Positions 1-64,000 of a stretch of 64,000 bases of DNA are shown here, in pieces. This DNA comes from Pelomyxa schiedti (taxonomy: Eukaryota; Protista; Evosea): positions 153,031 to 217,030 of the forward strand of contig JAHLWZ010000792.1 in NCBI GenBank assembly GCA_020536535.1, in the 5' to 3' direction. How positions within the stretch are numbered: the first letter of the stretch is position 1; the number at the start of each line of letters is the position of its first letter. Both the position numbers and the translations under genes were made by a program. The notes under the pieces were generated by a model. The model was given only the letters and a program-made list of their open reading frames with translations, was not told the origin of the DNA and did no database searches.

Positions 1-286
1 CCGTCATCGCCAACCGGCACTTCGTATAAATCAGGAAACTGTTGATTTCTGAACCAAGTGGAAAGATGCTTCCCATCTCGTGCAGTGGCATTCTCTGAGT
101 TGTACTCCCCAGAGAGTTTCCAGTGGCGCAGTGATTGGAAAAGAAAGGACCAGGCAGGTCTCATCTCGGTAGCATTCGAGATTCTTAAGAATATTTTCAA
201 GGTTTGTTCACAGTCACTTGTTTTCTGGTAACTGTGCCACAGTGAAAGTCTTGAACACACATTTTTTTCTGGGACCGACGTTTGGT

Positions 287-2200
287 ATGGAGCGGGTGCC
301 GTTGGACGTTGTTGGGAGGCTGTGCGTGGAACTGGCCGCAGCCGACGACGGCGTGAGCAGCTGGCGCATGCTCGTGGCGTGGCCCTGCCTGTGGCGGGCC
401 ACGCGAGGGGCGCCGGGGAGCAGCGGGGGGGGGGCGCCTGCGGCCTCCGCAGTCCCGCCCCCTGGCCTACAGGCTCCAGGAGGAGGAGGAGGAGGAGGGG
501 GGGCTGGGCCAGGGACCGCGAGGCCAGGCGCAGCCGAAGCGGACGCGGCGGTGTGGCTGCCGTTGTTTCTGGCCACTGGGGGCGATCTCTCGTGGTTCCC
601 TCGGGGTGCGATGTTTGTTTGTCTGTATGGAGGCGGCGGGGGGTGGGGGCGGTATTGCTACTTTGGATCCACGTTAACGAGGTGGGTTTTTATTTAAGGC
701 ACAGAGGAGAGCGGAGTCACGTGGAGGGAGAGGTTCCTTGAAAACATGAGGGGGCCACTGAGGAAAGCCAGGGAAGCCGCTAGGTCCATACTAGCGCGGC
801 ACCAGTGGTTTATGTCAACAAATTATGGGAACCCTGGCACCATTGGGGATAACGAAGTGGCTTCTTTGGCGCAACTAATGGATCTCCCACCAGTTCCGGA
901 ATTGGACCAACTGCACGCTCTGACAAAGGGCGCAATTTTTCTGCTAAAGAAAGAGCCGAACTTGATTACTCTGCAGTTCCCGGTGTGGTGATTCAGAAAT
1001 CTATTTAACTAATTGGTCCACTTTGGTTGATAGTGAGGTTCTCTAACTTCGAAAAGATTGTGATTGTGGGGGATATCCACGGGCAGCTGGAAGACTTGCA
1101 CCACGTTTTTAAGCTCTTGGGCTCTCCTCAGCAGCGTTCTTTCCTTTTCTTGGGTGACTATGTTGATAAAGGGTACTCTCTCGATTTCAAATAATTGTGT
1201 TGTACTCAATCTCCCATAAACAGGTATCATTCCCTTCAGTGTATTAGTCTTATATTTGCATTGAAAATCCTTTTCCCTTCTTCAGTTACTTTGCTCAGGT
1301 AGTTGGTATGGAACAGTACTCAAGTAACAAAATGAAATCACAGAGGAAACCACGAAACCCGGCAAATGACACAGGTCCATGGTTTATGTGATGAGTGTAA
1401 AACCGCTTACGAAGATATGACGTCCTGGGAATCGTCCTGGGAATGGCTGTGTGATGCATTTGAATGTCTTCCTTTAGTATGTACACCAGATCAAGCTTGC
1501 GATTCAACTTGAAGAGCTAGGCCGCCACTGTAGGTAACAAAGTATTTGCTGTCCACGGAGGCCCAAGCCCAGGTTAGCACTCCCATCACTTGAACGTCAA
1601 TAAACTCCAGCCAGAGTTGACTGAGATAAGTGATATCCTAAAACTTGATAGATTCGTTGACATAACCACTGACGAAGGCATTGTAACTGTCCCTGTTTGT
1701 TTTCAAATTACCTGAAAATTACTTCAGATTACAGACTTGCTCTGGTCGGACCCTGACAGTGAAGCTGAAGACTGGAGCCTATCCCCTCGAGGAGCTGGGC
1801 GTATGTGCATGTCTAATTTCTCAGTTTTGCAGTTATTCTAATACGTTTTTTTTTTTTTGCAGACCTTTTCGGGCACTGTGCAAGTGAATCGTTTCTTAAT
1901 AGAAACAATCTGCAGTTCATTATAAGAAGCCACCAGCTTGTCATGGAAGGAATACACTGGGAATTTGACAACCGTGTGTGCACAATATACAGCTGCAGCA
2001 ATTACGCGTATCGCTGTGGCAACTCAGGTGCTGCTGTTGTGATTGAGGAATGCACAGGGCGCCACAGTGGAACGACTACTGTGGGTACAATGCGGAATGA
2101 GAAGATTCTAGCCGGCGGCACCATCCTTGTGAGGGAAATCGCGTGGCCGACCCTGCCACTGTATCCATATCCAAGCCAGATGCACAAATACTTCATTTAG
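287..2200 (+). CDS. PP2A/PP4/PP6-like PPP Ser/Thr phosphatase with N-terminal F-box-like extension (multi-exon)
   Basis: Hand-spliced exons give [46 protein letters not shown] and [11 protein letters not shown]. The C-terminus KYFI* resembles the PP2A-family YFL tail. The first intron boundaries (about 606-698) are inferred. Confidence 0.85.
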
Positions 2201-2389
2201 TTCCTATCAATCAAAAGTTATTTTTCACAACTTGCTTCTATGTTTGTTTTTGTTTTTCTCACACACACATCCACTTGCCGTGTCAGGGAGTCTGGTCCAA
2301 CCAATGTCAAGTGAGTACACAAAACGACTCAACAACATTGGAATAAGGCCGATTCCTGGAAAAGAACAAACAGTTGAAACGTTGCGGAG

Positions 2390-5358
<2,969 letters not shown>

Positions 5359-5568
5359 ACCTGACAAAAAACAACAAACGAATCTGCCACACGCCAGTCC
5401 ATCTAGTCCTGTATTCTCCAGATATCAACAAGCACCAAACAAAGCTACACAAATTTGCTTTTCGGCGTACTTCGATCACAACTCCATTTTTTTTCCTTTT
5501 TCACTTTGGGGAGGAGCGGAGTGGAAGCGAAAGGGGCGAAACAAAATAAAACAACAACGATTGCAACG

Positions 5569-6391
5569 ATGGCAGCTACGGCGACGGGGTTTTCTGTTGT
5601 CGATCGGTGCATGGCGTTGGTGACGCTGAGGGACATCTTGGGCCCGCATTTCACGACCCATAAGACTGTTTTGCTGCAGCAGGCCTTTAATGCCTCCGTG
5701 CCTCCTCTTTCTGCGGCTGCCATGTTGAGGCAGGTTGTTTGTTGTATTTTTTTTTTTTTTTTTTTTTTTTATTGGTTTTTCTTTTGGTAAAAAAAAAAAA
5801 AAGCTGTTTGTTGTGTGTTGTGTTTTTAGAAGTGATGGTGGTTGGAATTTTGGATAGAACTTACGGGGATTGCAGTTGTATGATATTAGGTTCTTGGATA
5901 ATAATGACCTTTCCAACTGGACAACCTACTTGTTTGTGAAGGGTTGTGCACCGGCCCCTCCTGGCGGAATAGACCCATCTCTGTTGGATAGATGCAGGTC
6001 TTTGGTGTATCTTCAGCCTGTTCTGGGTGCCTCCTTTACATCCCATAAGACAGCTCTACTCCAGGCCGCTTTTGCAGTTCAAATGGCGCCAACTCTTGCT
6101 GCCTCAGTTGTGAAGCAGGTCAGTGTTCAGTATAAAAAATAAAAAACCTTGAAATATTCAAATACTAGTAAGTAATATTCAACAACTTAACCTATTTGAA
6201 TACCGACTAGTATTTCAATTACCTAACTTTCCTCAAAGCTCTTTGACCTCAAGCTTTTGGACCAAAATGAACTTAACCAATGGACTGCTGCTGTACTTGT
6301 AGGGTCGCCTTTGCCTATTCACTCCCCACAACGCTTTGTATGTTTTCCTTTTCACATAACATTCCTCATTCTAAAATTTACCCACTAGTGA
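5569..6391 (+). CDS. Hypothetical protein with internal tandem repeat (3' end unresolved)
   Basis: Exons encode DRCMALVTLRDILGPHFTTHKTVLLQQAF / LQLYDIRFLDNNDLSNW and then DRCRSLVYLQPVLGASFTSHKTALLQAAF / LFDLKLLDQNELNQW, i.e. two homologous units. They are separated by canonical GT-AG introns. Confidence 0.6.
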
Positions 6392-6548
6392 ACGTGTCTT
6401 TTTCTTGTGTCGAGAATAGTAAGTGTTAAAACACACCTTTTTCCACCTTTTTCTTTGGTTTTTTTCCCCTTTTGTATAGTGCTCCTTCCACCAGAAGGAC
6501 ACTTTTTTGGGGATTATTGTACAATTTTTTTAGAGTCCCAGTCCAGGA

Positions 6549-9432
6549 TCAAGAGGATACAAGTGGGTTCGTGAGAGGTATTTGCATTTCACTTTGTGAA
6601 ATATTCCTTCTGGAGAACATAATTCCGGCTTTGAGTTTTTGAGCTCCGTCTTGTTGGTACTTTCTCTTAAGGTACCGCATGCTGAATACAGAGGCAGTTG
6701 CAATTCCGGCAATTAGAATGATCAGTACAATAGCAGCGGAAATGGTCACACCAACAACAATGGGTGTGTTGACTTTTTTGTGTGTTTATGTGAGTAGAAA
6801 GGAAGTGGAGGTAGGAAGGTACTTTCACAGGAGAGCGAACCACTTGGCTCTTGGAAGATGCCAACGCACTCACAATTCAAGCAGTTGCTCTGTGTTGAGT
6901 CACACTCCTCACCAAACTCTTTATCCAATTCGCCATTGTGACAAGCTATTGAAGAAAAGTTAGAATTGCATCACATAAAGGTTGTGAACAGACGGAAGAC
7001 TTTGTCTTGGCGAAAGAAGGCACCGGAAATCTTGAAAACATTTCCTTCAAATACTGACATTATTGCGGAGTCGTTCTTATCCAGCTGGTTAACTATCAGC
7101 ATGGTATTAATTTAACTATACAGTCCATACGTCGACTGGGTAGTCGGGCATAAGAGCTATTATTTCCCCGGAGGCCACTGCTTCAAGGGCAGCCGACTTG
7201 GAGGGATAAACAGTCATATGGAAGTTTTCAATCCCAAGGGTCAACAGCTCCTCGGCGAAAAGCTGGGCTGTACCTTGAGGTCTCGCCCCAACCTAAGTAG
7301 GTTACTTAATTTCATTGCCAGTTTTGAATTCGAACCGGACCTCCCAAGTCGTGGTTGTGTTCCTCTTCAATAGGTCAACCAACCCAGGAAGCGATTTGAT
7401 ACTGTACGATGAAAGCATGACAATTTTAAGAGGTGCACCATATGCAGCACAAGAAGAGAGATACTCTGTAGGTATTAGCCATTTTGAAAAGTAAAAAGCA
7501 AGTACCTAACTTCCGACGTTTATTTGCCTTTGTTATACCTCCAAGACTGAAGTATAGATTTGTACCTTTTAATAGTCAATGAATTGTTTTTCTTTTTCGG
7601 GAATCACAATGAATGTCTCCAGCGTCAAGATGATCAAATATGGCATCAGAATTGGGGTACACCACATAGCTTATATTTATGGGACTCCCATAACGAAGTG
7701 AAATCCTGAAAAACTTGAGTATTGTCGTTCGCAGTTCGCTCTCTTAGTTTACCACGATGCAACTTGTTGCTCAAGGGTTACTAGTATTCCCGTGGCCTCC
7801 CCTTGTGGTGTCACTTTCACAAACGGAAGTGCTTCTACAGGGAAAACTCCAATTTTCAGTTGACGTTTGTCAAGTACATTAAAAAACGTTCCCACTATGG
7901 TTACATTAGTGTCGAGGTAGTAGTTTAAAAAAAAATCACCAGGGGTTTTTGGGTACTCTGCCTTTGTCTCGTCCAAAGTGCAATCCTCAAAACATGTTAG
8001 AATTTCCCCTTTGGGAAGAACTTACTGTTACAAAGTATGAAGGGACTTTGAAGTAGGAAAATAGTTCTTCATAGAATCCAGAGGAAATCATATTAGTAAA
8101 GGCCAAATCATAGGCAGCAAGTAGTTGCCCGTTTCCAGTCTCCCACCATTCCGTCATATCATTTCGGTTTATCTGAGTCGGTTTATAAAAATTAAAAAAA
8201 TTAAAAAGAAATCAGGTACTTTATTCTCTTCGGGTATCTCCTTCCGAAAAATGACAGACAGGGGTGATACAATTTGCGTAAAAAAGGTTGTTACATTTGC
8301 TCCCAAGGTGACAACATCCTTAGTGGTACATTGGAAAGAAATAGGCAAACTAGGAACTTACTGAAGTTATTCTAACAGCTAAAACTGCTGTATTAAACAA
8401 GAGTTCTTGCAAACACTCATTTGCACTTTCTTTGAGCTTTATGTCAACGCCAAAGAATAAATACTGCAGGGTTTCTATGTCTGATTCCACCCATGTGCAT
8501 AGCTTTTTTCCGTTAGATTTCGTTTTTTAATTCCTTAGAAGTGTATCCCACTGTCCAGTGCCATTCACAACAAATGCAATTTGTTTAAGGGTACATACAT
8601 AAACCTTCTCAGAAATGAAGATATGGCTTCGCACTGAAGCCCGAAGAGCTGATACATTGTGGATGTCAGATGAGTTCCTTGAAGCCATAAGCACATTCCA
8701 ACCAATCACCGAACAAGACGGTCTCCACAGTGTCAAATTTTGTGTGATACCTCCCACATTCACGTTTGTATCGGTTGCTATCAGGCGCAGATGAAAAACA
8801 ATTGAACCGCGTGGCTCTTAGAAACCTTCTATTTGCCTTGTATACAGTGCTTGCAGAACATGAGTTGTAGAGTTGAAGTCAATATACTGTACAGTCAATT
8901 CTGTCTGATAATGCAGAGCAACCCTGGTAGAGTTTCAATTTTTCTTTTTTGCTCTGTAATAAAGAGGGATACTGATTTGCCAGTGTCGAAAACGGCAAAA
9001 CAACAGGTGGTACATGAGAACAATTGGGACAACGACCCACTCGGATAGTGTTGTTCACATAAAGAATATCATTCATAAGGTCCGTGGTAATGTTTGGGTA
9101 GTTGATCGTTTCTTGTAGTGCCAAGCAATCCTACATGGAAAACCGAAAACCGCATAAAAAAAAAGACGCAACAATGAAAGGAACAGGAAAAAATCGAATA
9201 CTTTGATAGTTGTGTAGTCGTCAAGAGAGACATCAAAAACAGAAGACAACTTCAATTCCAACAGAGCCGCCTCGAACACCTTGAAAAAAAAAAGCTTTGA
9301 GTCCCAACAAACCCAAAAAAAAAAAGCTTCAATCAAAACCTGCGCCATTTGCTCGTCACCAACTTCACAAGTCACAACACCAGCGAGGCCCAAAACCACA
9401 ACAACAAGAAACATCCACGATGACAACCCCAT
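6549..9432 (-). CDS. Type I membrane protein: signal peptide, two periplasmic-binding-protein type 2-like domains, Cys-rich juxtamembrane module, TM helix, short tail
   Basis: Signal peptide MGLSSWMFLVVVVLGLAGVVTC. PBP2-like segments LKIGVFPVEALPFV, VGARPQGTAQLF...YPSKSAALEAVASGEIIALM, and an earlier NVSALR...VYVC / ESANECLQEL. Then CHNGELDKEFGEECD, TM VTISAAIVLIILIAGIATASVFSM and stop at 6549. Confidence 0.7.
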
Positions 9433-9862
9433 GATGTCCCCACTTTTTAATTTTGTTGTTAATTTCCGCTTTTCGGGAACGGAACAACCACGATCTCGAT
9501 GTTGGAAAAATCGGAAAAAACTTACCTTATGAACACGCCTGAGGTTTTCGTCGTTCGCGTTGTAATCTTGGTGCGTCCCAACGTTCACAAGGAGTGACTT
9601 CCACGGTAAATGGACAAAACTAGGCCTCGTTGTTGCTAAGGGAAATGCAAGTCGGCAATATGGGTCTGGTAAAATACTGTAATGTACTTTTGAGTACGTC
9701 ACAGACAGTGCAAGGTTTTGTTGTTGTAACATCTTGATGGAAGCATCAGTGTGAAATGGTGTGGAGGTGCTAGTTATGATGCCACACTAGTGGAAACTAT
9801 TCCCTCCACCCAAGCCCCATGCGAATTCATTCAGTGCTCAACAAGTACAAAAAGTATTCACA

Positions 9863-11029
9863 TTACTCCCAGTTAATATCAGCATCAGCCCTGTGAGGAA
9901 ATAAATAAATTAAACTAAACTAAACTATGGGTATATACGTGGCGGTGGGATCAGGGACATCCAGGTTCGGGGGAGTTGGTGTTATTACTGGAGGGGATTG
10001 GGATTGTATTTGGTTAGGAACTTGTGAGGCTGGCCCAAGGCCAAAGGAACTCTCACTGGAAGGCAATAGTGAAGACCATGCAGGTTGTGATCCCGGAGAA
10101 GTGTATGTTGTGGTCTCGCCTGGTAATCTTATCTCTGGTTCGAGAGTTTCTTCATCAATCATTGAAAATGATGATGTGAGAAGTGTAGGTGCCGGCGTTG
10201 GTGAAATATTTGTGTCAGTAATGTGAGGAGATGTGATGGCAGGAGTTGTGATGCTGGGTTGTGGTGTTTTTGAGATATCTGCTGTTGACACTCCACTTCC
10301 GAAGTGTGAATGATGGAGGAGGCCTGCCTTGATAATATCAGGTTGGGGGCATACTTGAAGTGGAACGTGGTCAAAGGGTAAAGCCTCATGTGTCTTCCAC
10401 GCAACATTGACTGCATATTCAACAAGTACTTGAGGGTCAACTTTGTCTGAAAATGGTTAACCAAGAACGCAAGCCCCGTAAATCCAACTTTTTTGAGCCA
10501 GATCGAAGGCATGAAGTTGTTTTTTAGCCTCGTCCAAAGCATTTGACATTTCCAAGTCAATTTCGTATAGGTGTTCAACCAAAACTCCTGGGAATAATTG
10601 CTTTGTATAAGTTAATAAGGAACAAGTTAACTGTGTGGAAGTCATTGCCACGAAATCGCAAATAACGAAGCAGGTACCGATGGCTTTGTTCTTTTCATCT
10701 ATTTTGTCTTGGAGCACATCCAACTCTCTCTGAAAAGATTGCCGCTCACGCAGCTGCTTCAACAAAGAATGCAACTTTCTGTCCTGTTCAATGACGAGCT
10801 GCATAACCGAGTCCGGAGTGTCGCCAGCCACATTTCCTGAAAGCCCCAACTTTGCATGCTGCACAAAACGAGGGAAAAAACAAAAAAAAAAAGAAAGAAA
10901 CTGTGGGCACCACACCAACATGAAAAAGAGGAAACAAACCTGCATATAACCGATCGTAAGCACTGAGTTCAGCAGTCTCTTGACGAGGAGCGTGTACTCA
11001 TCGAGGCATTCGTGTACGGTCTTCTTCAT
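9863..11029 (-). CDS. MED4: Mediator subunit 4-like protein
   Basis: N-terminal coiled coil (QLVIEQDRKLHSLLKQL), then VDPQVLVEYAVNVAWKT...PQPDIIKAGLL, which matches the Med4 motif (V..ELL.YA.RIS...P.P..MR.G.L, from recall). A Pro/Ser-rich tail ends in DINWE* after a final intron. Confidence 0.65.
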
Positions 11030-11177
11030 CGTGTCGGGAAAAAAATAGTGAGATCTCACTGGATCTCGGCTGCACCTTTTTAGCCGAACAGAAGAATTAA
11101 TTGACAGGTGTCAGATGCCAACGCGAAAAAGAAAAAGTCTCGGCCGTACGAAGCAGAAAAACAAAAAAAAAAGAGAG

Positions 11178-14100
11178 ATGGCCGACGTAAGTCGCAACAG
11201 CGGGGGTGCCAGTTCCAGCGGAAGTGCGAGTCAGCAACAACACGGATCTCCCGTTCCTTTGTGGCAGTCGTACGTGCGGTTGCAGGCGAGAAACGCGCAA
11301 CTTGAGAAGGAGGTCACTACGCTGCGCGACGCTCTCAAGCAACTCACGAGCAAGTTTTTGGCGTACCTTAAGAATCCCGCGTCTGTGCCAGATGCGGCGC
11401 AGGCGATCGCCGCCGCCAACGCGGTGGCTGGCGCGCCGTCTCCAAGCGCTCCTTCGGTCACTTCCTCCAGCGGGCCTACGAAGGAAGGTAAGAAAGTAAG
11501 AAAACTACCTACACCCCCTGTGAGCTCCCAGCAGCAATCAGCTTCACGGGTGCTACCTCAACCACAACCACGGCCTCTGCCACAGCCGCAGTCGCAGTCA
11601 CAGTCACAAACACAACCACAACCACAAGCGCAACCACAAACACAAACACTTACACAACCACAAGCGCAAACACTTACACAAGCACAAGCTCAGACCCAAG
11701 CACAAGCGCAAACGCAAACACAAAACCTGCAACAAAGTACGCAAATACCAGCCACTTCACAAGAACAGACTCCTCTTCCGGCACAATCAGAACCTCAAAT
11801 GCAGACACAGTCACCTCCTCGAATTAAAGACTCAGAAAAGCCCCAGAACAACATAAAACAAGAGGAAACAAAAGATGTAAAAACCAAGAGCCAGTCAAGT
11901 CTGGTTGGAGTGTCTTCCCCAGACTCTACGCAAGTGAAAGAAGATAAGCCTCAAGAAAATTCATATTCTTTGTGCTCAGATTCAGTTCAACTGGCAGCTG
12001 CTTCTCAGTCACAGCAAGACAAATCTCAAGTTTTGGTTCCACAGCCATCACAGGAACTCAACCATGTGGAAACAGAAAACGTTGCAATGCCAGTCTCAGA
12101 TCCGGAGACTTTGGAAGCATTTGAGAAACTCACACTTCTCATAGAGACTATCCATATTCAAGACTCCAAGCCAAACATGGAGAAACCAACAGCCCCTCCA
12201 TGCAAGCTACCATCGCGAGTAATGCATTCTCGCTGCCGTGCTGTGAAAAGAAAACCAATACCCATCATCTCAAATCATCTGGCTATTTCACCTCGGACAC
12301 CAAACTTCTTTACATTTGATTTTTTGTTTCACTGGCAAGAGATTGAGCTTAAACTCCTTGTATTTGTCCAGCAACTAGACGCTTTACTTGAAGAATACTT
12401 AGTCCAATCCCCATCCCTCCAAGAACAGCCCTTGGATGGAATGCCTAGTCACACAAGCCAAGTATTTCCCTTCAAAAAACCTCATTGAGAGTCACTCTTA
12501 AGAAGGATGAGCCATTGTCTTCCAATATAAGACCGTATTCTGTAGATGCCCCAGAAAGACCACTGTCTGGGACGGTAGTAAAAGAACGAGCACTTTCGGC
12601 ATCAGAAACGTTGTCCCTTAAGATATCCGATATAGATGGTTTGTCAGTTTGAGTAGCTTTATTTAACAGTACCTAGTATCTGCACAACCTGCTGTGTCAC
12701 CCAGTCCTGAACCAAGGTGTGATTACCTTTCTTTCATATTGAACTATAGCTGCCCTTAGAAAGTGGTATTTCCCATCAAAGCATTCCTATGGCTGCGCTG
12801 CACCTGCTCCCGTTGATAGCAATGTCAGTATATGTCTGATTCCTCCTTCAGATTTGAAGCCAACTCTGGAAAGTAAAACTGCTTGCTTGTAATCGTCCCA
12901 CCATGTTCAATAATTCACCCAGAGTTCACTCAGCGGTTTCCCACATCAGCAACGCTTGGGGATCTTATTAAGGCAGCCTGGGATAATTGGGCAATTAGTA
13001 TGAAATACAAGTCTGCTGAGGAACAATTCACACAAGTATCTGTAACTGCTTATAAATTACCAAATAACAAAAAAAAAAAAAAAAAAAAGATTCTTATGGA
13101 TTACGATTTTGCCATCATCAGAGCACTTTGCACCACTTCAAGTCTTGAAGACCAAGAAAGAGTGGCCAACCTTGTTATTCCGTTTTTTGATTCCATCAAT
13201 CCTATTGAGACCCAAAAAATGCTACACATTGTCATCGATTCTGAAGTAAAGACTTCTGGTTGGCATTCCAAAATTTTGGCCTCCTAATATTGGCAGTAAA
13301 TACAAGCGATTTACTAAGAAGCAATGGACCTCTACCGAGATTATTGGTCACCTTTACACAGCTTAAGATGAAAGCCTTTGTGAAATCGACCATTATTCCC
13401 CTTTTAAATAGATGGAATGCCCTTGAGCCTCCTCCTTCATATGAGGTAGTGGGGTTGTTTGTTTAAGACTTGATAGAATTAAAACTCGTCCCCTGCAGCT
13501 TGACCCAAAGAACCTTCCCACTCCCGAAATTCCTGACCTTGTGAAAACAAATGCACAGCTAAATACTAACAGGACAAACCTGCAACTTATAACCAAGGAA
13601 TTTATTGGTCTTCTTACCAGTGAAGTAAATTCCATTCCAAGGTATAATTTATTATTAATACCCAATTACGGTATTCAACATATGAAGTGAGGTGAGAACT
13701 GTTCTTTCACACTTGTGGCATGTTGCTTTTGAAAAATTTGGTAAGACTGCCTACTTAGCTGTAGGCGCATTTATCTTTGAGCGAGTTCTCTGCTCTCCAA
13801 TAGGGAACCCTGAAAAGTACAACATACATGATGGTACAAAACAAAACAAATTTTTTTTACCTATCCTAGTTACTTTTATGTAGGAACTCTCCGGAGAGGA
13901 CTGATGCTATTTTTGAAAGTAGCTCATGCCCTTGCATACCAGGAGCCTTTCCATGACGGATTCATGTGCTGCATGAATGCTTTTATATTAACAAACGTAG
14001 ACAGCGTCTCAAATTTAATCCGCTTGATTGTGGTGTGTCATATCCACATTAATTCCTAGTCCAACTGCTACTTCAGGATGTTGTCTCCACACTTCCCAAG

Positions 14101-17100
14101 CAACCAAGTTCTGTTGTTTCCCCCTCCAAGGATTCGGACATGATCCTCCTTCAACTTCATTCTCTTTGTAAAATCAACTTTGATAAGATTTCTTCATCTC
14201 TTTCCGCAATGCAGGAACTATATGTAATTATCTCCAAAAGGAAAAACTTTCACTCAACAGAACAAAACAACAAGTCTATAGCCAATCCAGTATTGTGCCG
14301 TCTTCAGAAAGTGCTAGTGTCACCTCCTCACATTAAATTTGAATATCCAGTGAAAGTTTGTGCCACTGATTCGTACTTTGAGATAAGCTCCTGGAACATC
14401 CAATTGTTTTCTTCCGCCCTTCGAAAACATGTTTTAAACTATGGATAGAGAGAATTTGCCGTATGTTAATATATGCAGACGATCCTCACAAATCCCCACT
14501 TTCGAGTTTGTTTCAAGAAAAGTGGAAACTGAGGTTTAATACTTCCTCTCACTATGTCATCTGATATTCTGTAGGAAAAGCAAGTTTGTTCAGAGATTGC
14601 AAGTATCCTAGAATGCCCTCAAGATTGGAATTTTCTTGATGAAGAGCTTTTTCAGTGGGAGACGACACTGTATCGGTAAAATGATGAGCTTCTCATGTAG
14701 AACATAATTTAAGCAAGGAGTCTAGTAGAAGTGCAGCGCCCATGGCCCAGCATCCATGCCCGCTTCACAATGTTACCACTACCTCCAAATACGCCCACGA
14801 TGTTATATGCCACTATATACCTTCCTAGTGGCTCAACTACAAAAACTTTCCAATGCTCTGTTGATGTTACTTCTACTGACTTACTCGCTGAGGTAATCAT
14901 AGCATCATCTTCACAGTGGCATTTACTCTCTCTAGGTTATTCAAAAAACAAAAGGACTCCATTCTCTCACAGCACGGTCGGCCGTGTTTAAGACAGTTGG
15001 CCAACAGCAGTACCTTTTTGACAACATGCCATTGAAGTACTTTGATTTTGTGAGGGACTCTCTTAGACGTGGTAAGCGAGTCGCTTTCGAACTGTTGTCT
15101 ACTTCTGGTATCTTGTGGGAATCGCCAGTGAAAGTATATTGAAAATTTATTATCCACTCTTATGTCTCTCATACAGATTACCTTCCCTGCACCACCAGTC
15201 TTTCCTGCTAGTATGTCTGCCCTTGATGTGCCAAGACCCCTGGAGGTTCAAATCAATTATGTTGTGGGTCTGCCCCCTGCTCCTCCTGATTCATATGTTG
15301 GCGTTGAAGCTGGATTGTACATTCCTCACACAATTGACTTGGAAATCCATTACTAATTTTTTCCCAGATACTATGGTGGAAAATTGTTTTCTGAACTCTT
15401 TTGTTGTTCTCTTATTGAAATTAACAACAAGACAGTCTGGAACCAGTGGTTGTCATTTGCTGGTTCAAACCTTTCAAAACTTCCCAAAGTAAGCTTGTCA
15501 CATACGAAGTCGAGCTAAAAATTTGTAGGAAACAAGAATCTGCTTCAGTGTATTTATTCAAGAAATCAAGAATTGGAAGACACGCAGTCAAACAAATGGG
15601 AATCGCACTCCAGGTGCATCAAATGGGAATGGAACTTCTTCACCAATCGGATCACCAGATGTCAGGTTTTGTCTTGTGTTGCCCTCTAATCATTTCATGA
15701 CTCTTGCCCCAGGCCAAGAAGTGGGACTCTAGCCTTGTACCGTGCTCAAGCTCAAATTCAGACTGCAACTTTTGGGAAGAGGACAGATTTATTTTGGTCA
15801 AGTGTGAGGGTTGGTTTCCAGAACAAGGGATCAAAAGTGATTATTTCTTCCAGATATATAATTTCTGTTCCCACTTGCGATCAGGGCAAATTACCCTTCC
15901 ACTGCTTCCTGGAGAAGTTAACCCCATTGGTTTAGCTTATTGTATTCATTTTTCTCTTACACTAAGAGGTGCTCAGGAATGGCTGTTGACAGTATGAATC
16001 TATCCACAGAAGATTCTGTTGGGGAACTGTGCATAACTTTTCCAGCTGGGGCCTCCATAATGTTTCCTTCTGACGAGCAATTACTTTCCACAGCTTCAAC
16101 AAAGTCCACAAGGAACTCCGTGGAAGAAGATAAACCAGTCCCATCAGCTGAGGATCAAGCAACATTACTTGCTCTGTTACAGAGTGGTAAGCTGCCCATA
16201 AATCCTCAAGTTATGACCTTCCTAGATCTTCTTTATCCAATGTCAAGTGAAGAAAAGGCGTTCATTTGGAAGTACAGACATTTTTGTTTATCGGTACAAA
16301 ATGGTAGTTGTCTCACTTTTCCCCTTGAAAATCAACAATACAAAGGATTTGTTAAAATACCACTGGCAGTGAATTGGACAGACACTTCTGCTGTCCTGGA
16401 GCTCTACAAGTATTCTTCGTTATGTTACAGTCGAACTCATGAACTTGCAGGTTAATGCCCACTGAGGCTTCACTGGATCCTATGGTCGCAATGGAAGTGC
16501 GTTAATTTCTTTTTTTCTATTACCAGTGTCTAAAAAGCCAACGCAACAGCTTTTGGACTCCAAATTCGTTGACCATAAAATTCGGTCCTATGCAGTAAGC
16601 TGTTTGAATCAACTATCATTGGAGGAGTTGTCAGATTTTCTCATCCAACTTGTTCAAGTATTTTCTTTTGGACTCAAACATTGCTAAGTAGCAAAAAAAA
16701 AAAAAAAAAAGGCACTAAAATGTGAATCTTACCAAGACTCCCCTCTTGCCCAATTTCTTCTCTCTCGGGCCATTGAGAACAGAGTTCAAATAGGACATTT
16801 ATTCTTTTGGCTTTTGAAGGTAATTTCCTTTTCCTATGTCATTTCCAACCTCGTTTTATAGAGTGAGTCTGATCAACCAAAAGTATCTTGATACCACTTA
16901 CTTCACTGTCTTTCAAAAAGTACCTTACTCCTGCTACAGGTGAGGGAGCGCTTTCGTATTTTAATGAAGTACTATTTGAGGTTTACACAATTCAATTTGG
17001 TGCCAGCTGAAAAAAAGAAAACAGGGGATGTGGGGAGCACAGACATATTTTAAGGAAGCAACAGCTTCTTATTCAAAAATTCATGAGTATCACAACCAAC

Positions 17101-18550
17101 CCTAAAGTACACTCTTTTTGCCCCTATTTCATTTCTTCACATTTTGATAGGTACGACAGTCTCGGACACTTTTTGAATCCGAACTGGTTTCTTTGCCAAT
17201 AGAAAACGGTCTTCCCCTTCCTCATGATCCATGGTACGCCTCTTCTTCTCAACCATAGTTGAACGAATGCCACTTTTAGCCTTTGTGTTCGCCGACTCAT
17301 GCCAGAGAAATGCAGAGTTCTAGACTCCCTTCGAGTACTGAATTAGATTTTAATTCATCTAACAATGTGTAGGCCCCTCTATGGCTAGTTTTCGAAAATG
17401 AGGATATCCTTGGGGATCCCATTTACGCACTGTTCAAAGCAGATGACGATCTTAGACAGGATATGCTATCATTGCAAATTATAACAATAATGAATAAAGT
17501 ACATTTGGGAAATTTAAATTATCTCCAACCTCACTCCCACTCAGGTATGGCAACGGGAAAATCTCGATTTGAATCTGACACCATACACATGCCTTGCCTT
17601 GGGCCCTGGCAAAGGAATGATAGAAATCGTATTAGACTCCCAAACAATCGCAAACATTCAGAAGGTGTCTCCTCCACCTTTTTTTTTGAGAACTTAACAG
17701 GCTTTGGCGAAGGTATTTGGTGGTGGTATTACATCAGCTTTCAAAGACAGACCACTGGCAACCTGGTTGCGCGAGCATAACCCCAATGGTTTGCCTGCCA
17801 AATCTAGATGTTCCATTCAAAATGAATTAGATGCTGATTACAACAATGCTGTGGACAACTTCATTCGGTCATGTGCTGGCTATTGTGTTGCAACTTATGT
17901 ATGCCTGTGCTGTAGGGTTTAAAAAATAAATGTCAAATACAGGTACTGGGTGTTGGTGACAGGCACAATGACAATATTTTGCTTACCAAAAATGGATATC
18001 TGTTCCGTGTGTTCCCTTCTGAATTAATAGTGCCCTTATCCTGTTAGACATCGATTTTGGTCATATTCTTGGAAACGTGGAAAAATTTCACGGCTTTAGT
18101 AGAGACAGGGCTCCATTTGTCCTGACACCTGGTATTTACCCACTTCGCATTGTGATGCTTATCACTTTGTACTTTGTAGAGTACGTGTACGTAATGGGTG
18201 GAGAGAAAAATCCCAAGTGGCAAACGTTCATCTCTTTTTGCTGTGATGCTTACATTATACTACGGAGGCATCACAGAACATTTATCAATTTATTTGCCAT
18301 GGTAAAATGCCACTCACTTCTGTTACACTGACACATGAAACAGATGTTATCTACTGGAATGCCTGAATTACGCACGGCTGAAGATATCCTGTACTTACGG
18401 GATGCATTTGGGCTCGACAAAACGGAAGCAGAAGCAAGGATTGCCTTTGAGAAGCTGGTGTACAGGAGTTTAGACACTCTAATGACACGCATCAATAACG
18501 CAATTCACATTGCCGCCCACCCAAAGGTTAGTGAGGTGGGCACATCATGA
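11178..18550 (+). CDS. Class I-like phosphatidylinositol 3-kinase with long Q/S/P-rich N-terminus
   Basis: Kinase motifs [49 protein letters not shown] and [10 protein letters not shown]. Helical-domain signature [11 protein letters not shown]...[12 protein letters not shown]-terminal coiled coil and QPQ/QAQT repeats. Confidence 0.93.
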
Positions 18551-18728
18551 GTGTATCATAGACTAAACTTATTTTTAAAATAATTCTGTTTTGTTTCGGA
18601 TTTCCCCATGTTTCACAGTGCAGTTGCCTATCCTACCTACTACTAGCCTCATACTACGAACTGATCAACCTCAAAGCCAAAAAGGAAACCAAAGAAGACT
18701 CAAAATTGTTTTTGTTTGAAATACAGCT

Positions 18729-20758
18729 TCAAAAATCGTCTTGCTCATATTGTTCATGGTCGGGGTTGTAGCCTTCACCATCCAGGTTGCTTTTGACATC
18801 ATCGTCAGGGGGTGGGGATGTTGGTTCTCCTGATGGGCCTTTGCCTTTGCGAGGGGCTTTCTTCACTTTGGGTGGCTGTGGAGGGCGCTCCTCTGCAACG
18901 AGGCCGGCCTCTTCATAGCGGTGATTGAGTTCGTCTAGTGTTATAAACCTGGATGTGGGTTGTTGGGATTTTACGAGATTATTTCGGGCATTTTACCCAA
19001 GGGAAAATAGCTCTTCAAGGTGGTCCATTTCTTCTGTCATGTCTGAAGGGTTGACAGGAAGGGAGTGGGAAACTGGGAGTGCTGGCTCTGGATGGAAATA
19101 AACTTCCTGTTCAAAGGCACCCTAAAAGATTTTAAAGAAAAAAGGTAGGATAAACTGAATGACCTCCGGTATTAGACATGATTCAATATCAGCTTCCTCA
19201 ACCCCAAGCAACTGGGATAATGTGGAATTTGATATAGTCAATACTGACACTTCTGGAGAATCACTGGGAGGAGTAAATAAAATCCAATATCAATGAATAA
19301 CGAAAGATGTCGCACCGGAAAGTGGTTTCTCCAGTTATGGTCTCCCACATGGCCTCTTCATCATAGTCTTCCGCAGGCACACTTTCGTGTGGAAGTGAAG
19401 AATACAGGAGAATTTCATCTTCAGTCGCTTTTCGTGGCTTTTCAATAACCTGAACATTTGTATTGTAAGGCAGGTGCTGGCTAGCCAAGGCTTACTTACA
19501 CGGAAAGTCTTAAGATAAACCCAACATGGTCCCACAACAGTGCTAACTTCACCAGAAACTGTGTTGATGAATTTGGCACAATCCCCTTCAACCACATGAA
19601 CTTTATCCCGATAGACCTGTAGTTGGCAGTTATACAACTTACTCTTTAAATTAATGAGACACACAACAGAGCGGGCCTCTCTCGTCTGCTTATTTTTATG
19701 ATGCTTCTTCCTGCGCAACCTTGGCATGGAATAGAATTGGTAATTTTCCATTTCAATTCGCTCCAAAGCTTCTCTTTCTCTTTGTTCCCGAAGCATTTTC
19801 CCCAACTGTACGCATAGCTCCTCAACTTCAGCCTATTTCTGGGTTAAAAAAAAAGAACAAACTAAACTTGGAGGAAAACGAACCTTGTTTTTGCGGAAAA
19901 TATGATTCCACTTGCACACATGGGATGCCTTATATTCATCATCCAGCCTCTGAATCTCTTCCAACTCTTCTGGTGATGGTTTCTAGGGAAAAGATTAAGT
20001 TCCAGGTTACTGACAAGGTGCATACCGTAAGGAAAGAATGAACCCTGGGCCTCCGCTGCCGACCGGGCTCCGTGGCTCTTTTGCGAGGGCGGGGTGCTTT
20101 TGAATGATAAGGTACATCTTCCTTTGGAAGAGCAGCCTCTCTTCTCCAATCCGCGAGCTAATTCTCTTTGTAAGAGAAGCAACAATGAGTATAAAACTAA
20201 CTGCTTTGGCCTCAGAAACTGTGAGTCTCATGTCATCAGCTGGGGCAGCCATTTCTTCTGAGTCCCTGGTAACTGGCAAACTTCTTTTATACATTTTTTC
20301 AATGAGTTTGTTTGGCTTGTGGGTGCCCTTGTACATGGCAGCTTGGTGGGCAGCACGCCTATTTGCCACAGTGTTGGATTTTATTTGTTCTCTAAAATTC
20401 ACATACGCTTCTTCCTTTCGTTTCAAAATACGAGCGTAATCGTATTTCCACATATCAGATGAAAAGGGCACCATAAAAACGCTACAGCCATTAGCTTTAA
20501 GTAAATAAAATACACAAGGTACCCAGTGAAGTTGCGTCTTCTGAACTTTTGTGCGTCCTCATGAACAGCCCACACGTTCACACCATCACAGGCCACGACA
20601 ACGGCCGGAGAACCAGACACGCGTATAGGATCCCCTGTTCGCAACAAATGTTAAAACCCTACGAGGCAACGAGATCTAGATGACGTTTCTTTGTGTTGTT
20701 TGTAGGGAGGTGTCGCAATACCGGGTCGGACCATGTGGTGCTTCGGTGTGTCTGTCAT
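18729..20758 (-). CDS. Hypothetical protein (multi-exon)
   Basis: Spliceable open exons from MTDTPKHHMVRP|GDPIRVSGSPAVVV, through a charged helical region (REQREREALERIE), to an acidic end EQDDF*. No family recognised. Confidence 0.55.
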
Positions 20759-21303
20759 GATTTCGCTGTCGTTGGTTGGTTTATTTTTTCTTTTTGTTTC
20801 CTTTAAAATGGCACCTTCTTTTTTGTTTGTTGGTGTTCTTCTTGTACTTTATCTCGCTGAGAACGCGTTCCATTTTCGGAATTTCCGATCACTGCGGAAT
20901 CTCGCATCTGTTGGCAGTGGGACAGGCGACACCGTTCCTTCAGAGTGTGTGTTCTGTCAGGAGTGCAAACATTTGGAGCTTTTTGAAACTCCTGATACCA
21001 CATTGTAATCGAGGAAATTGAAAATGCCCCAATAGCCAAAAAGCTATGATGGCTTGCAGACAATTTTTCAGTTTCAGCATGTTCTGTTAACTGAACTTGA
21101 CTGCCACATGTGCCAGAGGTTCGTCGTGAGTTTGGATCTATGAAACAAAGCCGAAAAATCCACGCTACCGAAAAGGAGATCTAAAAGGCCAGGTGGGCGA
21201 AAATAAAGAAACAACAGACAACAAAGAGTGCCCTTCGTCGCTTGTGTAGTTACAACGCGTTCGGCTCCCATAACCGAGACACACACAACTCCTCGTTGAG
21301 TAA

Positions 21304-24300
21304 ATGATGATGGACGCGGCCAGGCTACAACAGCAGCTGTCAGTCAGCCACAAGAGGACGGCCTCGGACTCGCCGTCGCCCACGTCGCCGCCCCCCATGC
21401 TCATGGGGGCCCCGGAGCCCCCCCCGCCCGCCACCAGCGCGCCCATGCCCTTCCCCATCCGCTGCGCCCCCTCGTCCCTCTCCGAGCAGGCGCTGCTCTC
21501 GCCCTCCTCCCCGCACGGCGGCCTCGGCGGCGGCGTGTGGGGCGGCGGGCACCTGCACCACCTCCACCAGCTGCACGGCCACGGGCCGGGCAGCGGCTGG
21601 GGCGGCGGCTACGACGACGACTACATCCCGCCGCCGACGACGCCGGCGCCGCTGCCGCTGGTCACGCCGTTCCACTCGTCGCCCAACCTGGCGGCCCACA
21701 TCCCGCCGCCGCCCATCCCGCCCGGCTGCCCGTCGCCGACCGTCGGGGGCACGGCCACGCCCCCGCTGTCCACCAGCGGGCAGCTCCCGCGGCGCCACCA
21801 CCGCCCCGCCGCGTCCTACTCGGGCTCCATGTCGCCGGTGTCCGCGTCGGTCCCGCGGCCGCCGGGCTCGGGCCACTCCAGCTCCATGTCCAACTCGGGG
21901 GGCTCCGCGACGACCTCCTCGCGGCCCACCAACATCATCAGCCAGACGTCCGCGTCGGGGGGCAGCCACCACCACCACTCGCACCACCGGCCCAGCAACG
22001 GCACGGGCTCCGCCTGCGCCTCGCCCTCGCAGTCGCCGATCCCCTCGCCCTCGTCGTCGCCCTCCAGCTCCGTGCTGTATGTCATGTCGCCCGCGCCGCG
22101 GCCGCCCCCGCCGCCGCTGCCTTCCGCTTCCAGCCCAATGAACTCGGCGGCTCTCGCGGCTGCACTTTCGGCAGCTTCCGGGGCAACTCCAAATGCAACT
22201 GCAACTGCAAATGCAAATCCAAATGTGAATTCAGGTCCAAATCCAAGTGCACTACTACTGGCATCAATACCACCTTCACCACCTAGAACAACTCGTAAAT
22301 ACTCTTCATCCTTTTCTGCATCTAGTCCAACTCCAGGTTATCTGTGTTCTATGTTTTCTATGTTCTCTCTAACTTAACGTACTTAACTTAACCTAAACGT
22401 TTTGGTTTCCCCTGCAGGTGCCTGGATACAAAAATTTTTCGGAAAAAAGGAACCCCTCATGTCTACTCCTTTAAAAAGAAATGACTTCTTAACCTCCCAA
22501 TCAAGTGCTTTCAATCCTCCTCCTAGCAGTCCCCTCTTTGTCCCTCCCCCATCGACTCCTCCCCCAGGGACCTTGTCTTCTGTACCATCACCCATTCCTG
22601 CTCCCCCAACACACCCTCCTCCACTTTATTATTTACCACCACGGTCATCAACCCGACAAAGGGCCTACACTGACTTTCCACAAACACCATCTACATCCCC
22701 ACCTAATAACAATTCACTTTACCAACCAAATCCAGTTCCAGCACCCCCACCAAGTAATGACATGGTTTACACTCTCCTTTGTGATAAATATGCATGGCCT
22801 TGCCTGCGATACCATACCGCAAAACATTCACCTCACCCTGACGCCTTGTGTGACGTTTCTTTTGCTCATGACTGCACGTCTTCACTGAATACACACTCTT
22901 GCACCCAAGCGTGCAGCAGTAATTCCTCACCAGTTGCATCAACAGCACCTTCTGCTAGCACCAACTTGACACATGTGGAAAATACCACAACTGGGAACAC
23001 AAATAATACGAACGATGATTTCACACGTTACTGTTCTCATGCACTAGAGGACGTTTATTACCGGTATGAAAGCCAGTTATCTTTGAAATTGCGAGAGAAA
23101 GCAATTCGTTGTCGAACAAATATACACATTGCTGTGGTATACTCTCTCTTTTTTTCTTTTACCAATGTAACAGTCGCTCTAAGAAAAGCTTTGTTCTTTG
23201 CCTAGAGATGATGGCAGCAGAAATTGTAAATAGCTTTCTTGTAGCATATCCAGCTTTCACTCCAAAGGTGCAATTTATAAATTTGATTCACATTAGTTAC
23301 CATTCCCCATAAACCAGACAGGAAATGGACTCAGCATTTCCTCTCCAGGTGAAGATTCTCCACAAAGGTTTCTTTTTCAGTTGATGCACAACCTCCTAAT
23401 TTTTGATAGTTTAGCTACAAGTGGAGACCAACGAGATTCCTTTACTGACGACAGGTTTATTTTAGAATAATAAAAAACCTTCCATTCTCACCTAAAGGAG
23501 GGTGGGATCTGATTCTGACGGGAATGATGCTGAAGTACCATCCCCTGTTTATTTTATTTTCTCACCAAACATCCTTTTGTTCCTCCCAGGAGGAATCCCC
23601 TCTCACACGACTCCATCTTGCAACAACTCAGAAAGTGTTAATATGCTCTCCTGGTGTGCCCCTTCATCTATCTGTTCAAGTGTAACTTTCCACAAAAAGA
23701 GTCCATCACATCATCTTGCTCTGTCAAACGAGGTAGCTGCTCAACATCTTTATGCGAATGTGACCAATACTATGGAACAGTTTATGGTTGCTTCCTTCAT
23801 TCTCTTTTAACTTAGTAGGCTTATAATTGTAGGTGGGGTATGTCAAAATTGCGGTCACAGCCCTACTGTCCATGAAAATATGGGCCCTGTTGACAGCATA
23901 TTGAAGAGCACCTCGCAGACCTCTGGGCCGTCTCTTGACGATTTTCCTCTTCCAACAACAACACACTCTGAAAACCGTTTGGCTGTGTCAGACTCTGAGA
24001 TCCGCACATTGTCGATTATCACAAAGCATTCTGCAACACAAAAATCCAATCCGGAACTGGCAAAGGGTTTCTTTATTTGTGTTACTTTTTGTTGACTGAC
24101 CTTGTTTGTAAGCTGATGAGCATTTGTTGGTGTCGCCAGTACCTTCCCTTGCGTCATCGAACCCTGAGCAGCCCTCTCCATTAATACATCAAGTTATCCA
24201 TTGAAACTGTTCATTTATCCAATTCGCCTCACCGACTTGCAGACTTCCATAGATCAAGGAAACCCTAGTCACCAAGTGCCCCGGTCTAGTGATAAAACAG

Positions 24301-25633
24301 AGCCAGCCACACAACAATCTCCCCTGAGTAAGTCTATATTTGAACAAATTCTTAAACTTAATTTTTTTCTTCTCTTAAAACAGATGATGCTAAACAGTGG
24401 GCTATCCCATGGAGTGAAATAAAGCAGCACATTGAAAAGAAACCTTTTGGTAATGGCAGTTTTGCTAAGCTGTAAGTGGCACAACCTTTTTAATTTTTTT
24501 TTTAATTATTCCTTTCAGGTACAAAGGAGTATGGCGCAATCAATGTGTTGCAGTAAAGGTTTTAAAGGATAAACCAGATAAGCGAGCAATACAAGATTTT
24601 AAAAAGGAATTCTCCCTGTTAAGGTATCATGACTTTTGTCATTTTATGTATTAATATTTGCCAGTGAACTTCGATCTCCCAACATTGTGTATTTCTACGG
24701 AGCTGTTCTGGAGCCTCGAGTTTGTCTTGTTCTAGAATATTGTTCAAGGGGAAGTTTGGAAACGTAAGCATATTTTCGGTCACGGTCACTGTCTCACACC
24801 CCAAAGAGTTATGAAGAGTGATGCAAGTTTCACATGGGAACATGTTTTTCAGTATGCGGCAGATACTCTAAGAGGTCTCCTATGCCTTCATTCATGGGTG
24901 CCGCAGCTTCTTCACAGAGATTTGAAATCGTCCAACGTTCTCCTTGCTGATAACGGCGCTGCCAAGTTGTGGTAAGTAAGTTTTTTTTAGAAAACAGATT
25001 TGCATCGTACAACAACTCAATCTCCAAAAAGTGATTTTGGAACCACCCGGATAAATGATGACTCTGACACACTTTACCAAGTGCGGGGGACATATGCTTA
25101 TAGTTGCCCGGTATAAGAAATTTTCAGACACATACAATTCTAAGTTTCCCCAGGAAGTTTTCATTGGGGGTGTACACACTGACAAGTCGGATATATTCAG
25201 CTTTTCAATATTACTTTGGGAGGTTTGTTTTTAATTTTCCTACACAATTCTTACTCGGAAAATCATATCAATGCACAAAGATGGTCACAAGATGTATAAA
25301 GGTGCTCCTCACTCCTTACAAAGAAACCAAACACTCACACAAACAATTCAGGGCGAATATGTGCGGCCATACAGTGAGTACACTATGATTCAAGTGGAAT
25401 TCCAAATACTCGTGCAAGTTGCACAGAAGGGAATCAGGCCCACAATTCCAAGTTCTTGTCCGCACGCAATGTCCTCCATTATACAACACTGTTGGAGTGC
25501 ATCACCATACATGAGACCGAGTTGCTCCGAGGCACAGCACTGGTTGGAAGAAGCACAGGTGGTGTACAATTCCAAGCAAAAGAAATGGAACAAGGTGCGA
25601 GAGAAGGAGAAGAAGCACAAGAACGATTCGTAA
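21304..25633 (+). CDS. Tyrosine-kinase-like (TKL) protein kinase with Pro/Ser/His-rich N-terminus, REM-like segment and Cys/His motif
   Basis: GNGSFAK, VAVKVL, LVLEYCSRGSL, LLHRDLKSSNVLL, DFG, SDIFSFSILLWE and RPTIPSSCP...CWSASPYMRPS. Upstream FLVAYPAFTP is REM-like. Confidence 0.9.
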
Positions 25634-25729
25634 AGTTTTGTATTTGTAAACACCCAATTTTTCCTTTTTGGCATAAAAAAGCCTCTTTTTATATATCGAA
25701 GTCAACAACAAAACAAAGTGTTATTTCTG

Positions 25730-26843
25730 TCAGGAATGCCATGCCCTATAGGAAGCATAGTAAATATCAATGTCAGCCAAAAGGCCCCTTGTGTGTTTTG
25801 GTGTCCAGCCAAGCAGCCTTTCTGTCTTTTCCAGTGGCGAAAAGTCAGTCACCTCAAAAGCTACAAAGGACTGGAATCCCGTTGTAACGTCACTGTATGT
25901 GATGGGACCAGTATAGCCTGTTGCCTTGGCTCCGGCAATCAGCAGTTCTTCATAGGTTGGATTTCCTGCGTTGTCCAGATAAGGAAGGTTATTGGCATGG
26001 GACTTAACGAATTTCATACCGGTTTTTGCTGCAACACCAAAGGTTTGGCCTTGGGCAATAGCTCTATGAGAGTCAATGAGTACATAGGCCTCAGCCAAAT
26101 CATCAATATGAACCCATGTCCATTTCCTCAAACGGTTGCCCTTAAATCCAACTCAGAATTTCTAGTCACTTGTTAGACGTTTTTACCTGGATTTCTAGTG
26201 CGTCGGGCCTCTTGAAGTATAAATTCTCACCAACAATGCCACCGGATCCTAGTAGGATAAAGTAAGGAAATTAATATGGTAAGGAAATGTGATACCTCCG
26301 TAAATGAACCCAGGCCTCACAACGCAGCCAGTAACACCAGGGTGAGAAAGAACAATGTTCTCTAGGGGGTATTGCCTAAACCCTGTTGTGAAAATGAACA
26401 GCTTTGGCCTGCCAAGTTCGTCATTGCCACTAGCAGCAGTCCTATTCAGCATAGCCTGCATGATGGCTGGGGATTCAGTCATTGATGCGCATTCAATCAC
26501 TATTCCAGCCTAGATTGAAATTGGAATTAGAATTTGAACTAAGGTCAAACAAAGATTTTCGTTTTGCGATTTGTGTGGCACGAAGCTGGAAAATATTAAT
26601 TAATAAATAATAATAAACAGGAACGCATGGTACCTCGGCAAAGCAATGGGCGTAAAGATCCGTGTTGGTAAGATCATCCACTATTATGGGAATGATTTCC
26701 TCGTGCACAAGCCTTGCAGCTTGTGCCTTCTGCTCGGTCCTTACGATTCCCATAACTCTGAACCCAGCTCTGCGGAAGGCGAGGCATACTGCTCGTCCCG
26801 TGTAACCGTTGGCACCACTCACAAGCACCACTTTGCTGCTCAT
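25730..26843 (-). CDS. NAD(P)-dependent epimerase/dehydratase (atypical SDR)
   Basis: VLVSGANGYTG Rossmann motif, VVRPGFIYG and WVHIDDLAEAY. Confidence 0.9.
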
Positions 26844-27109
26844 TTTAATTGTTTCTGTCTGTGTAGGAAAAAAAAATTAAATCGAAGCGGCCCTTAAAAC
26901 GACGTTTCGGGGTCATTATTCGTTGGTCGTTGCAGCTCTCGTTGATCCCAAAATGACTTCGTCGCACGTGAAAACTCTGTCTGGGGCCTGAGAGTGTTCC
27001 ACTCCACAGAAGGTCCCCACTATTCACGCGACCCTCTTAGGATGGAGCCAAGTTCGAACTCCAGAGATTACTCATCATCAGCAAACACACACAAAAGAAA
27101 CAAAAAAAA

Positions 27110-27559
27110 ATGAGGCACTGCTGCCCGTTGGTGGTGCGCCTTTCCGTGTGCGCGTTCCTGCTGTCTGCCATAGTCTCGGTCAGCCTCCACTGCCGAGACC
27201 ACTACAACCTGCGCCTGGAGCCGCTGCCCGGCAACCTCGTGGCGCTGGCGTCGATGCGCCGCGGGGAGGAGTCCCAGCTCATCGCCATCGGGGCGCGGTA
27301 CATCGCCAAGAACCGCGACGGCGCCGGCAACGCGGTGGTGGTCTGCGACGACATCACGGGCGCGGACGACGGGCTGGGCGAGGGCCTGCACTACCACATG
27401 CGCCTCACGTGGCCCGAGCCCCGCACCCCGGGGCAGCACTGGCGCCTGCGGTGGCGCGCCGTCCTCGGCGCCGTGTGGGTCCTGGGCCCCTGGTGGGCCG
27501 TGCCTGCTGCCGCCGCGGCTGCAGTTGCTTTTGTGGCGTCACCCTTGTTGTGCTTTTGA
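27110..27559 (+). CDS. Small intronless hypothetical membrane or secreted protein (149 aa)
   Basis: ORF with ATG after an A-run, hydrophobic N-terminus (LVVRLSVCAFLLSAIVSVSL), hydrophobic C-terminus, and a core with strong GC3 bias. Confidence 0.55.
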   Translation: MRHCCPLVVRLSVCAFLLSAIVSVSLHCRDHYNLRLEPLPGNLVALASMRRGEESQLIAIGARYIAKNRDGAGNAVVVCDDITGADDGLGEGLHYHMRLTWPEPRTPGQHWRLRWRAVLGAVWVLGPWWAVPAAAAAAVAFVASPLLCF

Positions 27560-27842
27560 GAGAAAAAAAAGAGTGCTGCTGCTGCTGCTGCTGCTTTTTT
27601 TTTTTTTTTTGCTACTGCTGAGCTTGATTATGACCACTCCGCCCATTTTGACTCACTCCTGCTTGATTTGAGGCTTAGAAATGCACTGCCCACATTCCTC
27701 TTCTAATTGTGTGGTGCACAATGTGAAGTCAAAAGCCTGCTATCAATAAACACAACATGAAAGACAAGTTCTTTTTGTTTTATTATTATTGTTGCTACTA
27801 CACACAACAAATGTGGAGAGGGCAAACCGTAACAGCAGTTTG

Positions 27843-30612
27843 TTATTGAAGAAGACATCTGCTATTTGTGTGTGAATTTTTGTACTTGAGGGTGACCCAA
27901 TGTCTGACAGCGTTTTGTAAGAGGGTAACCAAAGACGCAGTAGTGCCAGACATGGCAGAGACCTCATAAAAGGGTAAAGGTAAAATCCATGACCTGTGTA
28001 ATGACACTTAGAATACTTGGTCATAGTTCGGAAATTCACAGCAACCTTGAAGAATCCCTGATTTCTTTGGTTGAAAGGCAGTTTAGACGGGTATCACTTC
28101 TGAGGTCACTGTGTATGAAAGCACTTTAAAATCACCACTTGGAGAAATAAATCGTTACACTTTGGATGCAACTACAATTAACGGAGTGTGTGGCCTATTC
28201 TGTATTATTTCTGGAATCCATTTTTCGTGCTAGGGATGGTTATAGAGAAGCAACATGGTCAAATGGTGTACCATGTGAATCAGAGAGTCGTGCCTGTCAA
28301 CTGAGACCATTAGAAAAAATAGGTCAGCTTGAAGATAACTGCTTGTTGTAACTCAAAGGAAAATCATAAAATAACTGACACTAAAGGTCGCAGGCGGAGG
28401 CTATCATCCTGGGCTGCCTAATGAACGGATGAGGATGGGATGCCTTAAATTGAGTGGCATGGCACACCGTATCCCAAATAGTCACATCGAAACTAGTGCC
28501 ATCCACATCAAGGAAAACTGTTGTATTAGGTTCATAACCCATTGTGGCAGGAGAAGGGCTAAGGGGAGGTGTAACGAATACTAAGGTACTAAGGACTTGT
28601 TGAATACCACCAAGAACCACTTTCAAGTGTTTTAATCAGTGACGTTTTTCCTACACCAGTGTCTCCAACAATAACAACTTGAAGGCTCCGAGTAGCAGTG
28701 GAAATATACTTTCTGATGTTGCGTGTTTTCAGAGCTGCTTGGGCATAAGCAAGCACCTTCCAGTATAAGTTTTAAGAAATACATCAATGAGGAAGTAACT
28801 TGGGATCGTGCAGAAAGTTCAATATCTAACAAGTCGAGAGGGAAGTGTTCCAAAAATTGCAACCATAATTCATCAATGCAAGCTACATGGTACCATTGCT
28901 TACAGACAGCGCCACATCTAATTTAACTGAGCAAGCACAGAAACATAAATTTCTCACCTAGATAAATCAATGGCAGTTTTCAAGAAAGAAAATATGTGGC
29001 GTAAAACGTCATTACCAAGACTGGCCTGGGGGCAGCTCAAACTTTCGCATTCGGTACAAGAAAGTAACAGGCAGACAAGGGGAATTGAGTTTCCTTTTTG
29101 GACAACTTGACCCCCTGTGATAACAAGAGAGTTCCTGTAATGATGTGCACTTCGCCAAAGTAAATAGTTGCTACCTCAAAATGCATGCGGCACCCAAGGA
29201 ATGTGACTCAAAAGTATGGAATGTAGAGTAGTTAATTGCCTGACTTCTCCATGTGCCTTTAGGCAAATTGACTGCATAGACACTCTTGCAGTTATTTGCC
29301 TTCATTCCAGTAGTTCCCCCGAAGATATAGAGCTCCTCTGTGGCAAGGTCCAAGGCATGGGAGAACCCCCACCTATTTCGTCATTTATCTTCAGTTATGT
29401 ATCATGCTGGAAATTCTTGAACAAGTGAGGTAAAGACCTGGAAGCAGGAATATCACCGGTTATTATCACTGGAGACCATTGAAATGTCCTAAGATTCAAC
29501 TTCCACAATACATTTTCCACAAGGTCGTGGCCGTTGGAAGAAAGTCCACCAAAGATAAACATATTTCCCTTGAACTCGCATGATCCATGATAATATCTCG
29601 TAAATGTTACTTGTGTATGGCAAAAAGATGGGAATGTGCCGAGGAGGTATTTCCCCTTGAACAGTGACACAACTCCAGGTATTAGATACAACGGAGTAGA
29701 CATAAAGTTCATTACTTGCATTTCTGAAAAAAAAAATCAACTGGGAGAATTTGGTTGAAAAGGAAACCCATTGCAGTCAAAACCTCCAAATATAAACATG
29801 TTGTCATCAAAAAAAATAGCTGAGTGACCATAGCGCATCTGGTTTGAAAAATATCCCCATTTTTGCCTATTCTCTTTATCTCAGGAGATGACATACTGTT
29901 GGGACACTTGGGCTTGACAGCCCTTGGCGTGAAAGTAGTTTCCACGAGTTAGTAAACAGGGTCAACTGCCAGAGGTCATTCAAGAAAAATCTAATAGAAC
30001 GTGAAACCACCAACATTTTCCTCACAAGGAGAACATACTCATTACGGCCACCAAACACAAGGAGGGAGTCAGAGGAGGGACAATAAACTGAAGTATGATT
30101 CATTCTCCCCAGCAACTCTTCCAGATTTTGGATCAGGAATAGGATTCCCACCAGTAAAATAACACACTGCTATTTCCTGAACTAGCCACTGAGATGCTTG
30201 TGTCCAAATGCACCCACTCTCCCATAATGTCCAGAACCCAAACGTCGTCAAAGAAGCACCTGAGGCCCGCGCCGTCCACGTCGACGCCCCCAAACATCAA
30301 CCCACAAACACTCTCCCGAGATTTCAACAAAGCCACAGACGTCGACGCCGTCGATGAGGAATGCGGCGGTACAACGCGGTCCCCGTAGCCATCGCCATCG
30401 GCAGTGCTGGCGGCAGCTGGTGCGCGAATTGCGTTATGGGACACCACAACGGGCGGCGGCACGGCGGTGATCGTGTGCCCGTGCCTTGGCCCTGGAAGAC
30501 GACCAGATGAGGCCTTACCCTCAGCCACCAATCTGTTGACCCGTCGTGACGTCATGTCGCGCTCGGTGGTCGTGTCGCATTGGATTAGTCGCCAACCAGT
30601 GCGCCGCTTCAT
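27843..30612 (-). CDS. Kelch repeats + F-box + Rho/Ras-like small GTPase ending in CaaX (start at 30555 or 30612)
   Basis: About 5-6 Kelch units (PRHGHT, RMNHTS, RYYHGS; FGG dyads). F-box LGNDVLRHIFSFLKTAIDLSRCGAVCKQWYHVACIDELW. GTPase motifs GDTGVGKT, WDTAAQ...RLRPL, EKWIPEI, SKVD and FYEVSA. Ends CLLQ*. All joined in frame by GT-AG introns. Confidence 0.85.
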
Positions 30613-30695
30613 CTTTCTCCACTTTTTCTTCTACTTTGTTTTATGAGAAAGAAGTTTGCCGATTGATGTTCCGTTGGGTTGCGGCAAGAAGAAGG

Positions 30696-31996
30696 CTACC
30701 AAGAATTCTTGCCTCTGACGCCCTGCATGTATTTGAATACAACATTTGTGAAGTCATCGGCAACGGTCATAAGAATCTATGTTGTTTGGGTTGTATTAGA
30801 GGGCTTTGTGGGATTTGAAGGTACATTCCACGCATTGTAGTCTGGGTACATTTTGTCCACATCTGGAAGACCCCCAAATCTTACTCTGTCCACTCTGTCG
30901 GCGTTACAAAGAGCGATGGTAACAACGTTGGCTGCTGGGTCGACATGAGGTCTGAGGGAATAGTTCACTTTCAATCATTAATGGAGCTGGTTAAGGGCTA
31001 CTTACAAGTGTTGTTCGTGAAACAAAATCGCTTGAGAGACTATGGATATTATGCGGCGGTCAAGGTGCTTCCTTTTCGCGTAAATTCGCCACACCTAAAA
31101 TGCGTCGGAACATGTTAAAAACTTGGTCGGCACACATTGGCACCTCGTTCGGCATGCCCAGGGTCATCCGTCTCATCTGTTGATTGAAGTGTCAGGTTCA
31201 AAGTGATTATACTGTGAGATTTGCATTCTTGTCCTGGCACAGTCATGGAAAAATGCACTGTACATGACGCATTCCTCCAGAGCACTCAGCTCCAGGTCAC
31301 AACCATCAACTGAAGCCTGTGTACATAATTACGGGAAAAACGGATACCCACGATATCCTACATTGTAGGGTACAAAAAAAAAAAAAAAAAAAAAAAGCCT
31401 AAAATACATACAGTACTACAGCCGCTAGGATGGTGGGGGTAAACAGTTCTCAGAATGAAGAGGCCATAAGTTGCAACCCTCAACCAGTGTGACATCCCAT
31501 GCAGCATTGAATACTCCAAAAGGAAACACTCCCCAACTGCCGTTGCCTTGTCCTCTTCATCGTCCTCGTCGTCACCGCACTCTGTCCCACAATGGCCATC
31601 ACTGGGGTCACTTTCTGCCTCACTTGCGCGCACTTTCGCCCTTGACGCAGTGCCTTTCGCAGGGCAATAGTCTTCGTCCTCCCCGTCGCCGTCGTCGAAC
31701 TCCGCGGCCTCTGAGCGCTCGGGGGCGGTGTCGACGTAGAGTTGAGTGAATCGTGCCACGCACTGACGAAGCGCAGCGCGAAGTTGCTCATCGACGGCGG
31801 GTTTGGGTGGCACTTATGGGCTGTGAGCGCCGCGCCACTACGATTGATTTGATTGCGTTGTGTGGTCGGGAGAAAGTAAGTAGGCTCACCGTCTACTGCG
31901 GTACCAAAGAACACGTTACTGAGCAGTCGGCTTACCATCAAAACGTGCAACACCCAACTTGGCGAAGGTTAAACTAACTGTTTTCCCCCTGTTCAT
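30696..31996 (-). CDS. HD-domain phosphohydrolase with acidic N-terminal insertion
   Basis: LHGMSHWLRV, AFFHD, DPGHAERGA, AILFH and NADRVDRVRF in the order expected for the HD family. One internal splice junction (about 31220-31165) is ambiguous. Confidence 0.75.
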
Positions 31997-32111
31997 CAGA
32001 TTGCACACGGGAGGGAGTAAGGAGAAGACTCTACTACTACGAACCGATAGTACAAAAGGAGAGGGGATTCTCCTAATGAACTAATGCTCACAGCACTCTG
32101 TGTGTACAGTA

Positions 32112-32500
32112 CCAAATTTCTTTTTTGTTATCCTTTCCTCAATTATAACTCCTCAACAGTGCCAATGCCTGCCTCAAATTGGTGTGAGCCACATTCCTCA
32201 CACAAAGACGCACAGAACTGTATGCTTGCTTTGGTTCAAGGCCCACATTTTCCTGGCAAACTCAGGAATTTCGAGGGCTTTCACCCCTAGGAAGCCCTTT
32301 GTCCTGAGATTTTTGAGATTTTAGGTCACCCCATTTTGACATCACTGTGAGGGCCCTGGTCCAAAACCTACTTCCATGCTCGGCATTCATTCCATTGCTT
32401 TAATGCTGGGGAGAATGGTCCAAATTTCTTTTTTGTTATCCTTTCCTCAATTATAACTCCTCAACAGTGCCAATGCCTGCCTCAAATTGGTGTGAGCCAC
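32112..32500. repeat. Identical 81-bp direct repeats (32112-32192 and 32420-32500) flanking a 227-bp unique segment
   Basis: ccaaatttcttttttgttatcc...attggtgtgagccac occurs twice, read directly from the sequence. Confidence 0.92.
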
Positions 32501-32683
32501 TTTCATCTCCACCCAAAAGAGGGGAACACCCCTCTTTTGGGTGGTTGCCTTTTTCCTCCTTTTGCTAGCTTTGCTGTTGTGCCCCTCGAGAAGTATATTC
32601 TGCTGCTGGAAGCACCAACTTGGGTTGGCGTTGATTACGAACAAGTTCTTCGGGGAATACATCGAACACACCAAACGTTTGTG

Positions 32684-35600
32684 ATGATGAGCAGCAGTTC
32701 GGCGGACGAGATACGAGATCCGGTCGGCGACCACCTAGATCTCAATGCTTTAATTGTAGTGGAGCAGTCACAGCAAGAAGTAAAGGTCCACATCGTATGC
32801 GGTCTAATGCACCCAAGTCAACAGCAACAGCAGCACCAGCCACAACCACAAAGACTCGCGACCAGCGGCGTTGCCACGGAAACTACCTCTAATACTTCCC
32901 CGGCGTCGGCTGACGGCCTAGCCGTTGGCTCTTGTGCCACGGCGGAATCTGCTCCCAGTCTCGCAGCGAACGGCGCGGACGACGGCACCAAATCGACGTC
33001 GTCTGGCGCAGTCAAAACTAGTACCCCCACTGGCATGCCTTTTTCCAAGATGTTTTTGGTTGATTCATCGGCCAAGGCATTGGACCTAACCAAACTTGCT
33101 CACACGAAGTTCTCCCAAGTCTGTTCACTTTCACCACTGTCTTTGTTTTCACTGTACAATTACTGCGAATATGGGTCTGGTATTTCTCCCAGACTTCATT
33201 CTGTTGCCTAAACCATGGCCATTAGATGTATACTTTCACAAATTGGATGACAATTCCTTAGTGTTGGACGTTCTCAATGCTGGTAAAAGTCACTGGCGAA
33301 CGTCACAGCATCGTTTAGTTCTACTTGAAGAAGGTTGCCTTCTGAGAGAGGTGAATTCTTACTTCATATTTCCAGTTCTCTCACAACATATAGGATCTAG
33401 GATTCATGCAACCAACCAAATTAACAATTCCACCTTTCCTACAAGAGCAATCTTCAATGAGCATGGAAACTAATCCCTCCAACATATCACATAGAACTCC
33501 ATTTTATCGTAGCCGTACCATGTCCATGATACCCTCTTCTTCTTCTTCTTCTTCAATTCTGTCACGCCGCTCACCTTCCACTCTCTTCAACAGAAAGTCG
33601 CAGCTATCTCAGAAATCTCCCCCGTTACCAGAGGCACAACAAACACCACCTACTACCACTGCTTCCTCTAAACCATCATCACACCAACCCCTAACACCAT
33701 TGTCCGCTTCGGTACCAGTTTCCAGTGGATCAACTGGGTCAATCAAGTTGGGTCAGAGTGCAACTGGTGCCAACTTGGACAATGTACCGAACATTGGTAC
33801 TGGTTATTACTTGATACAGACATTCGACAAGAGTTTCTTGTGCTGTGGAATGGCCTCTAATGGAAGTGTTACTCTTGCCACTTCTGTGGGGGCTGGAGAA
33901 TTATGGTTTGTAAGTGTTAAAACTAAACAAGAGAGAAAGGATACCAAGACGTTTCTGGCCTTAAGAGGGTAAGGTGCCCATTTATTTCATTATTAAGAAG
34001 CCAACTATTTTTCCTCCTCAGGAGCAATAAGTTGTGGCTAAAGTTCACAAAAGGGTCTGCTTATCCAACATGTGTGAACGGATCACCCAAAGAGGCAGAT
34101 CACCTTAGAGTTATAAATGCTGGAGCCTCAAGTAGATTTTACTTATGGTGCATTTTCTGTTTCTTTTTTTTTTTGGACAATAAATATGTCATGGCAAGTG
34201 CAGTAACCATATGATAACAGTACACATAATAATCTGTTCCTTGGAATAAGAGAGTCTAAGCTTATCTGTGACTTGGAAACTACAACGTCCTCTGATGCCC
34301 TTACTTTTTCTCCTGTTGCTGCCCCACCAGCATTTGATGCTACCACTCGTGGTTTCATCAGTGAAGTGCTAAACGAAGCTTCTCTTCTTGTGTCACAACA
34401 CAGACTTGATGAGGCTTTGCGATGCTATGAGCTTTTGCTGGGCAAAGAAAAAATGGAAACCCAACAAATATTCGAAGTCAAATTGGCAAAAGCGGCCATA
34501 TTGAGGATGCTCTCAAGATATGATGAAGCCCTGCTATGTGCTGAATCACTTCCTGGTGGAGATGCACGCACTCAGGCTTCTCGTGGTTTGGCCTTCCGTG
34601 ATCTAAGAAAACATGAGGCAGCTGCCTCAGCATTTGAGAGTGCAATTTCGCTTTATGGGCAAGACCAGGAGTTAATGATATGCAAGGCATCTGAATTGTG
34701 GTTGTGTGGAAGGTGCACTGAGGCAAATTCACTGTGGCAAACTATCACATTGGCACCTCCCACCACATCTCGATCATGTACTATGCTCGGACCTACTCAC
34801 AACCACGAAACTGGGTGTTCACTCGCCTTAGCTGGAAAGCATAAAGAGGCACTCCAGTGGTTTGAGGCGGCACTCAGGACTAGCCATCATAATCCTTTCA
34901 CTTTACGTAAAAAAGCACTGTCCTTACGCTTGCTCAACCGACATGATGAAGCTCTTGTAAGTTTGGACTATGCCCTTGCCCTCAGGCAAAATGATCCAGA
35001 TATATTGCATGAAAAAGGAGTGATACTTGTTTTTTTGAAAAAATATGATGAAGGTATCTTTTGCTTTGATTCCAGCCTCAAACTTCGCCCAAATCACAAA
35101 GAGACACTGGATGAGGTACCAGCCTTCTAATAACTTTTTTCCCCTAAAATTTGGCAATAGAAACGACTTGCAGAAGCAGCACAATTACAACACATGAATG
35201 CATCACCTCCTTTTTCTCCTACTCAGCGTTCAATGAGTCCGTCCTCCCCACAACCTCGTGGATCCTCACTCAGGACACATCACCCTTCGTGGGCTTTAAG
35301 TCTTGTATTGGAGCAAGAGGCCCATTTCCGAAAATCTGTTCACGAGTATGTAACCATTTAACTGGATATCCAAATTAACACTCCTTTAAGAGCACAATCA
35401 TTTGCTGCAGTCATTGCAGTTGTTGGAAACACTGGTACCGGCAAAAGCTCTCTTATAAATGCTGTTGCTCAACATGAAGTGACCTTGTATGGTAATTCTT
35501 TGCTGCTATTCCCAAACTTAATCGTCTACTCTACAGAGCAGGTGCAGGGAAGCCAATAACAAAAGAACCATCTAGGCATGTCGTTGATTCCAACCTGATT

Positions 35601-38600
35601 GTCTATGAGACACCTGGTACTGAAGGAAACCCTTCCACTGAACTTCCAATCATATTGAAACAATTATTTGAGCTTGCAGCCCACCAAAATCCACCAGAGG
35701 AAATACACATGGCAAGCTCCTATATCCTCCTTCTCAAGTCATAAAAAAGTTAACTGAATCATAAGGTATGGTGGGTAATCTCTGCAGCAGATAACAGAAT
35801 TGTCCCAAAGACCGTTCTGGATACATGTGAGCAACTTCTCATACGGCCCAATGGAACCAGAATTCCTGTTCTTTTGGTTGTAAATAAGTTTATACCCAAT
35901 TCTGCTGGAATTATTTTGCAATCTGCAATAGAGAACGATGAAACAAGAAAGTTTTTCCTCTCTGTGGTTTACACAAATGCTGTTCCTGACATAAATTTTG
36001 TTTCTTCTGTTTATCTGTGTCCAAAGTATTGATAAACCCTTCATAAAACAAACGTAATGCATTCCAGCTGTAAGACCACCAGAATGTGTTGCCCTCCCAG
36101 CACACCTGGCGGACCATGGCAATTCCAATGCACCAAATGCGGACCCACTACTGAAACTGTTCTTCCACATAACATTTCTGCACTCAAGGATGCAACAATA
36201 CTCATCCTCCCAGATGTAGTAAAAAGTGGGCTGAAACTCCAGAGACTTACTGATATTAGAAAGACATATACACAAGCAGTAGCTTCCATAATTAGCTGGA
36301 TTCCATCAGTGTGTTACCTGCCACCTTGAAAAACTTTGTGGGAGTAACTTTTGTCGTTTAGATTGGAGTTATGAAATCTACACAAGCAGAGGAGCGAGTT
36401 TCACAATATATGTCCCAGATTGCAAAGCTTTTTGGTATAAAAACTTCATCAAGGAAGAATGACCTCCTCTCTGCTGGAATGAATATTCCTGTACATATTC
36501 TCATTCACAAATCACTTGCAATTGACACCTTTTTCCTCTGCAGAGCCTGTTTTCTCAATACTTAGGTATTGCTGGCCCGGAGACTCCTGTTGTGCACATC
36601 GCATCTGTGTGCCTTCTCTGGGCCACTCTCATCAAGAGATGCCAAGAATTGCTTATAGGCTCCTCCTCAGCTGTGGGCTTTCGAATAGGTGATGTTGTGG
36701 AGAACCTGGCACTTGTAAATAACCTTCTGGATTGTGTGAAAATCAGTGTGGCAAATTTCCTCAAAGAAAACAGAGTACTACTGAATTCGACGGGGACTCC
36801 ACCAAGCAATACCACAGCTGCAAGTAACAATCTTTCTGCATCTACTACAGCAATACCTTCTGGTGTCGCAAGTTCTGCTCAGTCAAATACAAGTGGCTTC
36901 CCTATTGACAAGCTAATTGCCGATGTTTCAGCCGTTGTCGAACAAGGACTGATTCCCGAAAGATTCCGTGATCACATGCTCGCCGGGGATCTTGGAAGTC
37001 GATCAGTTACACATTCTCCTGAAAATGATGAAACTGTACTTCTAAATATGCTGGAAACATGTTCAAAGTTTGTTTCCCTCCCCCCACAAAGCCTAATCCT
37101 TCTCAGTGATCTCGAGAGCGTGGATTTAATGCCACAACATCTTGTTGGTTTGGTTATGATGCAACCCGTTGAACAACCAGCTGCATCAGTTTCAACGTTT
37201 TTAAAATGGTGCCACTCCGTCACAAAAACAGGAGAGCTACACAAAGTTGAATGGATGCTATGCTTTCTAAATGAATGGATAAACCAAATTCCTGGTTAGT
37301 TTTCTGCCATATTTTATTTGTTCAACACCGTCATAGATGACTTCAAAACTCCTGAGACACAGAACCAACTTAATGTCATACTGGACGAAGTAGTTTCTAG
37401 ACGGTTTAATGTACAGACGATATACGATGCTTTATCACAGAATAAAGATGCTAATGTTTCTGGGGAATCTGACATAGTGATCCAAACTCCTCAAGGCCTT
37501 AATAATGATGAAGTTAACCAAATAAAATGGGAACGGATTCCCGAAATCCTAGCGAATTCACTCTATAATCTGGCCTCAAAGTGGGTTTATGTTGATTGGT
37601 TGCTCTACCGCAAAGTTGCCAACAACTTGCGCTCTCTCCTGGTGGTGTGCAACGGCCAGTCACCTTTGTCACAGAAAAAAGATCTTTATTGTTTTTATAG
37701 GAACACTCCACAGAAAGAGACTCATTTGAATCGAGAATTGAGTCAGAGGAACTTTGGACAATCACACAAGTTCTGTCTGCAAGCAATCCCAAACAGCGAA
37801 GAGAAGCCATAGAGGTTTTTCCACGATTTTTTTTAATGTGTTACCTTATATTGTCTTAGGCCTGTATCAACCTCGGCCTGACCCTTATCAAGTTAAATAA
37901 CCACCAAGGCGCATGTGCTATAGCATCAGCTTTAAGATCTCCAATTCTAGAGCCACTTGTTAATGCAAAAGCTTTTACTGAAAATGTCCACATTGAAGTG
38001 AGGTTCCTCTGGTTATCTGTAGTACTGAATTGTACAACAGAATCTAAATAAACTCCTGGCCAACGTTACCTGGTGATGATAGCTTGTATCCAAATATTAA
38101 TGAGCTTACAAATTGCTGCATACCCCCAATTGATAAATATTACACTGCTTGCCTGGCCTACAAATCTTATTCACTGTCCAATCCAGACCGCTATTGCCTC
38201 ATCTATAACTTGGCCATGGAACTTAAATAGTAGCACACACTTTTCCTGAAAAGCTTAATTACTGCTATCAGCTTCCAAAGCGGCGTTATAACTATTGCCG
38301 AGTTTCCAGAAAGAAATCAGAAGTTCAGTGACTTGCTTCCGCTTCCTCATCTGTCTTTTTCGGAGCTTGAGCAAAAAGCACAGGATTGTTATGTTGAAGC
38401 AAGACTTTTATCTGGGTTTTGTGTTGTAAAAGTTTCTTTTATGTTTAACACCAACCAGGATTGCGTCTCACCATTTGTTTGGTACGAGACTATCGGTCTC
38501 AATACAAGACATATTTGGGTAGGTAGCTGATTTCTAAACGTGAAATCTCAGGGCAGACACAGGAGCAAACCTGTGGAAACAATAGTTAGAGAATTTGCTG

Positions 38601-39505
38601 ATTCTATTAAGTTATTGGTGGACATGAAAAACCTTAAAATAAAGCTTTCAACAATTACTGGTATTGTGGATATTCCCTCACCTAACGAGTATTTTGATTG
38701 ACACACATGTCAGCAACAATTTATGATCTATGCATTCATCAGCTTTCCGTTGGAGATGCAGTTTCCGAAGATATAATCCAGGAGATCGTGCGTGCTGAGA
38801 TTTTAGTAAGATGTCATGCAGAAATCTTTTCCTGGTGTCAAGTACCCATATTGCACATTCATCTTTAAATCACATCTTTTAAGGGGCAAGTATTACCATT
38901 TACGCCGAATACAATTCGATGCAGTGAAGCGGATAAATCTGCCGAGGCACAGTGGTCTCGGCACAGAGACAGCACTCCCTCTGATTTTGGTGTAGAATCA
39001 GAATTTTGGCTGGTATCAATTTTCAATGCCTACAAAATTCTTACATTGGTGAAAAGGGACCAAAAACCGACGGGGGGATTACAACGACACTCAAACCGTT
39101 TCAGGCGGCCATTGATACATTTAAAGCAATTAAAACAAAAGCATGCCCAACTGAAAAAGCTGCATGTGTTACAAAGACTGCCCATGCCATGTTCAAATTT
39201 GTTACACAGCTGTGGGAAGGTGTTGAGGGACCAAAGAAGGATGCTGCTGTAATGAGCGGTGATGTCACAGTATCTGTATTTCAGTATGTAGTAGCACATG
39301 CCTGTGTTCCATTCCTGTTTACTGAGCTCCTGATTGCTTCCGAGTTTGTATTCCCTTCTCCTTCTAGAAGTCAAGAGATAGAACCTTACATTTCAATAGG
39401 CTGTCATCTGGCCCTGATGCAAGTGAGCACGAGTACTACCTCATGTCAGCCGCCGTGGCAGCAGTGGCACTCTTTCTTCCAACCTCCTCCTCTTCATCAT
39501 CATAA
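32684..39505 (+). CDS. Large multidomain protein: low-complexity and beta-rich N-terminus, TPR repeats, P-loop GTPase with Zn-ribbon insert, helical region, C-terminal VPS9 (Rab5-GEF) domain
   Basis: TPRs (ORF 34273-35130), VVGNTGTGKSSLINA, AGAGKPITK, YETPG, IHM|VWWVIS, VLLVVNK, CP.C...CTKCG, and VPS9-like PTEKAACVTKT...MSGDVTVSVFQYVVAHA. Start, end and single-gene status are inferred from in-frame splicing. Confidence 0.7.
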
Positions 39506-39943
39506 ACAGAATTGCACTATTCGGGATCATTTGAGCTTCGTGTTGGAGCCCACAGTGAATTCCACCACTCAACACCGTTTGTGTAAAAAGAAGACTGAAA
39601 ATGTGAGTGTTTTTTATTTCCTCCCATCATTTCTGGTTTATGAGCACAACCCCCGAATTCTAAAAATAGCTGTAGTTCTGGATCACTGCGAGACCGGGGT
39701 GGACAGTATTTTCCGGTTCTCACAAACACTGTTCCTCAGCCCGCAAACGTGCACACTAGGTCTGAACACGGTTTCCCCCAATTCACCACTGATTTTTTCT
39801 TCCCTATTGACTCCGAAAGTAGATTATGGTTGCTAAGGGCACATGGACAGAACAAAGTAGAAGACATCTGAACTGAACCACCCTTCTTTCATTATTTCGT
39901 GGGTTGCATTACCATTTTTATTGTTTGGTTTGGAGAGTTGGAG

Positions 39944-42900
39944 TTACAAGTCACGGCGAGAAACGAGGCAAGAATGGTGGTGGGATTTTACCACAACAGG
40001 CGTTTCGGAGTCTGTGAGTTGATATTTAGAATGAAACAGAACAAGGGGAAACATACCCAGAGCGAATCCATGCAGTTCCAAGTCGTCCATAAGGTTATCA
40101 ATGAGCTTCTGGGTTACACTCGGCATCACGTACACGTGGTTGAAGTTGCGGTTGTATTTCTGGTCACCCTCAGTCTCCTCCAGAGTCTCCCCACTAAGGC
40201 TGTACTTGAAGATAGTATCCTTGTGCGGTGCTCGGAAGCAAACAGCAAGTGCATTGGGATGGTGGATGATCCACAGGTCTCCCGGTTGTTCTGGGAGAGG
40301 AGGGTTGAGGGAGCGATTCTTTTGTTTTGGGTGTTAGCTTATTTAGTACTGATGGTTTTGGACCAACCCTCAGTTCTAATGCTTGAAGTCTCCTCGTAAA
40401 GTAATCAGCAAGATCCACACACGCTACTGCACGATCCGCAAGTTCTTCATGGGATGTAGAAGCAAGAGAATTCCAAACAAGCAAGGGGGTGAGCGCCGTT
40501 CTGGAGCCAGCGAATGTTGTATCTGGTGAACCGATATACTGGGGATCACCTGTGTTTGTTAGGAAGGGCAAAGGAAATTCGGAAGAAATACTTGGTGGGG
40601 TGATTTGGTATTTCGTCTGCAAGTTAAAGGTGTGTGAGATAAATTACACTGGGTGATGAGAAAGTTGTACCCTAGTCATAAAAAGACCGCCGGGTACGGC
40701 ACAGCCAAGGAATTTGTGGGACGAGTTGGAAATGGAATGGACCATCGGGAGAGTGAAGTCAAACTGCGGAAGTTTTCTTCCCCTCTACGGTGAAGGTAAG
40801 CCTTCAATCTTTTCGAAAAGATTTGTGCTTACCTGGCGGAGGAAAGGTACATAAGACCCTCCCAGGGCAGCATCAATATGGATCCAATAGCCATCCCTTA
40901 TCTCTGGACGGGTTGTTTCCCTCTTTACACCCCTTGGCCACATCTCTCGAGTTTCCATTCCGGTTTCAACGAGGATTTTTTTAATTTCGGGTACTGGAAG
41001 GAGTTAGGGGAAAAGACAAAGTCGCAAGACGGTATACATATTTCTTCCACTGGGTCATATCCCGACTTGAAAGTAGTCCCAATGTTGAGGATTATGAGGG
41101 GAGGATATTTCTTCTCGCAGAAGAACCTCACCAACTTGAATAAGAGGTCAGTTTGAATTGTACCCGGTCCTCTGCTCCCACCTGTCTTGAATTAAAATGA
41201 AAGGGATGAAAAAAAAATAGAAACCTGCAGCAGGAATGGTATCATTGTTAGGCCAGTTTCCATCAGCCGTTATTGGGCACCTCCAGGCATCACGGAATTT
41301 CTTCTTTGAGTGCATTAGCTTCCCCAGTTCCATGCAGGAGAAAATGCTCATCGTACGCAAACATTTCACAATTGAGTAATGAGTATCTTCACTGGAAAAA
41401 GGAGGTAAGGAACGGTAACAATGGCAGAAAATAAACCTGAAAAAAGCCACTGGGGTGAAAAACGGATCATGTGGTGCTCGAGGCTTTTTTGGTTTATGCG
41501 GCGTATCTGGTGGAGCAGCAGTTATCGCGAAAGGTAGACTTGGTCGGGGAGCGTGTTTAGGAACACTCTTCTTGGGAAGGACTCGTTGAGCATTTATCAA
41601 CGACACTCCAGAAAGGTAGTCACGGGCGTTGTATAGGCCATACATATTAGCCTCTGTTTCGTACGTCCATCAGAATCAATGTTAAACTGGGAAAAAGATT
41701 GAACCTGTTGAGCCCATTGTCAACATGTATCCCCAATAGGATTCAGGATTGGGTATAGTGTCCTCTGGGTTCCTTAGTTGGATCCCCCAAAGCCTGGCAA
41801 AATAGTTTAAGACATTTATCTCCAAGTGCTTTGTGTTCAACTTTTGGTAGTCCAAAAATTAGTACTTGAAAATTTGAAAATTAAGTCTACCGTGAGGTAG
41901 CCATTCTTGAAAGGGTCTCCAACGTTATTTGCTGGTATGCTAAAGCAGTCAATCATTTCGTCAGTTAGAGGCGCAATTGCTCTATTGATTTGATAGCCAA
42001 CGAAGTTGCCAAATTGTTGGCGAAGAAACATATCATTCAACTTGGTTTTTGTTAGTAAGGGAGAGTTATTTGCCACTCACCTTGAGCTTATGCATTCTAT
42101 CAATCTGACTAAGGCCGGTATCAGGGATAACAAAATTTTTCCAAGATGGTTGGTCCATAAGGGTTGGGTATGTTGTGTTCTTTCCCTGTTGCACTTGTGG
42201 CTCTGAAGGTGGGGGTACAGGTGGACTAGGCCCCTTCCTAGATTCCAATTGCACAAGACTCCCTAGCATTACAAAGAACTTGTCCATGGAGGAAAACAGA
42301 CAAAATTCATTTGCAGTGTGATAGACACTCTGGTCTGCAAATCCAACCATCTGTAACTTCACAGCGAGCTTATCCACCATGTCAGTGACAATTGGCACAG
42401 TCCCGAGCAGGGCAATCGAAGGTGCCGTACAACCTGCATCCCGGAGGGCATCCCGCACTACACGGTAGAAATCATCTTCTGGGCAGATGATTCCTTTGGC
42501 CATCGACTCACCGCATACGAAGTCAATAACAGGGAACTGCAAAGTGGTTTAATGACTCTCATTAGAGGAACCAGACTTACTTCGTCAATTTTTACTGGCG
42601 AAACATCCGTTGATGCACCTCGAAGCTTGTGAATGCTCTGCCATATCTCGGGATTTGCCTTGAGTACCTTGAAGTAGTCTTCGAGCTGTGTTTTCACTTT
42701 CGTCACCTGGGTTCTTATTACTTGTGTAGAAGAGAAGTATATTTAAGTAGATCAACAAACATCATATTTAGGAAGGACACGAATATCTCCTTGTAGAGTG
42801 AAAGTTGACGGAATCTGATTGCGAGCCAAATCTTTCTCTGTAGGGTCTCGCGGGGAAGTAGCTTTAAACGAACTCTCACAAGGATACTTGTGGTTTGTTT

Positions 42901-44038
42901 CCCAGTCGTGGTCACGTGGGCAAATATCTATGTTTAGTTAGAGCGAAAAACCACATGGTTCGAGTAGTACTAGTGTAAAAATGCGCCTGAAGTGCTATCA
43001 AAATATCATTTGCAACTTCAGTTGGATTCACTATCTCCATTGGGAATCCACTGTGCTTAGTAACCTTCGCCCCCTTTACAGTAATCTCCCAGCTTAAAAC
43101 ACCAGCATCCCCTTCAAAAATGTTAGTTATGGAACCAGCAACGAGGGTGTAAGTCATAGTACCACATGTTACAGTGTTCCCACAGGTGTCCACCCATAGA
43201 ACATCAGCCCCACGTAGAAATTCCAGTTTGCCATTATCCATCAACCAATCCGCACCTATTGGAGAAAGAAACACATATACATATTAAAACTAAATAAAAA
43301 ATTAAACTTATTTAAAAAACGTAAGCATACCACAATGAGCCTCCTCCTGTTCCTCGTCGCTAATAAATATAACAACTAGCTTGCACTTCAGCTCAACGCG
43401 ATGCAATGCCAGGTACTTCAGGAAGTAAGCCTGAACGGCGAGGTGGCCGAGGCAGTCAGTCGTACCCCTTCCGTACAAATAGTCCTGATCAGGAGGTGCA
43501 GCCTCTGACAACTTAAATGGGTTGTGTTCACAAACGGGATTGTCCCATTGGGCTGGATCAGCTGGCACCTGTTACCACGAAATCAATGAAACAATCACAA
43601 TCACAACAGAATAACAAAACGAAACGCGAAGTTAACTTACAACGTCCATGTGAGAGCCCATGATGCACAATACTGGAGCTGGGGGAGTGCATCCAGGATG
43701 AGAGTCGTATGTAAGAACTACGTTTGGTCTGTCCTTCAACTTAGGATTATCACTGCAGAGCTGCGAAAAGGAAAAAGTTATTCACGGTGTTGGTGGTGAT
43801 AACTCACTCGCTCGATTGTCAAGAAGGACCCTGGTTTCAGAACCGGAGCCAAATACTTGAGTAGCACCTGGTAGATGAGCTCCTCCTTGGGTGGCTCTTG
43901 GCCCGGCTTCAGGACTGAGGGGAGAATTGGAATGAAGTTTCAAAGAGAGAAACAAGATGCCTGACCCGTGTAGTTCTGAAGCCATAAGGTCTGGGCAATC
44001 AACTCTCGCAGAAGGCCGACGTATTCTAGTCGCTCCAT
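39944..44038 (-). CDS. Fusion of M20 acetylornithine-deacetylase-like amidohydrolase and group II PLP-dependent (histidine/serine-decarboxylase-like) decarboxylase
   Basis: M20 motifs GSHMDVVPA, GRGTTDCLGH, ISDEE, KHSG and YHTANE. Decarboxylase motifs FVGYQIN, NNVGDPF, YWGYMLTMGST, EDTHYS, NIGTTFK, WIHIDAA, SSHK (PLP lysine) and GSR. There is no stop between the two domains. Confidence 0.85.
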
Positions 44039-44215
44039 GAACCGTCAGAAAACCGACTTTTTGTTGTTTCGTCTGTTTGTGCCCTTTAAAAGAGTGTGGT
44101 CGGTTGGGAAAATTATTTTATAAAAAAATTACACTAAACGGTAAGAAGAGGGAATCCAGGCATTTGCGTTTTCGTAACGCACATCACAAATTGAAGGTGA
44201 AGAACGTGCATAGAA

Positions 44216-46613
44216 TCAAGAAAACAGAAGCCTAGCAGCGAAGAATCCCACTGTACACACAAGCACTGTGGACGTCAGCGTTGCCAATGCGCCTAGTATA
44301 GCATAGTGCATGGAGCTCAGGTATGGTTTCCCCCAGTCATCCTCGCATGTGGAACACACCGCATTTGGTATGGAAGATACTGCTAGTACCATTGAAGAAG
44401 AGCACGCCAATGCACAAACAAATGCGGCCAGCTCTGCTCCGGCGCCGGTGGGTCCACTAGTGTTTGAAACATCAAGTGGAACACAGCCGAGTGCTTCATC
44501 CCCTATTTGCACTGCAAGTGGCACCATGATCAAAGCAGCAACGGTGTGGGAAACGAATGTTGTGGCTGCTACAGTGGCTATAACGAGCTGTGCTTGTGCA
44601 CACCAAGCGGTAAACGGTGAGGCACATATAAACTCGGTACTATTAGTTAGCAGTTGAGGTGTTGATGTTGACGTTCTGGATCCAACACGCAGTAAATGCG
44701 CTAATACCTCTGATGCGACGGCAAGTGCTCCCGATGATCGTAAGGCAAGGGACAGCACTTTTCCACCTCCAACTAATACAAGTAAGTGCCATTGAAAAGC
44801 GGGGGTGATTCTTGGTGCTTCCAGCCACCGTGCTCCAAATACGATAACACAAAAGGCAAGTGATATAAGTCCCAAGTCGCCAATAACCGGTTTCGTAATA
44901 CCTATTGTTGCCCAGGCACCAACTGCCGCAGCACAAGTGCAAGCAGCCAGTATTCTTGTAGATAGCTTGGCGGTAGAATGTTTTTCTAGGTGCATTGCAA
45001 GAGGTAGTGATTTTATGATCAGGCGGCTGTGGTGATCAAACTTAGATTCCATAAATACTACATAAAGAGCCAAGGCACCCCAGGTTGCTAGGCATGCTGC
45101 AATCCCGAAAAGTAAAGCAGCGCAACACCACTTGCCAAATGATATGTCTCGATCTATGGCGTGAAGTGCTGATAGCGCTACCACGTTCTGGGGTGATGAA
45201 ACTGGAGATAGTGTTCCTCCTATATTGCATCCAAATGCGACACCAAGCACAAGGGCCCTAGAGTAAGGAGCTGTTGTAGGAAGATCCCGAAGAAGGGGCG
45301 TGATAACTGGAAGAATCAAAACAGGAGCAGTAGCCTACAATTGGTTGGCAATCTTTTATAGTCCTCTGCTTACATTACTGAGCCACATAGATAGAACCAT
45401 TCCGAAAATCATTACACTCAAAATATACACTCTAGGATGCTTGCTCAGACGGTTTTGCAGGACGCCAGCTAGAAAACGTTCTAGTCCGGTGATACTGCCA
45501 AAGCAAAGGTTTAGTTATAAGACAGTGAACTGCAACATACCCGAAGCACTCAGCCAGAGTAAAGCCGCCTAGCATCAGTATGGTTATGTGGTCGAACATA
45601 CTACTCATAACCAAAAGTGCGGACTCTTCAGTTGACTTGGTGTCTGGTGGTGTTAATTCGTGGGCATGAACGAAAAAAATTGTCCTCACCAAGAACTCCA
45701 AGCCATACAACCATAACAGGAACCATCAATGCTGTCGCAAAATATGGCAAAGCCTTGGAAACCTTGGCACTGTCAACTCAAGTTACAATTCACACTGTTT
45801 ACCCAAAGGGATACAATGAATCCTAGAAGTGCAAAACAAGAGTGCTCACGTGATTTATCTGGGGGCAAAAATGGAATAAAGAATATTGATACCCCACATA
45901 TCACAGACAATATTAGTCTCACAATTTTGAAGGTCCTCTCAGGCTGGAACAAAGATCATCACATAAGAAATAAGATCTGTTATACCGGAATAATTTGAAC
46001 ACTGAACTCTTCCCATTCTTCTGTGGAATATGGTAATAGAGATCTGAGACTTTCAACCAATGTAGAAATCTTGGCAGGGGAAGAAAAATTTTCCTTTTGT
46101 ATCCTCTCCATAAATCTGGGAAGTTCTTGGCACCCAGAAATTTTATCAAACTGGGGAGAGGTGTTACAAAGAATTTCTAGTATATCTCTCACCTTCTTGA
46201 CAATTTTTCGGAATCCAGTGAAATTTATGCTTCTATAGCTCTGGAGATTCCTAGCGTATTTGTAGCACTGTTCAACATTTCGTTTATCTTCCTTGTTAAC
46301 TGTTCTAACCTAACGCGCGTTACTAACAGCAATATTAATTTTTCCCAACCTTTTCCGTCAGTTTGTCAATTTCCGTCGCAAAAAACTGGCTCACGGTAGC
46401 AATATCCTCCTCTAGCAAAACAAAAAACTCTCTTTCCAGTGCACTCCTTTCCCCACATTCCCCATACTTTGGCATCAACGCGTCATTTTCACTGGGGCGC
46501 GAAACGGAGATCTCTTTGAGTCTTTGCAACTGCCTCTTTAGCCTGGCATATCTCAGGTAGTGCTCTCTCCATTCAACCACCGACGACACAGCCAACAACT
46601 TGCCGAACTTCAT
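44216..46613 (-). CDS. SPX domain + SLC13/DASS permease (Pho87/Pho90/Pho91-like phosphate transporter)
   Basis: MKFGKLL...WREHYLRYARLKRQL (SPX), about 12 hydrophobic helices, AFGCNIGGTLSPVSSPQN and SSIPNA. Confidence 0.9.
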
Positions 46614-47127
46614 TAAGATCGTCTGGATGATGTTGTTTTTTTTTTTTCGTGCATGTCAGCCGGCTTGCTTAGTCACCGACTCATAATTTTGGTCGCAATA
46701 CGAAGCCCACAATGCTACAACATTATGCCTATGCTTTCTTGTGGATGTCAATTGGCAAACACAGCCACTGGCACTTCGCAGTTGGATCTTGGTGGCTACC
46801 AAGAGTCACGACGTGATTACTGGTTCATGCGGAACAAAAAGGCTGAGCGGCCGTGCGTAATGCTTCGTGTAAATGTGATTACTGGTCTTTGGTGAAGCCT
46901 GATGGGGAATGCTGGGGAATCGGCATACGGTTTCGGCAGTATTGTATGTCTCAAAGAGAAGGAAACCAACAGAGAAGTCAAATCTGAAGGTCAAGCCAAT
47001 CTCTGACTCAGTTGCTGTGAATTTTTTTTCCTTTTTGACCTTTCTTTTTTGTGCCCCTCGTAGTGATTTTCGCTAAAACCCACTCAAGAGGAGCTGGTGT
47101 AAGTGACACCCCTCCCGTACGTCATCA

Positions 47128-48141
47128 ATGGCAGCAACTGCACCACGAACGGGTGGCAATCCCCCTCAATGTTTCAAGTGTGGAGCAAGTACGTAACTTC
47201 TACCGGCAAAGTCTCGTTGCATAACCAACCACCCACAACACCGTGTATATGGGTTGCTCGTTCTCCCTTTTGACCAAACTCTTCAGTTGGGCACGTGAAC
47301 TCCCAGTGTACCAAGGTAGTACCACTCGACCCACACCAGTGCACGAGGTGCGCTTCGTTTTTGCATAAGGTGTGTATGACTAAATTGTGGGATTGGTGAG
47401 GGTGCGGCCACAAACACCTTTGCGGGGGAAAGGGCTTATGGGAGTTTTTACCAAGTATTCACAAATGCGTAGGTGGCTGATTGCCCTGTAGTAAAAATGG
47501 AGGGACCCAAGTGCTTTACGTGTGGCGAATTGGGTCACACGGTTAGAATCATTTTATTTCACTGAATTGTTTAAATTTGACTAATGAAACAGGACGCTAA
47601 TTGCCCTCTTGATTTGAATGAATTTGTTGAGTGCTACAACTGTGGTCAGAAAGCCCACACGTACCACAAGTGCCCACAGGTCCGTTTTCTTTTTTAAGTT
47701 CTTATATATCCCGTTTACATCTTGACAGTTGTTGGAGTATTTCTGTGTTTGCATGGCCTGTGGAGAACTAGGCCATCTCCCAAATGACCCCAAGTGCAAG
47801 GCACCACCAGAAATTCAGGACAATTCACCCATTTGCTTCAAGTGTGTTGACCACTCCAAATTGAGACGCTAAACTCGAAAACTCTGACCTTCAAACAAAA
47901 CAGTTGCCGCCAACATGGGCACACTGCCCACAACTGCCCCACATTACCAGTACTCAAGCCCTTCTGCTACCGCTGTGGCTCAGATGAACACAACAACCAA
48001 GACTGCCCGAAAAAGAAAATCGAGGTATTCATGAATCCCGCCGTATCACGCCAACTAATTTAAATGCAGCCTGTGTGCTTTACTTGCAATCGCACCGGTC
48101 ACACAGCAAAGGATTGCCCCAATGATAAAATGGACGCCTGA
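47128..48141 (+). CDS. CNBP/Gis2-like multi-CCHC zinc-knuckle nucleic-acid-binding protein (many small exons)
   Basis: Repeated knuckles CFKCG, CFTCGELGH, CYNCGQKAHTYHKC, CMACGELGH, CRQHGHTAHNC, CYRCGSDEHNNQDC and CFTCNRTGHTAKDC. Confidence 0.8.
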
Positions 48142-48401
48142 TACGGCAAACACAAAAGAACCCTTCAAGTGTTTTTGTTGTCTTCGCTTTTTTCTTTTCT
48201 ATCGAAAATTGGCGACTTCTCGGCAGGAACTCGATGAAAACCCAGGGAAAAACTAACCCGCTTTCAACAAGATACAAGCGAATCCACCTCAGAGTAATTT
48301 AAGAACCGAACTCTGAGCGAGAATGATAACACAAAAAAACAAAAAGGAGATCAATAAAATCAATACTTACAAATAACAAGTCCACACCTAGTCGTAATAC
48401 A

Positions 48402-49541
48402 ATGGCATCAACACCAGCAGCACTCGCAAAAGAGAAGGGAAACAAGGCCTATGGTGAGGGAAACTATCGCGAGGCTATTAGGCACTACAGCGACGCAATC
48501 AAGTTCGAACCAAGAAACCACGTTTTCTACAGCAACAGATCTGCTGCTTACGCGTAACTTCATTCTCCGTTAAACACAACAAAGCCGCATTCAACACCAT
48601 TTTGTCTTGGTTGCTGGGGAACCTCTTTTTTTGTGGCCTCCCTTTTTCTTTCGCTTGATTCTGACATTTGATTCAGTGGCCTCGGTGAGTGGAAACAAGC
48701 ACTGGAGGACGCCAACCAATGCTTGAGCCTTAATGCTGCGTGGGGAAGGGGTTACTTCCGAAAAGGAGTTGCTCTCATTGGCCTCAGGCGCCTCGACGAG
48801 GCCAAGGCCGCTCTTACCCTCGGAATTCAGAAAGAACCTACTGTAAGCTTTGCACCTATCATTCAATCCATTTTACTTGCCACGTAGAACAACGAACTTC
48901 GAACCAAGTTGACCGAAGTTGAGGCGGAGCTAAGAAAACTGAATAAATTCATGGGCCCAGACGGGGTTGGTCTTTTGCCAGTTAAAACAATCAACTAAAT
49001 TAATTCCCAGAGACCCCTCCAAGGCTCTGCTCTTGCCAAGGCAGAGGGCAATGAACTCTTCCAAAACGGACAGTACGAGAAAGCAGCCGAGTTGTACACA
49101 AGGTACACCCGACTTTTTTTACTGGTATTATTGTAGGTGCATGACTCTTTCCCAGGGCTTTGGACCTTACAGCTGATGTCAAGGAGAAAGCAACCCTTTA
49201 CAACAACCGTGCTGCTTGCTGGTCACAATATGTGAGCATTTCCATTTATCTTCTGTCTCTAATTTGTTACCAGCAAAATTGGAGCAGAATGCTGGAAGAT
49301 TGCAATCTCTGCCTCGAACTTGATGCCAAGAACGTCAAGGCCCTGCTACGTAGAGGAATTGCCTTCGAGGGTCTTGAGAAGCACAGACTAGCCTTGGCCG
49401 GTATTTTTCCCTACCTCCCCTATGTACTTTTCATTTGGAAACTCACTTTTTTTTTTTGTAGACTTCAAGTCGGTTTTGGAGCTTGATCCGGCTTGCCACT
49501 CGGCATCTTCAGCAATTGCACGATTAAGCAGGCTCGTCTAA
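48402..49541 (+). CDS. Two-domain TPR co-chaperone-like protein (STI1/HOP-type TPR motifs)
   Basis: KEKGNKAY...YSNRSAAY...GYFRKG, followed by KAEGNELF...YNNRAAC...KALLRRG...[10 protein letters not shown]. Confidence 0.88.
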
Positions 49542-49632
49542 ACGGATTTATGTTGTAACACGCCAAATTAAATTTAGGGGTGTTTAAAAGAGAAATTTTT
49601 CTTATCTCTTCTATTGTTCTTTTTTTTTTGCC

Positions 49633-50842
49633 TTAAGTTTTGAGCATCCTTGTCCTTCTCACATAGTGCTTGGAAGCACTGGGTTGAAAATCCAACAAAG
49701 GGGATGATGACTGTGGTGGGGCAAAGATAGTGAGAGTCTCCTGTGAAAGTGTCTGTTGGTTTGTGGGTGTTTGGGTGCTGGATTTGTGGAATTCCAATGG
49801 TGAGGGTTCGTGGGTGGTTTGTGGGGTGGCTGGTGTGCCTGTGTCAGGTTTATTGGGTGAAGTGGGGGTCGTTGTGTGTGAGATTGTTTCGGGGCTGTTG
49901 TGGCGGGGAACTTTGTTTGTTTTGGGAGATTCGGGAGGTGTGCCGGTGCTAGTTCTTTTTCTTGGTGTTTGTGGCTCGCGTGGTGCGGCCGATTTGGGCT
50001 TGTTCTTTTTGTGGTCGTGTGGAACCGGGTGCTCTTTGGTGGGCTGAGACGGCTCTCTGAGGGCCGGCTTCGTTGCTTTGTTGGCTGCTTTGATTGGATG
50101 ACTACTAGTAGAGGGTTGCGTAGAAGAAGGTGTGGTCTGTTTGGGTGGCTGTGGTGAGGGAGCCCGAGAGGGTACTCGGGCATCAGATGACTGAGTTGGT
50201 GCCCCGATTTCCTCTTCAATGCAAAACTGGTCTACGGAATTGAATACGTCGTTCAAGGCTTTCACTTGAAGCTTCACGGCTTCTTCAAATGATGAAGTAC
50301 GAGAAAGCAGCAATACTTTCCCGTTGGCAGTTGCAGAAACTAGCGCGGCAGCATCGCTTTCATTTTCGGATTCGACGTCTTCACTGGAGCAGGGAGAAGC
50401 GCTTTGGGAGTTTCTGTTATCTTCACTGCCACTTTCAGCATCACTGTCACCGTGAATTTTCGGTGTTGTGCCGTCAGTGTGGGTGGTAGAGTTCTGCTTT
50501 AACATTGCATCAGTAAGCAGTGAAACAATTGATTGGGACCTATAGGCGTTTCTCTGGCCTCTTCTGTAGCAATTTCCACTAGAATGGAAGAATGAATTAA
50601 ATCAACACACCAATGTAATTACAGAATTAAAAAAATCAATACGTAGGGCAGAGAAAGACCCACAATTGTGAATCACTACCATCTACTGCCGCGTCCCCGT
50701 CTTTGACGGGAGCATCGCTCTTGGTTCCAGCGCTGCTCGTTGTGCTGCCAAATAAGCTGAAACAAGGTGACTGGATTGTGGGACACTCGACGATGCCGTC
50801 GTCCAGGTGCGTGGGTGATCCACGTTTGCTCCCCTTCGGCAT
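49633..50842 (-). CDS. Hypothetical low-complexity (S/T/P-rich) protein, two exons
   Basis: MPKGSKRGSP...WVFLCPT splices in frame to GNCYRRGQ..., which continues into the 290-aa ORF 49633-50505. Confidence 0.6.
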
Positions 50843-51027
50843 CTATTATTAGCCTCTTCTCGCTCCAGTCACCAGGCGCCAAGCCCAACGCGAAAGACGT
50901 CGAACACAACGAAATAGAATAGAAACGCTGGAAGTTTTGGTAGGTAGATTTTTGATGGTTCTGTACATAGGGGACAACCCTCCGTACACTCTCAACAGGG
51001 AGAGGAATGACAGCAGTCCTGAAACGC

Positions 51028-51413
51028 TCAGGAGTTGTCATAGATGTCCTCCTCAGGTTCCATAGAGATGTACCCTGGCTTGTCCTTGGCCCCGCCTCTG
51101 CCAGAGCCGCCACCGGTTTCCCTCGGGCACACCAGCATCGAGACCAAAGCGGCGGCGCACAGGCACGGCCACGTGAAGCAAACCACCGGGGGTGCGCAGT
51201 GGACTCCCCCGCAAGTGAACTTGCAGCACACCGGGCAGAAGTTGCAGTCCGGCTCCCCTACTGTGTGTGTCTGAGATGAGAATACTATACAGTATTGAGT
51301 GCGGGCATCCAGTCAGTGAGTGACTGGGTTTCTAACCGCCTGGTGGTGTTGTTGGGTTGATTTGTTGTTGTGTGCTCACTTTCCATCTGGACTGACAGCC
51401 GATCCCGGCTCAT
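51028..51413 (-). CDS. Small (about 88 aa) Cys-rich single-pass membrane protein with tyrosine-motif tail
   Basis: Exon 1 MSRDRLSVQME (51413-51380), a GTGAG donor, then exon 2 from 51260: IGEPDCNFCPVCCKFTC...VVCFTWPCLCAAALVSMLVC...GYISMEPEEDIYDNS*. Confidence 0.6.
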
Positions 51414-51485
51414 TTCGGGTGCACACCACGCCGTTTCGTTTGTTCGAGCGGTACCCAACTTGGGTTTTTCGCCTGTTTGGCTTTT

Positions 51486-54132
51486 TTAATCACTTCTGCT
51501 GGTACTCCCAGGGGAGACCGAGAGGCACAAGGCGTCGTCTGAGAGTGTTGTTGTGATTGTGAGAGGTTGCGTTGCGGAAAGTGGCTCATTGAGCAGGAAC
51601 ACGGCCTGTGAGCCTTGAGGAAATGGTGTGCTGCCCTGCTGGAGCTGCGGCGGTGCACTGGACCAATGCGGTAATGGTGTTGCGCAAGAGGAAGAAGAGG
51701 AGGGACTGTGCAAGTGCGAGGGAGGCGGGAATTCTACCCAGAGTAAGAGGCCGTGCGTGACTGGTGGTGGTAAGGAACGCGGTGATGAAGATGGCGCTGT
51801 GGTGGAATGTTGGTTGTTTGATGGTGGGAATGGGGCGAGATGAGCAGTGCATGTGTACGGGACTCCGGTGGGTGAGGTGAGGTCAAGGTGCATAAGGGCA
51901 GTTTTACCGGAGGTAATTTTGAGGCTGCGATGGAAGGTGTATGCTTGGGTTGTGAAAAGCTGCGGCGGGGGCCGAAAAAGTTGTTTGGAATATCGCTTCA
52001 GGTGAACGCCCTCAACAGAGTCAACGGGTCGCGAGTACTCCCACAACGATGTGCACTCAAAGGAAACCCCGAATATGGTTGCGGAAACGGGATGTACTTG
52101 ACGGGACGTATTCGGTGGTAATCTGTTGTAATTTGTTGAGTAATTATATCGTTAATTCTAGGCATACTGGGCCAGAACTTCTTCAAGAAGCGCCCAGTAG
52201 CACAACGTGTGATACAAATCCCATTCTCCGGCCAACTCATCAAAGTACGGTTCACTCCTGCCGTGAGTTAGTTTGAGCGAGGGGGCTTAGGCTTAGAGTC
52301 GTACCATATTTCTGAAAAATCCCCCTCGAGTGTGGGCAGTATTTCCTCTCCCCACAACATCTGTAGGTGAGATGAGATAACTAAAGTGAAGTGAGGGTTT
52401 TCTTACTTGGACTCTTCCATGGTGACAATTCGGAACAAAGTGGGCAATCGCCGAAGCAGAACCTTCAGATGATACAATTACAGCTGCACATTTAGAGTGG
52501 GTGAATGCAGCCTGTAGAAGCTACTAGCAACAATAGGTGGAATGAAGAAAGGCAGGAAAATAAAGACAGAAGAAAGAAAACATGACGGAATCAAAAGGTG
52601 GGGGCCTGTACTTAAGCTACTGTGGGGTCTCACTTCTAGAATGTGAAGAATCAGAGACAAGGAATCTCCAAGCACAAGCAGTTTCGCGATTGACGGATTT
52701 GGGGACGGAATAGTTGAAACCCAGGATTTCACAATCTGCCAGTGGGCATTTTGCTGGGCACACCGTTGTGGCGGCCACACAGAGGGAGGACCGTAGCAGT
52801 CTGGGCCTTCTGAGCTCAGCCAGACATGAATTGAGTCCTCGTCATGGCTTGCGTGAATAACAATTTCCTCTCCTGTTTTGATTGAGTCCGTTTCTAAGGC
52901 CGTTAATGCACACCGCAATGAACGATATGGGGTTTTTGTAGATAGTATACAGCCTGACGCCAATGATCGGGAGGTGGTGAGCCGGGACATGTATCAAGTA
53001 GGACTGTACCATCCGACGTCATTTGAGCTACCCACCATGTCAAAATACAGTGCGCAGTGCCTGATGCTGCAGCAGTCTGTAACTAGTTAGTATAACAGAG
53101 ATTTAAGGATACCTACACAGGTAATGGTAGTGGAGCTGTTAAGAGCAGGATTTTGGAAATCGTAAGCGAACACAGAGAAATCTTCTGTCAAGGGGATTCT
53201 GTGCCCAAGTGAATGACGTAGTCGATGGAGAAGAAGTTTACAAGTCAGGTTGGTCCAAGAACCAAGACGCATGAACGCTTTCTCCCTCTTGTTGTTGACT
53301 CAGCCTTGAACCCAATACAGCACTACAACTCTGTCCAGGAAAAGATGCAGTAGAGGTAGTTGGAGATGCTGGAGTTTCAGAGAACCTTATGCCTCCACGT
53401 TCCCACAGACTTCTACATTGTAAGACTTTCCCATACACAACAGCTGAGCAAGGAATTGATTTAAAATGCGGAGCAGCTAGGTTGTCTGCTGCATGTCGCA
53501 TTGTCTTAAGTACCCCTTCCCCAATCAATCCGGTGTCAAGCAACTCTCCTAGAAGGCATTAGGGAAAGTTAAGGGAAACCCAACTAGCAAATATACTACC
53601 AACTATAATATCAGGGTGCACGGGTAGATGTTCTCCCAAATTTTTAGAGTGCACTGGGATCAAAGTAATGATTTCAGACAGAGAATTTTCATCAATAGTT
53701 TCGTGCGCTACAACGGCTTCCCTTGTGTCCACTTCACATGCCTTGGAAGGGAAATTGGAGACATTATTTACGCTAAGAAAGAAAGAACGAACAAAACACA
53801 CGAAAACAGAAGCAGCATGTGCATTCGCGCAAAGGCACGCTAACAACCCAGACCCAGTCCCAATATCCAAGCATATGGATTTCCCAGGTATCACTTCTTT
53901 TTCAATAGCCTTTCTGTACTAACACAGGTTATGGGTCGGCAACAAACAGCAACAACAAACACAACAAAAAAAAAAAAAAAAAAAAAAAAAGCGGTGCACG
54001 CACGGCCTTGTTGCGTTTAACGTCGCGTAGCATGTCAAAGTGATAGAAGTATCTGTTCCACAAATCCTCTTCGTCTTCCTCTTCCCCTTCACCTGAATCT
54101 ACATCCTCATCTTCGCCGCCGCTTCGCTTCAT
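51486..54132 (-). CDS. PRMT7: Protein arginine N-methyltransferase 7-like
   Basis: HFDMLRDVKRNKA, CLDIGTGSGLL, ACEVD, ELLDTGLIGEG and HDEDSI, followed by a degenerate second domain. Confidence 0.8.
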
Positions 54133-54360
54133 CGTAATTCCAATTTCCCGCGATCCCCCCGAAACTAAGTTGGTGGTCTGTTTTCAAACGAAAACACGGG
54201 AATGCTTCTGGCACTATTGATGGGTTCAGATGTTGGTCTGGCCCTTCGTGCCCCAAAATATCCCGTTCTATAGTAAACTCTGTGGCTTTTTAAGACGTTC
54301 CCGTAGAGACCGAAAACACACAGGAAAAACCCGAAGAAATAGAGAAGAACAACAAAAGCG

Positions 54361-55452
54361 ATGGAGACCAGTACGAGTGTAATAGGGATGGTAGGGGTGG
54401 CACTTGGAATCACATTTCCACTGTGGATGGCTGGCACGTTGTTCCCAGACACAATTGGCCCTGATGGGAAGCCTGTCTCTCACCCTGCTGCAAATCTGTT
54501 GCGTTTCCTGGGTGGAATTGGTGTGTATATTGAACGGCCAGTGGTGTTGGTATTATTATAATAATATGGGTTGTTACGTATGTGCTTTAAATCCTTGGTT
54601 TTTTTTTTTACTGTTAGTGTTTGGTACAATTTTCTCACCTAAACATTTGGAAGGTCCTATAACAAGTGCCATTGTGTTTCAATATTTTGAAAGCGGATTT
54701 GGTGGCGTGAAGGACCTATTGTTTTCTACTTACAGGTTACCTGTGGGATTGACTGTACAGGCACTGCTGTTTGGAGCAATTTTACTGCCGACTTTAGCAA
54801 CAGCACTCACTATGCTGATACCCTCATTTCGCCCAATCAATGGTCAGTTCTCACTACAATTCCTCATAGTAGGATTCATTTTCAGGTTGGTGCTTTGAAA
54901 TGAAACAAATTACTTTGATCTTACCCAAACAACAGCATGATAATTATACCCATGGAGGAAATAGGATGGCGAGGATTCCTCCTGCCTCGCCTATATCACC
55001 TTGTCGTGGATCATCTTTCTGGCACACCCGGTTGCATTCCCTCCACACCTCTGAATGCCGCGATCCTTACCTCCTGCATTATGGGAGTCATTTGGGCCTT
55101 GTGGCACCTTCCCCTCTACTTCCTTTCCCCGCCACACCTCTTCAGGCCAGGAACACCCAACAGAGCAATCAAGATATTGATTGGTGACTTCTCATATGCA
55201 ATTGCATTGGCTGCTGTCTCCCTCCTACAGGGGGTTCTGCTTGGCTATGGTGGGGAATTTCTTTCATCATCAGCAGCAGCAACATCTTCATTTGGAATTC
55301 TTCCAGCAGTTGTGACCCACTCAGCACTGAATGGAGTTGTGGGGTTTGTGATTGGACCTGGGGCTGATGCACAGTTTGGAATGTGGTGGTTTGGCTATGG
55401 CCCAATTTTGGCTGCCCTTGTTCTTGGTTGTGTATGGCAGTCTTGGCTCTGA
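54361..55452 (+). CDS. CPBP (Abi/CAAX-protease type II) family intramembrane metalloprotease
   Basis: MEEIGWRGFLLPRL, IWALWHLP and THSALN motifs within multiple TM helices. Confidence 0.88.
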
Positions 55453-55784
55453 TTATGTGCAACATAATAGAATTCATTGTTACTTTTTTTTTGTGTTGTT
55501 GATGGCTTCTTTGGAACGCTTGATGCATCAAGTGCCAGCCGATTTGACATAGCGAAATTCTGAGAACTTGACATGTTTAGCATCACATTCCAAACATCGA
55601 TGTGGAGTCCCCAGCACACAAAACGAACTCTTGCAAGAGTGCGGGAGTTGGTTGTCCGTTCCCACTTCTTTTTGAAAGAAGTGTTTTGTTACACTGGAGG
55701 TGTCAATCCATTCCAATTGAACAGTGATGTTACGTGAATGCGCATTCTGATTTTTTCAACAATAATCTAATCTAGCACTTGGTA

Positions 55785-58527
55785 ATGACGGCAGCAGCGG
55801 CGTCGGCAGCGGAAATGCGACCGCAGTCACAGGTACTGATGATAACAGACAGAGATCCGTCGGACAACACTTGGGGTGATTCTGTTGTTGTGGCTAGCAC
55901 TTCGGGTACGTCTTTTCGCCTCTCTTGTATAGCTGGTTTTTTTTTTTTTTTGCTGACAACACGGTGCATTAAAGGGTACCCTTGCAAATGGCAGTGGAAT
56001 GTCGAACATGCTGGGATAGCGTTCGAAAGGAAAGCTTTCTCTATGTTGGGATTCGAGTGGCCTGGGTAAGGCAAATTGTCATAAAGCAAGTTTCCTAACT
56101 TTGTCACCTAATTCCCTGTGTAGTGAGAAGAACGAGAAAAATACCGCAAGTTCGGGGGAGACTTCCTCCGCTGTTGACGACGACGATGATGTAGACGGGC
56201 AAAATTTCAAAAATAAGTTCAAAAAGCATTCCAACATTGGCGAAAGCACAAACACGGAAGACTTGTACGAAGTTCTCGGCCTTGGGGAACTGCGATGGCG
56301 TGCAACAGTCGATCAGATTAAATCTGCATGTTGTGAAACAAAGCTTTACAACAATGTCTTACTTTTTTTGTACAGACAGAAAGTTGGTCCTTATCTACCA
56401 CCCAGACAAGAACAAGGGAATGGATGACACTATGTTCAAAGCTATAACTAAAGGTATCCCATTCCTCTAATCCCTTCTTTGGGTTTCTCATTAGTGAAGC
56501 ACATGAAACTCTCACCGACTCGACAAAGCGGCGAGCCTACGATTCTAAGGACAAGATTGAAGTGGATGACTCTATCCCCAGTGACGCTCAAGCTTCTTCT
56601 GGAGACTTCTTCACGTTATTTACTCCTGTTTTTGACAGAAATTCGAGGTAAAAAGTGTGTTGATGGGTGCCGTGGCTAAGTTTCACCAACAGATGGTCAA
56701 TTACTCAGCCAGTTCCTGATCTTGGGAACGAGGACGCCCCTTGGAATGAAATAAAAGATTTTTATGACTTCTGGTTGGTGTAACAATCACGTAATTCAAA
56801 AATCCTGACCAACAATAAGGTATTCCTTCAAGACATGGCGTGAGTTTACCATAACCGATGGTTACGACCCGGATGAGGCTGAAACCAGAGAAGAAAAACG
56901 ATGGATGCAACGGCAAAATGACAAACAGATGCAGAAGTAGTTGCCACAACCACTTCTACAGTAATCTGACTCCCACAGGAAGAAAAAAGAGGAACACGCC
57001 CGAATAATGAAGCTGGTTGAGTTGGCTCATTCCACGGACCCTCGTGTGAAGAGGCATGAAGAAGAGGAGTACAAGATTATAGCAGCTCAAAAGCAGGCCC
57101 GAGCCGAAGAAATTCAGCGTCGCAGACACAAGGTTTCATAAGTCAACCACTTACATCATCATTCCTGTCTCACTGTGAAAAAGGAAGCAGAGGCTGCCGC
57201 TGTGGCACAGAAGGCAAAAGAAGAGAAGGTGCCGCCCAACCTTTCCTTTCTTTAGTCACCATTTCAACCTGCAGCTTTTAACAGCTCGCAGCAGAACGAA
57301 GGAAAGTGAGTTTGGAGGCTGCAGAAGCAGATAAAAATAGGGCTGCACTTAAGCGTCTGGCTAAAGTTTGTAGTCTTCACAATTTCTGTTCTTTACACAA
57401 GCAGGAAAACGGTCTGGGCACGGAGTCTGCCACAATGTTATGTGCAAAACTATTGTCAGCGAAAATTGCAGTGCTGGTTAATGCATTCCACGCAAATGTT
57501 CCAAATGCAATCGAACTTTTCAACTCTGAGGTACATCCCAAAATCTTCAATTCAAAGGGCTGAGTGTTTTCTAGGTCAAAACGTTATTGGAACAAGAAAA
57601 AGCCAAGGCAGCCCTCGAAAACGAAAAAAAGACAGCCACCTCTGTGGCGGAACCTACAAAACCGTGGACTGAACAAGAGTACTCCTTGCTTGCCAGAGCT
57701 GTTGCTCGGTACCCTGGCGGCACTAAAGATCGGTATGCTTGGAAGTTTCCAAGATAATTCTCTAATTCTTTTGTTATAGATGGCAACAAGTTGCAGCTTT
57801 CGTTGGCACTCGTTCCGAACAAGAAATAATTGAAAAAGCTAGGGGGATGTTGAAAGCCAAGGATAGAGGTAAATTCCTTACACAACCCTTCAACTCATAA
57901 TTTATTTAGCCTCGTCTGATGATCCCTATGCACAATTGAAATCCAAGGTGAAAGACCGTCCGATAGCGTCACCACCAACTCAGGTTACAAATCAAACTCC
58001 TTGACGTTGGTTTACATTTTCAGAGCTACGAACGCACAGCGGAGCCGGACACTGCCTCCAGTGCATCAAATTCCCCCTCTGCTGCATCTGTAAAGGATTG
58101 GACTGTTGAGCAACAGCAAGCCCTCGAGCAAGGGTTGAAACTCTACGCCAAGGAGCCAGCAGCAACAAAATGGCAGAACATCTCTACCCTCGTCAAGGGC
58201 AAGTCACCAAATGACTGCTATCAACGCTTTGCATATCTAAGAGACCTCCTGAAAGCCAAGGCAGCAAGTTCTACAACCACGGCAGCCACGTCGCCTTCCG
58301 CCACCAAGCCAACTGCATCAACACCAGCCGCAACTTCAACTTCAACTGCAGCTGCAACTTCAGCACCAACGCCCAAACCGGCCTCAACTCCATCACCTAA
58401 ACCAACTTCAACAGCAGCAACAACTAAAACACCAGCGAGCAGCTCAAATGCAAGCGCCACTACTTCGGCAAAACCAACCCCAGCAAAAGCCCCTGCAGCA
58501 CAAACAACAAAAAAACGTGGGAAATAA
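55785..58527 (+). CDS. DNAJC2: DNAJC2/MPP11/zuotin-like ribosome-associated J-protein with two SANT domains
   Basis: DLYEVLGL...YHPDK J-domain, zuotin homology region (FYDFW, SWREF, REEKRWMQRQN), and SANT repeats PWTEQEYSLL...YPGG and WTVEQQQALEQGL. Confidence 0.93.
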
Positions 58528-58595
58528 AAGAAGCCTCCCATTTCCATTTTCTATTCCAAATCTATGTTCTTCTGTTAAGCACCCTAGAGAGGCTG

Positions 58596-59837
58596 ATGGG
58601 CCAAAGCCAAAGTGAAAGTAAACAACATCGGCCTAAACAAGAAGGACCCAGTCAGCCGCAATGGTGCAGAGTAACCACACCCAAGTCACAAGTGATGGCC
58701 GTTCTCTGCGCCCACGTCGTGGCCAAAAGGCCTGCTACTGCTTCCGGCCACGAAGTCACCTGTGCGGTGCGGTCGGGACCGGCACCGTCGCTGGTGCAAT
58801 GGACACAGACCACGGCGCTTGTGAGAATGTGGGCGGAGGAGTGGGTGCTGTCGACGTGCCAGGACGCGGTATTCAGGCTGCCTATCAGAGACACGTTCCT
58901 GCGCGTGGTCGTGTCTCCCACAATGGGGGTTCTGTCCCACTCGTGGTTCACCCACGCCACGACGAGCGTGTGCGGGGGCCTGGGCCGGGACTCGCTGCTC
59001 GTCAGGACGCACACAACACACAAGTGGGCCACGGAATACTCAGTGATGGACCTGGGGGTGCCGGCGAGTCGCCGTCGTGGCGCCCGTGCCGGGGAGTCGT
59101 TCTTGGGAAACCCCCGGCTGATGTTCTCGCGGGCGCAGCTCAGGTGCAACAGGAAATGGATTGTGGGACTGATGGAGAGTTGCGATGTGCTTTGCATGTG
59201 GAAAGTTGTTGGCGGGGGCCCAGTCGAGCCGGAGCGGAGTATACATGGAATCGAAGCCAGCAATTATTTGCAGTTCTCACCTCAGTGCCTTGATGTTGTT
59301 ATGATCATTTCTGCACATGGCAAGCACTGTGTCATTTTTGTGGACTTGGAAGCCACCTTCAACGTGAAAGAACTGGTTGTTACTTCAAAGGTTCCTTTTT
59401 ATGGGAACTCGCCGGGTGGTTTCCTGTGGATGCCTGATGGCTCCTTGTGTGCACTGCAGTATTGTACTCCTTCTGTTCATCTTTTGGACGCAAATGGAAA
59501 GACAATCAAGGTGTTTCCTCCAAACTCCCAGGCTGTTCCATTTGACCGAACCCACGTCTTTGTCTGTTCTTTTTCGTACCCTACGGAATTCCAGGTTTAC
59601 CGCACTGGGAACAACCTAACCGAACCATCACTTTGTATGCCTTGCACATGGGCATGTTTAAGCAGAGGCAATCAGACAAGCCTAATCGCTTCAACATCAC
59701 ACCAGTATGTGAAAGGCGGAAATATGCATGAGATGCAGTTCACAGTGCACGATGGCGTCACAGGGTGCCATGTCGGCGACTTCAGTGTTACCGTGACTCC
59801 TCCTTTTTTCTTTGACAGCTCTGTGTACCTTTTCTGA
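58596..59837 (+). CDS. Intronless hypothetical protein (413 aa), probable member of a lineage-expanded family
   Basis: Uninterrupted ORF with a possible myristoylation start MGQSQS. No known domain recognised. Confidence 0.75.
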   Translation: MGQSQSESKQHRPKQEGPSQPQWCRVTTPKSQVMAVLCAHVVAKRPATASGHEVTCAVRSGPAPSLVQWTQTTALVRMWAEEWVLSTCQDAVFRLPIRDTFLRVVVSPTMGVLSHSWFTHATTSVCGGLGRDSLLVRTHTTHKWATEYSVMDLGVPASRRRGARAGESFLGNPRLMFSRAQLRCNRKWIVGLMESCDVLCMWKVVGGGPVEPERSIHGIEASNYLQFSPQCLDVVMIISAHGKHCVIFVDLEATFNVKELVVTSKVPFYGNSPGGFLWMPDGSLCALQYCTPSVHLLDANGKTIKVFPPNSQAVPFDRTHVFVCSFSYPTEFQVYRTGNNLTEPSLCMPCTWACLSRGNQTSLIASTSHQYVKGGNMHEMQFTVHDGVTGCHVGDFSVTVTPPFFFDSSVYLF

Positions 59838-59974
59838 TTCCTTGACACAAATGTTCTTGTACATCCCCCTCAACAAGCAAAGAACTTTTCGAACAATGCT
59901 GCACTCTACCATTGTCTCCTAAATAAATACTAGTCTTTTACAAGGCACTTTTTTATACAAAAATTGCAACAAGG

Positions 59975-62076
59975 TCAACAGTAAATCTGTAGCCTCTGAA
60001 CTATGTGGCTTCTGCAAATGGGGCATTGAGTTTTTGTGTAGGAAGCTGAACAGCTACTACACATCACATGCCCACAGGGTACAAACGCAACCTGTGGTGG
60101 CGTAGGCTTCGCCAAACAAAGCGGGCATTCCGCCTTGTTGGCTGACGAAGAAGCTGAGTTCTCTGGGTGGTGATTTCTAGGAGCTGATGGTTGAGGACCC
60201 GGAACTGTGGCTGTGTCTTCAACATACCAGTGTATCTCCGGGAATTGTGACAGGTACTCCGGTTTGGAGAGTTCTGCGAGCAGTGCGTTCTCTTCTGCCC
60301 CCAGAAGAGTGACGCAAAGCTCCAACTTCTCTTTGGTGTCTACGAGAGTATTTTCCTCTGATGGTAATACTTTCCGCCTTCTCATCTTCTTCAGTTCGGC
60401 CTCTACGTCATCAAGTTGGTCTTCAGCCTCCACTCGGCGGTTTCTAACCTGTAGCAAATTTTAGTATTACAGCAAGCATTTCAACAGACTTGGGTGAGCC
60501 GTTCAAGATTGGCTTCAGTTGATTTTTCAACTTGGTGAAAGTGATTGACAAGTCCCTTGAATATATTCAGTTTATCTTCTATCTGTTTATTTGCATTGAT
60601 TTCTCGTTGTGCATCTAACTCAAACTCGTGCATCCTATGCATAGCATCAGTTTTCACTGCCAACGCCCGTTCGGCAATGCTGTTTAGTACACGAATTTCC
60701 TTTTCAAGCAGTTCGTGAGTCCGCTGAATTTGGGTTTCCACCTCTTGGTGCAATTGGGTAAGAGGTTTTGTGAGTCCCACAAGTGTTTCTTGCCCCTGCA
60801 ACAAGGAGTGACCCACAGCGTCAGATGATAAGGGTGAGCCATCGTCACAATTCCGCGACTTCGATAGTAGGTCAAATGCAGCCGAGAGAGCCTGATCTAG
60901 TTCGACTACTGTTGATTTCCGCTGTGAGAGAAGACTAGTGTCCACAGATTTTGACTCCCTGATAGATTTCTGAAATGTATCCAATTTATTTTGCAGAGCA
61001 GATACGTTTTCTAGTGTAGCATCAAGTGCGGCACTGTGTGTGGCCAGTCTGTCGGTTTTCTTTAAGCGACCTGAGGTTGCCAAGTATTTCTCACCCGTTT
61101 GAGCAATATCTTGCAACGTATGAGAGAGGTTACGGCACATTTCTTCTCGGGCAACAGTTTTCTCACTTAAAGTATATTGTAACACACCCAGCGTCTCCAG
61201 TTGATTTGCCACCCCAGTGAGTTTTGCAATGGTTGGCCACACGTTTGGCTGCTGTGCGGGTGTTTGAATAGGGTGACCACTAGCCACTTTAACGAGGTTT
61301 GCACTTGAAGTTGCGATTGTATTTGTGGTAGAAATGGAATGCAATTTGGTGTTTGCAGTTGCAGTAGCCGCAGTTGCAGACGGAATTGGCGTGGCAACAG
61401 AAGAATGTGAATTTGTAGAAGTAGCAGAGTCAACTCTGCTGGGGACTGGCCGCCTCTCAATGTTTTTGAACCACACCAACTCAGGCATCGGTGAGCTCAA
61501 GTGAGCCAGCGTCTTGTCGAAAAGTTCTATTGTTCCATGAATAATCGCGCACGCCGGGGCCGTGTTTGGGTGACTGGCCCTCGCAGTGTAAAAAGTGACA
61601 AAGTTAGAGTCCACGGCGTCGGCGGCAGTCATCGGCACAAACAGTGCCGAAAAGTCGATGAACTTTCGGCGCAGCCCGGCCACGCAGCCCGCGGCGCGGG
61701 CCTGGGCCGCCTCCAAGGCAGCCAGCTCGGCGAGGGAGGCGGCGGCGCCGGGCGCGCACATGGCCTGGCACTCGCGCTTGAGGGCGCCGGTGAGGGAGAC
61801 CAGGGCGGCGGCGGCGACGTCGGCGGCGAGCTGCATGGTGGTGCGGCACTCGAGGGCGTAGCACTGGGGGCCGCGGTTGCCCGCGTCGTGGGTGGCGATG
61901 CCCACGCCGTTGGCCGCCGCGCCGAGGGCGTTGCTGCGCGCGGGGGTGTGGGTGTGCGGCCCGGGGAGGCGCAGCGAGCCGATCTGCGCGGCGATGTGGT
62001 CCAAGGTGGCTGCCTCTGGGAGTACGAGGGTGGTGAATGCCAAACGGGCTACACCCAGGGCTGGCTGGTTGGCCAT
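59975..62076 (-). CDS. Coiled-coil protein with C-terminal C3HC4 RING finger (putative E3 ligase), two exons
   Basis: The 531-aa ORF splices (intron about 60489-60449, phase 0) to an exon ending CPLC...PCGHVMCSSC...CPICRSHIVQRLQIYC*. Confidence 0.85.
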
Positions 62077-62194
62077 CTCGCGGGAACGGGAAAAAGAAAG
62101 GGTTGATAAACTTCACCGAAAAGAACCGGGCAGGACAACAACATCGGAGGCCTCACTACCACAATGGCCCACGATATAATTCATACCAGAGAAT

Positions 62195-62203
62195 AAAAAA
62201 AAA
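62195..62203 (-). terminator. Oligo-T (T9) putative Pol III terminator of the permuted tRNA-Asp unit
   Basis: A9 on the plus strand, about 28 nt downstream of the 5' half on the minus strand. Confidence 0.6.
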
Positions 62204-62231
62204 GAAGCAAGTGGTTGCACTAGGTGAAACT

Positions 62232-62311
62232 AGACATACTACCATTATACTAGCAGAGGAAGGAAAATCCCTCTGCCTGGGAATCGAACCCAGATCGTCT
62301 GCGTGACAGGC
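62232..62311 (-). tRNA. Circularly permuted tRNA-Asp(GTC): 3' half 62311-62269, 9-nt spacer, 5' half 62259-62232, junction 29/30
   Basis: Joining the 5' half to the 3' half gives CCTCTGC-TA-GTAT-AATGGTA-GTAT-G-TCT^GC-CTGTCAC-GCAGA-CGAT-CTGGG-TTCGATT-CCCAG-GCAGAGG-G. This has a 7/7 acceptor stem, 5/5 anticodon stem, 5/5 T stem and G73. Confidence 0.8.
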
Positions 62312-62439
62312 GATGCATCACCACAGTTGTTTGGATTTGTTGTTATGAAGCACTTGCCGAAAGAAGCCCCAGTGAGACGGTTCTTTTTTGGTCTGAAAAA
62401 TACCCGGCAGTGACTTATGGGAGCACACCGAAGAGGGAG

Positions 62440-62446
62440 AAAAAAA
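62440..62446 (-). terminator. Oligo-T (T7) putative Pol III terminator of the permuted TTG tRNA unit
   Basis: A7 on the plus strand, about 32 nt downstream of the 5' half and at an equivalent position to the other copy. Confidence 0.6.
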
Positions 62447-62478
62447 CCACACAGCAAGTGGTTGCACTCGGTGAAACA

Positions 62479-62558
62479 AGCTGTACTTACCATTATACTA
62501 ACAAAGGAGAAAGCCTCCCCTGTCTGGGAGTCGAACCCAGATCTGCCGAGCCAAATTC
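62479..62558 (-). tRNA. Circularly permuted tRNA with TTG anticodon (nominally Gln; His/Asp-like body): 3' half 62558-62516, 8-nt spacer, 5' half 62507-62479
   Basis: Joined sequence CCTTTGT-TA-GTAT-AATGGTAA-GTAC-A-GCT^GA-ATTTGGC-TCGGC-AGAT-CTGGG-TTCGACT-CCCAG-ACAGGGG-A. All stems pair (three G-U in the acceptor and anticodon stems, one more in the D stem). A32 and G37 are atypical for Gln. Confidence 0.65.
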
Positions 62559-62723
62559 GATGTATCACCGCAGCGATGTAGGTTTTATTATTGTGTTATC
62601 CACAGCACTTGCCCGAAAATCAGCTCCCCTGAGCCAAATACTTACTACGACAGCCATTCCCGCACTGCCTTATGGGCCACAAAAAGTCTAATTAATTTTT
62701 GGCTTTTTCTGCGAGTGCTCGAC

Positions 62724-64000
62724 ATGGCAGGAGGTGAATCTTTGCGGGTCGCGGCGTCCGTACTTGCGAACGCGGGATCGAGGCTGGATAAGTGCACAGA
62801 TGAATCGTTCCGCAAGCTATTGGGCTGGGCCGACGTCTTCGATAAAACGGTGCAGTCGGGGGGTGGGGGGTGTCATTGGAGAGCGGGGCGGGGCCGGAAA
62901 TTATTCAGCATCTTGATCTTGATTTTGTTTGTTTGTTCGTTTTGTTGTCTCACTGAGTCGTGGGTTTGTGTGTTCACAGATTCATGGCGGTGGACAAACT
63001 ACTCAGGATGCTGCTGCCAAACAATACAGGAATTTGTTCAAACTTCACCCTGCTTTGAGGTAGTAGTATGCCCCAGACCATAACTAGTTAATTGGTTACC
63101 ATTTATCTTATTAATATTTTGAGGCACGTGAAGTTTGTTTCTATTTAATAGGCAGCTTATTTCTGTACTGGAGTCGCACATAATTAATTTCACAAGAAAC
63201 ATTGACCTTGAGAACTGCACTATGAGAAATGCTATCTTGAAAATCTTACTCAACAACCCAACGATGTCTTGTCATGGACTAGTTCTGGTGATGAAAGAAT
63301 ATTCCAAATCCACTCGAGGAAAAGTTCCTTTGCATGTTGCAATAACTGAGGTAGAACACCTGCATTGTTCCATTTTTTTATAATGCTGTGCAACTTCTAA
63401 CTGCAAAGGACTGTTATCAAACCACCAACCTAGCCTACCAGCTGCACTTTCTGGGTTCCACCTGTGAGAACTACTTGCTCCCCAAGCTCCCTCTTCCCCG
63501 TCAAGAAGACGTTCCGGCAAGTTTGGTACCCGTAGACACACCAACATCGGAGCCATTCGTCACTCCCATGGACTGGGGGAAGGCCAATAGCAGTTCATCC
63601 GCCTTTGGTAAACTGCTTCACAGTGAATTGCATCGACTGGCTGCAAATTACACGTCCAGCCAGGAAGCTTCCCATACTTTACTAGACACATTCGAAACAA
63701 ATCTCACTGAGCAACTCGCAAGTGTTCCTAGAGTGGTATGTACACTCCCAAAGCAAATTTCCCACATCACCACAGTATTGATAACCACCGCACAACAGGA
63801 AATCGCTTGTGTTGCACTCTGCACTGCCTATTCCAGTTCCTTCCCGGAAAACGCAGTTTGCCGTCATATCTATGGGTGCTGCAATATATTAACACGGTGC
63901 TTATGCTCAGCAAGGGAACACCTGTGGCACATAAACAGCCAATTGTTGGAGTGCACTTGCGCCACAAGCACCACTCTCCAAATAGTACGCCTTTGTCCCC
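62724..64000 (+). CDS. Hypothetical protein, weakly FANCF-like N-terminus; runs off the window end
   Basis: MAGGESLRVAASVLANAGS...ESFRKLLGWADVF and ILKILLNNPTMS loosely recall FANCF (RRALQWARY; LLENRAL). Spliceable exons continue downstream. Confidence 0.4.

What the first reader, a model, noticed from the sequence alone, without database searches (positions are those of the whole stretch)
27843..30612. Kelch - F-box - small GTPase - CaaX: a membrane-anchored SCF adaptor with its own GTPase switch
Seen: Kelch repeats, then a clear F-box (about 29019-28863), then a GTPase domain (G1 GDTGVGKT at 28666-28643, switch-I Thr, DTAAQ with G60A, SKVD, EVSA) and terminal CLLQ*. Every junction is joined in frame by GT-AG introns. 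It has the Rho-type RLRPL motif but no Rho insert helix. Established: RhoBTB couples a Rho domain to Cullin-3 via BTB, and LZTR1 uses Kelch-BTB to ubiquitinate Ras-family proteins. Inference: an analogous Cullin-1 (SCF) version that may be prenylated and nucleotide-regulated.
Basis: partly seen in the sequence, partly recalled or inferred. Interest (0 to 1): 0.75.

Follow-up and report, generated by a model that had tools for sequence, protein, structure and literature searches.

The report
Kelch, F-box, Rho GTPase fusion gene
This is a real, spliced and expressed gene of the anaerobic amoeba Pelomyxa schiedti. Its single 684-residue protein joins a Kelch propeller, an F-box (the handle of SCF ubiquitin ligases) and a Rho-type GTPase that ends in a lipid-anchor signal. 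I found this domain order described in no paper.

Summary
A 16-exon gene on the minus strand (30612..27843) encodes NCBI protein KAH3758063.1, "hypothetical protein Pelo_10193", of Pelomyxa schiedti.

- **Transcript:** one 1405-nt RNA contig carries 11 of the 15 splice joints, including the F-box/GTPase joint, so exons 5-16 lie on one spliced RNA contig.
- **Domains:** Pfam on the stored protein gives Kelch (1e-46), F-box-like (43.7 bits against a cut-off of 24.3) and Ras family (3.6e-21). The best solved relatives of the GTPase are RhoB, RhoA and Rac.
one intron is GC-AG. The F-box/GTPase intron is 43 nt, not the nearby 26-nt GT..AG.
- **Family:** two paralogs have the same order, the same 15 intron positions and a C-x-L-Q tail. 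A metagenome fragment also shows the order.
- **Divergence:** this copy is the most diverged. It has G12T and G60A, and LG in place of the F-box LP. All three lack the Rho insert.

Most likely it is a farnesyl-anchored SCF substrate receptor whose Rho domain is an atypical, poorly cycling module rather than a fast switch. Skp1 binding, prenylation and nucleotide handling are untested.

This scan had already found the sister arrangement (Rho-Kelch-F-box) on other DNA of this genome, so I rate this a new variant of a known kind.

The parts
27843..30612 (-). Coding region of the gene (16 exons, 15 introns of 40-65 nt, 684 codons plus stop). Exons: 30612-30168, 30117-30039, 29990-29897, 29838-29768, 29723-29640, 29596-29438, 29372-29175, 29134-28958, 28917-28800, 28756-28608, 28558-28468, 28417-28380, 28338-28272, 28229-28159, 28108-28046, 27993-27843.
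   Evidence: Each exon's translation matches P0001 = KAH3758063.1 residue for residue. P0001 was found with exon 8 alone.
27805..29724 (-). Stretch covered by one spliced 1405-nt RNA contig (exons 5-16 plus 38 nt of 3' UTR).
   Evidence: tables 5 and 8: 11 joints in run X1 (single-cell RNA-seq). None of them appears in the three unspliced DNA runs X2-X4.
29095..30300 (-). Kelch beta-propeller (residues about 105-390, exons 1-8). A further Kelch-like strand lies near residue 47, before a low-complexity insert.
   Evidence: Pfam Kelch_KLHDC2_KLHL20_DRC7 1.2e-46 and Beta-prop_ATRN-LZTR1 1e-31. Single exons also reach the Kelch cut-offs. In the AF2 model, pLDDT is mostly 85-98 over about 150-400, with about 60-90 at 100-150 and dips to 67.
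28857..29019 (-). F-box (residues 416-456), split by the 40-nt intron 28957..28918.
   Evidence: PF12937 43.7 bits (cut-off 24.3) and PF00646 23.3 bits (cut-off 20.5) on P0001. The second half alone scores 22.4 bits on exon 9. Helices 418-426, 431-440, 444-448 and 453-458 in the model, at low pLDDT of 50-66.
28757..28799 (-). The 43-nt GT-AG intron that joins the F-box/linker exon 9 to the P-loop exon 10 in phase 0.
   Evidence: Joint 28754|28798 (cut +2) in the RNA contig. The frame is kept only with this intron. An intron lies at the same position in both paralogs.
29597..29639 (-). The one GC-AG intron (43 nt), between exons 5 and 6.
   Evidence: Joint 29596|29640 with ends CT..GC on the + strand. 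Donor gcacat.
27876..28693 (-). Rho-type GTPase domain (residues 497-674, exons 10-16).
   Evidence: Pfam Ras 3.6e-21. Best PDB chains are RhoB, RhoA and Rac, from 1.7e-23. AF2 pLDDT is 85-95 over most of it.
28643..28666 (-). P-loop GDTGVGKT, with Thr at the Ras-G12 position.
   Evidence: The paralogs have GNGAVGKT and GNPGVGKT.
28382..28473 (-). Switch II: DT (end of exon 11), then AAQDDSLRLRPL (exon 12). Ala stands at the Ras-G60 position and Gln61 is kept.
   Evidence: The paralogs have the canonical DTAGQE.YDRLRPLSY.
28105..28166 (-). G4 motif SKVD, split by the intron 28158..28109.
27954..27965 (-). G5 motif EVSA. It lies only 29 residues after SKVD (37 in ordinary Rho), so the Rho insert is absent.
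   Evidence: Spacing counted in 97 Rho domains. There is no helix between 618 and 627 in the model.
27843..27857 (-). CaaX box CLLQ followed by the stop codon TAA.
   Evidence: The tail is C-x-L-Q in both paralogs and in P0159 and P0216.

Best explanation
**Shown.**
- This is one expressed Pelomyxa schiedti gene. Its 684-residue product reads, from N to C: a low-complexity head, a Kelch propeller (modelled with about six blades), an F-box, a helical linker, an insert-less Rho-family GTPase domain and the tail CLLQ.
- It is one of three paralogs with the same order and the same 15 intron positions, so the fusion is older than the duplications.

**Inferred.**
- The protein is a substrate receptor of an SCF (Skp1-Cul1) ubiquitin ligase. 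It is held on a membrane by farnesylation of the CaaX cysteine; X = Q is a farnesyltransferase-type ending.
- The Kelch propeller brings in the target.
- The Rho domain supplies the membrane address and a partner-binding surface.
- In this copy, G12T and G60A make fast GTP hydrolysis and the normal switch II movement unlikely. The copy still keeps the P-loop Lys-Thr, the switch I Thr, Asp57, Gln61, SKVD and EVSA. I therefore expect it to bind nucleotide but to behave as an atypical, largely non-cycling GTPase (as RhoBTB or Rnd do), not as a rapid on/off switch.
For: - **One gene:** the RNA contig carries 11 joints from exon 5 to the 3' UTR and crosses the F-box/GTPase border. Exon 10 has no ATG and is preceded by an in-frame stop, so the GTPase cannot start on its own.
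- **Identity:** all exons match KAH3758063.1.
- **Domains:** Kelch, F-box and Ras all score above Pfam's cut-offs. The nearest solved structures are Rho, not Ras or Rab.
- **Paralogs:** P0003 and P0004 are 41-45% identical over the full length with the same domain order. All 15 introns lie at equivalent columns.
- **Tail:** C-x-L-Q is conserved in all three paralogs, in the metagenome homolog P0159 and in P0216. Ordinary Rho/Rac in the same hit list mostly end in C-a-a-L.
- **Model:** AF2 is confident for much of the propeller and for the GTPase, and shows no insert helix.
- **Precedent:** RhoBTB shows that a Rho domain with a changed G12 can act as a regulatory part of a cullin adaptor, and RhoBTB3 has a CAAX box (PMC4931677).
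Against: - No experiment bears on Skp1 binding, prenylation or nucleotide binding.
- The F-box of this copy has LG where its paralogs have the usual LP, and the F-box is the least confident part of the model (pLDDT 50-66).
- The Kelch propeller lies N-terminal to the F-box. In well-studied F-box proteins the receptor lies C-terminal, which is where the Rho domain sits here. Which domain binds substrates is therefore open.
- The GTPase of this copy evolves fast (branch 2.7 against 0.29 for P0003), which could mean relaxed constraint.
- RNA does not cover exons 1-4. The RNA run comes from the same study as the genome, so it is not independent of the annotation.
Confidence: 0.55

Rival explanations
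1. A true nucleotide-gated ligase adaptor. The Rho domain cycles between GDP and GTP. In one state it folds back on the F-box or the propeller and blocks Skp1 or substrate binding, as proposed for RhoBTB and Cul3.
For: The RhoBTB autoinhibition model exists (PMC4931677). All nucleotide-contacting motifs and Gln61 are kept. Paralog P0003 has a canonical G12 and DTAGQ, so the family as a whole may cycle.
Against: This copy has G12T and G60A. The structure tool gave no confidence for domain-domain contacts; pTM is only 0.57. No GEF or GAP partner is known.
Confidence: 0.2
2. The Rho domain is the bait. It sits where F-box proteins normally carry their receptor domain (C-terminal to the F-box). 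There it recruits Rho effectors, GAPs, GEFs or GDI to the membrane-bound SCF for ubiquitination. The propeller is then a second receptor or a regulator.
For: The domain order is F-box, linker helix, Rho. The same F-box-Rho-CxLQ tail follows a different head, a 2OG-Fe(II) oxygenase, in P0216. A locked GTPase (G12T, G60A) would suit a constant bait.
Against: The sister family (Mastigella P0154) has the Rho at the N-terminus and the F-box at the end, so position relative to the F-box is not fixed in this lineage. The Rho tree does not show that the F-box-Rho proteins form one clade.
Confidence: 0.15
3. A decaying or neofunctionalised paralog. The gene is transcribed, but its F-box and GTPase no longer work as such.
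For: The GTPase has the longest branch in the tree (2.7). Hallmark residues are changed in the P-loop, in switch II and in the F-box LP.
Against: 684 codons stay open across 16 exons with intact splice sites, and the RNA is spliced. Most motif residues and the CaaX tail are kept. Both domains still pass Pfam's cut-offs.
Confidence: 0.08
4. Two neighbouring genes wrongly merged by the reader and by the annotation.
For: Exons 1-4 lack RNA support. A contig across two genes is not by itself proof of one transcript (caveat printed).
Against: The RNA contig is spliced across the border in frame. The GTPase exon has no start codon and follows an in-frame stop. Two paralogs on other contigs have the same border intron.
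Confidence: 0.02

Closest known systems
Rho-Kelch-F-box proteins of Archamoebae and other protists
   Same: The same three domains occur, and the unusual order Kelch then F-box is shared. P0003 matches P0154 in a circularly permuted way. The Rho domains are 48% identical, and Kelch plus F-box align in one 299-residue stretch at 28%. P0154-type propellers are the best full-length matches to a profile of this family's propeller (100 bits).
   Different: There the Rho is N-terminal, the catalytic Gln is replaced (DTAGEE), the Rho insert is present (spacing 36) and there is no CaaX (tail HQKKVW). Here the Rho is C-terminal, lacks the insert, keeps Gln61 and ends in CLLQ.
RhoBTB / Dictyostelium RacA (Rho-BTB-BTB, Cullin-3 adaptors)
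   Same: A Rho-family domain is fused to a cullin-ligase adaptor module, and the G12 position is changed. RhoBTB3 has a CAAX box (PMC4931677). The invertebrate racA-like proteins in my hit list also lack most of the insert (spacing 28-32) and some end in C-x-V-Q.
   Different: RhoBTB uses BTB and Cul3, not F-box and Skp1-Cul1. Its Rho is N-terminal and it has no Kelch. Human RhoBTB1 and RhoBTB2 have a longer, not shorter, insert. No BTB match was found in P0001.
Rab40 (Rab GTPase plus SOCS box, Cullin-5 adaptor)
   Same: A small GTPase with a C-terminal prenyl signal is joined to a cullin-adaptor box. Rab40 clusters were the nearest named clusters by language-model features (score 0.80, a lead only).
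   Different: It is a Rab, not a Rho, and uses a SOCS box and Cul5. It has no propeller. The box follows the GTPase instead of preceding it (own knowledge).
Kelch F-box proteins (animal FBXO42, plant FBK, ZTL/FKF1) and LZTR1
   Same: Each has a Kelch propeller as substrate receptor of a cullin ligase. Pfam's ATRN-LZTR1 propeller model matches at 1e-31. An insect FBXO42-like F-box (P0045) is the only outside BLAST match to this F-box.
   Different: In those proteins the F-box precedes the propeller (LZTR1 uses BTB), and none carries a GTPase or a CaaX box (own knowledge).

Membership tests
F-box proteins (SCF substrate receptors) | Match to the F-box profile above the curated cut-off | tested here: met
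   PF12937 43.7 bits against 24.3, and PF00646 23.3 bits against 20.5, at residues 416-456.
F-box proteins (SCF substrate receptors) | Conserved Leu-Pro at the start of helix 1 | tested here: inconclusive
   This copy has LG while the paralogs have IP and LP. P0216 (LN) and P0154 (LS) also lack the Pro, so the residue varies in this group.
F-box proteins (SCF substrate receptors) | Binding to Skp1 | not testable with these tools
   No complex prediction or assay is available. The F-box is modelled as helices at pLDDT 50-66.
Rho family of small GTPases | Closest sequence relatives are Rho/Rac/Cdc42, with the RLRPL switch II signature | tested here: met
   Every one of the best 60 PDB chains listed is Rho, Rac, Cdc42 or plant ROP. 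RLRPL lies at 28396-28382.
Rho family of small GTPases | Rho insert helix between G4 and G5 | tested here: not met
   The G4-G5 spacing is 29 here and 27 in the paralogs, against 37 in 67 of 97 Rho domains. The model has no helix there. I therefore call it Rho-type and insert-less, not a classical Rho.
Rho family of small GTPases | Catalytic set: Gly12, Gly60 and Gln61 | tested here: not met
   GDTGVGKT (Thr at position 12) and DTAAQ (Ala at position 60). Gln61 is kept.
CaaX-prenylated proteins | Cys at the fourth residue from the C-terminus followed by two mostly aliphatic residues and X | tested here: met
   The tail is CLLQ followed by a stop. C-x-L-Q is conserved in P0003, P0004, P0159 and P0216.
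CaaX-prenylated proteins | Actual farnesylation | not testable with these tools
   Inferred only, from the rule that X = Q, S, M or A favours farnesyltransferase (own knowledge).
Kelch beta-propeller | Repeated Kelch motifs forming a closed propeller | tested here: met
   Several Kelch profiles score from 1e-46 to 1e-14. The strand pattern fits about six four-stranded blades between residues 47 and 406, with pLDDT mostly above 85 from about residue 150.
RhoBTB | Tandem BTB domains after the Rho domain | tested here: not met
   P0001 has no BTB match at E 0.1 or better. It is an analogue, not a member.

The most novel reading that the evidence does not exclude
F-box, linker, insert-less Rho and a C-x-L-Q tail may form a transferable cassette. 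Such a cassette would turn any binding domain into a farnesyl-anchored SCF receptor that depends on the GTPase state.
- It appears with a Kelch head in Pelomyxa and in the metagenome fragment P0159.
- It appears with a 2OG-Fe(II) oxygenase head in P0216, on a dense, intronless contig that may belong to a virus or bacterium of amoebae.
- The Kelch form may have arisen by circular permutation of the Rho-Kelch-F-box family of the same lineage.

The C-x-[LIV]-Q tail shared by Rho fusions to F-box, BTB and U-box modules would then mark a common, undescribed class of membrane-bound GTPase-ligase adaptors.
Probability: 0.25. Interest if true: 0.75.

Novelty: new variant of a known kind. Interest (0 to 1): 0.52.

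Why it matters
Small GTPases fused to cullin-ligase adaptors are known for Cullin-3 (RhoBTB) and Cullin-5 (Rab40). How the GTPase part controls the ligase is still debated.

This amoeba family would give the Cullin-1 (SCF) version, in a form where the GTPase keeps its lipid anchor at the very C-terminus. The three paralogs differ naturally at the G12 and G60 positions. Together they form a ready-made series for testing whether the nucleotide state, or only membrane anchoring, matters for such adaptors.

The family also offers a likely case of domain permutation within one lineage. The sequence is already deposited as a hypothetical protein and the sister arrangement was seen repeatedly in this scan, so the surprise is moderate.

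Tried and rejected
- **Exon-by-exon Pfam scans.** The Kelch exons and the second half of the F-box scored. The first F-box half and all GTPase exons except the P-loop exon gave nothing, because they are too short. I searched with exon 8 alone, which returned the stored full-length protein, and used that instead.
- **The 26-nt GT..AG at the F-box/GTPase border.** Rejected: it breaks the frame.
- **My first exon 1/2 junction and exon 13 acceptor.** Both were wrong and were replaced after the RNA contig and P0001.
- **Word search with residues 400-684 of P0001.** It found only the protein itself and one unrelated Rac fusion, because this copy's words are too idiosyncratic.
- **Rho-domain tree.** The three paralogs form a clade (SH-aLRT 99), but its place is unresolved. 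AU tests reject neither 'all F-box-Rho proteins together' (p 0.75) nor 'with the Mastigella Rho-Kelch-F-box' (p 0.85). Neither common origin of the cassette nor permutation is proved.
- **Literature searches for an F-box plus Rho fusion.** They found no description. The one paper holding all the terms (PMC3673628) is about HECT ligases and is irrelevant. I could not trace the earlier agent's remark that the design 'was listed for Naegleria'.
- **Atlas feature search.** It gave only sub-threshold leads (Rab40, score 0.80).
- **A second GTPase upstream.** None exists: a six-frame motif scan of the whole window finds one P-loop and one RLRPL.
Full report
**What is there**

Reading the minus strand of 27500-31200 in three frames shows short open blocks separated by 40-65 nt spacers with splice-site ends. 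I built an exon model from them.

The first attempt failed at the border between the F-box exon and the P-loop exon. The obvious 26-nt GT..AG there shifts the frame. A donor 17 nt upstream gives a 43-nt intron in phase 0 and an open frame to the end.

The final model has 16 exons (30612..27843) and 15 introns of 40-65 nt. Fourteen are GT-AG and one is GC-AG.

**RNA evidence**

The one sequencing-run search found an RNA library, X1 (single-cell RNA-seq, labelled protist metagenome), and three unspliced DNA-type runs of one sample. All come from a single study.

Laid on 27500-30900, X1 gives a single 1405-nt contig from 27805 to 29724 with 11 joints. All 11 coincide with my exon borders.
- They include the 43-nt intron between the F-box and GTPase exons.
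- They include the GC-AG intron, printed as CT..GC on the + strand.
- They include an acceptor 3 nt downstream of my first guess for exon 13, which makes the protein read RLRPLVYLQADLFF.

The DNA runs show none of these joints. Exons 5 to 16 therefore lie on one spliced RNA contig that spans part of the propeller, the F-box, the whole GTPase and the CLLQ tail.

Exon 10 contains no ATG and is preceded by an in-frame stop, so the GTPase cannot be a gene of its own. Exons 1-4 are not covered by RNA. The run comes from the same study as the assembly, so it is direct evidence of splicing but not independent of the annotation.

**How I searched it**

Exon-by-exon Pfam scans gave three results.
- Several propeller exons reach the Kelch cut-offs.
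- Exon 9 matches the second half of F-box-like at 22.4 bits.
- The short GTPase exons give only generic P-loop matches or nothing.

I then spent the single exhaustive protein search on exon 8 alone. It returned a stored protein, P0001 (684 aa, 100% identical over the exon). The collection names it KAH3758063.1, "hypothetical protein Pelo_10193 [Pelomyxa schiedti]". Every exon of the final model matches P0001 exactly. All later full-length work used this stored protein. The organism agrees with what earlier agents of this scan had written for this window.

**Domains**

Pfam on P0001 gives three sets of hits.
- Kelch propeller models: 1.2e-46 (KLHDC2/KLHL20/DRC7 type) and 1e-31 (ATRN-LZTR1 type), over residues 105-390.
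- F-box-like: 2.4e-11, 43.7 bits against a cut-off of 24.3. F-box: 23.3 bits against 20.5.
- Ras family: 3.6e-21, at residues 502-652.

Against solved structures, every one of the best 60 chains for the GTPase part is Rho, Rac, Cdc42 or plant ROP, led by RhoB at 1.7e-23.

An AlphaFold2 model was built from a 39-row alignment of paralogs and domain relatives.
- The propeller has strands consistent with about six blades and pLDDT mostly 85-98 from about residue 150.
- The GTPase fold has pLDDT mostly 85-95.
- A helical F-box and linker have low confidence (50-66).
- The first 100 residues are disordered apart from one strand.
- Overall pTM is 0.57, so I draw nothing from domain-domain packing.

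**The GTPase in detail**

The nucleotide-binding set is largely kept.
- The P-loop Lys-Thr is present.
- The switch I Thr is invariant in the three paralogs.
- DT..Q, SKVD and EVSA are present.

Three features depart from classical Rho.
- The P-loop is GDTGVGKT, with Thr where Ras has Gly12.
- Switch II is DTAAQ, with Ala at Gly60.
- The distance from SKVD to EVSA is 29 residues, against 37 in 67 of the 97 Rho domains I measured. The paralogs have 27. The model has no helix there.

From textbook knowledge of Ras and Rho, a side chain at position 12 hinders intrinsic and GAP-assisted hydrolysis. G60A hampers the switch II rearrangement. This is inference, not measurement.

**Relatives**

A word search with P0001 found two P. 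schiedti paralogs colinear over 93-100% of the length, at 41-45% identity.
- P0003 is KAH3732847.1, named "cell division cycle protein 42-like".
- P0004 is KAH3745575.1, named "Ras subfamily protein".

Both have Kelch, F-box-like and Ras in the same order. Both have canonical DTAGQE.YDRLRPLSY, and their tails are CSLQ and CCLQ. P0003's GTPase matches Rac1 and Cdc42 at 3e-48.

I fetched their loci, which lie on two other contigs of assembly GCA_020536535.1. Both genes have 16 exons, and all 15 introns fall at the same alignment columns as here. The fusion, including the intron at the F-box/GTPase border, is therefore older than the duplications.

In a tree of 110 Rho domains the three form a clade (SH-aLRT 99). 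This copy sits on a branch of 2.7 changes per site, against 0.29 for P0003. It is the diverged member. Its F-box also has LG where the paralogs have IP and LP.

**Other organisms**

A search with the GTPase region of P0003 among long proteins, followed by Pfam, gave four kinds of hit.
- **P0159**, from a 2057-bp ENA metagenome contig, reads partial Kelch, F-box, Rho and CVLQ. It aligns with P0003 from the F-box to the last residue (38% over 303 residues, 6e-57). Its frame stays open upstream of the called start and reads a Kelch motif there, so it is cut at the N-terminus.
- **P0216**, from a JGI/NCBI metagenome, reads 2OG-Fe(II) oxygenase, F-box, insert-less Rho, a polybasic stretch and CALQ. 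It lies on a dense, intronless contig.
- **Mastigella eilhardi P0154** reads Rho, Kelch, F-box. This is the sister arrangement that earlier agents reported many times in Pelomyxa itself.
- **Rho-Kelch-BTB and racA-like Rho-BTB proteins** were also found.

P0003 and P0154 match in a circularly permuted way. The Rho domains are 48% identical, and Kelch plus F-box align in one 299-residue stretch at 28%. P0154-type propellers are the best full-length matches to a profile of this family's propeller, by a small margin (100 bits against 94 and less).

The Rho tree cannot place the family. AU tests reject neither grouping I tried. Permutation from the Rho-Kelch-F-box family is plausible but not shown.

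One pattern stands out. All 14 proteins in my set that end in C-x-x-Q are Rho fusions to F-box, BTB or U-box modules. Ordinary Rho/Rac in the same list mostly end in C-a-a-L.

**What it most likely does**

The architecture is shown; the mechanism is inferred.

An F-box above threshold, next to a propeller of the kind used by cullin-ligase receptors, points to an SCF substrate receptor. The conserved C-x-L-Q tail points to farnesylation and membrane attachment.

The Rho domain then gives the address and a partner-binding surface. In this copy it is probably a poor hydrolase, and so closer to RhoBTB or Rnd than to a cycling Rac. RhoBTB provides the precedent: its Rho domain has a changed G12 and is proposed to autoinhibit the Cul3 adaptor, and RhoBTB3 has a CAAX box (PMC4931677).

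Two rivals remain open.
- A real nucleotide gate.
- A bait role for the Rho domain, which occupies the position C-terminal to the F-box where canonical F-box proteins carry their receptor.

Merged genes are nearly excluded. A decaying paralog is unlikely, given the intact 16-exon frame and the splicing.

**Novelty**

I found no paper describing an F-box fused to a Rho GTPase. That covers only the held library.

Three things limit the novelty.
- The protein is already deposited as a hypothetical protein.
- Its paralogs carry generic GTPase names.
- The sister arrangement was found repeatedly in this scan on other DNA of this genome.

The general idea of a GTPase fused to a cullin adaptor is known from RhoBTB and Rab40. 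I therefore rate it a new variant of a known kind, of moderate interest.

I made no search with my own joined translation. The stored protein P0001 took its place.

Noticed in passing
L004 5307-6511 (+), 99 bp downstream of paralog P0004: A DHHC palmitoyltransferase gene lies directly after the paralog whose tail is CCLQ. That tail has a second Cys beside the CaaX Cys, a typical palmitoylation site. This may be chance.
   Followed up: no
L002 6001-7590 (P0216) and its neighbours: A 2OG-Fe(II) oxygenase, F-box, insert-less Rho, polybasic, CALQ protein sits on a dense, intronless 10-kb metagenome contig. Its neighbours include a 1326-aa multicopper oxidase and a glutaredoxin. This looks like a virus or bacterium associated with amoebae rather than an amoeba genome.
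   Followed up: partly
L001 1-2057: P0159 (Kelch, F-box, Rho, CVLQ) is cut at its N-terminus by the contig end or by an intron. Its frame stays open to base 4 and reads a Kelch motif there. A second ORF with an F-box-like match starts 15 nt after its stop.
   Followed up: partly
proteins P0136, P0148, P0151, P0183, P0212, P0232, P0231: C-x-[LIV]-Q tails are shared by Rho fusions to BTB, Kelch-BTB and BTB-U-box modules even when the Rho is N-terminal. Ordinary Rho/Rac in the same hit list mostly end in C-a-a-L. This suggests a farnesyl-type anchor common to GTPase-ligase adaptor fusions.
   Followed up: partly
window 27560-27615: An A-run of about 17 bases followed by (GCA)7 (read on the minus strand) lies just beyond the gene's 3' UTR. 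The reads tool skipped 27500-27622 as a repeat.
   Followed up: no
window 27110-27560 (+) and 26842 downward (-): A GC-rich + strand ORF of 149 aa lies tail to tail with this gene. The next minus-strand gene starts at about 26842 and reads like an NAD-dependent epimerase/dehydratase N-terminus (VLVSGANGYTG). Neither was analysed.
   Followed up: no

Follow-up and report, generated by a model that had tools for sequence, protein, structure and literature searches.

A predicted fusion of an M20 amidohydrolase and an L-methionine-decarboxylase-type enzyme in Pelomyxa schiedti

A stretch of 64,000 nt from the genome of Pelomyxa schiedti (hereafter the window; contig JAHLWZ010000792.1, positions 153,031 to 217,030) contains a reading frame in which the end of an M20-family protein runs, through a proline-rich linker, into the beginning of a group II PLP-dependent decarboxylase. 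This raises the questions of whether the locus is a single gene, what enzymes its two halves are, and whether their reactions belong together.

Structure of the gene and of the junction

Exact look-ups with the raw open reading frames of the window gave no match, because its genes are split by introns, and the Pfam matches of single exons were too weak for classification. Removal of 19 GT-AG introns (40-75 nt) yields one frame of 3147 nt, from the ATG at 44038 to the stop codon at 39946-39944 (Table 1), and the product of this hand-built model is identical to the GenBank protein KAH3758067.1 of P. schiedti (1048 aa; P0316 below). Window positions 31944-52038 correspond exactly to positions 184974-205068 of the contig, and the GenBank gene models of P. 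schiedti were built with transcriptome support (PMC8887013). Three Pfam domains are found in the product, all above their gathering cut-offs: Peptidase_M20 (PF01546, residues 94-449, 60.8 bits against 24.6), M20_dimer (PF07687, residues 214-328, 35.9 bits against 21) and Pyridoxal_deC (PF00282, 40.9 bits against 27).

As the sequence-only reading had described it, the M20 C-terminus (...YHTANEFCLFSSMDKFFVMLGSLVQLE), the linker (SRKGPSPPVPPPSEPQVQQGKN) and the decarboxylase N-terminus (TTYPTLMDQPSWKNFVIPDTGLSQIDRMHKLK) lie in one open reading frame, 42066..42542 on the minus strand. The 40-nt phase-0 intron at 42080-42041 was likewise verified; its donor is GTGAGTGG, its tail ...CTTACTAACAAAAACCAAG, and the downstream exon begins with LNDMFLRQQFGNFVGYQIN. 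The same genome harbors two paralogues of the fusion, three copies in all, and at both of their loci (L001 and L004) the junction likewise falls within a single unbroken exon, and the intron that follows it sits at the same HKLK codon and in the same phase. As these paralogues are only 30-59% identical in the M20 half, a chance origin of the junction can be dismissed. The linker varies among the three copies in sequence and length (32-44% identity vs 66-76% in the decarboxylase half) but is always in frame, its divergence being limited to in-frame indels.

The spliced cDNA-like contig L002 matches positions 1771-3175 of the predicted mRNA with 99.7% identity. Nine introns of the 3' half, the first at 41704-41654 and the last at 40056-40012, are thereby confirmed, and at least 28 nt of the 3' UTR are covered. 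Considering the single frame, its identity to the GenBank protein, the three Pfam domains and the paralogues, the single-gene fusion of an M20 protein with a long group II decarboxylase stands as originally read, and the window very probably holds a real single gene for a two-enzyme protein of 1048 residues.

Table 1. Location of the gene, its parts and its diagnostic residues in the window
Feature	Position	Strand	Basis or remark
Whole coding region	39944..44038	minus	20 exons and 19 introns, 1048 codons and stop; hand-built model = KAH3758067.1
M20 half, residues 1-452: Peptidase_M20 catalytic domain with inserted M20_dimer	42246..44038	minus	Exons 1-8 and first part of exon 9
H97 codon (GSHMD), first M20 metal ligand	43650..43652	minus	Alignment with DapE motifs via P0002
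D138 codon (GRGTTDC), bridging metal ligand	43455..43457	minus	Alignment with DapE motifs via P0002
E172 and E173 codons (SDEE), general-base Glu and metal-ligand Glu	43350..43355	minus	Alignment with DapE motifs via P0002
D202 codon (WVDT), probable fourth metal ligand (inferred assignment)	43188..43190	minus	Conserved in P0316, P0317, P0001 and P0002
51-nt in-frame intron without stop, GTACTA...TAACTAAC...AG	43112..43162	minus	Removal based on homologues (alignment to P0002) and GenBank model only
H230 codon (KHSG), conserved His of dimerisation domain	43053..43055	minus	Aligns with DapE GKQGH via P0002
Junction exon, residues 356-507	42081..42536	minus	M20 C-terminus, linker and decarboxylase N-terminus, no stop
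H428 codon (VYHTANE), last M20 metal ligand	42318..42320	minus	Alignment with DapE motifs via P0002
Linker, residues 453-475 (SRKGPSPPVPPPSEPQVQQGKN...), 23 residues, Pro-rich	42177..42245	minus	Alignments of paralogues
Decarboxylase half, residues 476-1048, 573 residues	39944..42176	minus	Rest of exon 9 to exon 20; 7CIF alignment, PF00282
40-nt phase-0 intron after codon K507 (HKLK)	42041..42080	minus	GTGAGT donor, TACTAAC branch-point-like motif
Q524 and I525 codons, GYQI motif	41987..41992	minus	Q524 = Gln64 of MetDC; alignment
Stretch under spliced cDNA-like contig L002 (ENA ERZ12420482 NODE_221)	39916..41741	minus	Alignment to predicted mRNA
K856 codon (SNSSHK), PLP-binding lysine	40713..40715	minus	Invariant in 192/192 family members
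42-nt in-frame intron without stop	40550..40591	minus	Removal confirmed by cDNA

The two halves and their relatives

The M20 half resembles the ArgE/DapE-type M20 deacylases, among them the acetylornithine-deacetylase-like proteins of eukaryotes, in having both a catalytic and a dimerisation domain and in its motifs (H-x-D, GRGTTD, S-D-E-E and a C-terminal YH..NE); the difference is that the Pelomyxa protein carries a C-terminal decarboxylase. All eight M20 residues (H97, D99, D138, E172, E173, D202, H230 and H428) are in place; of these, D202 is not in exact register with the DapE Glu. The M20 ligands, as well as the PLP lysine of the other half, are intact as first noticed. An AlphaFold2 model of residues 1-455, made from a shallow alignment and of moderate quality (pLDDT 63, pTM 0.58), has the two-domain M20 fold, and the Foldseek matches listed for it all belong to the M20 family (DapE, ArgE, carnosinases, CPG2 and others; E ~1e-14, TM 0.45-0.65). 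By sequence, this half is remote from every characterised enzyme: its best PDB match reaches only E 1e-7, and the sequences closest to it are fragments from eukaryotic metatranscriptomes in which its motifs recur (P0002, 30% identity). It clears no NCBIfam ArgE or DapE equivalog cut-off (best 93 bits against 333; for ArgE, 50.3 against 297.7 with TIGR01892 and 38 against 460 with NF003474). The assignment of this half as ArgE-type therefore holds in part: its motifs and domains mark it as a predicted di-metal amidohydrolase of the ArgE/DapE/acetylornithine-deacetylase-like kind, and the scores fall short of ArgE or DapE proper.

The C-terminal 573 residues align over their whole length with the L-methionine decarboxylase of Streptomyces sp. 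590 (MetDC, EC 4.1.1.57; PDB 7CIF/7CIG). The match to 7CIF (E 1.2e-94, 321 bits; query 14-544 to chain 29-547) extends through both long inserts, which distinguish this family from the histidine decarboxylases of ~380 residues. Among other characterised enzymes, serine decarboxylase gave E 4.5e-27 and histidine decarboxylase (7ERV) E 3e-22, and the equivalog cut-off for histidine decarboxylase was missed (NF002748, 192.4 bits against 305). The GenBank name of KAH3758067.1, which is "histidine decarboxylase" only, is probably wrong, judging from these alignments, by which the half is classed as a group II PLP decarboxylase of the L-methionine-decarboxylase type.

The predicted active site agrees with this. 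K856 (S-x-H-K), D819 (H-[VI]-D-[AG]-A), H679 (T-H-Y-S) and R895 (G-S-R) each agree with an alignment column that shows no variation in 192 of 192 relatives, and, together with H855, Y883 and Q524, match invariant or nearly invariant columns in a set of about 190. MetDC and the Pelomyxa protein have in common the GYQ glutamine (Gln64 of MetDC), the equivalent of Tyr421 (Y883), the S-x-H-K lysine and the other PLP residues. Work by Okawa et al. in 2021 reportedly assigned substrate specificity to Gln64 of MetDC and the role of acid catalyst to Tyr421. However, Gln occupies the Q524 position in 189 of 190 relatives and hence marks the family, not necessarily the substrate. The residue following this glutamine is variable in the family (A, V, T and others), and its position is that of the specificity residue of plant serine and alanine decarboxylases (PMC11407765). 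It is Ile in the Pelomyxa protein and Ala in MetDC, therefore the substrate may differ from that of MetDC. The two proteins also differ in that the Pelomyxa decarboxylase, its activity being predicted, sits behind an M20 enzyme. Several nearly fixed positions of the family are changed in Pelomyxa (G/A to S770/G771, W to F857, G to S854).

Long "histidine decarboxylase-like" proteins that stand alone (~500-720 aa) occur in bacteria, bdelloid rotifers and Physarum. They are 35-41% identical to the decarboxylase half and have all of its invariant residues; unlike the fusion, they are devoid of an M20 domain, and Pfam finds in them PF00282 only. L-methionine decarboxylase is the only characterised member that we found of these widespread proteins.

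Paralogues and distribution of the fusion

The fusion arose once and was later duplicated into the three paralogues. Identity among them is 30-59% in the M20 half vs 66-76% in the decarboxylase half, that is, the M20 half evolves faster. Paralogue P0317 has kept H97, D138, E172, E173, D202, H230 and H428, and its PLP lysine is intact. In paralogue P0001, five of these seven M20 residues are gone (H97, D138, E173, H230 and H428), and E172 is replaced by Asp; the protein nevertheless retains a full-length M20 domain, which indicates that this domain can have a non-catalytic purpose. With its dead M20 domain, P0001 provides a natural control for the importance of M20 catalysis.

Both enzyme families are well known; their union in one chain, kept through two duplications, was found in P. 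schiedti only, and no further M20-decarboxylase fusion was recovered among the billions of proteins searched. P0316 itself belongs to a cluster whose representative is a 442-aa cDNA fragment, and was missed by three homology searches and a search of representatives before a cluster look-up recovered it; other fusions might be hidden in the same way, though no other match exceeded ~41% identity. Pattern scans for the M20 half in bacterial and archaeal genomes and for the junction in JGI metagenomes gave no relatives. In trees the three Pelomyxa copies stand together on a very long branch whose placement was not recovered, and the Physarum and rotifer sequences do not group with them. The literature searched contains no description of the fusion, a query pairing the two Pfam names having returned nothing, which agrees with the initial impression of novelty. 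What is undescribed is the architecture and its meaning, the ORF being already present in GenBank as the 1048-aa model.

Possible function and alternative explanations

With their key residues in place, both halves are probably catalytically competent. The M20 half would act on an N-acyl amino acid or a short peptide and release a neutral L-amino acid, which the decarboxylase half would convert to a primary amine; in the case of methionine this would be 3-methylthiopropylamine. E. coli ArgE and aminoacylase-1, both of the M20 family, accept N-acetyl- and N-formyl-methionine, which lends the pairing some plausibility. As both parent families act as homodimers, the fusion is probably a dimer or a larger assembly. 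One gene for a two-enzyme protein that deacylates and then decarboxylates a neutral amino acid is the best explanation that we can offer overall, though a tentative one, with chances just under even. Regarding its parts, coupling of the two reactions is plausible; that they are consecutive steps is possible, if far from assured, and that the amino acid used is methionine is rather doubtful.

The plan of a natural two-enzyme fusion containing a decarboxylase is known from Plasmodium AdoMetDC/ODC. Bacterial DsyGD similarly combines in one chain two catalytic domains for consecutive steps of one pathway (PMC11306096). Both differ from the Pelomyxa fusion in having unrelated domains and chemistry, and the analogy is one of working, not of family kinship. 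If the two halves do act in sequence, there would be a substrate link between the eukaryotic acetylornithine-deacetylase-like M20 proteins and the long "histidine decarboxylase-like" proteins, both of them poorly understood. In its furthest form, which we consider unlikely, the fusion would be a "Rosetta stone" for an unrecognised two-step route, by which one protein deacylates a neutral amino acid, for instance methionine, that is peptide-bound or carries an N-acetyl or N-formyl group, and immediately decarboxylates it to an amine, such as 3-methylthiopropylamine. If true, methionine decarboxylation in a eukaryote would for the first time be linked to a gene, and clues to function would follow for the large bacterial "HDC-like" family as well as for the acetylornithine-deacetylase-like M20 proteins of eukaryotes. 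The genes by which a dinoflagellate makes DMSP through methionine decarboxylation were reported as unknown (PMC11306096), so a eukaryotic gene of the MetDC type is of some wider interest, though nothing links Pelomyxa to DMSP.

The most serious alternative, which we regard as a real though somewhat doubtful possibility, is that the fusion is genuine but its halves do not act consecutively. The M20 half would then be an oligomerisation, stabilising or regulatory module, or have an unrelated activity, and the protein would in effect be a decarboxylase of the MetDC family with an appended domain. The full-length, ligand-less M20 domain of P0001 and the faster evolution of the M20 half fit such a module, and no M20 gene neighbours the decarboxylase homologues in the three genomes inspected (Nostoc, Clostridium tetani and Vibrio vulnificus), which leaves a shared pathway without support from gene order. 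The loss of the ligands in P0001 and the absence of an M20 neighbour in the three bacteria also mean that the coupling proposed in the sequence-only reading did not find support. A non-catalytic "moonlighting" role of an M20 acetylornithine deacetylase, though of a different M20 subtype, was reported in another archamoeba, Entamoeba histolytica (PMC5093748). On the other hand, the full set of eight catalytic and metal-binding residues is present in two of the three paralogues, whose M20 halves are only 59% identical, which points to selection for catalysis.

The specific route first suggested for the locus, from N-acetylornithine through ornithine to putrescine, with ethanolamine or beta-alanine supply as variants, is improbable. 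The closest characterised relative of the decarboxylase half is the L-methionine enzyme, which exceeds serine decarboxylase by ~67 orders of magnitude in E-value; the known ornithine decarboxylases, to our knowledge, all belong to other fold groups. As to the M20 half, its best NCBIfam matches are indeed ArgE/DapE-type models, and one distant relative is named acetylornithine deacetylase, but the ArgE scores are only 38-50 bits against cut-offs of 298-460. Overexpression of acetylornithine deacetylase does raise putrescine in E. histolytica (PMC5093748).

Finally, it is very improbable that gene prediction has merged two adjacent genes, an M20 gene whose end would be the 42066 stop within the unspliced intron and a decarboxylase gene starting from Met482. 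Speaking for such a merger, Met482 is found in every one of the three paralogues, exon errors occur in two of the three GenBank models, and among the transcripts found none spans the junction (L002 starts at 41741). Against it, neither a stop nor a frameshift nor intergenic sequence separates the halves in any of the three copies, for all their divergence, and the position and phase of the 40-nt intron are conserved. Moreover, the conserved YPxL...F.IP..GL motif, which the fusion has in common with stand-alone bacterial enzymes, begins upstream of Met482, so that a separate decarboxylase starting there would be truncated.

Structure of the fusion gene and of its paralogues

The fusion gene on the minus strand of the window combines two known kinds of enzyme, an M20 deacylase and a group II PLP decarboxylase, in a new domain arrangement. 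Its 19 introns are all of the GT-AG type, 40-75 nt long, and in many of them a CTAAC-like branch motif lies close upstream of the acceptor; splicing leaves a frame of 3147 nt, with the stop at 39946-39944 and a product of 1048 residues. Our independently built model is identical, residue for residue, to P0316, which a cluster look-up showed to be GenBank KAH3758067.1 ('histidine decarboxylase', 1048 aa); the protein is already deposited, under a name that is probably wrong. The P. schiedti genome paper (PMC8887013), which gives 7.4 introns per gene and used transcriptome data to refine the models, does not mention it. Positions 31944-52038 of the window match P. schiedti contig JAHLWZ010000792.1 exactly, in reverse complement.

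Features of the window, with positions counted within it
Feature	Position	Strand	Remark
Fusion gene, start codon	ATG at 44038	-	20 exons
In-frame stop-free intron	43112-43162	-	retention would add 17 residues, leaving the protein unbroken
Exon 9 (junction exon)	42536-42081	-	stop-free across M20 end, linker and decarboxylase start
Phase-0 intron, 40 nt	42080-42041	-	directly after exon 9
PLP lysine codon	40715-40713	-	
In-frame stop-free intron	40550-40591	-	retention would add 14 residues; spliced out in cDNA
Elongation factor 2 (EF-2) gene	2390-5355	+	one exon 100% identical to P. schiedti EF-2

Exon 9 carries the last part of the M20 domain (...VYHTANEFCLFSSMDKFFVMLGSLVQLE), then the Pro-rich linker and then the decarboxylase start (TTYPTLMDQPSWKNFVIPDTGLSQIDRMHKLK). 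The sequence-only reading had placed this stop-free exon, the following intron and the PLP lysine correctly, and the fusion it proposed is borne out by three Pfam domains of P0316 that each exceed their cut-offs, Peptidase_M20 (94-449), M20_dimer (214-328) and Pyridoxal_deC (PF00282), as well as by the same junction exon in two paralogues, P0317 (KAH3760384.1, 1018 aa) and P0001 (KAH3758482.1, 1034 aa), located on other P. schiedti contigs. At both paralogous loci (L004 and L001, respectively) a single uninterrupted exon again runs from the last part of the M20 half through the linker into the start of the decarboxylase, followed by an intron after the same HKLK codon, and the linkers vary in sequence and length by in-frame changes only. 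Identity to the window copy is 59% (P0317) and 30% (P0001) in the M20 half (1-452), 44% and 32% in the linker (453-475), and 76% and 66% in the decarboxylase half (476-1048). Since the boundary stays open despite such divergence, the continuous frame is, as judged from these comparisons, no accident. Moreover, the motif YPxL...F.IP..GL, common to the stand-alone bacterial relatives, starts upstream of the conserved Met482, so that a separate decarboxylase initiated there would miss part of the family N-terminus.

Direct transcript support covers the 3' half of the gene: L002, an intronless cDNA-like ENA contig of 1403 nt, matches positions 1771-3175 of the predicted mRNA at 99.7% and verifies nine introns exactly, plus at least 28 nt of the 3' UTR. 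It begins at 41741, and the junction is therefore outside its coverage. In the regions of 39944-39970 and 41560 L002 departs from the genome by a single substitution (PKHAP to PKQAP) and by a deletion of 3 nt in a His run (HHH to HH), which points to a different allele or isolate.

Two of the three GenBank models of the fusion paralogues skip one exon: the P0001 model lacks exon L001:8939-9058, coding for the conserved ...LIILNIGTTFKSGYDP segment, and the P0317 model lacks the GKLM...TIPA segment, present in the cDNA-derived protein P0245. The fusion gene is present a second time just downstream of P0001 (L001:10792-11750, contig JAHLWZ010000763.1), in degenerate and incomplete form; the annotation gives a 220-aa protein here, and fragments match P0001 residues 146-182, 225-326, 382-419 and 997-1027 (the last with 97% identity).

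The M20 half and the decarboxylase half

The closest relative of the M20 half is P0002, a fragment from a marine eukaryotic metatranscriptome (30% identity). Alignment to P0002, and through it to Neisseria DapE, revealed a complete catalytic set (H97, D99, D138, E172, E173, D202, H230, H428), in which D202 would be the fourth metal ligand. NCBIfam models place this half among ArgE/DapE deacylases, far under all cut-offs (best 93 vs 333 bits; ArgE equivalog 50 bits, cut-off 298), and the best solved structure is found by sequence at E 1e-7. A moderate AlphaFold2 model (five-sequence alignment, pLDDT 63) retrieved with Foldseek, among the matches listed, only M20-family proteins at E about 1e-14, including DapE, carnosinases, Dug1p, ArgE and CPG2. 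This half is thus an M20 amidohydrolase whose active site is intact and whose substrate cannot be read from homology.

As for the decarboxylase half, its relatives are proteins of about 500-720 residues, named histidine, glutamate or 'pyridoxal-dependent' decarboxylases. They are mostly bacterial (Nostoc, Vibrio, Clostridium tetani, Sorangium, many metagenomic), and among the eukaryotes bdelloid rotifers contribute a few and Physarum one. The decarboxylase half falls short of the histidine decarboxylase equivalog cut-off (192 vs 305 bits). L-methionine decarboxylase (MetDC, PDB 7CIF) matches at E 1.2e-94 (14-544 to 29-547, both long inserts covered), compared with 4.5e-27 for the solved plant serine decarboxylase and 3e-22 for the solved histidine decarboxylase. 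Every position invariant among about 190 relatives is retained (G522, Q524, N545, N546, D549, E603, N605, H679, Y680, S681, K769, H817, D819, S853, H855, K856, D888, S894, R895). Q524 and Y883 correspond to MetDC Gln64 and Tyr421, of which the first reportedly determines specificity and the second acts as the acid catalyst. Plant serine/alanine decarboxylases have Y-P-[Y/F] as the equivalent motif, with specificity set by the third residue (PMC11407765); this residue varies across the family of the decarboxylase half (A 65, V 57, T 29, others) and is Ala in MetDC but Ile in the fusion. The assignment to the L-methionine-decarboxylase family is thus firm; that methionine is the substrate is no more than a reasonable first guess. 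Within this family P0248, P0269 and P0281, from Logan/ENA assemblies, form a well-supported clade with about 130 additional C-terminal and 50-80 additional N-terminal residues, for which no Pfam domain is listed.

Possible function of the fusion protein

In the likeliest reading, the protein would work in two steps. An N-acyl amino acid or short peptide would be cleaved by the M20 half to give a neutral L-amino acid, from which the PLP half would then make the amine by decarboxylation. The arguments are that the fusion was kept through two duplications, that two of the three copies keep the full M20 catalytic set, and that N-acetyl- and N-formyl-methionine are among the substrates of M20 deacylases such as E. 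coli ArgE and aminoacylase-1. The ornithine-to-putrescine route, suggested when the fusion was first noticed, gained no specific support.

A scaffold, regulatory or moonlighting role of the M20 half is, however, a serious rival, because three points count against sequential catalysis. Of the seven tabulated M20 catalytic residues, five are gone in P0001, with Asp in place of E172; the M20 domain nevertheless persists at full length (no Pfam M20 model matched it), so that at least one copy would use this domain non-catalytically. The decarboxylase of three bacteria (Nostoc, C. tetani and V. vulnificus) is encoded by a gene of its own, and no M20 gene lies beside it. Finally, the genes flanking the fusion gene, encoding an SPX-CitMHS transporter and a VPS9 protein, give no hint of a pathway. 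There is also a precedent in Entamoeba histolytica, where a catalysis-independent role was reported for an M20 acetylornithine deacetylase of a different type (PMC5093748).

Rarity, origin and genomic surroundings

No other M20-decarboxylase fusion was found among 5.8 billion proteins with a whole fusion or, separately, the decarboxylase half as the query; apart from the Pelomyxa copies, all matches were PF00282 single-domain proteins. The junction exon, searched against 1.84 billion cluster representatives, retrieved only P0001 and four weak M20 fragments. These searches were not exhaustive, since they missed P0316 itself, which belongs to a cluster represented by a short fragment. Pattern scans for relatives in prokaryotic genomes and JGI metagenomes found nothing, and in the literature searched no paper paired both Pfam names or described the fusion, in agreement with the sequence-only reading, which knew of no description of the fusion. 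The tree unites the three copies from Pelomyxa with support 100, at the end of a very long stem, and places Physarum and the rotifers elsewhere, among bacterial sequences. Such a mostly bacterial family with scattered eukaryotes is compatible with lateral transfers, but for Pelomyxa the data point to no donor and no direction.

The SPX-CitMHS transporter gene upstream, on the same strand, has its stop only 177 nt (44039-44215) before the fusion ATG, and the promoter and 5' UTR of the fusion gene must fit within this gap. A scan of the full 64 kb window against Rfam gave no match at or above a family's gathering score. A second P. schiedti EF-2 (P0126), encoded on another contig, is only about 80% identical.

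Follow-up and report, generated by a model that had tools for sequence, protein, structure and literature searches.

Two tandem permuted tRNA genes of Pelomyxa schiedti with a junction at position 29/30 and a predicted bipartite leader:trailer arm

Introduction

[quoted passage not shown] Their hosts are Cyanidioschyzon merolae, Ostreococcus/Micromonas, the Bigelowiella nucleomorph and Thermofilum pendens, bulge-helix-bulge (BHB)-type motifs are predicted at the junction of the published genes, and experiments in red and green algae have demonstrated a circular intermediate (PMC3978253). A second group of disrupted tRNAs, the split tRNAs of archaea, is held together by complementary leader and trailer sequences and has a BHB junction, which in some cases lies at 29/30 (PMC4090602). 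According to the lines that PMC3978253 devotes to them, a two-piece tmRNA is produced from permuted ssrA genes in other systems (Keiler et al. 2000), and the nucleomorph of Guillardia theta possesses ectopic tRNA introns lacking a defined BHB (Kawach et al. 2005).

Here we describe two permuted tRNA units found in a window of 64,000 nucleotides, that is, the whole stretch of Pelomyxa schiedti DNA that was analyzed (contig JAHLWZ010000792.1, positions 153,031 to 217,030 of the forward strand). In the literature searched, no paper links Pelomyxa with permuted genes, the genome paper of P. schiedti never mentions tRNA, and the papers since 2018 that use the permuted-gene term deal with algae, archaea or other topics. 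When metagenomes were scanned for the permuted T-arm-to-D-arm order, at least 99 of the loci listed (at least 120) were ordinary tandem tRNA arrays, and no relative of these units was among them.

Materials and Methods

The tRNA stems were checked by coordinates, with the two halves left unjoined in silico. For the BHB test, all pairs of cut sites in both precursors were enumerated for a 3-nt bulge, a 4-bp helix and a 3-nt bulge, each strand of the canonical geometry consisting, in order, of an outer helix, 4 nt of central helix, a bulge of 3 nt whose second base is followed by the cut, and another outer helix. The RNA data are contigs, not reads, of four oligo-dT-primed single-cell libraries made from one sample; the contigs retain adaptor letters of Smart-seq2 and Nextera, which are also the methods applied to P. 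schiedti (PMC8887013). Libraries primed in this way favor polyadenylated molecules, possibly discarded by-products, and give no amounts.

Results

The two permuted units are arranged in tandem on the minus strand between 62614 and 62195, with about 250 bp between them, and all features given below lie on that strand. One unit corresponds to an Asp tRNA with the anticodon GUC (62358-62204) and the other, its paralogue, carries the anticodon UUG (62614-62447). In both, the order is leader, 3' half (positions 30-73), linker of 8-9 nt, 5' half (positions 1-29), trailer and oligo-T, so that the 3' half precedes the 5' half and the intervening sequence is found at the acceptor end, as in a circular permutation.

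In the Asp unit, the segment map and the pair list delimit a leader of 47 nt (62312..62358), the RNA 5' end being G62358. According to the stem check and the RNA contigs, the 3' half (62269..62311) runs from G30 at 62311 to the discriminator G73 at 62269 and contains the anticodon loop CUGUCAC (GUC), the T arm and the 3' acceptor strand. The segment map and the contigs place next a 9-nt linker, AUUUUCCUU, which leads from G73 to C1 (62260..62268). The 5' half (62232..62259), with U29 at 62232 in the stem check, comprises the acceptor strand CCUCUGC, a D arm with G10-U25, and U27, C28 and U29, and is followed by a trailer of 28 nt (62204..62231) and by a run of nine T (62195..62203), read from the sequence as a putative Pol III-type terminator. 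In the UUG unit, a leader of 56 nt (62559..62614; RNA 5' end G62614) precedes the 3' half (62516..62558), which is covered by RNA contigs, extends from G30 at 62558 to the discriminator A73, and includes the anticodon loop AUUUGGC (UUG), the T arm and the 3' acceptor strand; its A58 (62531) shows an A/G mix, which may be due to modification or to an allele. The linker of 8 nt (62508..62515, from the segment map), the 5' half (62479..62507; U29 at 62479) and the trailer of 32 nt (62447..62478) follow, with a run of seven T directly after the trailer (62446-62440).

The locus is nuclear DNA of the archamoeba, since the window contains an EF2 exon (3132-4715) with 97% identity to the NCBI entry 'elongation factor 2 [Pelomyxa schiedti]', a protein whose gene is on contig JAHLWZ010000792.1 of assembly GCA_020536535.1. 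The neighboring ORFs (60481-62076 and 62724-63080) have no exact product on record, and motif searches of the window returned no further copy of the trailer or of the T arm. ARAGORN and Rfam, the latter at gathering thresholds and at E up to 10 on 62000-62800, reported no tRNA, ribozyme or other family; the silence of both programs at the two units is as expected for permuted genes, and the sole Rfam match at relaxed E was a chance snoRNA (E 7.9). A flanking self-cleaving ribozyme was considered and set aside, being unsupported by Rfam, even though such models would have difficulty in detecting a ribozyme divided between leader and trailer.

The preliminary description had predicted precursor 5' ends near 62358 and 62613. 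In the RNA contigs the Asp RNA meets the template-switch oligo at 62358 (runs X1 and X2) and the UUG RNA at 62614 (runs X1 and X4), which matches the first prediction exactly and the second to within one nucleotide. The RNA starts lie 1 nt (Asp) and 2 nt (UUG) before GCAAGUG, and hence the motif is transcribed in both units; a start downstream of it, which had been named as evidence against the earlier interpretation, is not what the contigs show. Upstream of each start a conserved block, CCCATAAGNCANTGC, is found at a distance of 48-63 nt, followed by an A/T-rich stretch near -30. This block reads CCCATAAGTCACTGC in the Asp unit (62407..62421, 49-63 nt before the RNA start) and CCCATAAGGCAGTGC in the UUG unit (62662..62676, 48-62 nt before the RNA start), and is a candidate external promoter element. 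Judged from the sequence, the transcript is probably of the Pol III type and driven by upstream elements.

A canonical cloverleaf is reconstituted from the two halves of each unit, with all pairs present in both in the acceptor stem (7/7), D stem (4/4), anticodon stem (5/5) and T stem (5/5), together with an anticodon loop of 7 nt containing U33, GG in the D loop and UUCGA in the T loop. The stem differences between the Asp and UUG paralogues are compensatory. G73, GUC, C38 and G10-U25, which we take to be the identity set of yeast tRNA-Asp, are all present in the sequence of the Asp unit, and the UUG unit shows several oddities for a Gln tRNA, namely C1-G72, two G.U pairs in the acceptor stem, A32, G37 and A73. 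The position of the junction at 29/30 is forced in the Asp unit, because A41 pairs only with U29 of the 5' half.

Leader and trailer are complementary to each other next to the junction and again at the ends of the transcript, as the preliminary description of this DNA had proposed. The GGTGA/TCACC pairing at the junction is present in both units (62322-62318 with 62227-62223 in Asp, 62569-62565 with 62474-62470 in UUG), and the longer pairing of about 9 bp claimed for the UUG copy is recovered by the repeat finder as an arm of 10 nt at 90%. The distal pairing of GCAAGTG with CACTTGC is also recovered, as an arm of 10 nt at 90% in Asp and of 7/7 in UUG, and its placement directly ahead of the oligo-T is very nearly correct, with 3 nt (Asp) and 7 nt (UUG) between arm and T run. 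When the cloverleaf is enforced, the predicted pairing extends beyond that first account in both units: trailer positions +2..+13 pair with leader positions -4..-16 around GGUGA/UCACC, and trailer positions +19..+26 (CACUUGCU) pair with the first 8 nt of the transcript. In Asp, the distal arm is formed by G-GCAAGUG of the leader (62358-62351, GCAAGTG itself at 62357-62351) and by 62213-62206 of the trailer (CACTTGC at 62213-62207), and the proximal arm by 62327-62315 of the leader (GGUGA core at 62322-62318) and by +2..+13 of the trailer (62230-62219), leaving AUC (62314-62312) unpaired before G30. In UUG, the distal arm pairs GGCAAGUG of the leader (62613-62606, GCAAGTG itself at 62612-62606) with 62460-62453 of the trailer (CACTTGC at 62460-62454), and the proximal arm pairs 62575-62561 with +1..+14 of the trailer (62478-62465), leaving the two final nucleotides of the leader, UC (62560-62559), unpaired.

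The arm therefore has two parts, about 11-13 bp close to the junction and 8 bp at the transcript ends, for a total of about 20 bp, and its register is identical in the Asp and UUG units. In the middle of the leader, 22-31 nt are not paired to the trailer and include an A-rich segment of 22-30 nt; this unpaired stretch faces a conserved unpaired GCAAC in the trailer, located in Asp at 62218-62214 between the proximal and distal arms. The calculated energy of the leader:trailer duplex is -20.1 kcal/mol in Asp, equaled or surpassed by 4 of 2000 shuffles, and -24.2 kcal/mol in UUG, equaled or surpassed by 41 of 2000. At paired positions the two units differ by U-G/U-A, U-A/U-G and U.U to G-C, changes by which pairing is kept or gained, never lost. 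As the units are paralogues with identical helix cores, the two arms are not two independent observations and their conservation is not a proof of covariation. The predicted association of the two pieces amounts to -15.6 / -11.3 kcal/mol with leader and trailer versus -7.1 / -3.6 kcal/mol without them, that is, the arm makes it two to three times stronger than the tRNA stems alone.

Two competing local hairpins were also observed, one combining C28-U29 with the trailer (CUNG-UUUCAC-CNAG, with a double change from A:U to U:G) and the other resembling a T arm within the trailer (GUUUC-ACCNAGU-GCAAC), adjoining the terminal helix of 7-8 bp. Both could be alternative states.

Conservation between the two units is patchy, not uniform, which speaks for constraint on the conserved blocks: identity reaches 10/10 at the start of the leader, 13/15 (87%) at its end and 24/26 (92%) in the trailer, and falls to 53% in the middle of the leader, 44% in the linker and 48-62% in the outside flanks. 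Constraint of this kind might also be exerted by transcription, with GGCAAGTGCT at the start acting as an initiator or pseudo-A-box, GTGCAACCACTTGC before the T run acting as a terminator-proximal element, and the complementarity being incidental. In fact, the blocks are conserved as sequence, the unpaired GCAAC included; GGCAAGTG, which in our own reading is loosely A-box-like, stands exactly at the RNA start, and further promoter-like conserved blocks are found upstream. Nevertheless, we consider this explanation very improbable: by our own estimate, a perfect complement of 7-8 nt between the transcript start and a trailer of 28-32 nt has a chance of about 0.005, the duplex energies are better than those of 98-99.8% of the shuffles, and both the second helix of 11-13 bp and the pair-preserving differences would be left unexplained. 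Moreover, termination by Pol III requires the T run alone.

The preliminary description had found no way to draw a strict 3-4-3 BHB at 29/30, and the full enumeration agrees. At this position neither unit provides a 4-bp central helix with flanking helices, the central helix having 0/4 pairs in Asp and 1/4 in UUG when checked by hand, and no BHB motif with both flanking helices exists at a homologous place in both units. A canonical BHB at another position had been named as evidence that would speak against the earlier interpretation, and none common to both units was detected. One BHB-like match in Asp lies one base away, with its 3' cut following G30; because the UUG unit lacks it and cleavage there would remove G30, this match was rejected. 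On the first strand of the junction a single nucleotide separates U29 from the arm, and on the second AUC precedes G30 (Asp), an architecture best described as a three-way junction between the nicked anticodon stem and the leader:trailer arm. To our knowledge, no described enzyme cuts a three-way junction of this kind within a tRNA anticodon stem.

These results bear on whether the units could mature as the algal genes do, by cutting of leader and trailer, ligation of the ends to a circle, and subsequent opening of the linker by RNase P and RNase Z. It is the only route that has been shown experimentally for permuted tRNAs, and relaxed 'no H' forms of the motif are admitted in the literature (PMC3978253), but here the endonuclease would have to accept a very relaxed motif, as the central helix is nearly absent and the enumeration yielded no 4/4 helix, and the eukaryotic enzymes described so far, apart from that of Cyanidioschyzon, find their site by measuring to 37/38 (PMC3978253).

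The RNA contigs provide information on the order of events. One UUG contig (62453-62614) begins with the leader, continues through the 3' and 5' halves, and stops in the trailer at the final base that pairs in the terminal helix, from which it follows that the two UUG halves are carried by a single linear precursor. In the Asp unit only the leader and the 3' half were seen in RNA contigs: in X1 and X2 these start at 62358, include the intact leader and the 3' half down to G73 (62269), and then continue with non-templated CC and 25 A, CCA(n) in the RNA versus AUUUUCC in the genome after G73. The simplest reading is that the contigs end where the RNA was cut after the discriminator, CCA was added, and a poly(A) tail permitted oligo-dT priming; the anchored VN of the primer covers the two bases beside the A run, on which X1 and X2 agree and which are consistent with CCA. 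These contigs thus represent an upstream piece in which the linker has been cut and CCA added while the original 5' end is kept, and consequently, in at least some molecules, the acceptor 3' end is matured with the leader attached and without circularization. Neither a 29/30 joint nor a circle nor a 5' piece nor the mature tRNA was found in the contigs of the four runs, and oligo-dT libraries rarely show joints and cannot be expected to show mature tRNA.

A Y-RNA-like tRNA mimic was also considered for these RNAs and rejected: the anticodon hairpins are complete and differ in a compensatory manner, the acceptor linker is cut, and CCA is added.

Were the algal route followed, the leader-bearing, CCA-tailed Asp RNA would be off-pathway, an RNase Z product of the linear precursor that has been tagged with poly(A) for decay. 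Substrates of nuclear surveillance are polyadenylated in the TRAMP/exosome pathway, and the captured Asp RNA resembles them in this respect. On the other side, in two runs the CCA-tailed species prevails among the Asp contigs, and no go-back joint or circle appeared in the four runs, a weak argument given how rarely such libraries show one. Weighing this together with the junction, we regard maturation by the algal route as unlikely.

The same RNAs might belong to dispensable or decaying paralogues that are transcribed, partly processed and destroyed, with the identity of leader and trailer due to shared ancestry or gene conversion. All the RNAs seen may be surveillance substrates, as the polyadenylated Asp contigs would allow, the UUG unit is unusual for a Gln tRNA, and just two paralogous copies are available. 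However, compensatory changes have preserved all the stems, no Asp identity element has been lost, the RNA is accepted by RNase Z and the CCA-adding enzyme, and both starts are preceded, at a fixed distance, by the conserved upstream block. In addition, an identity of 92% in the trailer and of 87-100% at the leader ends, compared with 44-62% between and around them, argues for selection, and decay seems to us distinctly unlikely.

It is also conceivable that the halves are never ligated, the leader, 3' half and CCA staying paired with the 5' half and trailer to yield a tRNA with an extra arm at 29/30, similar to two-piece tmRNA. The acceptor piece expected in this case is present, with its original 5' end, intact leader and CCA 3' end, no splicing signal is apparent, no 29/30 joint occurs in the contigs, and the arm adds about 8 kcal/mol of predicted stability between the pieces. 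The missing joint, nevertheless, says little, because these libraries cannot detect mature tRNAs; the captured piece carries a poly(A) tail, its partner 5' piece is absent from the contigs, and, judged from ribosome-tRNA structures, an arm of about 20 bp branching off halfway along the anticodon stem would be expected to collide with the ribosome in its A, P and E sites. We therefore hold a permanently two-piece tRNA to be improbable, and a later ligation of positions 29 and 30 is our preferred reading.

Discussion

[quoted passage not shown] The primary transcript would start 1-2 nt before GCAAGUG, end in oligo-U, and fold into a normal cloverleaf whose anticodon stem is broken at 29/30 by the two-part leader:trailer arm, the role of the arm presumably being to hold the tRNA halves in register. 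The linker at the acceptor end would then be opened while the leader is still attached, by an RNase Z-type 3' cut after position 73 with CCA addition, as seen in Asp, and by a putative RNase P cut at position 1, leaving a two-piece complex similar to a split tRNA. The flaps, 1 nt and 3 nt from the arm, might next be cut at the three-way junction by an enzyme that does not read a BHB, either a relaxed, structure-guided splicing endonuclease or another nuclease, and an RNA ligase would join U29 to G30, with ...GUCU-GCCUGUCAC... as the predicted joint in Asp. The product could finally be used in translation.

The order proposed for these steps has a parallel in budding yeast, in which end maturation and CCA addition normally precede splicing. 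A permuted gene in a cell with a yeast-like order would accordingly pass through a two-piece state, not through a circle. Whether the route is new to any organism, in the sense that the linker is removed and CCA added first and the tRNA is either completed at 29/30 without a BHB or its stem never sealed, is a stronger claim, which we consider possible but doubtful.

With regard to its origin, the arm is most simply a remnant of an intron-like hairpin. The earlier suggestion of a hairpin intron opened at its apex would, in evolutionary terms, fit the bipartite helix and the A-rich leader segment, which lies where the apical part would sit.

If the halves are ligated, a eukaryote recognizes tRNA splice sites by a means other than the 37/38 ruler and the BHB. 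If they are not, a two-piece tRNA exists, and it would be the first natural two-piece cytoplasmic tRNA. Either outcome bears on the origin and tolerance of disrupted tRNA genes. In addition, the tRNA sets of protists may look incomplete because standard tRNA finders miss permuted genes such as these.

Among the systems described previously, the ectopic introns of Guillardia theta, as far as they are portrayed in PMC3978253, share with the Pelomyxa units an interruption at a non-canonical position in a eukaryote and no recognizable BHB, which implies a non-standard recognition, but they are ordinary cis introns of another lineage. Two-piece tmRNA is similar in its permuted order, in the cut within the loop that joins the acceptor strands, in an upstream piece that bears CCA, and in the pairing of the original transcript ends; in contrast to the Pelomyxa units, it is bacterial or organellar and not a decoding tRNA, and its pieces are known to stay unligated, which in Pelomyxa may be one option.

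The proposed two-piece complex of Pelomyxa would also have, once the linker is cut, the same topology as the archaeal split tRNAs of Nanoarchaeum equitans and Caldivirga maquilingensis, the latter including Ala tRNAs split at 29/30 (PMC4090602). In split tRNAs, however, each half has a gene and a promoter of its own, and the junction forms a BHB cut by the archaeal endonuclease, whereas Pelomyxa, a eukaryote, has one gene and one transcript per tRNA and no BHB; indeed, a single UUG transcript spans both halves, and the linkers measure 8-9 nt.

In gene layout the units resemble the permuted genes of algae and the archaeon, in which the 3' half likewise precedes the 5' half in one transcription unit, with a short intervening sequence at the acceptor end (8-9 nt in Pelomyxa, within the known range of 1-74; PMC3978253), a T run downstream, promoter-like sequence upstream, CCA not encoded, and a leader-trailer pairing that adjoins the junction. 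So far such genes have come from a few algae and one archaeon and have always been explained by a BHB-reading endonuclease and a circular intermediate. The amoebozoan case, whose host is neither an alga nor an archaeon, differs threefold, in a junction at 29/30 inside the anticodon stem, in the absence of a BHB of any listed form, and in an RNA species in which the ends are processed, with the linker cut and CCA added, before any joining or circularization. To these differences is added a long leader (47-56 nt) that takes part in a bipartite arm of about 20 bp reaching to the very ends of the transcript.

Results and Discussion

The permuted Asp-GUC tRNA gene (Asp unit) and its paralog with a UUG anticodon (UUG unit) have in common a conserved upstream block, CCCATAAGNCANTGC, which lies on the minus strand at 62407-62421 and 62662-62676, respectively, 48-63 nt 5' of the mapped RNA starts. 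A second block common to both units on this strand, CTCA..GGGG..GCT, occupies about -22 to -8 from each RNA start, and an A/T-rich sequence is found near -30 in both cases. Elements arranged in this way are reminiscent of an external (snRNA-type) Pol III promoter, and a promoter of this kind would explain how transcription is initiated in a permuted tRNA gene, in which the B box is placed before the A box.

[quoted passage not shown] The trailers of the two units display only two differences, and both fall on the same hairpin pair, which is A:U in the Asp unit and U:G in the UUG unit. Regarding the 3' end of the UUG-unit RNA, two independent RNA contigs end at or near window position 62453, where base pairing in the terminal leader:trailer helix stops; for one contig this is the outright end, and for the other it is so only after correction for Nextera adaptor letters aligned out to 62449. 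These ends would fit, albeit weakly, with 3' trimming to the terminal helix.

In RNA contigs from two runs, the UUG unit carries G instead of the reference A at tRNA position 58 (window 62531) and, in the same two runs, U instead of the reference A at leader position -3 (62561). A third run keeps the reference base at 62561, and its contig end exactly adjoins 62531. The differences point either to another copy or allele or, for A58 only, to the reverse-transcription signature of m1A58. The UUG tRNA (62479-62558) looks like a remoulded Asp/Glu-type tRNA, with the D and T arms of the Asp unit and with features unusual for a Gln tRNA (C1-G72, A32, G37, A73 and an acceptor stem containing two G.U pairs); its identity as a Gln tRNA is not assured.

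Directly 3' of the tRNA pair, on the minus strand, is a 531-codon open reading frame (60481-62076), which has no Pfam match and whose exact product is absent from records. The G+C content of its 5' part reaches 78% (61700-62000), far higher than that of the surroundings.

Outside the window, a tRNA-shaped element in permuted order was found within a tRNA gene array on the minus strand of metagenome contig OGWD01001176.1 (locus L061, 1880-1962), with no family match in Rfam. In its fold (-33.1 kcal/mol, z -3.1) a UUCG loop caps the acceptor stem and an 8-bp helix formed by both ends replaces the anticodon loop, and the element is similar to the tRNA-like module found in bacterial Y RNAs.

Follow-up and report, generated by a model that had tools for sequence, protein, structure and literature searches.

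Does the nuclear genome of Pelomyxa schiedti, an anaerobic amoebozoan, contain tRNA genes in which the back half of the tRNA is written ahead of the front half, and if so, how could the transcripts of such genes be matured? Few gene architectures are as rare as permuted tRNA genes. The described cases number about 34 and come from six unicellular algae and a single archaeon; they are known from Cyanidioschyzon merolae, Ostreococcus/Micromonas, the nucleomorph of Bigelowiella natans, and Thermofilum pendens (Soma 2007; Maruyama 2010; Chan 2011; PMC3978253). All known genes of this kind have a bulge-helix-bulge (BHB) at the leader/trailer junction that is cut by the tRNA splicing endonuclease, and this signal explains every described case. 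The stretch of DNA analyzed here (the window) comprises the final 64 kb of contig JAHLWZ010000792.1 (assembly GCA_020536535.1), which is nuclear DNA and also contains an EF-2 gene that shares 97% identity with EF-2 of P. schiedti. Two tRNA-shaped units, termed A and B, are located about 1.5 kb from the end of the contig, in a gap of 648 bp (62077-62723) that is flanked by two protein genes of divergent orientation, and no gene model has been placed over them. In the reading favored here, to which a probability of about 0.6 is given on the basis of the sequence, these units are functional tandem permuted nuclear tRNA genes, one for tRNA-Asp(GUC) and one for tRNA-Gln(UUG), with a junction and a host lineage that are new for such genes, and with a processing that would be non-standard.

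Unit A lies on the minus strand (62311-62232), and its two halves are separated between tRNA positions 29 and 30. A preliminary description had proposed that 62311-62269 is followed by a 9-nt spacer and then by 62259-62232, and all of these borders turned out to be exact when the sequence was re-read. The 3' half contains the anticodon loop CTGTCAC, a variable loop of 4 nt, the T arm with the B box, the acceptor 3' strand GCAGAGG and G73, and the T arm CTGGGTTCGATTCCCAG is a textbook example (CTGGG TTCGATT CCCAG). In the 5' half, the acceptor 5' strand CCTCTGC is followed by T8 and A9, the D arm with the A box (GTAT AATGGTA GTAT, with G10.U25 as pair 10:25), G26, and T27-C28-T29, and the B box thus precedes the A box in the sequence, as had been described. 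When the halves were joined by script from T29 to G30, ARAGORN recognized a tRNA-Asp(gtc) of 71 nt with 21 of 21 stem pairs formed, which agrees with the previously claimed 71-nt cloverleaf with GTC anticodon and G73. The combination of G73, G10.U25, the anticodon G34 U35 C36 (GUC) and C38 in unit A is the full identity set of yeast tRNA-Asp.

Unit B (62558-62479, likewise on the minus strand) lies 247 nt upstream of unit A and is its sibling, identical in layout and also broken at 29/30. Neither this second unit, nor the conserved leader and trailer, nor the absence of a BHB motif had been remarked on in the preliminary description, and unit B makes the case for the permuted architecture stronger than that description had it. 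After joining at 29/30, the halves of unit B are called by ARAGORN as tRNA-Gln(ttg) with 72 nt and 21/21 pairs, and 29/30 is the only junction that fully pairs the anticodon stem in both units. As in other permuted genes, a canonical cloverleaf with a sense anticodon is thus obtained on joining in both cases, and the intervening sequence is short (9 nt in unit A and 8 nt in unit B, as compared to the known range of 1-74 nt). Direct reading of both units reveals U8, A14, R15:Y48, G18G19, A21, U33, R37, G53-C61, and T54-T55-C56-R57-A58, and CCA is not encoded. The acceptor stem, the 3' strand of which is ACAGGGG in unit B, has exactly 7 bp in both units and is accompanied by U-1 and N73, which together with the lack of an encoded CCA suggests that it could serve RNase P as well as tRNase Z as a good substrate. 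Relative to unit A, unit B has A instead of G at position 73 and C instead of U at position 25, and G34 and C36 are changed along with the anticodon. Unusual features for tRNAs of these two specificities, which weigh against the favored reading, are C1-G72 and, in the anticodon loop of unit B, A32, G37 and C38. The leader consensus of both units is 16 nt long (CTG-Y-GGTGAT-R-CATC, with GGTGATRCATC as core motif), and the trailer consensus comprises 25 nt, W-GTTTCACC-K-AGTGCAACCACTTGC, with the motif GTTTCACCNAGTGCAACCACTTGC.

Table. Parts of the two units in the window (positions as in the 64-kb stretch; tRNA numbering in the first column)
Feature	Sequence	Positions	Strand	Remarks
Unit A, 3' half (tRNA-Asp(GTC), 30-73)		62269..62311	-	43 nt
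Unit A, intervening spacer	ATTTTCCTT	62260..62268	-	9 nt; loop closing the acceptor stem; contains T4
Unit A, 5' half (1-29)		62232..62259	-	28 nt
Unit A, leader	ACTGTGGTGATGCATC	62312..62327	-	81% identical to unit B leader; pairs with trailer
Unit A, trailer	AGTTTCACCTAGTGCAACCACTTGC	62207..62231	-	92% identical to unit B trailer; most conserved segment
Unit A, T9 run		62195..62203	-	RNA polymerase III terminator-like
Unit A, A-rich stretch	ATAACAACAAAT	62335..62346	-	-35..-24 from G30; weak TATA-like element
Unit A, upstream conserved block	CTTTCGGCAAGTGCT	62349..62363	-	contains GGCAAGTG, complementary to trailer end CACTTGCT
Unit A, upstream conserved block	CCCATAAGTCACTGC	62407..62421	-	76% identical between units; promoter-like
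Unit B, 3' half (tRNA-Gln(TTG), 30-73)		62516..62558	-	anticodon loop ATTTGGC, T arm, ACAGGGG, A73
Unit B, intervening spacer	GGCTTTCT	62508..62515	-	8 nt; without T4
Unit B, 5' half (1-29)		62479..62507	-	acceptor 5' strand CCTTTGT; D arm with G10-C25
Unit B, leader	GCTGCGGTGATACATC	62559..62574	-	pairs with trailer
Unit B, trailer	TGTTTCACCGAGTGCAACCACTTGC	62454..62478	-	counterpart of unit A trailer
Unit B, T7 run		62440..62446	-	terminator-like
Unit B, TATA-like element	AATAATAAAA	62583..62592	-	-34..-25 from G30
Unit B, upstream conserved block	TTTCGGGCAAGTGCT	62604..62618	-	counterpart in unit A
Unit B, upstream conserved block	CCCATAAGGCAGTGC	62662..62676	-	counterpart in unit A

The two units are old paralogues, and their comparison serves as a footprint of selection. 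The neutral parts, which are the far-upstream region, the spacer and the region behind the trailer, share only 33-44% identity between the units, whereas the variable loop and T arm are 90%, the D arm 84%, the leader 81% and the trailer 92% identical, and an upstream block of the form CCCATAAG-N-CA-N-TGC still reaches 76%. The anticodon loop is an exception with 43% identity, and this loop and N73 diverge at about the neutral rate. Ten stem nucleotides are substituted between the units, and standard pairing is kept at all ten. Three pairs are doubly compensated from A to B, namely 7:66 (C-G to U-A), 27:43 (U-A to G-C) and 31:39 (C-G to A-U), and the first two of these bridge the two halves. 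As the 3' half, which comes first in the sequence, is connected through 7:66 and 27:43 with the 5' half that follows it, selection acts on the permuted combination, and with the compensation at 31:39, positions 27-31 and 39-43 make sense only as one anticodon stem. When the 31 proposed pairs are examined in both units, 62 of 62 cells are paired, as compared to 34-55% when the partners are slid against each other. A shuffle control is weak with two sequences only (66/500), and the argument for selection therefore leans on the contrast to the neutral flanks and on the slid controls. Because the flanks have diverged while stems, arms, leader and trailer stay conserved and compensated, the complete permuted cloverleaf including its half-joining pairs is, judging from these two units, under purifying selection. 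The divergence of unit B's anticodon loop would also be expected if this loop is under no constraint.

It had been predicted that standard tRNA scanners would miss unit A, and this is the case: ARAGORN in default mode reports no tRNA in the 64-kb window, and Rfam gives no match at the gathering score in the window, nor any with E<=10 on either strand of 61800-63000. A further scan made no use of the leader and trailer motifs. It required a T arm followed by an acceptor 3' strand and then, behind a spacer of <=90 nt, an acceptor 5' strand of full complementarity together with U8 and a D arm. In 109 kb of P. schiedti DNA it found only units A and B, as compared to three weak hits in unrelated control DNA of about 2 Mb, all of which lacked a matching anticodon arm. 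The permuted arrangement is well above chance. Also a covariance model (R1) and motif scans returned just these two adjacent units within the 109 kb; a tRNA-derived SINE or another dispersed repeat would be recognized by many scattered copies across the genome. Conventional tRNA genes are absent from these 109 kb of the 52.4-Mb genome, which is to be expected at a density of about one tRNA gene per 260 kb, as is found in the relative Mastigamoeba. The paper on the P. schiedti genome describes a 52.4-Mb assembly that was obtained with SPAdes from MDA-amplified single cells, and never mentions tRNAs.

Searches for relatives of the units elsewhere gave only chance matches. An exact scan for the trailer core in JGI metagenome contigs resulted in 40 hits, all of them chance occurrences in unrelated coding DNA without a tRNA context, and when GTDB genomes and IMG/VR were scanned with a pattern of leader, gap and generic T arm, all that came up were ordinary tRNAs of phages and matches by chance. 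A 107-aa open reading frame that spans both units by chance had no match in a protein index. The neighboring gene has no paralogue, and thus no duplicated locus was found. The upstream blocks do not recur as a promoter signature elsewhere in the window, and no other RNA polymerase III genes that could be compared were found in the P. schiedti loci examined.

Both units have their own T-run (T9 in A, T7 in B) and their own conserved upstream blocks, which suggests that they are separate transcription units. A TATA-like element, AATAATAAAA, precedes unit B, and a weaker A-rich stretch is found at a similar place in unit A. Such an arrangement is reminiscent of the algal permuted genes, in which the B box likewise lies before the A box and transcription is attributed to a TATA-like element further upstream. 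T-runs and upstream elements of this kind would suit one transcript per unit, but a T4 stretch interrupts the spacer of unit A. This TTTT, to which the preliminary description had already drawn attention as a caveat, is indeed there and could terminate RNA polymerase III; as it is absent from the spacer of unit B, it is not a conserved feature. A scan for bacterial promoters and terminators was set aside as irrelevant for a eukaryotic host.

The second part of the question is how such transcripts could be matured, and here the units depart from what is known. The BHB was examined by hand in its strict (hBHBh') and relaxed (hBH/HBh') definitions. Of the four pairs that the central helix would need between positions 24-27 and leader positions -6..-3, none can form in unit A and one in unit B, and the enumeration of strict and relaxed registers, including the alternative junctions 28/29 and 30/31, gave no solution that is supported by both units. 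There is a single 4-bp helix between positions 24-27 and leader positions -5..-2, which exists in unit A only. As far as can be judged from the sequences, the units thus have no BHB of the kind found in the other permuted tRNA genes. The comparison of the units establishes a permuted tRNA-shaped gene under selection, which is not the same as membership in the BHB-processed permuted family. Spliceosomal back-splice signals were also considered and discarded, as they are absent from the flanks and the leader ends with AUC and not with AG, and with E<=10 Rfam recognizes neither a known ribozyme nor another RNA family at the flanks.

What is found in place of a BHB is a helix of about 10-11 bp between leader and trailer, which is present in the minimum free energy folds of both precursors and exits the anticodon stem exactly at the break. 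The duplex has a dG of -12.5 kcal/mol in unit A (p ~0.03-0.04) and of -16.3 kcal/mol in unit B (p ~0.006-0.01), and it is formed by leader ACUG-U-GGUGA-U-GC with trailer GU-U-UCACC-UAGU in unit A and by leader GCU-G-CGGUGA-U-AC with trailer GU-U-UCACCG-AGU in unit B. Cross-unit duplexes of leader and trailer are as stable as the intra-unit ones, and covariation does not discriminate between them, the two adjacent copies being a thin basis. In the folds, the helix is part of a three-way junction, to which the trailer contributes 1 unpaired nt and the leader 3 nt (AUC). The required cuts, between U29 and +1 and between -1 and G30, are thereby placed at the same end of one helix, whereas in a BHB they would lie in two bulges that are 4 bp apart, and the excised leader-trailer duplex would carry a 2-nt 3' overhang. 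In both units, a distal stem of 8 bp that ends in the U-run is possible between a block GGCAAGUG at about -50 and the trailer end CACUUGCU, with dG values of -11.6 and -13.0 (p ~0.02-0.04), and if a transcript starts as far up as about -50, its ends would form a long interrupted terminal stem. The trailer could alternatively adopt a weak hairpin (C28-U29-N-G / C-N-A-G with the loop UUUCAC, about -3 kcal/mol). The only two substitutions in the trailer, at +1 and +10, are pairing partners in this possible alternative conformer, and the hairpin would explain why these two pair.

From these features, the following maturation can be envisaged. Each gene would consist of promoter blocks, leader, positions 30-73, the 8-9-nt spacer, positions 1-29, trailer and T-run, and one RNA polymerase III-type transcript per unit would start at an external promoter lying upstream and end with the T-run. 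The precursor folds as a full cloverleaf in which the spacer loop closes the acceptor stem and the anticodon stem is open between positions 29 and 30. The leader-trailer helix would gather the ends and mark the cut sites after U29 and before G30, an endonuclease would trim leader and trailer, and a ligase would join 29 to 30, which would result in a circular intermediate. RNase P and tRNase Z could then open the acceptor loop, and CCA would be added, as is the case with algal permuted tRNAs. Since a BHB cannot be formed, cutting must proceed in another way than in the known cases: the splicing endonuclease may tolerate an unusual three-way-junction substrate, or else some other nuclease may be in charge. 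A more specific proposal, which is rather speculative, is that Pelomyxa, and perhaps the Pelomyxidae, mature permuted tRNAs without any BHB by means of the cassette helix, RNase III-like cuts and a nick-sealing RNA ligase. The conserved leader/trailer cassette, which is common to different tRNAs, would form the helix at the anticodon-stem break, both strands would be cut at the helix base, where the 2-nt 3' overhang would correspond to an RNase III-like geometry, and the nick would be splinted by the intact 39-43 strand and closed by the ligase.

The same helix can be seen in a different light, as the units might encode a tRNA-like non-coding RNA that is never matured, in analogy to the bacterial YrlA RNAs: an RNA polymerase III transcript that mimics a tRNA and binds a protein or a tRNA-recognizing enzyme. 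YrlA RNAs are Y RNAs in which both ends form a terminal stem that is followed by the T arm, the acceptor hairpin in closed form and the D arm, and their authors noted the resemblance to circularly permuted tRNAs (bioRxiv 10.1101/312249). The order of elements in the Pelomyxa units (stem strand, T arm, closed acceptor hairpin, D arm, stem strand) is the same, and the terminal leader-trailer helix, possibly extended by the distal 8-bp stem that ends in the U-run, would fit a functional terminal stem, as would the fact that the trailer is the most conserved segment. The lack of a BHB in either unit and the nearly neutral divergence of the anticodon loop (43% identity) and of N73 likewise speak for such an RNA. 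However, YrlA RNAs are bacterial and Ro60-linked, have no anticodon hairpin and usually have an acceptor stem that is not of 7 bp, whereas the Pelomyxa units have a full anticodon arm and a 7-bp acceptor stem in a eukaryotic host. A complete anticodon hairpin has been kept with a 7-nt loop, U33 and R37, and its 2-bp inner helix is compensated at 31:39; the acceptor stem with U-1, N73 and no encoded CCA would be a good substrate of RNase P as well as tRNase Z, and unit A retains all Asp identity elements. There is no Rfam match to YrlA, Y_RNA or another family with E<=10 in 61800-63000 on both strands, and the neighboring gene is not Ro60/TROVE, as the adjacent 531-aa open reading frame (Pelo_10208) has no TROVE domain, although a Ro60 linkage is not expected in eukaryotes anyway. 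Such a tRNA mimic is thus unlikely, albeit to be taken seriously.

It is considerably less probable that the units are decayed tRNA pseudogene fragments or a rearranged duplicate, the complementarity of which would stem from descent from neighboring copies. Just two adjacent copies were found, a BHB is lacking, conventional tRNA genes may exist elsewhere, and tandem duplication is the accepted origin of permuted genes (PMC3978253), all of which would be compatible with relics. Decay does not agree, however, with the retention of 21/21 pairs in both units while neutral parts went down to 33-44% identity, nor with the double compensation of three pairs, of which two bridge the halves, nor with the preservation of all universal tRNA nucleotides. 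Also the idea that leader and trailer are decayed remains of the missing tRNA halves had to be dropped, as local alignments to these halves score like shuffled sequences (p 0.5-1.0).

A conventional tRNA-Asp gene that begins with the 5' half of unit B (62507-62479), continues after a 167-nt insert at 29/30 with the 3' half of unit A (62311-62269), and leaves the other two halves as orphans is very improbable. ARAGORN indeed calls a gene across 62268-62508 with a 164-nt intron when introns are allowed, this assembly is recognized as tRNA-Asp with 20/21 pairs, and the trailer of unit B pairs with the leader of unit A about as well as leader and trailer do within the units. But the pair 27:43 is broken in this assembly (G x A), while both permuted assemblies reach 21/21, the insert holds the terminator-like T7 run and the conserved upstream blocks of unit A, and two intact, mutually complementary halves with a whole Gln anticodon arm are left unexplained, which is why this arrangement was rejected. 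Least of all does a chimera from assembly or whole-genome amplification that permuted an ordinary tRNA gene explain the locus, since, although MDA-amplified single cells in combination with SPAdes are prone to chimeras and the contig end is only about 1.5 kb away, a random chimera would neither occur twice nor yield compensatory differences, and the two diverged units have different anticodons, the break at the same nucleotide, a conserved leader and trailer, and their own terminators.

With permuted tRNA genes as the favored reading, it can be asked how the Pelomyxa units relate to systems in which tRNAs are made from rearranged or interrupted genes. Like the permuted genes of algae and archaea, they have a short spacer (8-9 nt here, 1-74 nt in known cases), a canonical cloverleaf, no encoded CCA, a downstream T-stretch, an upstream A/T-rich element, inverted A and B boxes, and complementary leader and trailer sequences. 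Unlike these, they have the junction inside the anticodon stem, neither a strict nor a relaxed BHB, and one leader/trailer cassette that is common to two tRNA specificities, and they are found in a non-photosynthetic anaerobic amoebozoan. By their predicted architecture, the units would thus belong to the permuted family, but they depart from it in having no BHB. The reviewed junctions are 15/16, 20/21, 37/38, 50/51 and 59/60, and the hosts are red and green algae, a chlorarachniophyte nucleomorph and Thermofilum (PMC3978253). The proposal that 29/30 is a new type of permutation is in line with this list, from which it is absent. The same holds for the statement that permuted tRNAs have not been reported from Amoebozoa, as the reviews limit the hosts to algae and Thermofilum, and according to a 2026 review the eukaryotic hosts are still algae only; the phrase "permuted tRNA" is also absent from the top-ranked literature matches in which it was paired with amoebozoan names.

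The split tRNA genes of Nanoarchaeum equitans and Caldivirga maquilingensis (PMC4033280) are similar in that complementary flanks anneal beside the break and thereby unite the pieces, and in that the breaks are not confined to 37/38. They differ in that separate genes are joined in trans and the helix is a relaxed BHB for the archaeal endonuclease, whereas in Pelomyxa a single transcript is predicted to contain both pieces in cis, and no BHB is formed. The ectopic-intron tRNA genes of C. merolae, Chondrus, cryptomonad nucleomorphs and Crenarchaeota share the break outside 37/38 and the need for rejoining the anticodon stem, and permuted genes are thought to have been derived from such genes by tandem duplication. 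In the Pelomyxa units, however, the halves are reversed, and the BHB on which most of those introns rely is not formed by the flanks.

If the Pelomyxa units are indeed permuted tRNA genes, their presence in an amoebozoan that is heterotrophic and anaerobic would mean that this gene architecture is no longer tied to algae, add a junction in the anticodon stem to the known types, and indicate that a permuted design can be maintained without a BHB. This would imply either that the splicing endonuclease of eukaryotes accepts substrates not recognized so far, or that cutting and sealing follow another pathway. As standard finders are blank at this locus, tRNA inventories of protists, and with them inferences about "missing" tRNAs and codon reassignments, may be incomplete. 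Through the common leader/trailer cassette, further members of the family could be sought directly, and a biochemical reconstitution could be approached, and if this cassette is generic, many tRNA genes of P. schiedti may be hidden in this way, unseen by tRNAscan-SE, ARAGORN and Rfam.

A second permuted unit, tRNA-Gln(TTG), lies close to the permuted tRNA-Asp(GTC) unit, and like the tRNA-Asp unit it has the break between positions 29 and 30, with the same conserved leader before it and the same trailer and T-run after it. The tRNA-Gln unit was absent from the preliminary description and now provides the main evidence. The D and T arms of the two units are near-identical despite the different tRNA specificity, which suggests that one unit was derived from the other by duplication and a switch of anticodon and identity (tRNA gene recruitment). 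Both units also share an unusual first pair, C1-G72.

Positions of the permuted units, their flanking elements and other features of the window
Feature	Position	Strand	Remark
Permuted tRNA-Asp(GTC) unit	62232-62311	-	
Permuted tRNA-Gln(TTG) unit	62479-62558	-	247 nt upstream of tRNA-Asp unit
Trailer +1/+10, Asp	62231/62222		
Trailer +1/+10, Gln	62478/62469		
Trailer end, Asp	62206-62213	-	CACTTGCT
Trailer end, Gln	62453-62460	-	CACTTGCT
Upstream block, Asp	62349-62363	-	includes GGCAAGTG
Upstream block, Gln	62604-62618	-	includes GGCAAGTG
Distal block, Asp	62407-62421	-	CCCATAAG-N-CA-N-TGC; about 100 nt upstream of unit
Distal block, Gln	62662-62676	-	CCCATAAG-N-CA-N-TGC; about 100 nt upstream of unit
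Pelo_10208	60001-62076	-	neighbouring gene; 643 aa
Long overlapping ORFs	21304-22377	+	
	21340-21987	-	
	22402-23205	+	

The 25-nt trailers of the two units differ only at +1 and +10, and these two positions would be pairing partners (A-U versus U.G) in a possible small hairpin of C28-U29 and the trailer with the loop UUUCAC. At about -3 kcal/mol this hairpin has little stability, and it is in competition with the predicted helix between leader and trailer. In both units the conserved upstream block carries GGCAAGTG, which is perfectly complementary, in antiparallel orientation, to the final 8 nt of the trailer region, and the resulting duplex has a modest advantage over shuffled sequences (p about 0.02-0.04). 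The two elements could form a distal stem that closes the ends of a primary transcript longer than the unit, or they could be an inverted pair of protein-binding sites. The leader-like GGTGATGCATC is also present in phage tRNA clusters of the ordinary kind (IMG/VR contigs L182, L164, L205 and L262), where it spans, in conventional tRNAs, the last part of the D loop, the 3' strand of the D stem and position 26. This recurrence suggested that the Pelomyxa leader might be a relic 5' half, an idea that was rejected.

The neighbouring gene Pelo_10208, matched at 96% identity by a 531-aa ORF, encodes an orphan protein of coiled-coil/low-complexity type that has no Pfam domain and found only itself among 5.8 billion proteins. 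Elsewhere, the highest G+C content of the window (51%) is reached at 20001-24000, together with a strongly negative GC skew (-0.18), and the long overlapping ORFs on both strands of this region contain no Pfam domain; it is possibly a low-complexity or repeat-rich gene.

The conserved distal block has no further exact copies within the window. One possible role is that of a promoter motif, similar to a proximal sequence element, for P. schiedti small-RNA genes.

Follow-up and report, generated by a model that had tools for sequence, protein, structure and literature searches.

A candidate circularly permuted tRNA gene with a UUG anticodon, next to a permuted tRNA-Asp unit, in the archamoeba Pelomyxa schiedti

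Can a tRNA gene whose 3′ half stands ahead of its 5′ half be a working gene in an amoeba and, if so, how would its product be matured and which amino acid would it carry? This question is raised by two such units in Pelomyxa schiedti, an anaerobic, non-photosynthetic amoebozoan (archamoeba), located in the terminal 64,000 bp of contig JAHLWZ010000792.1 (217,030 bp long, assembly GCA_020536535.1; the 64,000-bp stretch is hereafter “the window”, and positions are counted from its first base). An initial sequence-only reading had described positions 62479–62558 as a second permuted tRNA unit with a TTG anticodon, and these coordinates proved exact: they enclose the two halves and the 8-nt spacer of what we call unit 2, on the minus strand. 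The distance to the neighboring tRNA-Asp unit (unit 1), which that reading had put at 255 bp, is 247 bp when measured start to start.

Two tandem units with reordered tRNA halves

The two units lie in tandem on the minus strand between 62195 and 62635 and share one order of parts, namely a conserved upstream block, an A/T-rich stretch, a 16-nt leader, tRNA positions 30–73, a spacer, tRNA positions 1–29, a 26-nt trailer, and a T-run. In unit 2 (62635–62440), the upstream block (GGCTCAGGGGAGCTGATTTTCGGGCAAGTGCT, 62604–62635) is followed by the leader (GCTGCGGTGATACATC, 62559–62574), which would be removed at ^G30, and by the 3′ half (62516–62558), which includes the anticodon loop ATTTGGC, the T arm, the 3′ acceptor strand, and A73. 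The spacer (GGCTTTCT, 62508–62515) then joins position 73 to position 1 of the 5′ half (62479–62507), which includes the 5′ acceptor strand, the D arm, and positions 27–29, and the unit closes with the trailer (TGTTTCACCGAGTGCAACCACTTGCT, 62453–62478), which would be removed after U29, and with a T7 run (62440–62446), likely an RNA polymerase III terminator. The corresponding parts of unit 1, also on the minus strand, are the upstream block (62349–62378), the leader (ACTGTGGTGATGCATC, 62312–62327), the 3′ half with anticodon GTC and G73 (62269–62311), a 9-nt spacer (ATTTTCCTT, 62260–62268), the 5′ half (62232–62259), the trailer (AGTTTCACCTAGTGCAACCACTTGCT, 62206–62231), and a T9 run (62195–62203) that is again a likely polymerase III terminator. 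CCA is encoded in neither unit.

Read in native order, neither unit was called as a tRNA by ARAGORN in the window, and a search against Rfam models, including tRNA and self-cleaving ribozymes, returned no match, either at the gathering score across the window or at E ≤ 10 in 61500–64000. Once the 5′ half was placed before the 3′ half, ARAGORN called unit 2 as a 72-nt tRNA-Gln(ttg) and unit 1 as a tRNA-Asp(gtc), both as regular cloverleaves with a 4-nt variable loop, and the cloverleaf of unit 2 coincides with its minimum-free-energy fold. The position of the junction is unambiguous, as both units form a 5-bp anticodon stem and a 7-nt loop at 29/30 only. Nucleotides U8, A14, G18G19, A21, U33, T54-T55-C56, and A58, together with G53-C61 and the 15–48 pair, are intact in both molecules. 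When rejoined, unit 2 makes up a complete tRNA of class I whose anticodon is UUG, and its loop sequence with the TTG anticodon, the A at position 73, and the A at position 32 are as the sequence-only reading gave them.

A scan for further permuted sites was built on a T arm (G53-C61, TTCRA loop) followed by a 7-nt strand, one base, 0–100 nt, a fully complementary 7-nt strand, and U8. It matched units 1 and 2 only across both strands of the 64 kb, and yielded no match in 20 block-shuffled windows. Likewise, no additional tRNA halves were found up- or downstream of the two units. With introns allowed, ARAGORN produced a false tRNA-Arg(cct) with a 164-nt intron by combining the unit 2 5′ half with the unit 1 3′ half (62232–62507), a label that annotation pipelines could mistakenly attach to this locus.

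Both units are found 130–480 bp upstream of the protein gene Pelo_10208, on the same strand, for which no homologues able to provide synteny were obtained. The 5′ end of this gene coincides with a GC-rich patch (61500–62150) carrying long overlapping open reading frames (ORFs) on both strands, which looks like a composition effect and not like extra genes. The contig ends about 1.4 kb past the tRNA pair, within a partial gene (62724–64000, plus strand), and since the window stops at this contig end, extra units of any tRNA cluster would fall off the assembly. The P. schiedti genome paper reportedly describes an assembly from amplified single-cell DNA. A chimera produced by assembly or by single-cell genome amplification is ruled out here, given that two diverged copies, with tRNA bodies ~75% identical, display the same layout. 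The proposal that unit 2 is a second permuted tRNA unit and a paralogue of the Asp unit was borne out, with the 29/30 junction, leader, trailer, upstream block, and T-run all common to the two.

Substitutions between the units

The rejoined bodies differ at 18 of 71 common positions, with ten of these differences located in stems. Six of the ten form three double compensatory changes (7–66 CG>TA, 27–43 TA>GC, and 31–39 CG>AT), all of which had been listed by the sequence-only reading and all of which are real, and four are single changes to or from G-U, at 3–70, 4–69, 10–25, and 29–41. Not one of the 21 stem pairs is broken between the units. When ten stem substitutions were placed randomly, all 21 pairs were kept in only 2 of 200,000 trials (~1 in 100,000), and pair counting identified 98.3% of cells as paired, versus 33–57% with partners slid by 1–3 columns. 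Hence, the substitutions respect the fold of the rejoined molecule, as had been claimed, and an anticodon change after duplication, also suggested initially, is the simplest history for the pair. The suggestion that unit 2 may be a decaying copy did not hold: all stem pairs and all universal nucleotides checked are intact, so that unit 2 displays none of the stem-breaking or core-nucleotide mutations by which a tRNA pseudogene would be recognized.

A stronger statement made about the compensatory changes, that the pairs hold only when the halves are combined within each unit, stands for 27–43 and partly for 7–66. The 31–39 change lies within a single half and therefore carries no information on which halves pair.

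Identity between the paralogues was calculated for each part separately. It reaches 24/26 in the trailer and 13/16 in the leader, compared to 23/29 in the 5′ half, 30/43 in the 3′ half, and 53/72 over the exons. The upstream block is identical at 23/32 positions, against ~35% for its flanks, the spacer at 4/9, and flanks across the locus at about 27–41%. Leader and trailer are more conserved than the tRNA itself, which points to a common processing signal, and the spacer appears free to vary, as expected of an excised piece.

Precursor structure, maturation, and rival readings

Leader and trailer are predicted to form a helix in both units, with free folds and cloverleaf-constrained folds in agreement. 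In unit 1, leader ACUG(U)GGUGA pairs with trailer UCACCUAGU, followed by GC with GU, and in unit 2, leader CGCU(G)CGGUGA pairs with trailer UCACCGAGUG, followed by ACA with UGU. This predicted helix of 11–13 bp stacks on pairs 27–29:41–43 and leaves 2–3 unpaired nucleotides, (A)UC, ahead of G30; the two cuts would face each other at its foot. Three sets of differences between the units fit the GGUGA:UCACC register: a leader G>A change converts a G-U into an A-U pair, a leader U>C change combined with a trailer U>G change converts a U-U mismatch into a C-G pair, and a trailer A>U change adds an A-U pair. An alternative register (GUGGU:ACCAC plus UGCA:UGCA) was rejected, as it is broken by both unit 2 leader differences. 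A hairpin within the trailer was also considered as an anticodon arm and discarded, having a 4-bp stem and a 6-nt loop.

The acceptor hairpin is lengthened across the spacer by a 73:−1 pair in both units (G-U in unit 1, A-U in unit 2), as well as by a 74:−2 pair (A-U, then G-C) read from the spacer sequences directly, the alignment having a gap there in unit 2. Further out, the two units both have 8 bp of complementarity between GGCAAGTG of the upstream block and CACTTGCT, where the trailer ends ahead of the T-run (62349–62362 and 62604–62617 versus trailer ends 62206–62213 and 62453–62460, minus strand), the last 8 nt of the trailer, CACUUGCU, being complementary to GGCAAGUG of the block. Long-precursor folds use this helix in both units, with a chance match estimated at p ~0.05, and the upstream block could be either an external promoter element that matches by chance or a transcribed 5′ end that pairs with the 3′ end. 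Each leader is preceded by a conserved block and each trailer followed by a T7 or T9 run. Between the halves, the unit 1 spacer (62260–62268) contains TTTT, possibly a weak polymerase III stop and as such a point against transcription through both halves; the unit 2 spacer contains TTT only.

From this arrangement, a maturation route can be proposed. RNA polymerase III would start from an external upstream element, as suggested by the reversed order of the internal A and B boxes, and would stop at the T-run. The precursor would fold as a cloverleaf with its acceptor end closed by the spacer, and the leader–trailer helix would place U29 beside G30 on the 39–43 strand. An endonuclease would remove leader and trailer and a tRNA ligase would seal 29/30, presumably generating a circular intermediate by analogy with Cyanidioschyzon (PMC3978253), from which RNase P and tRNase Z would cut out the spacer before CCA is added. 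The product of unit 2 would then read CAA and most likely be charged with glutamine.

The cutting step is where this route departs from described systems. A bulge-helix-bulge (BHB) motif was defined by two cuts, each 2 nt 3′ of a 4-bp central helix and on opposite strands. Cut-site pairs were enumerated exhaustively over a broad region at each end, once under strict rules and once allowing bulges of 2–4 nt and outer helices of at least 2 bp. Among these pairs, no BHB motif, strict or relaxed, was common to both units, and none fitted 29/30. As no such motif is present, the standard BHB route cannot do the cutting, and an initial cutting step for which no enzyme logic is known counts against the proposed route. 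Cleavage by a hammerhead or by IRE1 was also considered and rejected, with cut sites off consensus (by inspection) and no Rfam ribozyme match. On balance, we regard unit 2 as probably a working, circularly permuted nuclear tRNA gene, a tandem paralogue of a permuted tRNA-Asp(GUC), and matured along the route outlined above.

Other ways of combining or using the halves have to be weighed against this reading. The unit 2 5′ half comes before the unit 1 3′ half, so that in formal terms the two could also belong to a natural-order gene interrupted by a long intron: a tRNA-Asp would be assembled from the unit 2 5′ half (62507–62479) and the unit 1 3′ half (62311–62269) across a 167-nt intron made of the unit 2 trailer, intergenic DNA, and the unit 1 leader, leaving the outer halves as relics of a tandem array that was cut short. 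The ARAGORN call made with introns allowed covers precisely that span, the cross combination folds and is called tRNA-Asp, and the unit 1 leader is able to pair with the unit 2 trailer, since most of the leader–trailer helix is invariant. However, this combination retains nine of ten inter-half pairs, with a G27-A43 mismatch, and the reciprocal one (unit 1 5′ half with unit 2 3′ half) eight of ten, whereas all ten form within either unit. A natural-order gene would also place the T7 run within its intron and the conserved upstream block ahead of 3′ halves instead of 5′ halves, and its supposed relics are as intact as the halves in use, co-vary with their own partners, and are accompanied by no additional halves on either side, all of which makes it very unlikely. 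A two-piece tRNA, which we consider quite unlikely, would keep the permuted order and dispense with the 29/30 joining in cis: the halves would be separate RNAs, through a stop at the spacer and a restart at the A box, or be split by RNase P and tRNase Z, and, held together by the acceptor stem, pairs 27–29:41–43, and the leader–trailer helix, they would be joined in trans as in archaeal split tRNAs or work nicked. The TTTT of the unit 1 spacer would fit such a stop, and the A box follows directly after the spacer, in the position that marks the start of an ordinary tRNA gene. The long leader–trailer helix is reminiscent of the complementary leaders found in split tRNAs of archaea, and the Caldivirga maquilingensis tRNA-Ala is split at 29/30 (PMC4090602). 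This is countered by the short TTT of the unit 2 spacer, by a gap of 8–9 nt that is too small for a separate upstream promoter, by split tRNAs having no known eukaryotic case, and by the helix that would remain on the anticodon stem and would not fit the ribosome.

Two further readings deny the locus a role in decoding. The permuted pair could be silent, as a relic or a young pseudogene that arose as a side effect of rearrangements in a tRNA array, is not expressed or not matured, and has intact stems owing to a recent origin or gene conversion; the missing BHB motif, the odd anticodon loop and discriminator of unit 2, and the failure to find orthologues would all be in line with such a history. 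Yet 25% divergence with three double compensatory changes and every stem pair preserved is not the outcome of neutral decay, leader and trailer are conserved above the exon level, and both units have kept their terminators, so that we deem a relic unlikely. Alternatively, the units may be tRNA-like elements serving as a processing signal, as a TFIIIC-bound boundary element upstream of Pelo_10208, or as a source of small RNAs. Their position ahead of a same-strand protein gene would suit this reading, as would their B boxes, which TFIIIC is able to bind on their own. This reading is highly improbable, as the four stems, the geometry of the anticodon loop, and the nucleotides of tertiary pairs all show selection, the mark of a molecule obliged to fit the translation machinery.

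Decoding of CAA and relation to known permuted tRNA genes

If unit 2 is a working permuted gene, the identity of its product can be approached through the use of CAA in Pelomyxa. CAA is frequent, with 85 occurrences versus 73 for CAG in seven ORFs of the window. Within the two Pelomyxa EF2 genes, CAA is found at five columns that are ≥90% Gln in homologues and at no His-conserved column, the conserved His sites being encoded by CAC or CAT. This indicates that CAA stands for Gln in Pelomyxa and that a UUG tRNA is needed, while for unit 2 itself it shows only that some CAA reader carries Gln. Unit 2 has the anticodon UUG, the 7-nt loop, and the U33 of a tRNA-Gln(UUG), and likely carries Gln identity.

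A resemblance to tRNA-His complicates this assignment. G37, C38, A73, and the G10-C25 D stem of unit 2 seem reminiscent of eukaryotic tRNA-His. A32 is rare in eukaryotic tRNAs, and the acceptor stem includes two G-U pairs; we take A32, G37, C38, A73, and these two pairs to be unusual for a tRNA-Gln. His identity and G-1 addition depend on position −1 and on the anticodon (G-1 and GUG in tRNA-His), and unit 2, A73 aside, has a U at position −1 and a TTG anticodon. A His-charged CAA decoder is counted against by this U-1, by the non-GUG anticodon, and by the absence of CAA from His-conserved EF2 columns. For unit 1, G73, GUC, C38, and G10-U25 presumably represent the classical Asp identity set. 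One may infer a GUG-type ancestor, which would lie one change from both GUC and UUG. Remoulding, in which a duplicated tRNA gene gains another anticodon and keeps the parental body, is known in eukaryotes. Unit 2 differs from it in that the change would have occurred within a permuted gene, and in that the loop nucleotides A32, G37, and C38 and the discriminator A73 are off the usual Gln pattern.

Other loci examined alongside touch on glutamine and its codons. A 457-codon ORF of the window without a Pfam match (11115–12488, plus strand) is very Gln-rich (42 CAA and 23 CAG) and hence leans heavily on a CAA-reading tRNA. The two EF2 genes of P. schiedti are located in the window (~2300–5300, plus strand) and at a locus of JAHLWZ010000434.1 (local positions 10001–12916), and the window EF2 exon is 97% identical to elongation factor 2 [Pelomyxa schiedti] and 80% identical to the second copy on the other contig. 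The same JAHLWZ010000434.1 locus encodes a partial, 675-residue aminoacyl-tRNA synthetase-like product (local positions 1–2473), in which a GlnRS-type N-terminal domain (PF04558) is associated with an anticodon-binding domain and a core of class II Asp/Asn/Lys type (PF01336 and PF00152), an unusual combination.

Relatives of the permuted pair were sought by several routes. The trailer motif GTTTCACCNAGTGCAACCAC gave 11 matches in JGI metagenomes, GTDB genomes, and IMG/VR, all in coding DNA without a T arm upstream, consistent with chance. Homologous loci were also approached through the spurious ORFs overlying them, in sense and antisense: the sense-strand ORF had four matches among 1.84 billion representatives, the best of which is a tandem P450 fragment matched by chance, and the antisense ORF had no match among 5.8 billion clusters. 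Two other Pelomyxa loci (45 kb) contained no tRNA-Gln(UUG) or tRNA-Asp gene and no leader, trailer, or upstream motif. Overall, the metagenome, prokaryote-genome, and viral collections searched provided no orthologue of the pair.

The literature searched includes no report of permuted tRNA genes in amoebae or of Pelomyxa tRNA genes, and places permuted tRNA genes only in Cyanidioschyzon, prasinophytes, chlorarachniophyte nucleomorphs, and Thermofilum, none of them split at 29/30. Table 1 of PMC3978253 compiles 34 such genes from C. merolae, four prasinophytes, the Bigelowiella nucleomorph, and Thermofilum pendens, with junctions at 15/16, 20/21, 37/38, 50/51, and 59/60 and without any Asp(GTC) or Gln(TTG), and later papers have added more green-algal and nucleomorph cases. 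The closest eukaryotic counterparts are the permuted genes of Cyanidioschyzon merolae, Ostreococcus, Micromonas, and chlorarachniophyte nucleomorphs (Soma 2007; Maruyama 2010; PMC3978253). As in these, a short intervening sequence bridges the acceptor ends (8–9 nt in Pelomyxa, within a known range of 1–74), and the genes combine an upstream promoter-like element, a downstream T-stretch, a complementary leader and trailer, and a CCA that is not encoded. Unlike them, the Pelomyxa pair resides in a non-photosynthetic amoebozoan, is split in the anticodon stem at 29/30, lacks a BHB, corresponds to other isoacceptors (Asp(GTC) and TTG), and combines nearly the same leader and trailer with two different tRNAs.

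Archaeal introns and split tRNAs provide the nearest parallel for the junction itself. Breaks at 29/30 or 30/31 are described for the tRNA-Ala of Caldivirga maquilingensis, which is split at 29/30, and for the tRNA-Lys of Nanoarchaeum and Staphylothermus, 29/30 being also an archaeal intron site (PMC4090602). These share with Pelomyxa a break in the 5′ strand of the anticodon stem and ends drawn together by long complementary flanks, but they involve separate genes or genes in natural order, and a strict or relaxed BHB that is cut by a broad-specificity endonuclease (PMC4090602). The permuted genes of Thermofilum pendens (PMC3218864) are similar in their order and very short intervening sequence, and differ in being archaeal, BHB-dependent, joined at 59/60, and interrupted by an intron at 37/38. 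Taken together, these comparisons suggest that the Pelomyxa locus works like a permuted tRNA gene in a new lineage: it displays the permuted layout and a canonical cloverleaf with 21/21 pairs and the universal nucleotides, and departs from described genes in having no BHB at its junction and in placing this junction at 29/30, outside of the described positions.

Eukaryotic permuted tRNA genes in the literature searched all derive from red or green algal lineages or from their nucleomorphs, and have so far been interpreted either as a peculiarity of algae or as a relic of archaeal type, linked to BHB-recognizing endonucleases. A pair in an amoebozoan would widen this distribution to a different eukaryotic supergroup, and a split in the anticodon stem without a BHB would mean that processing can follow a logic other than that of algae and archaea. 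Both genes escape standard tRNA finders, and the intron mode of ARAGORN returns a false tRNA-Arg in their place, so that genomes of this kind may be assigned tRNA sets that are seemingly incomplete or incorrect. With its 16-nt leader and 26-nt trailer, the pair also offers a defined substrate for an enzyme hunt, and unit 2, as a case of anticodon change within a permuted gene, makes the question of whether Gln or another amino acid is delivered at CAA directly testable. More tentatively, it is conceivable that essential tRNAs (Asp and the CAA reader) are matured from permuted genes without a BHB in Pelomyxa and possibly in further Archamoebae, with a conserved leader–trailer module that directs cuts flanking the anticodon-stem nick and a ligase that seals it. 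If true, tRNA gene permutation would have been solved a second time and independently, by a eukaryote outside the algae, and the leader–trailer module could have spread between tRNA genes.
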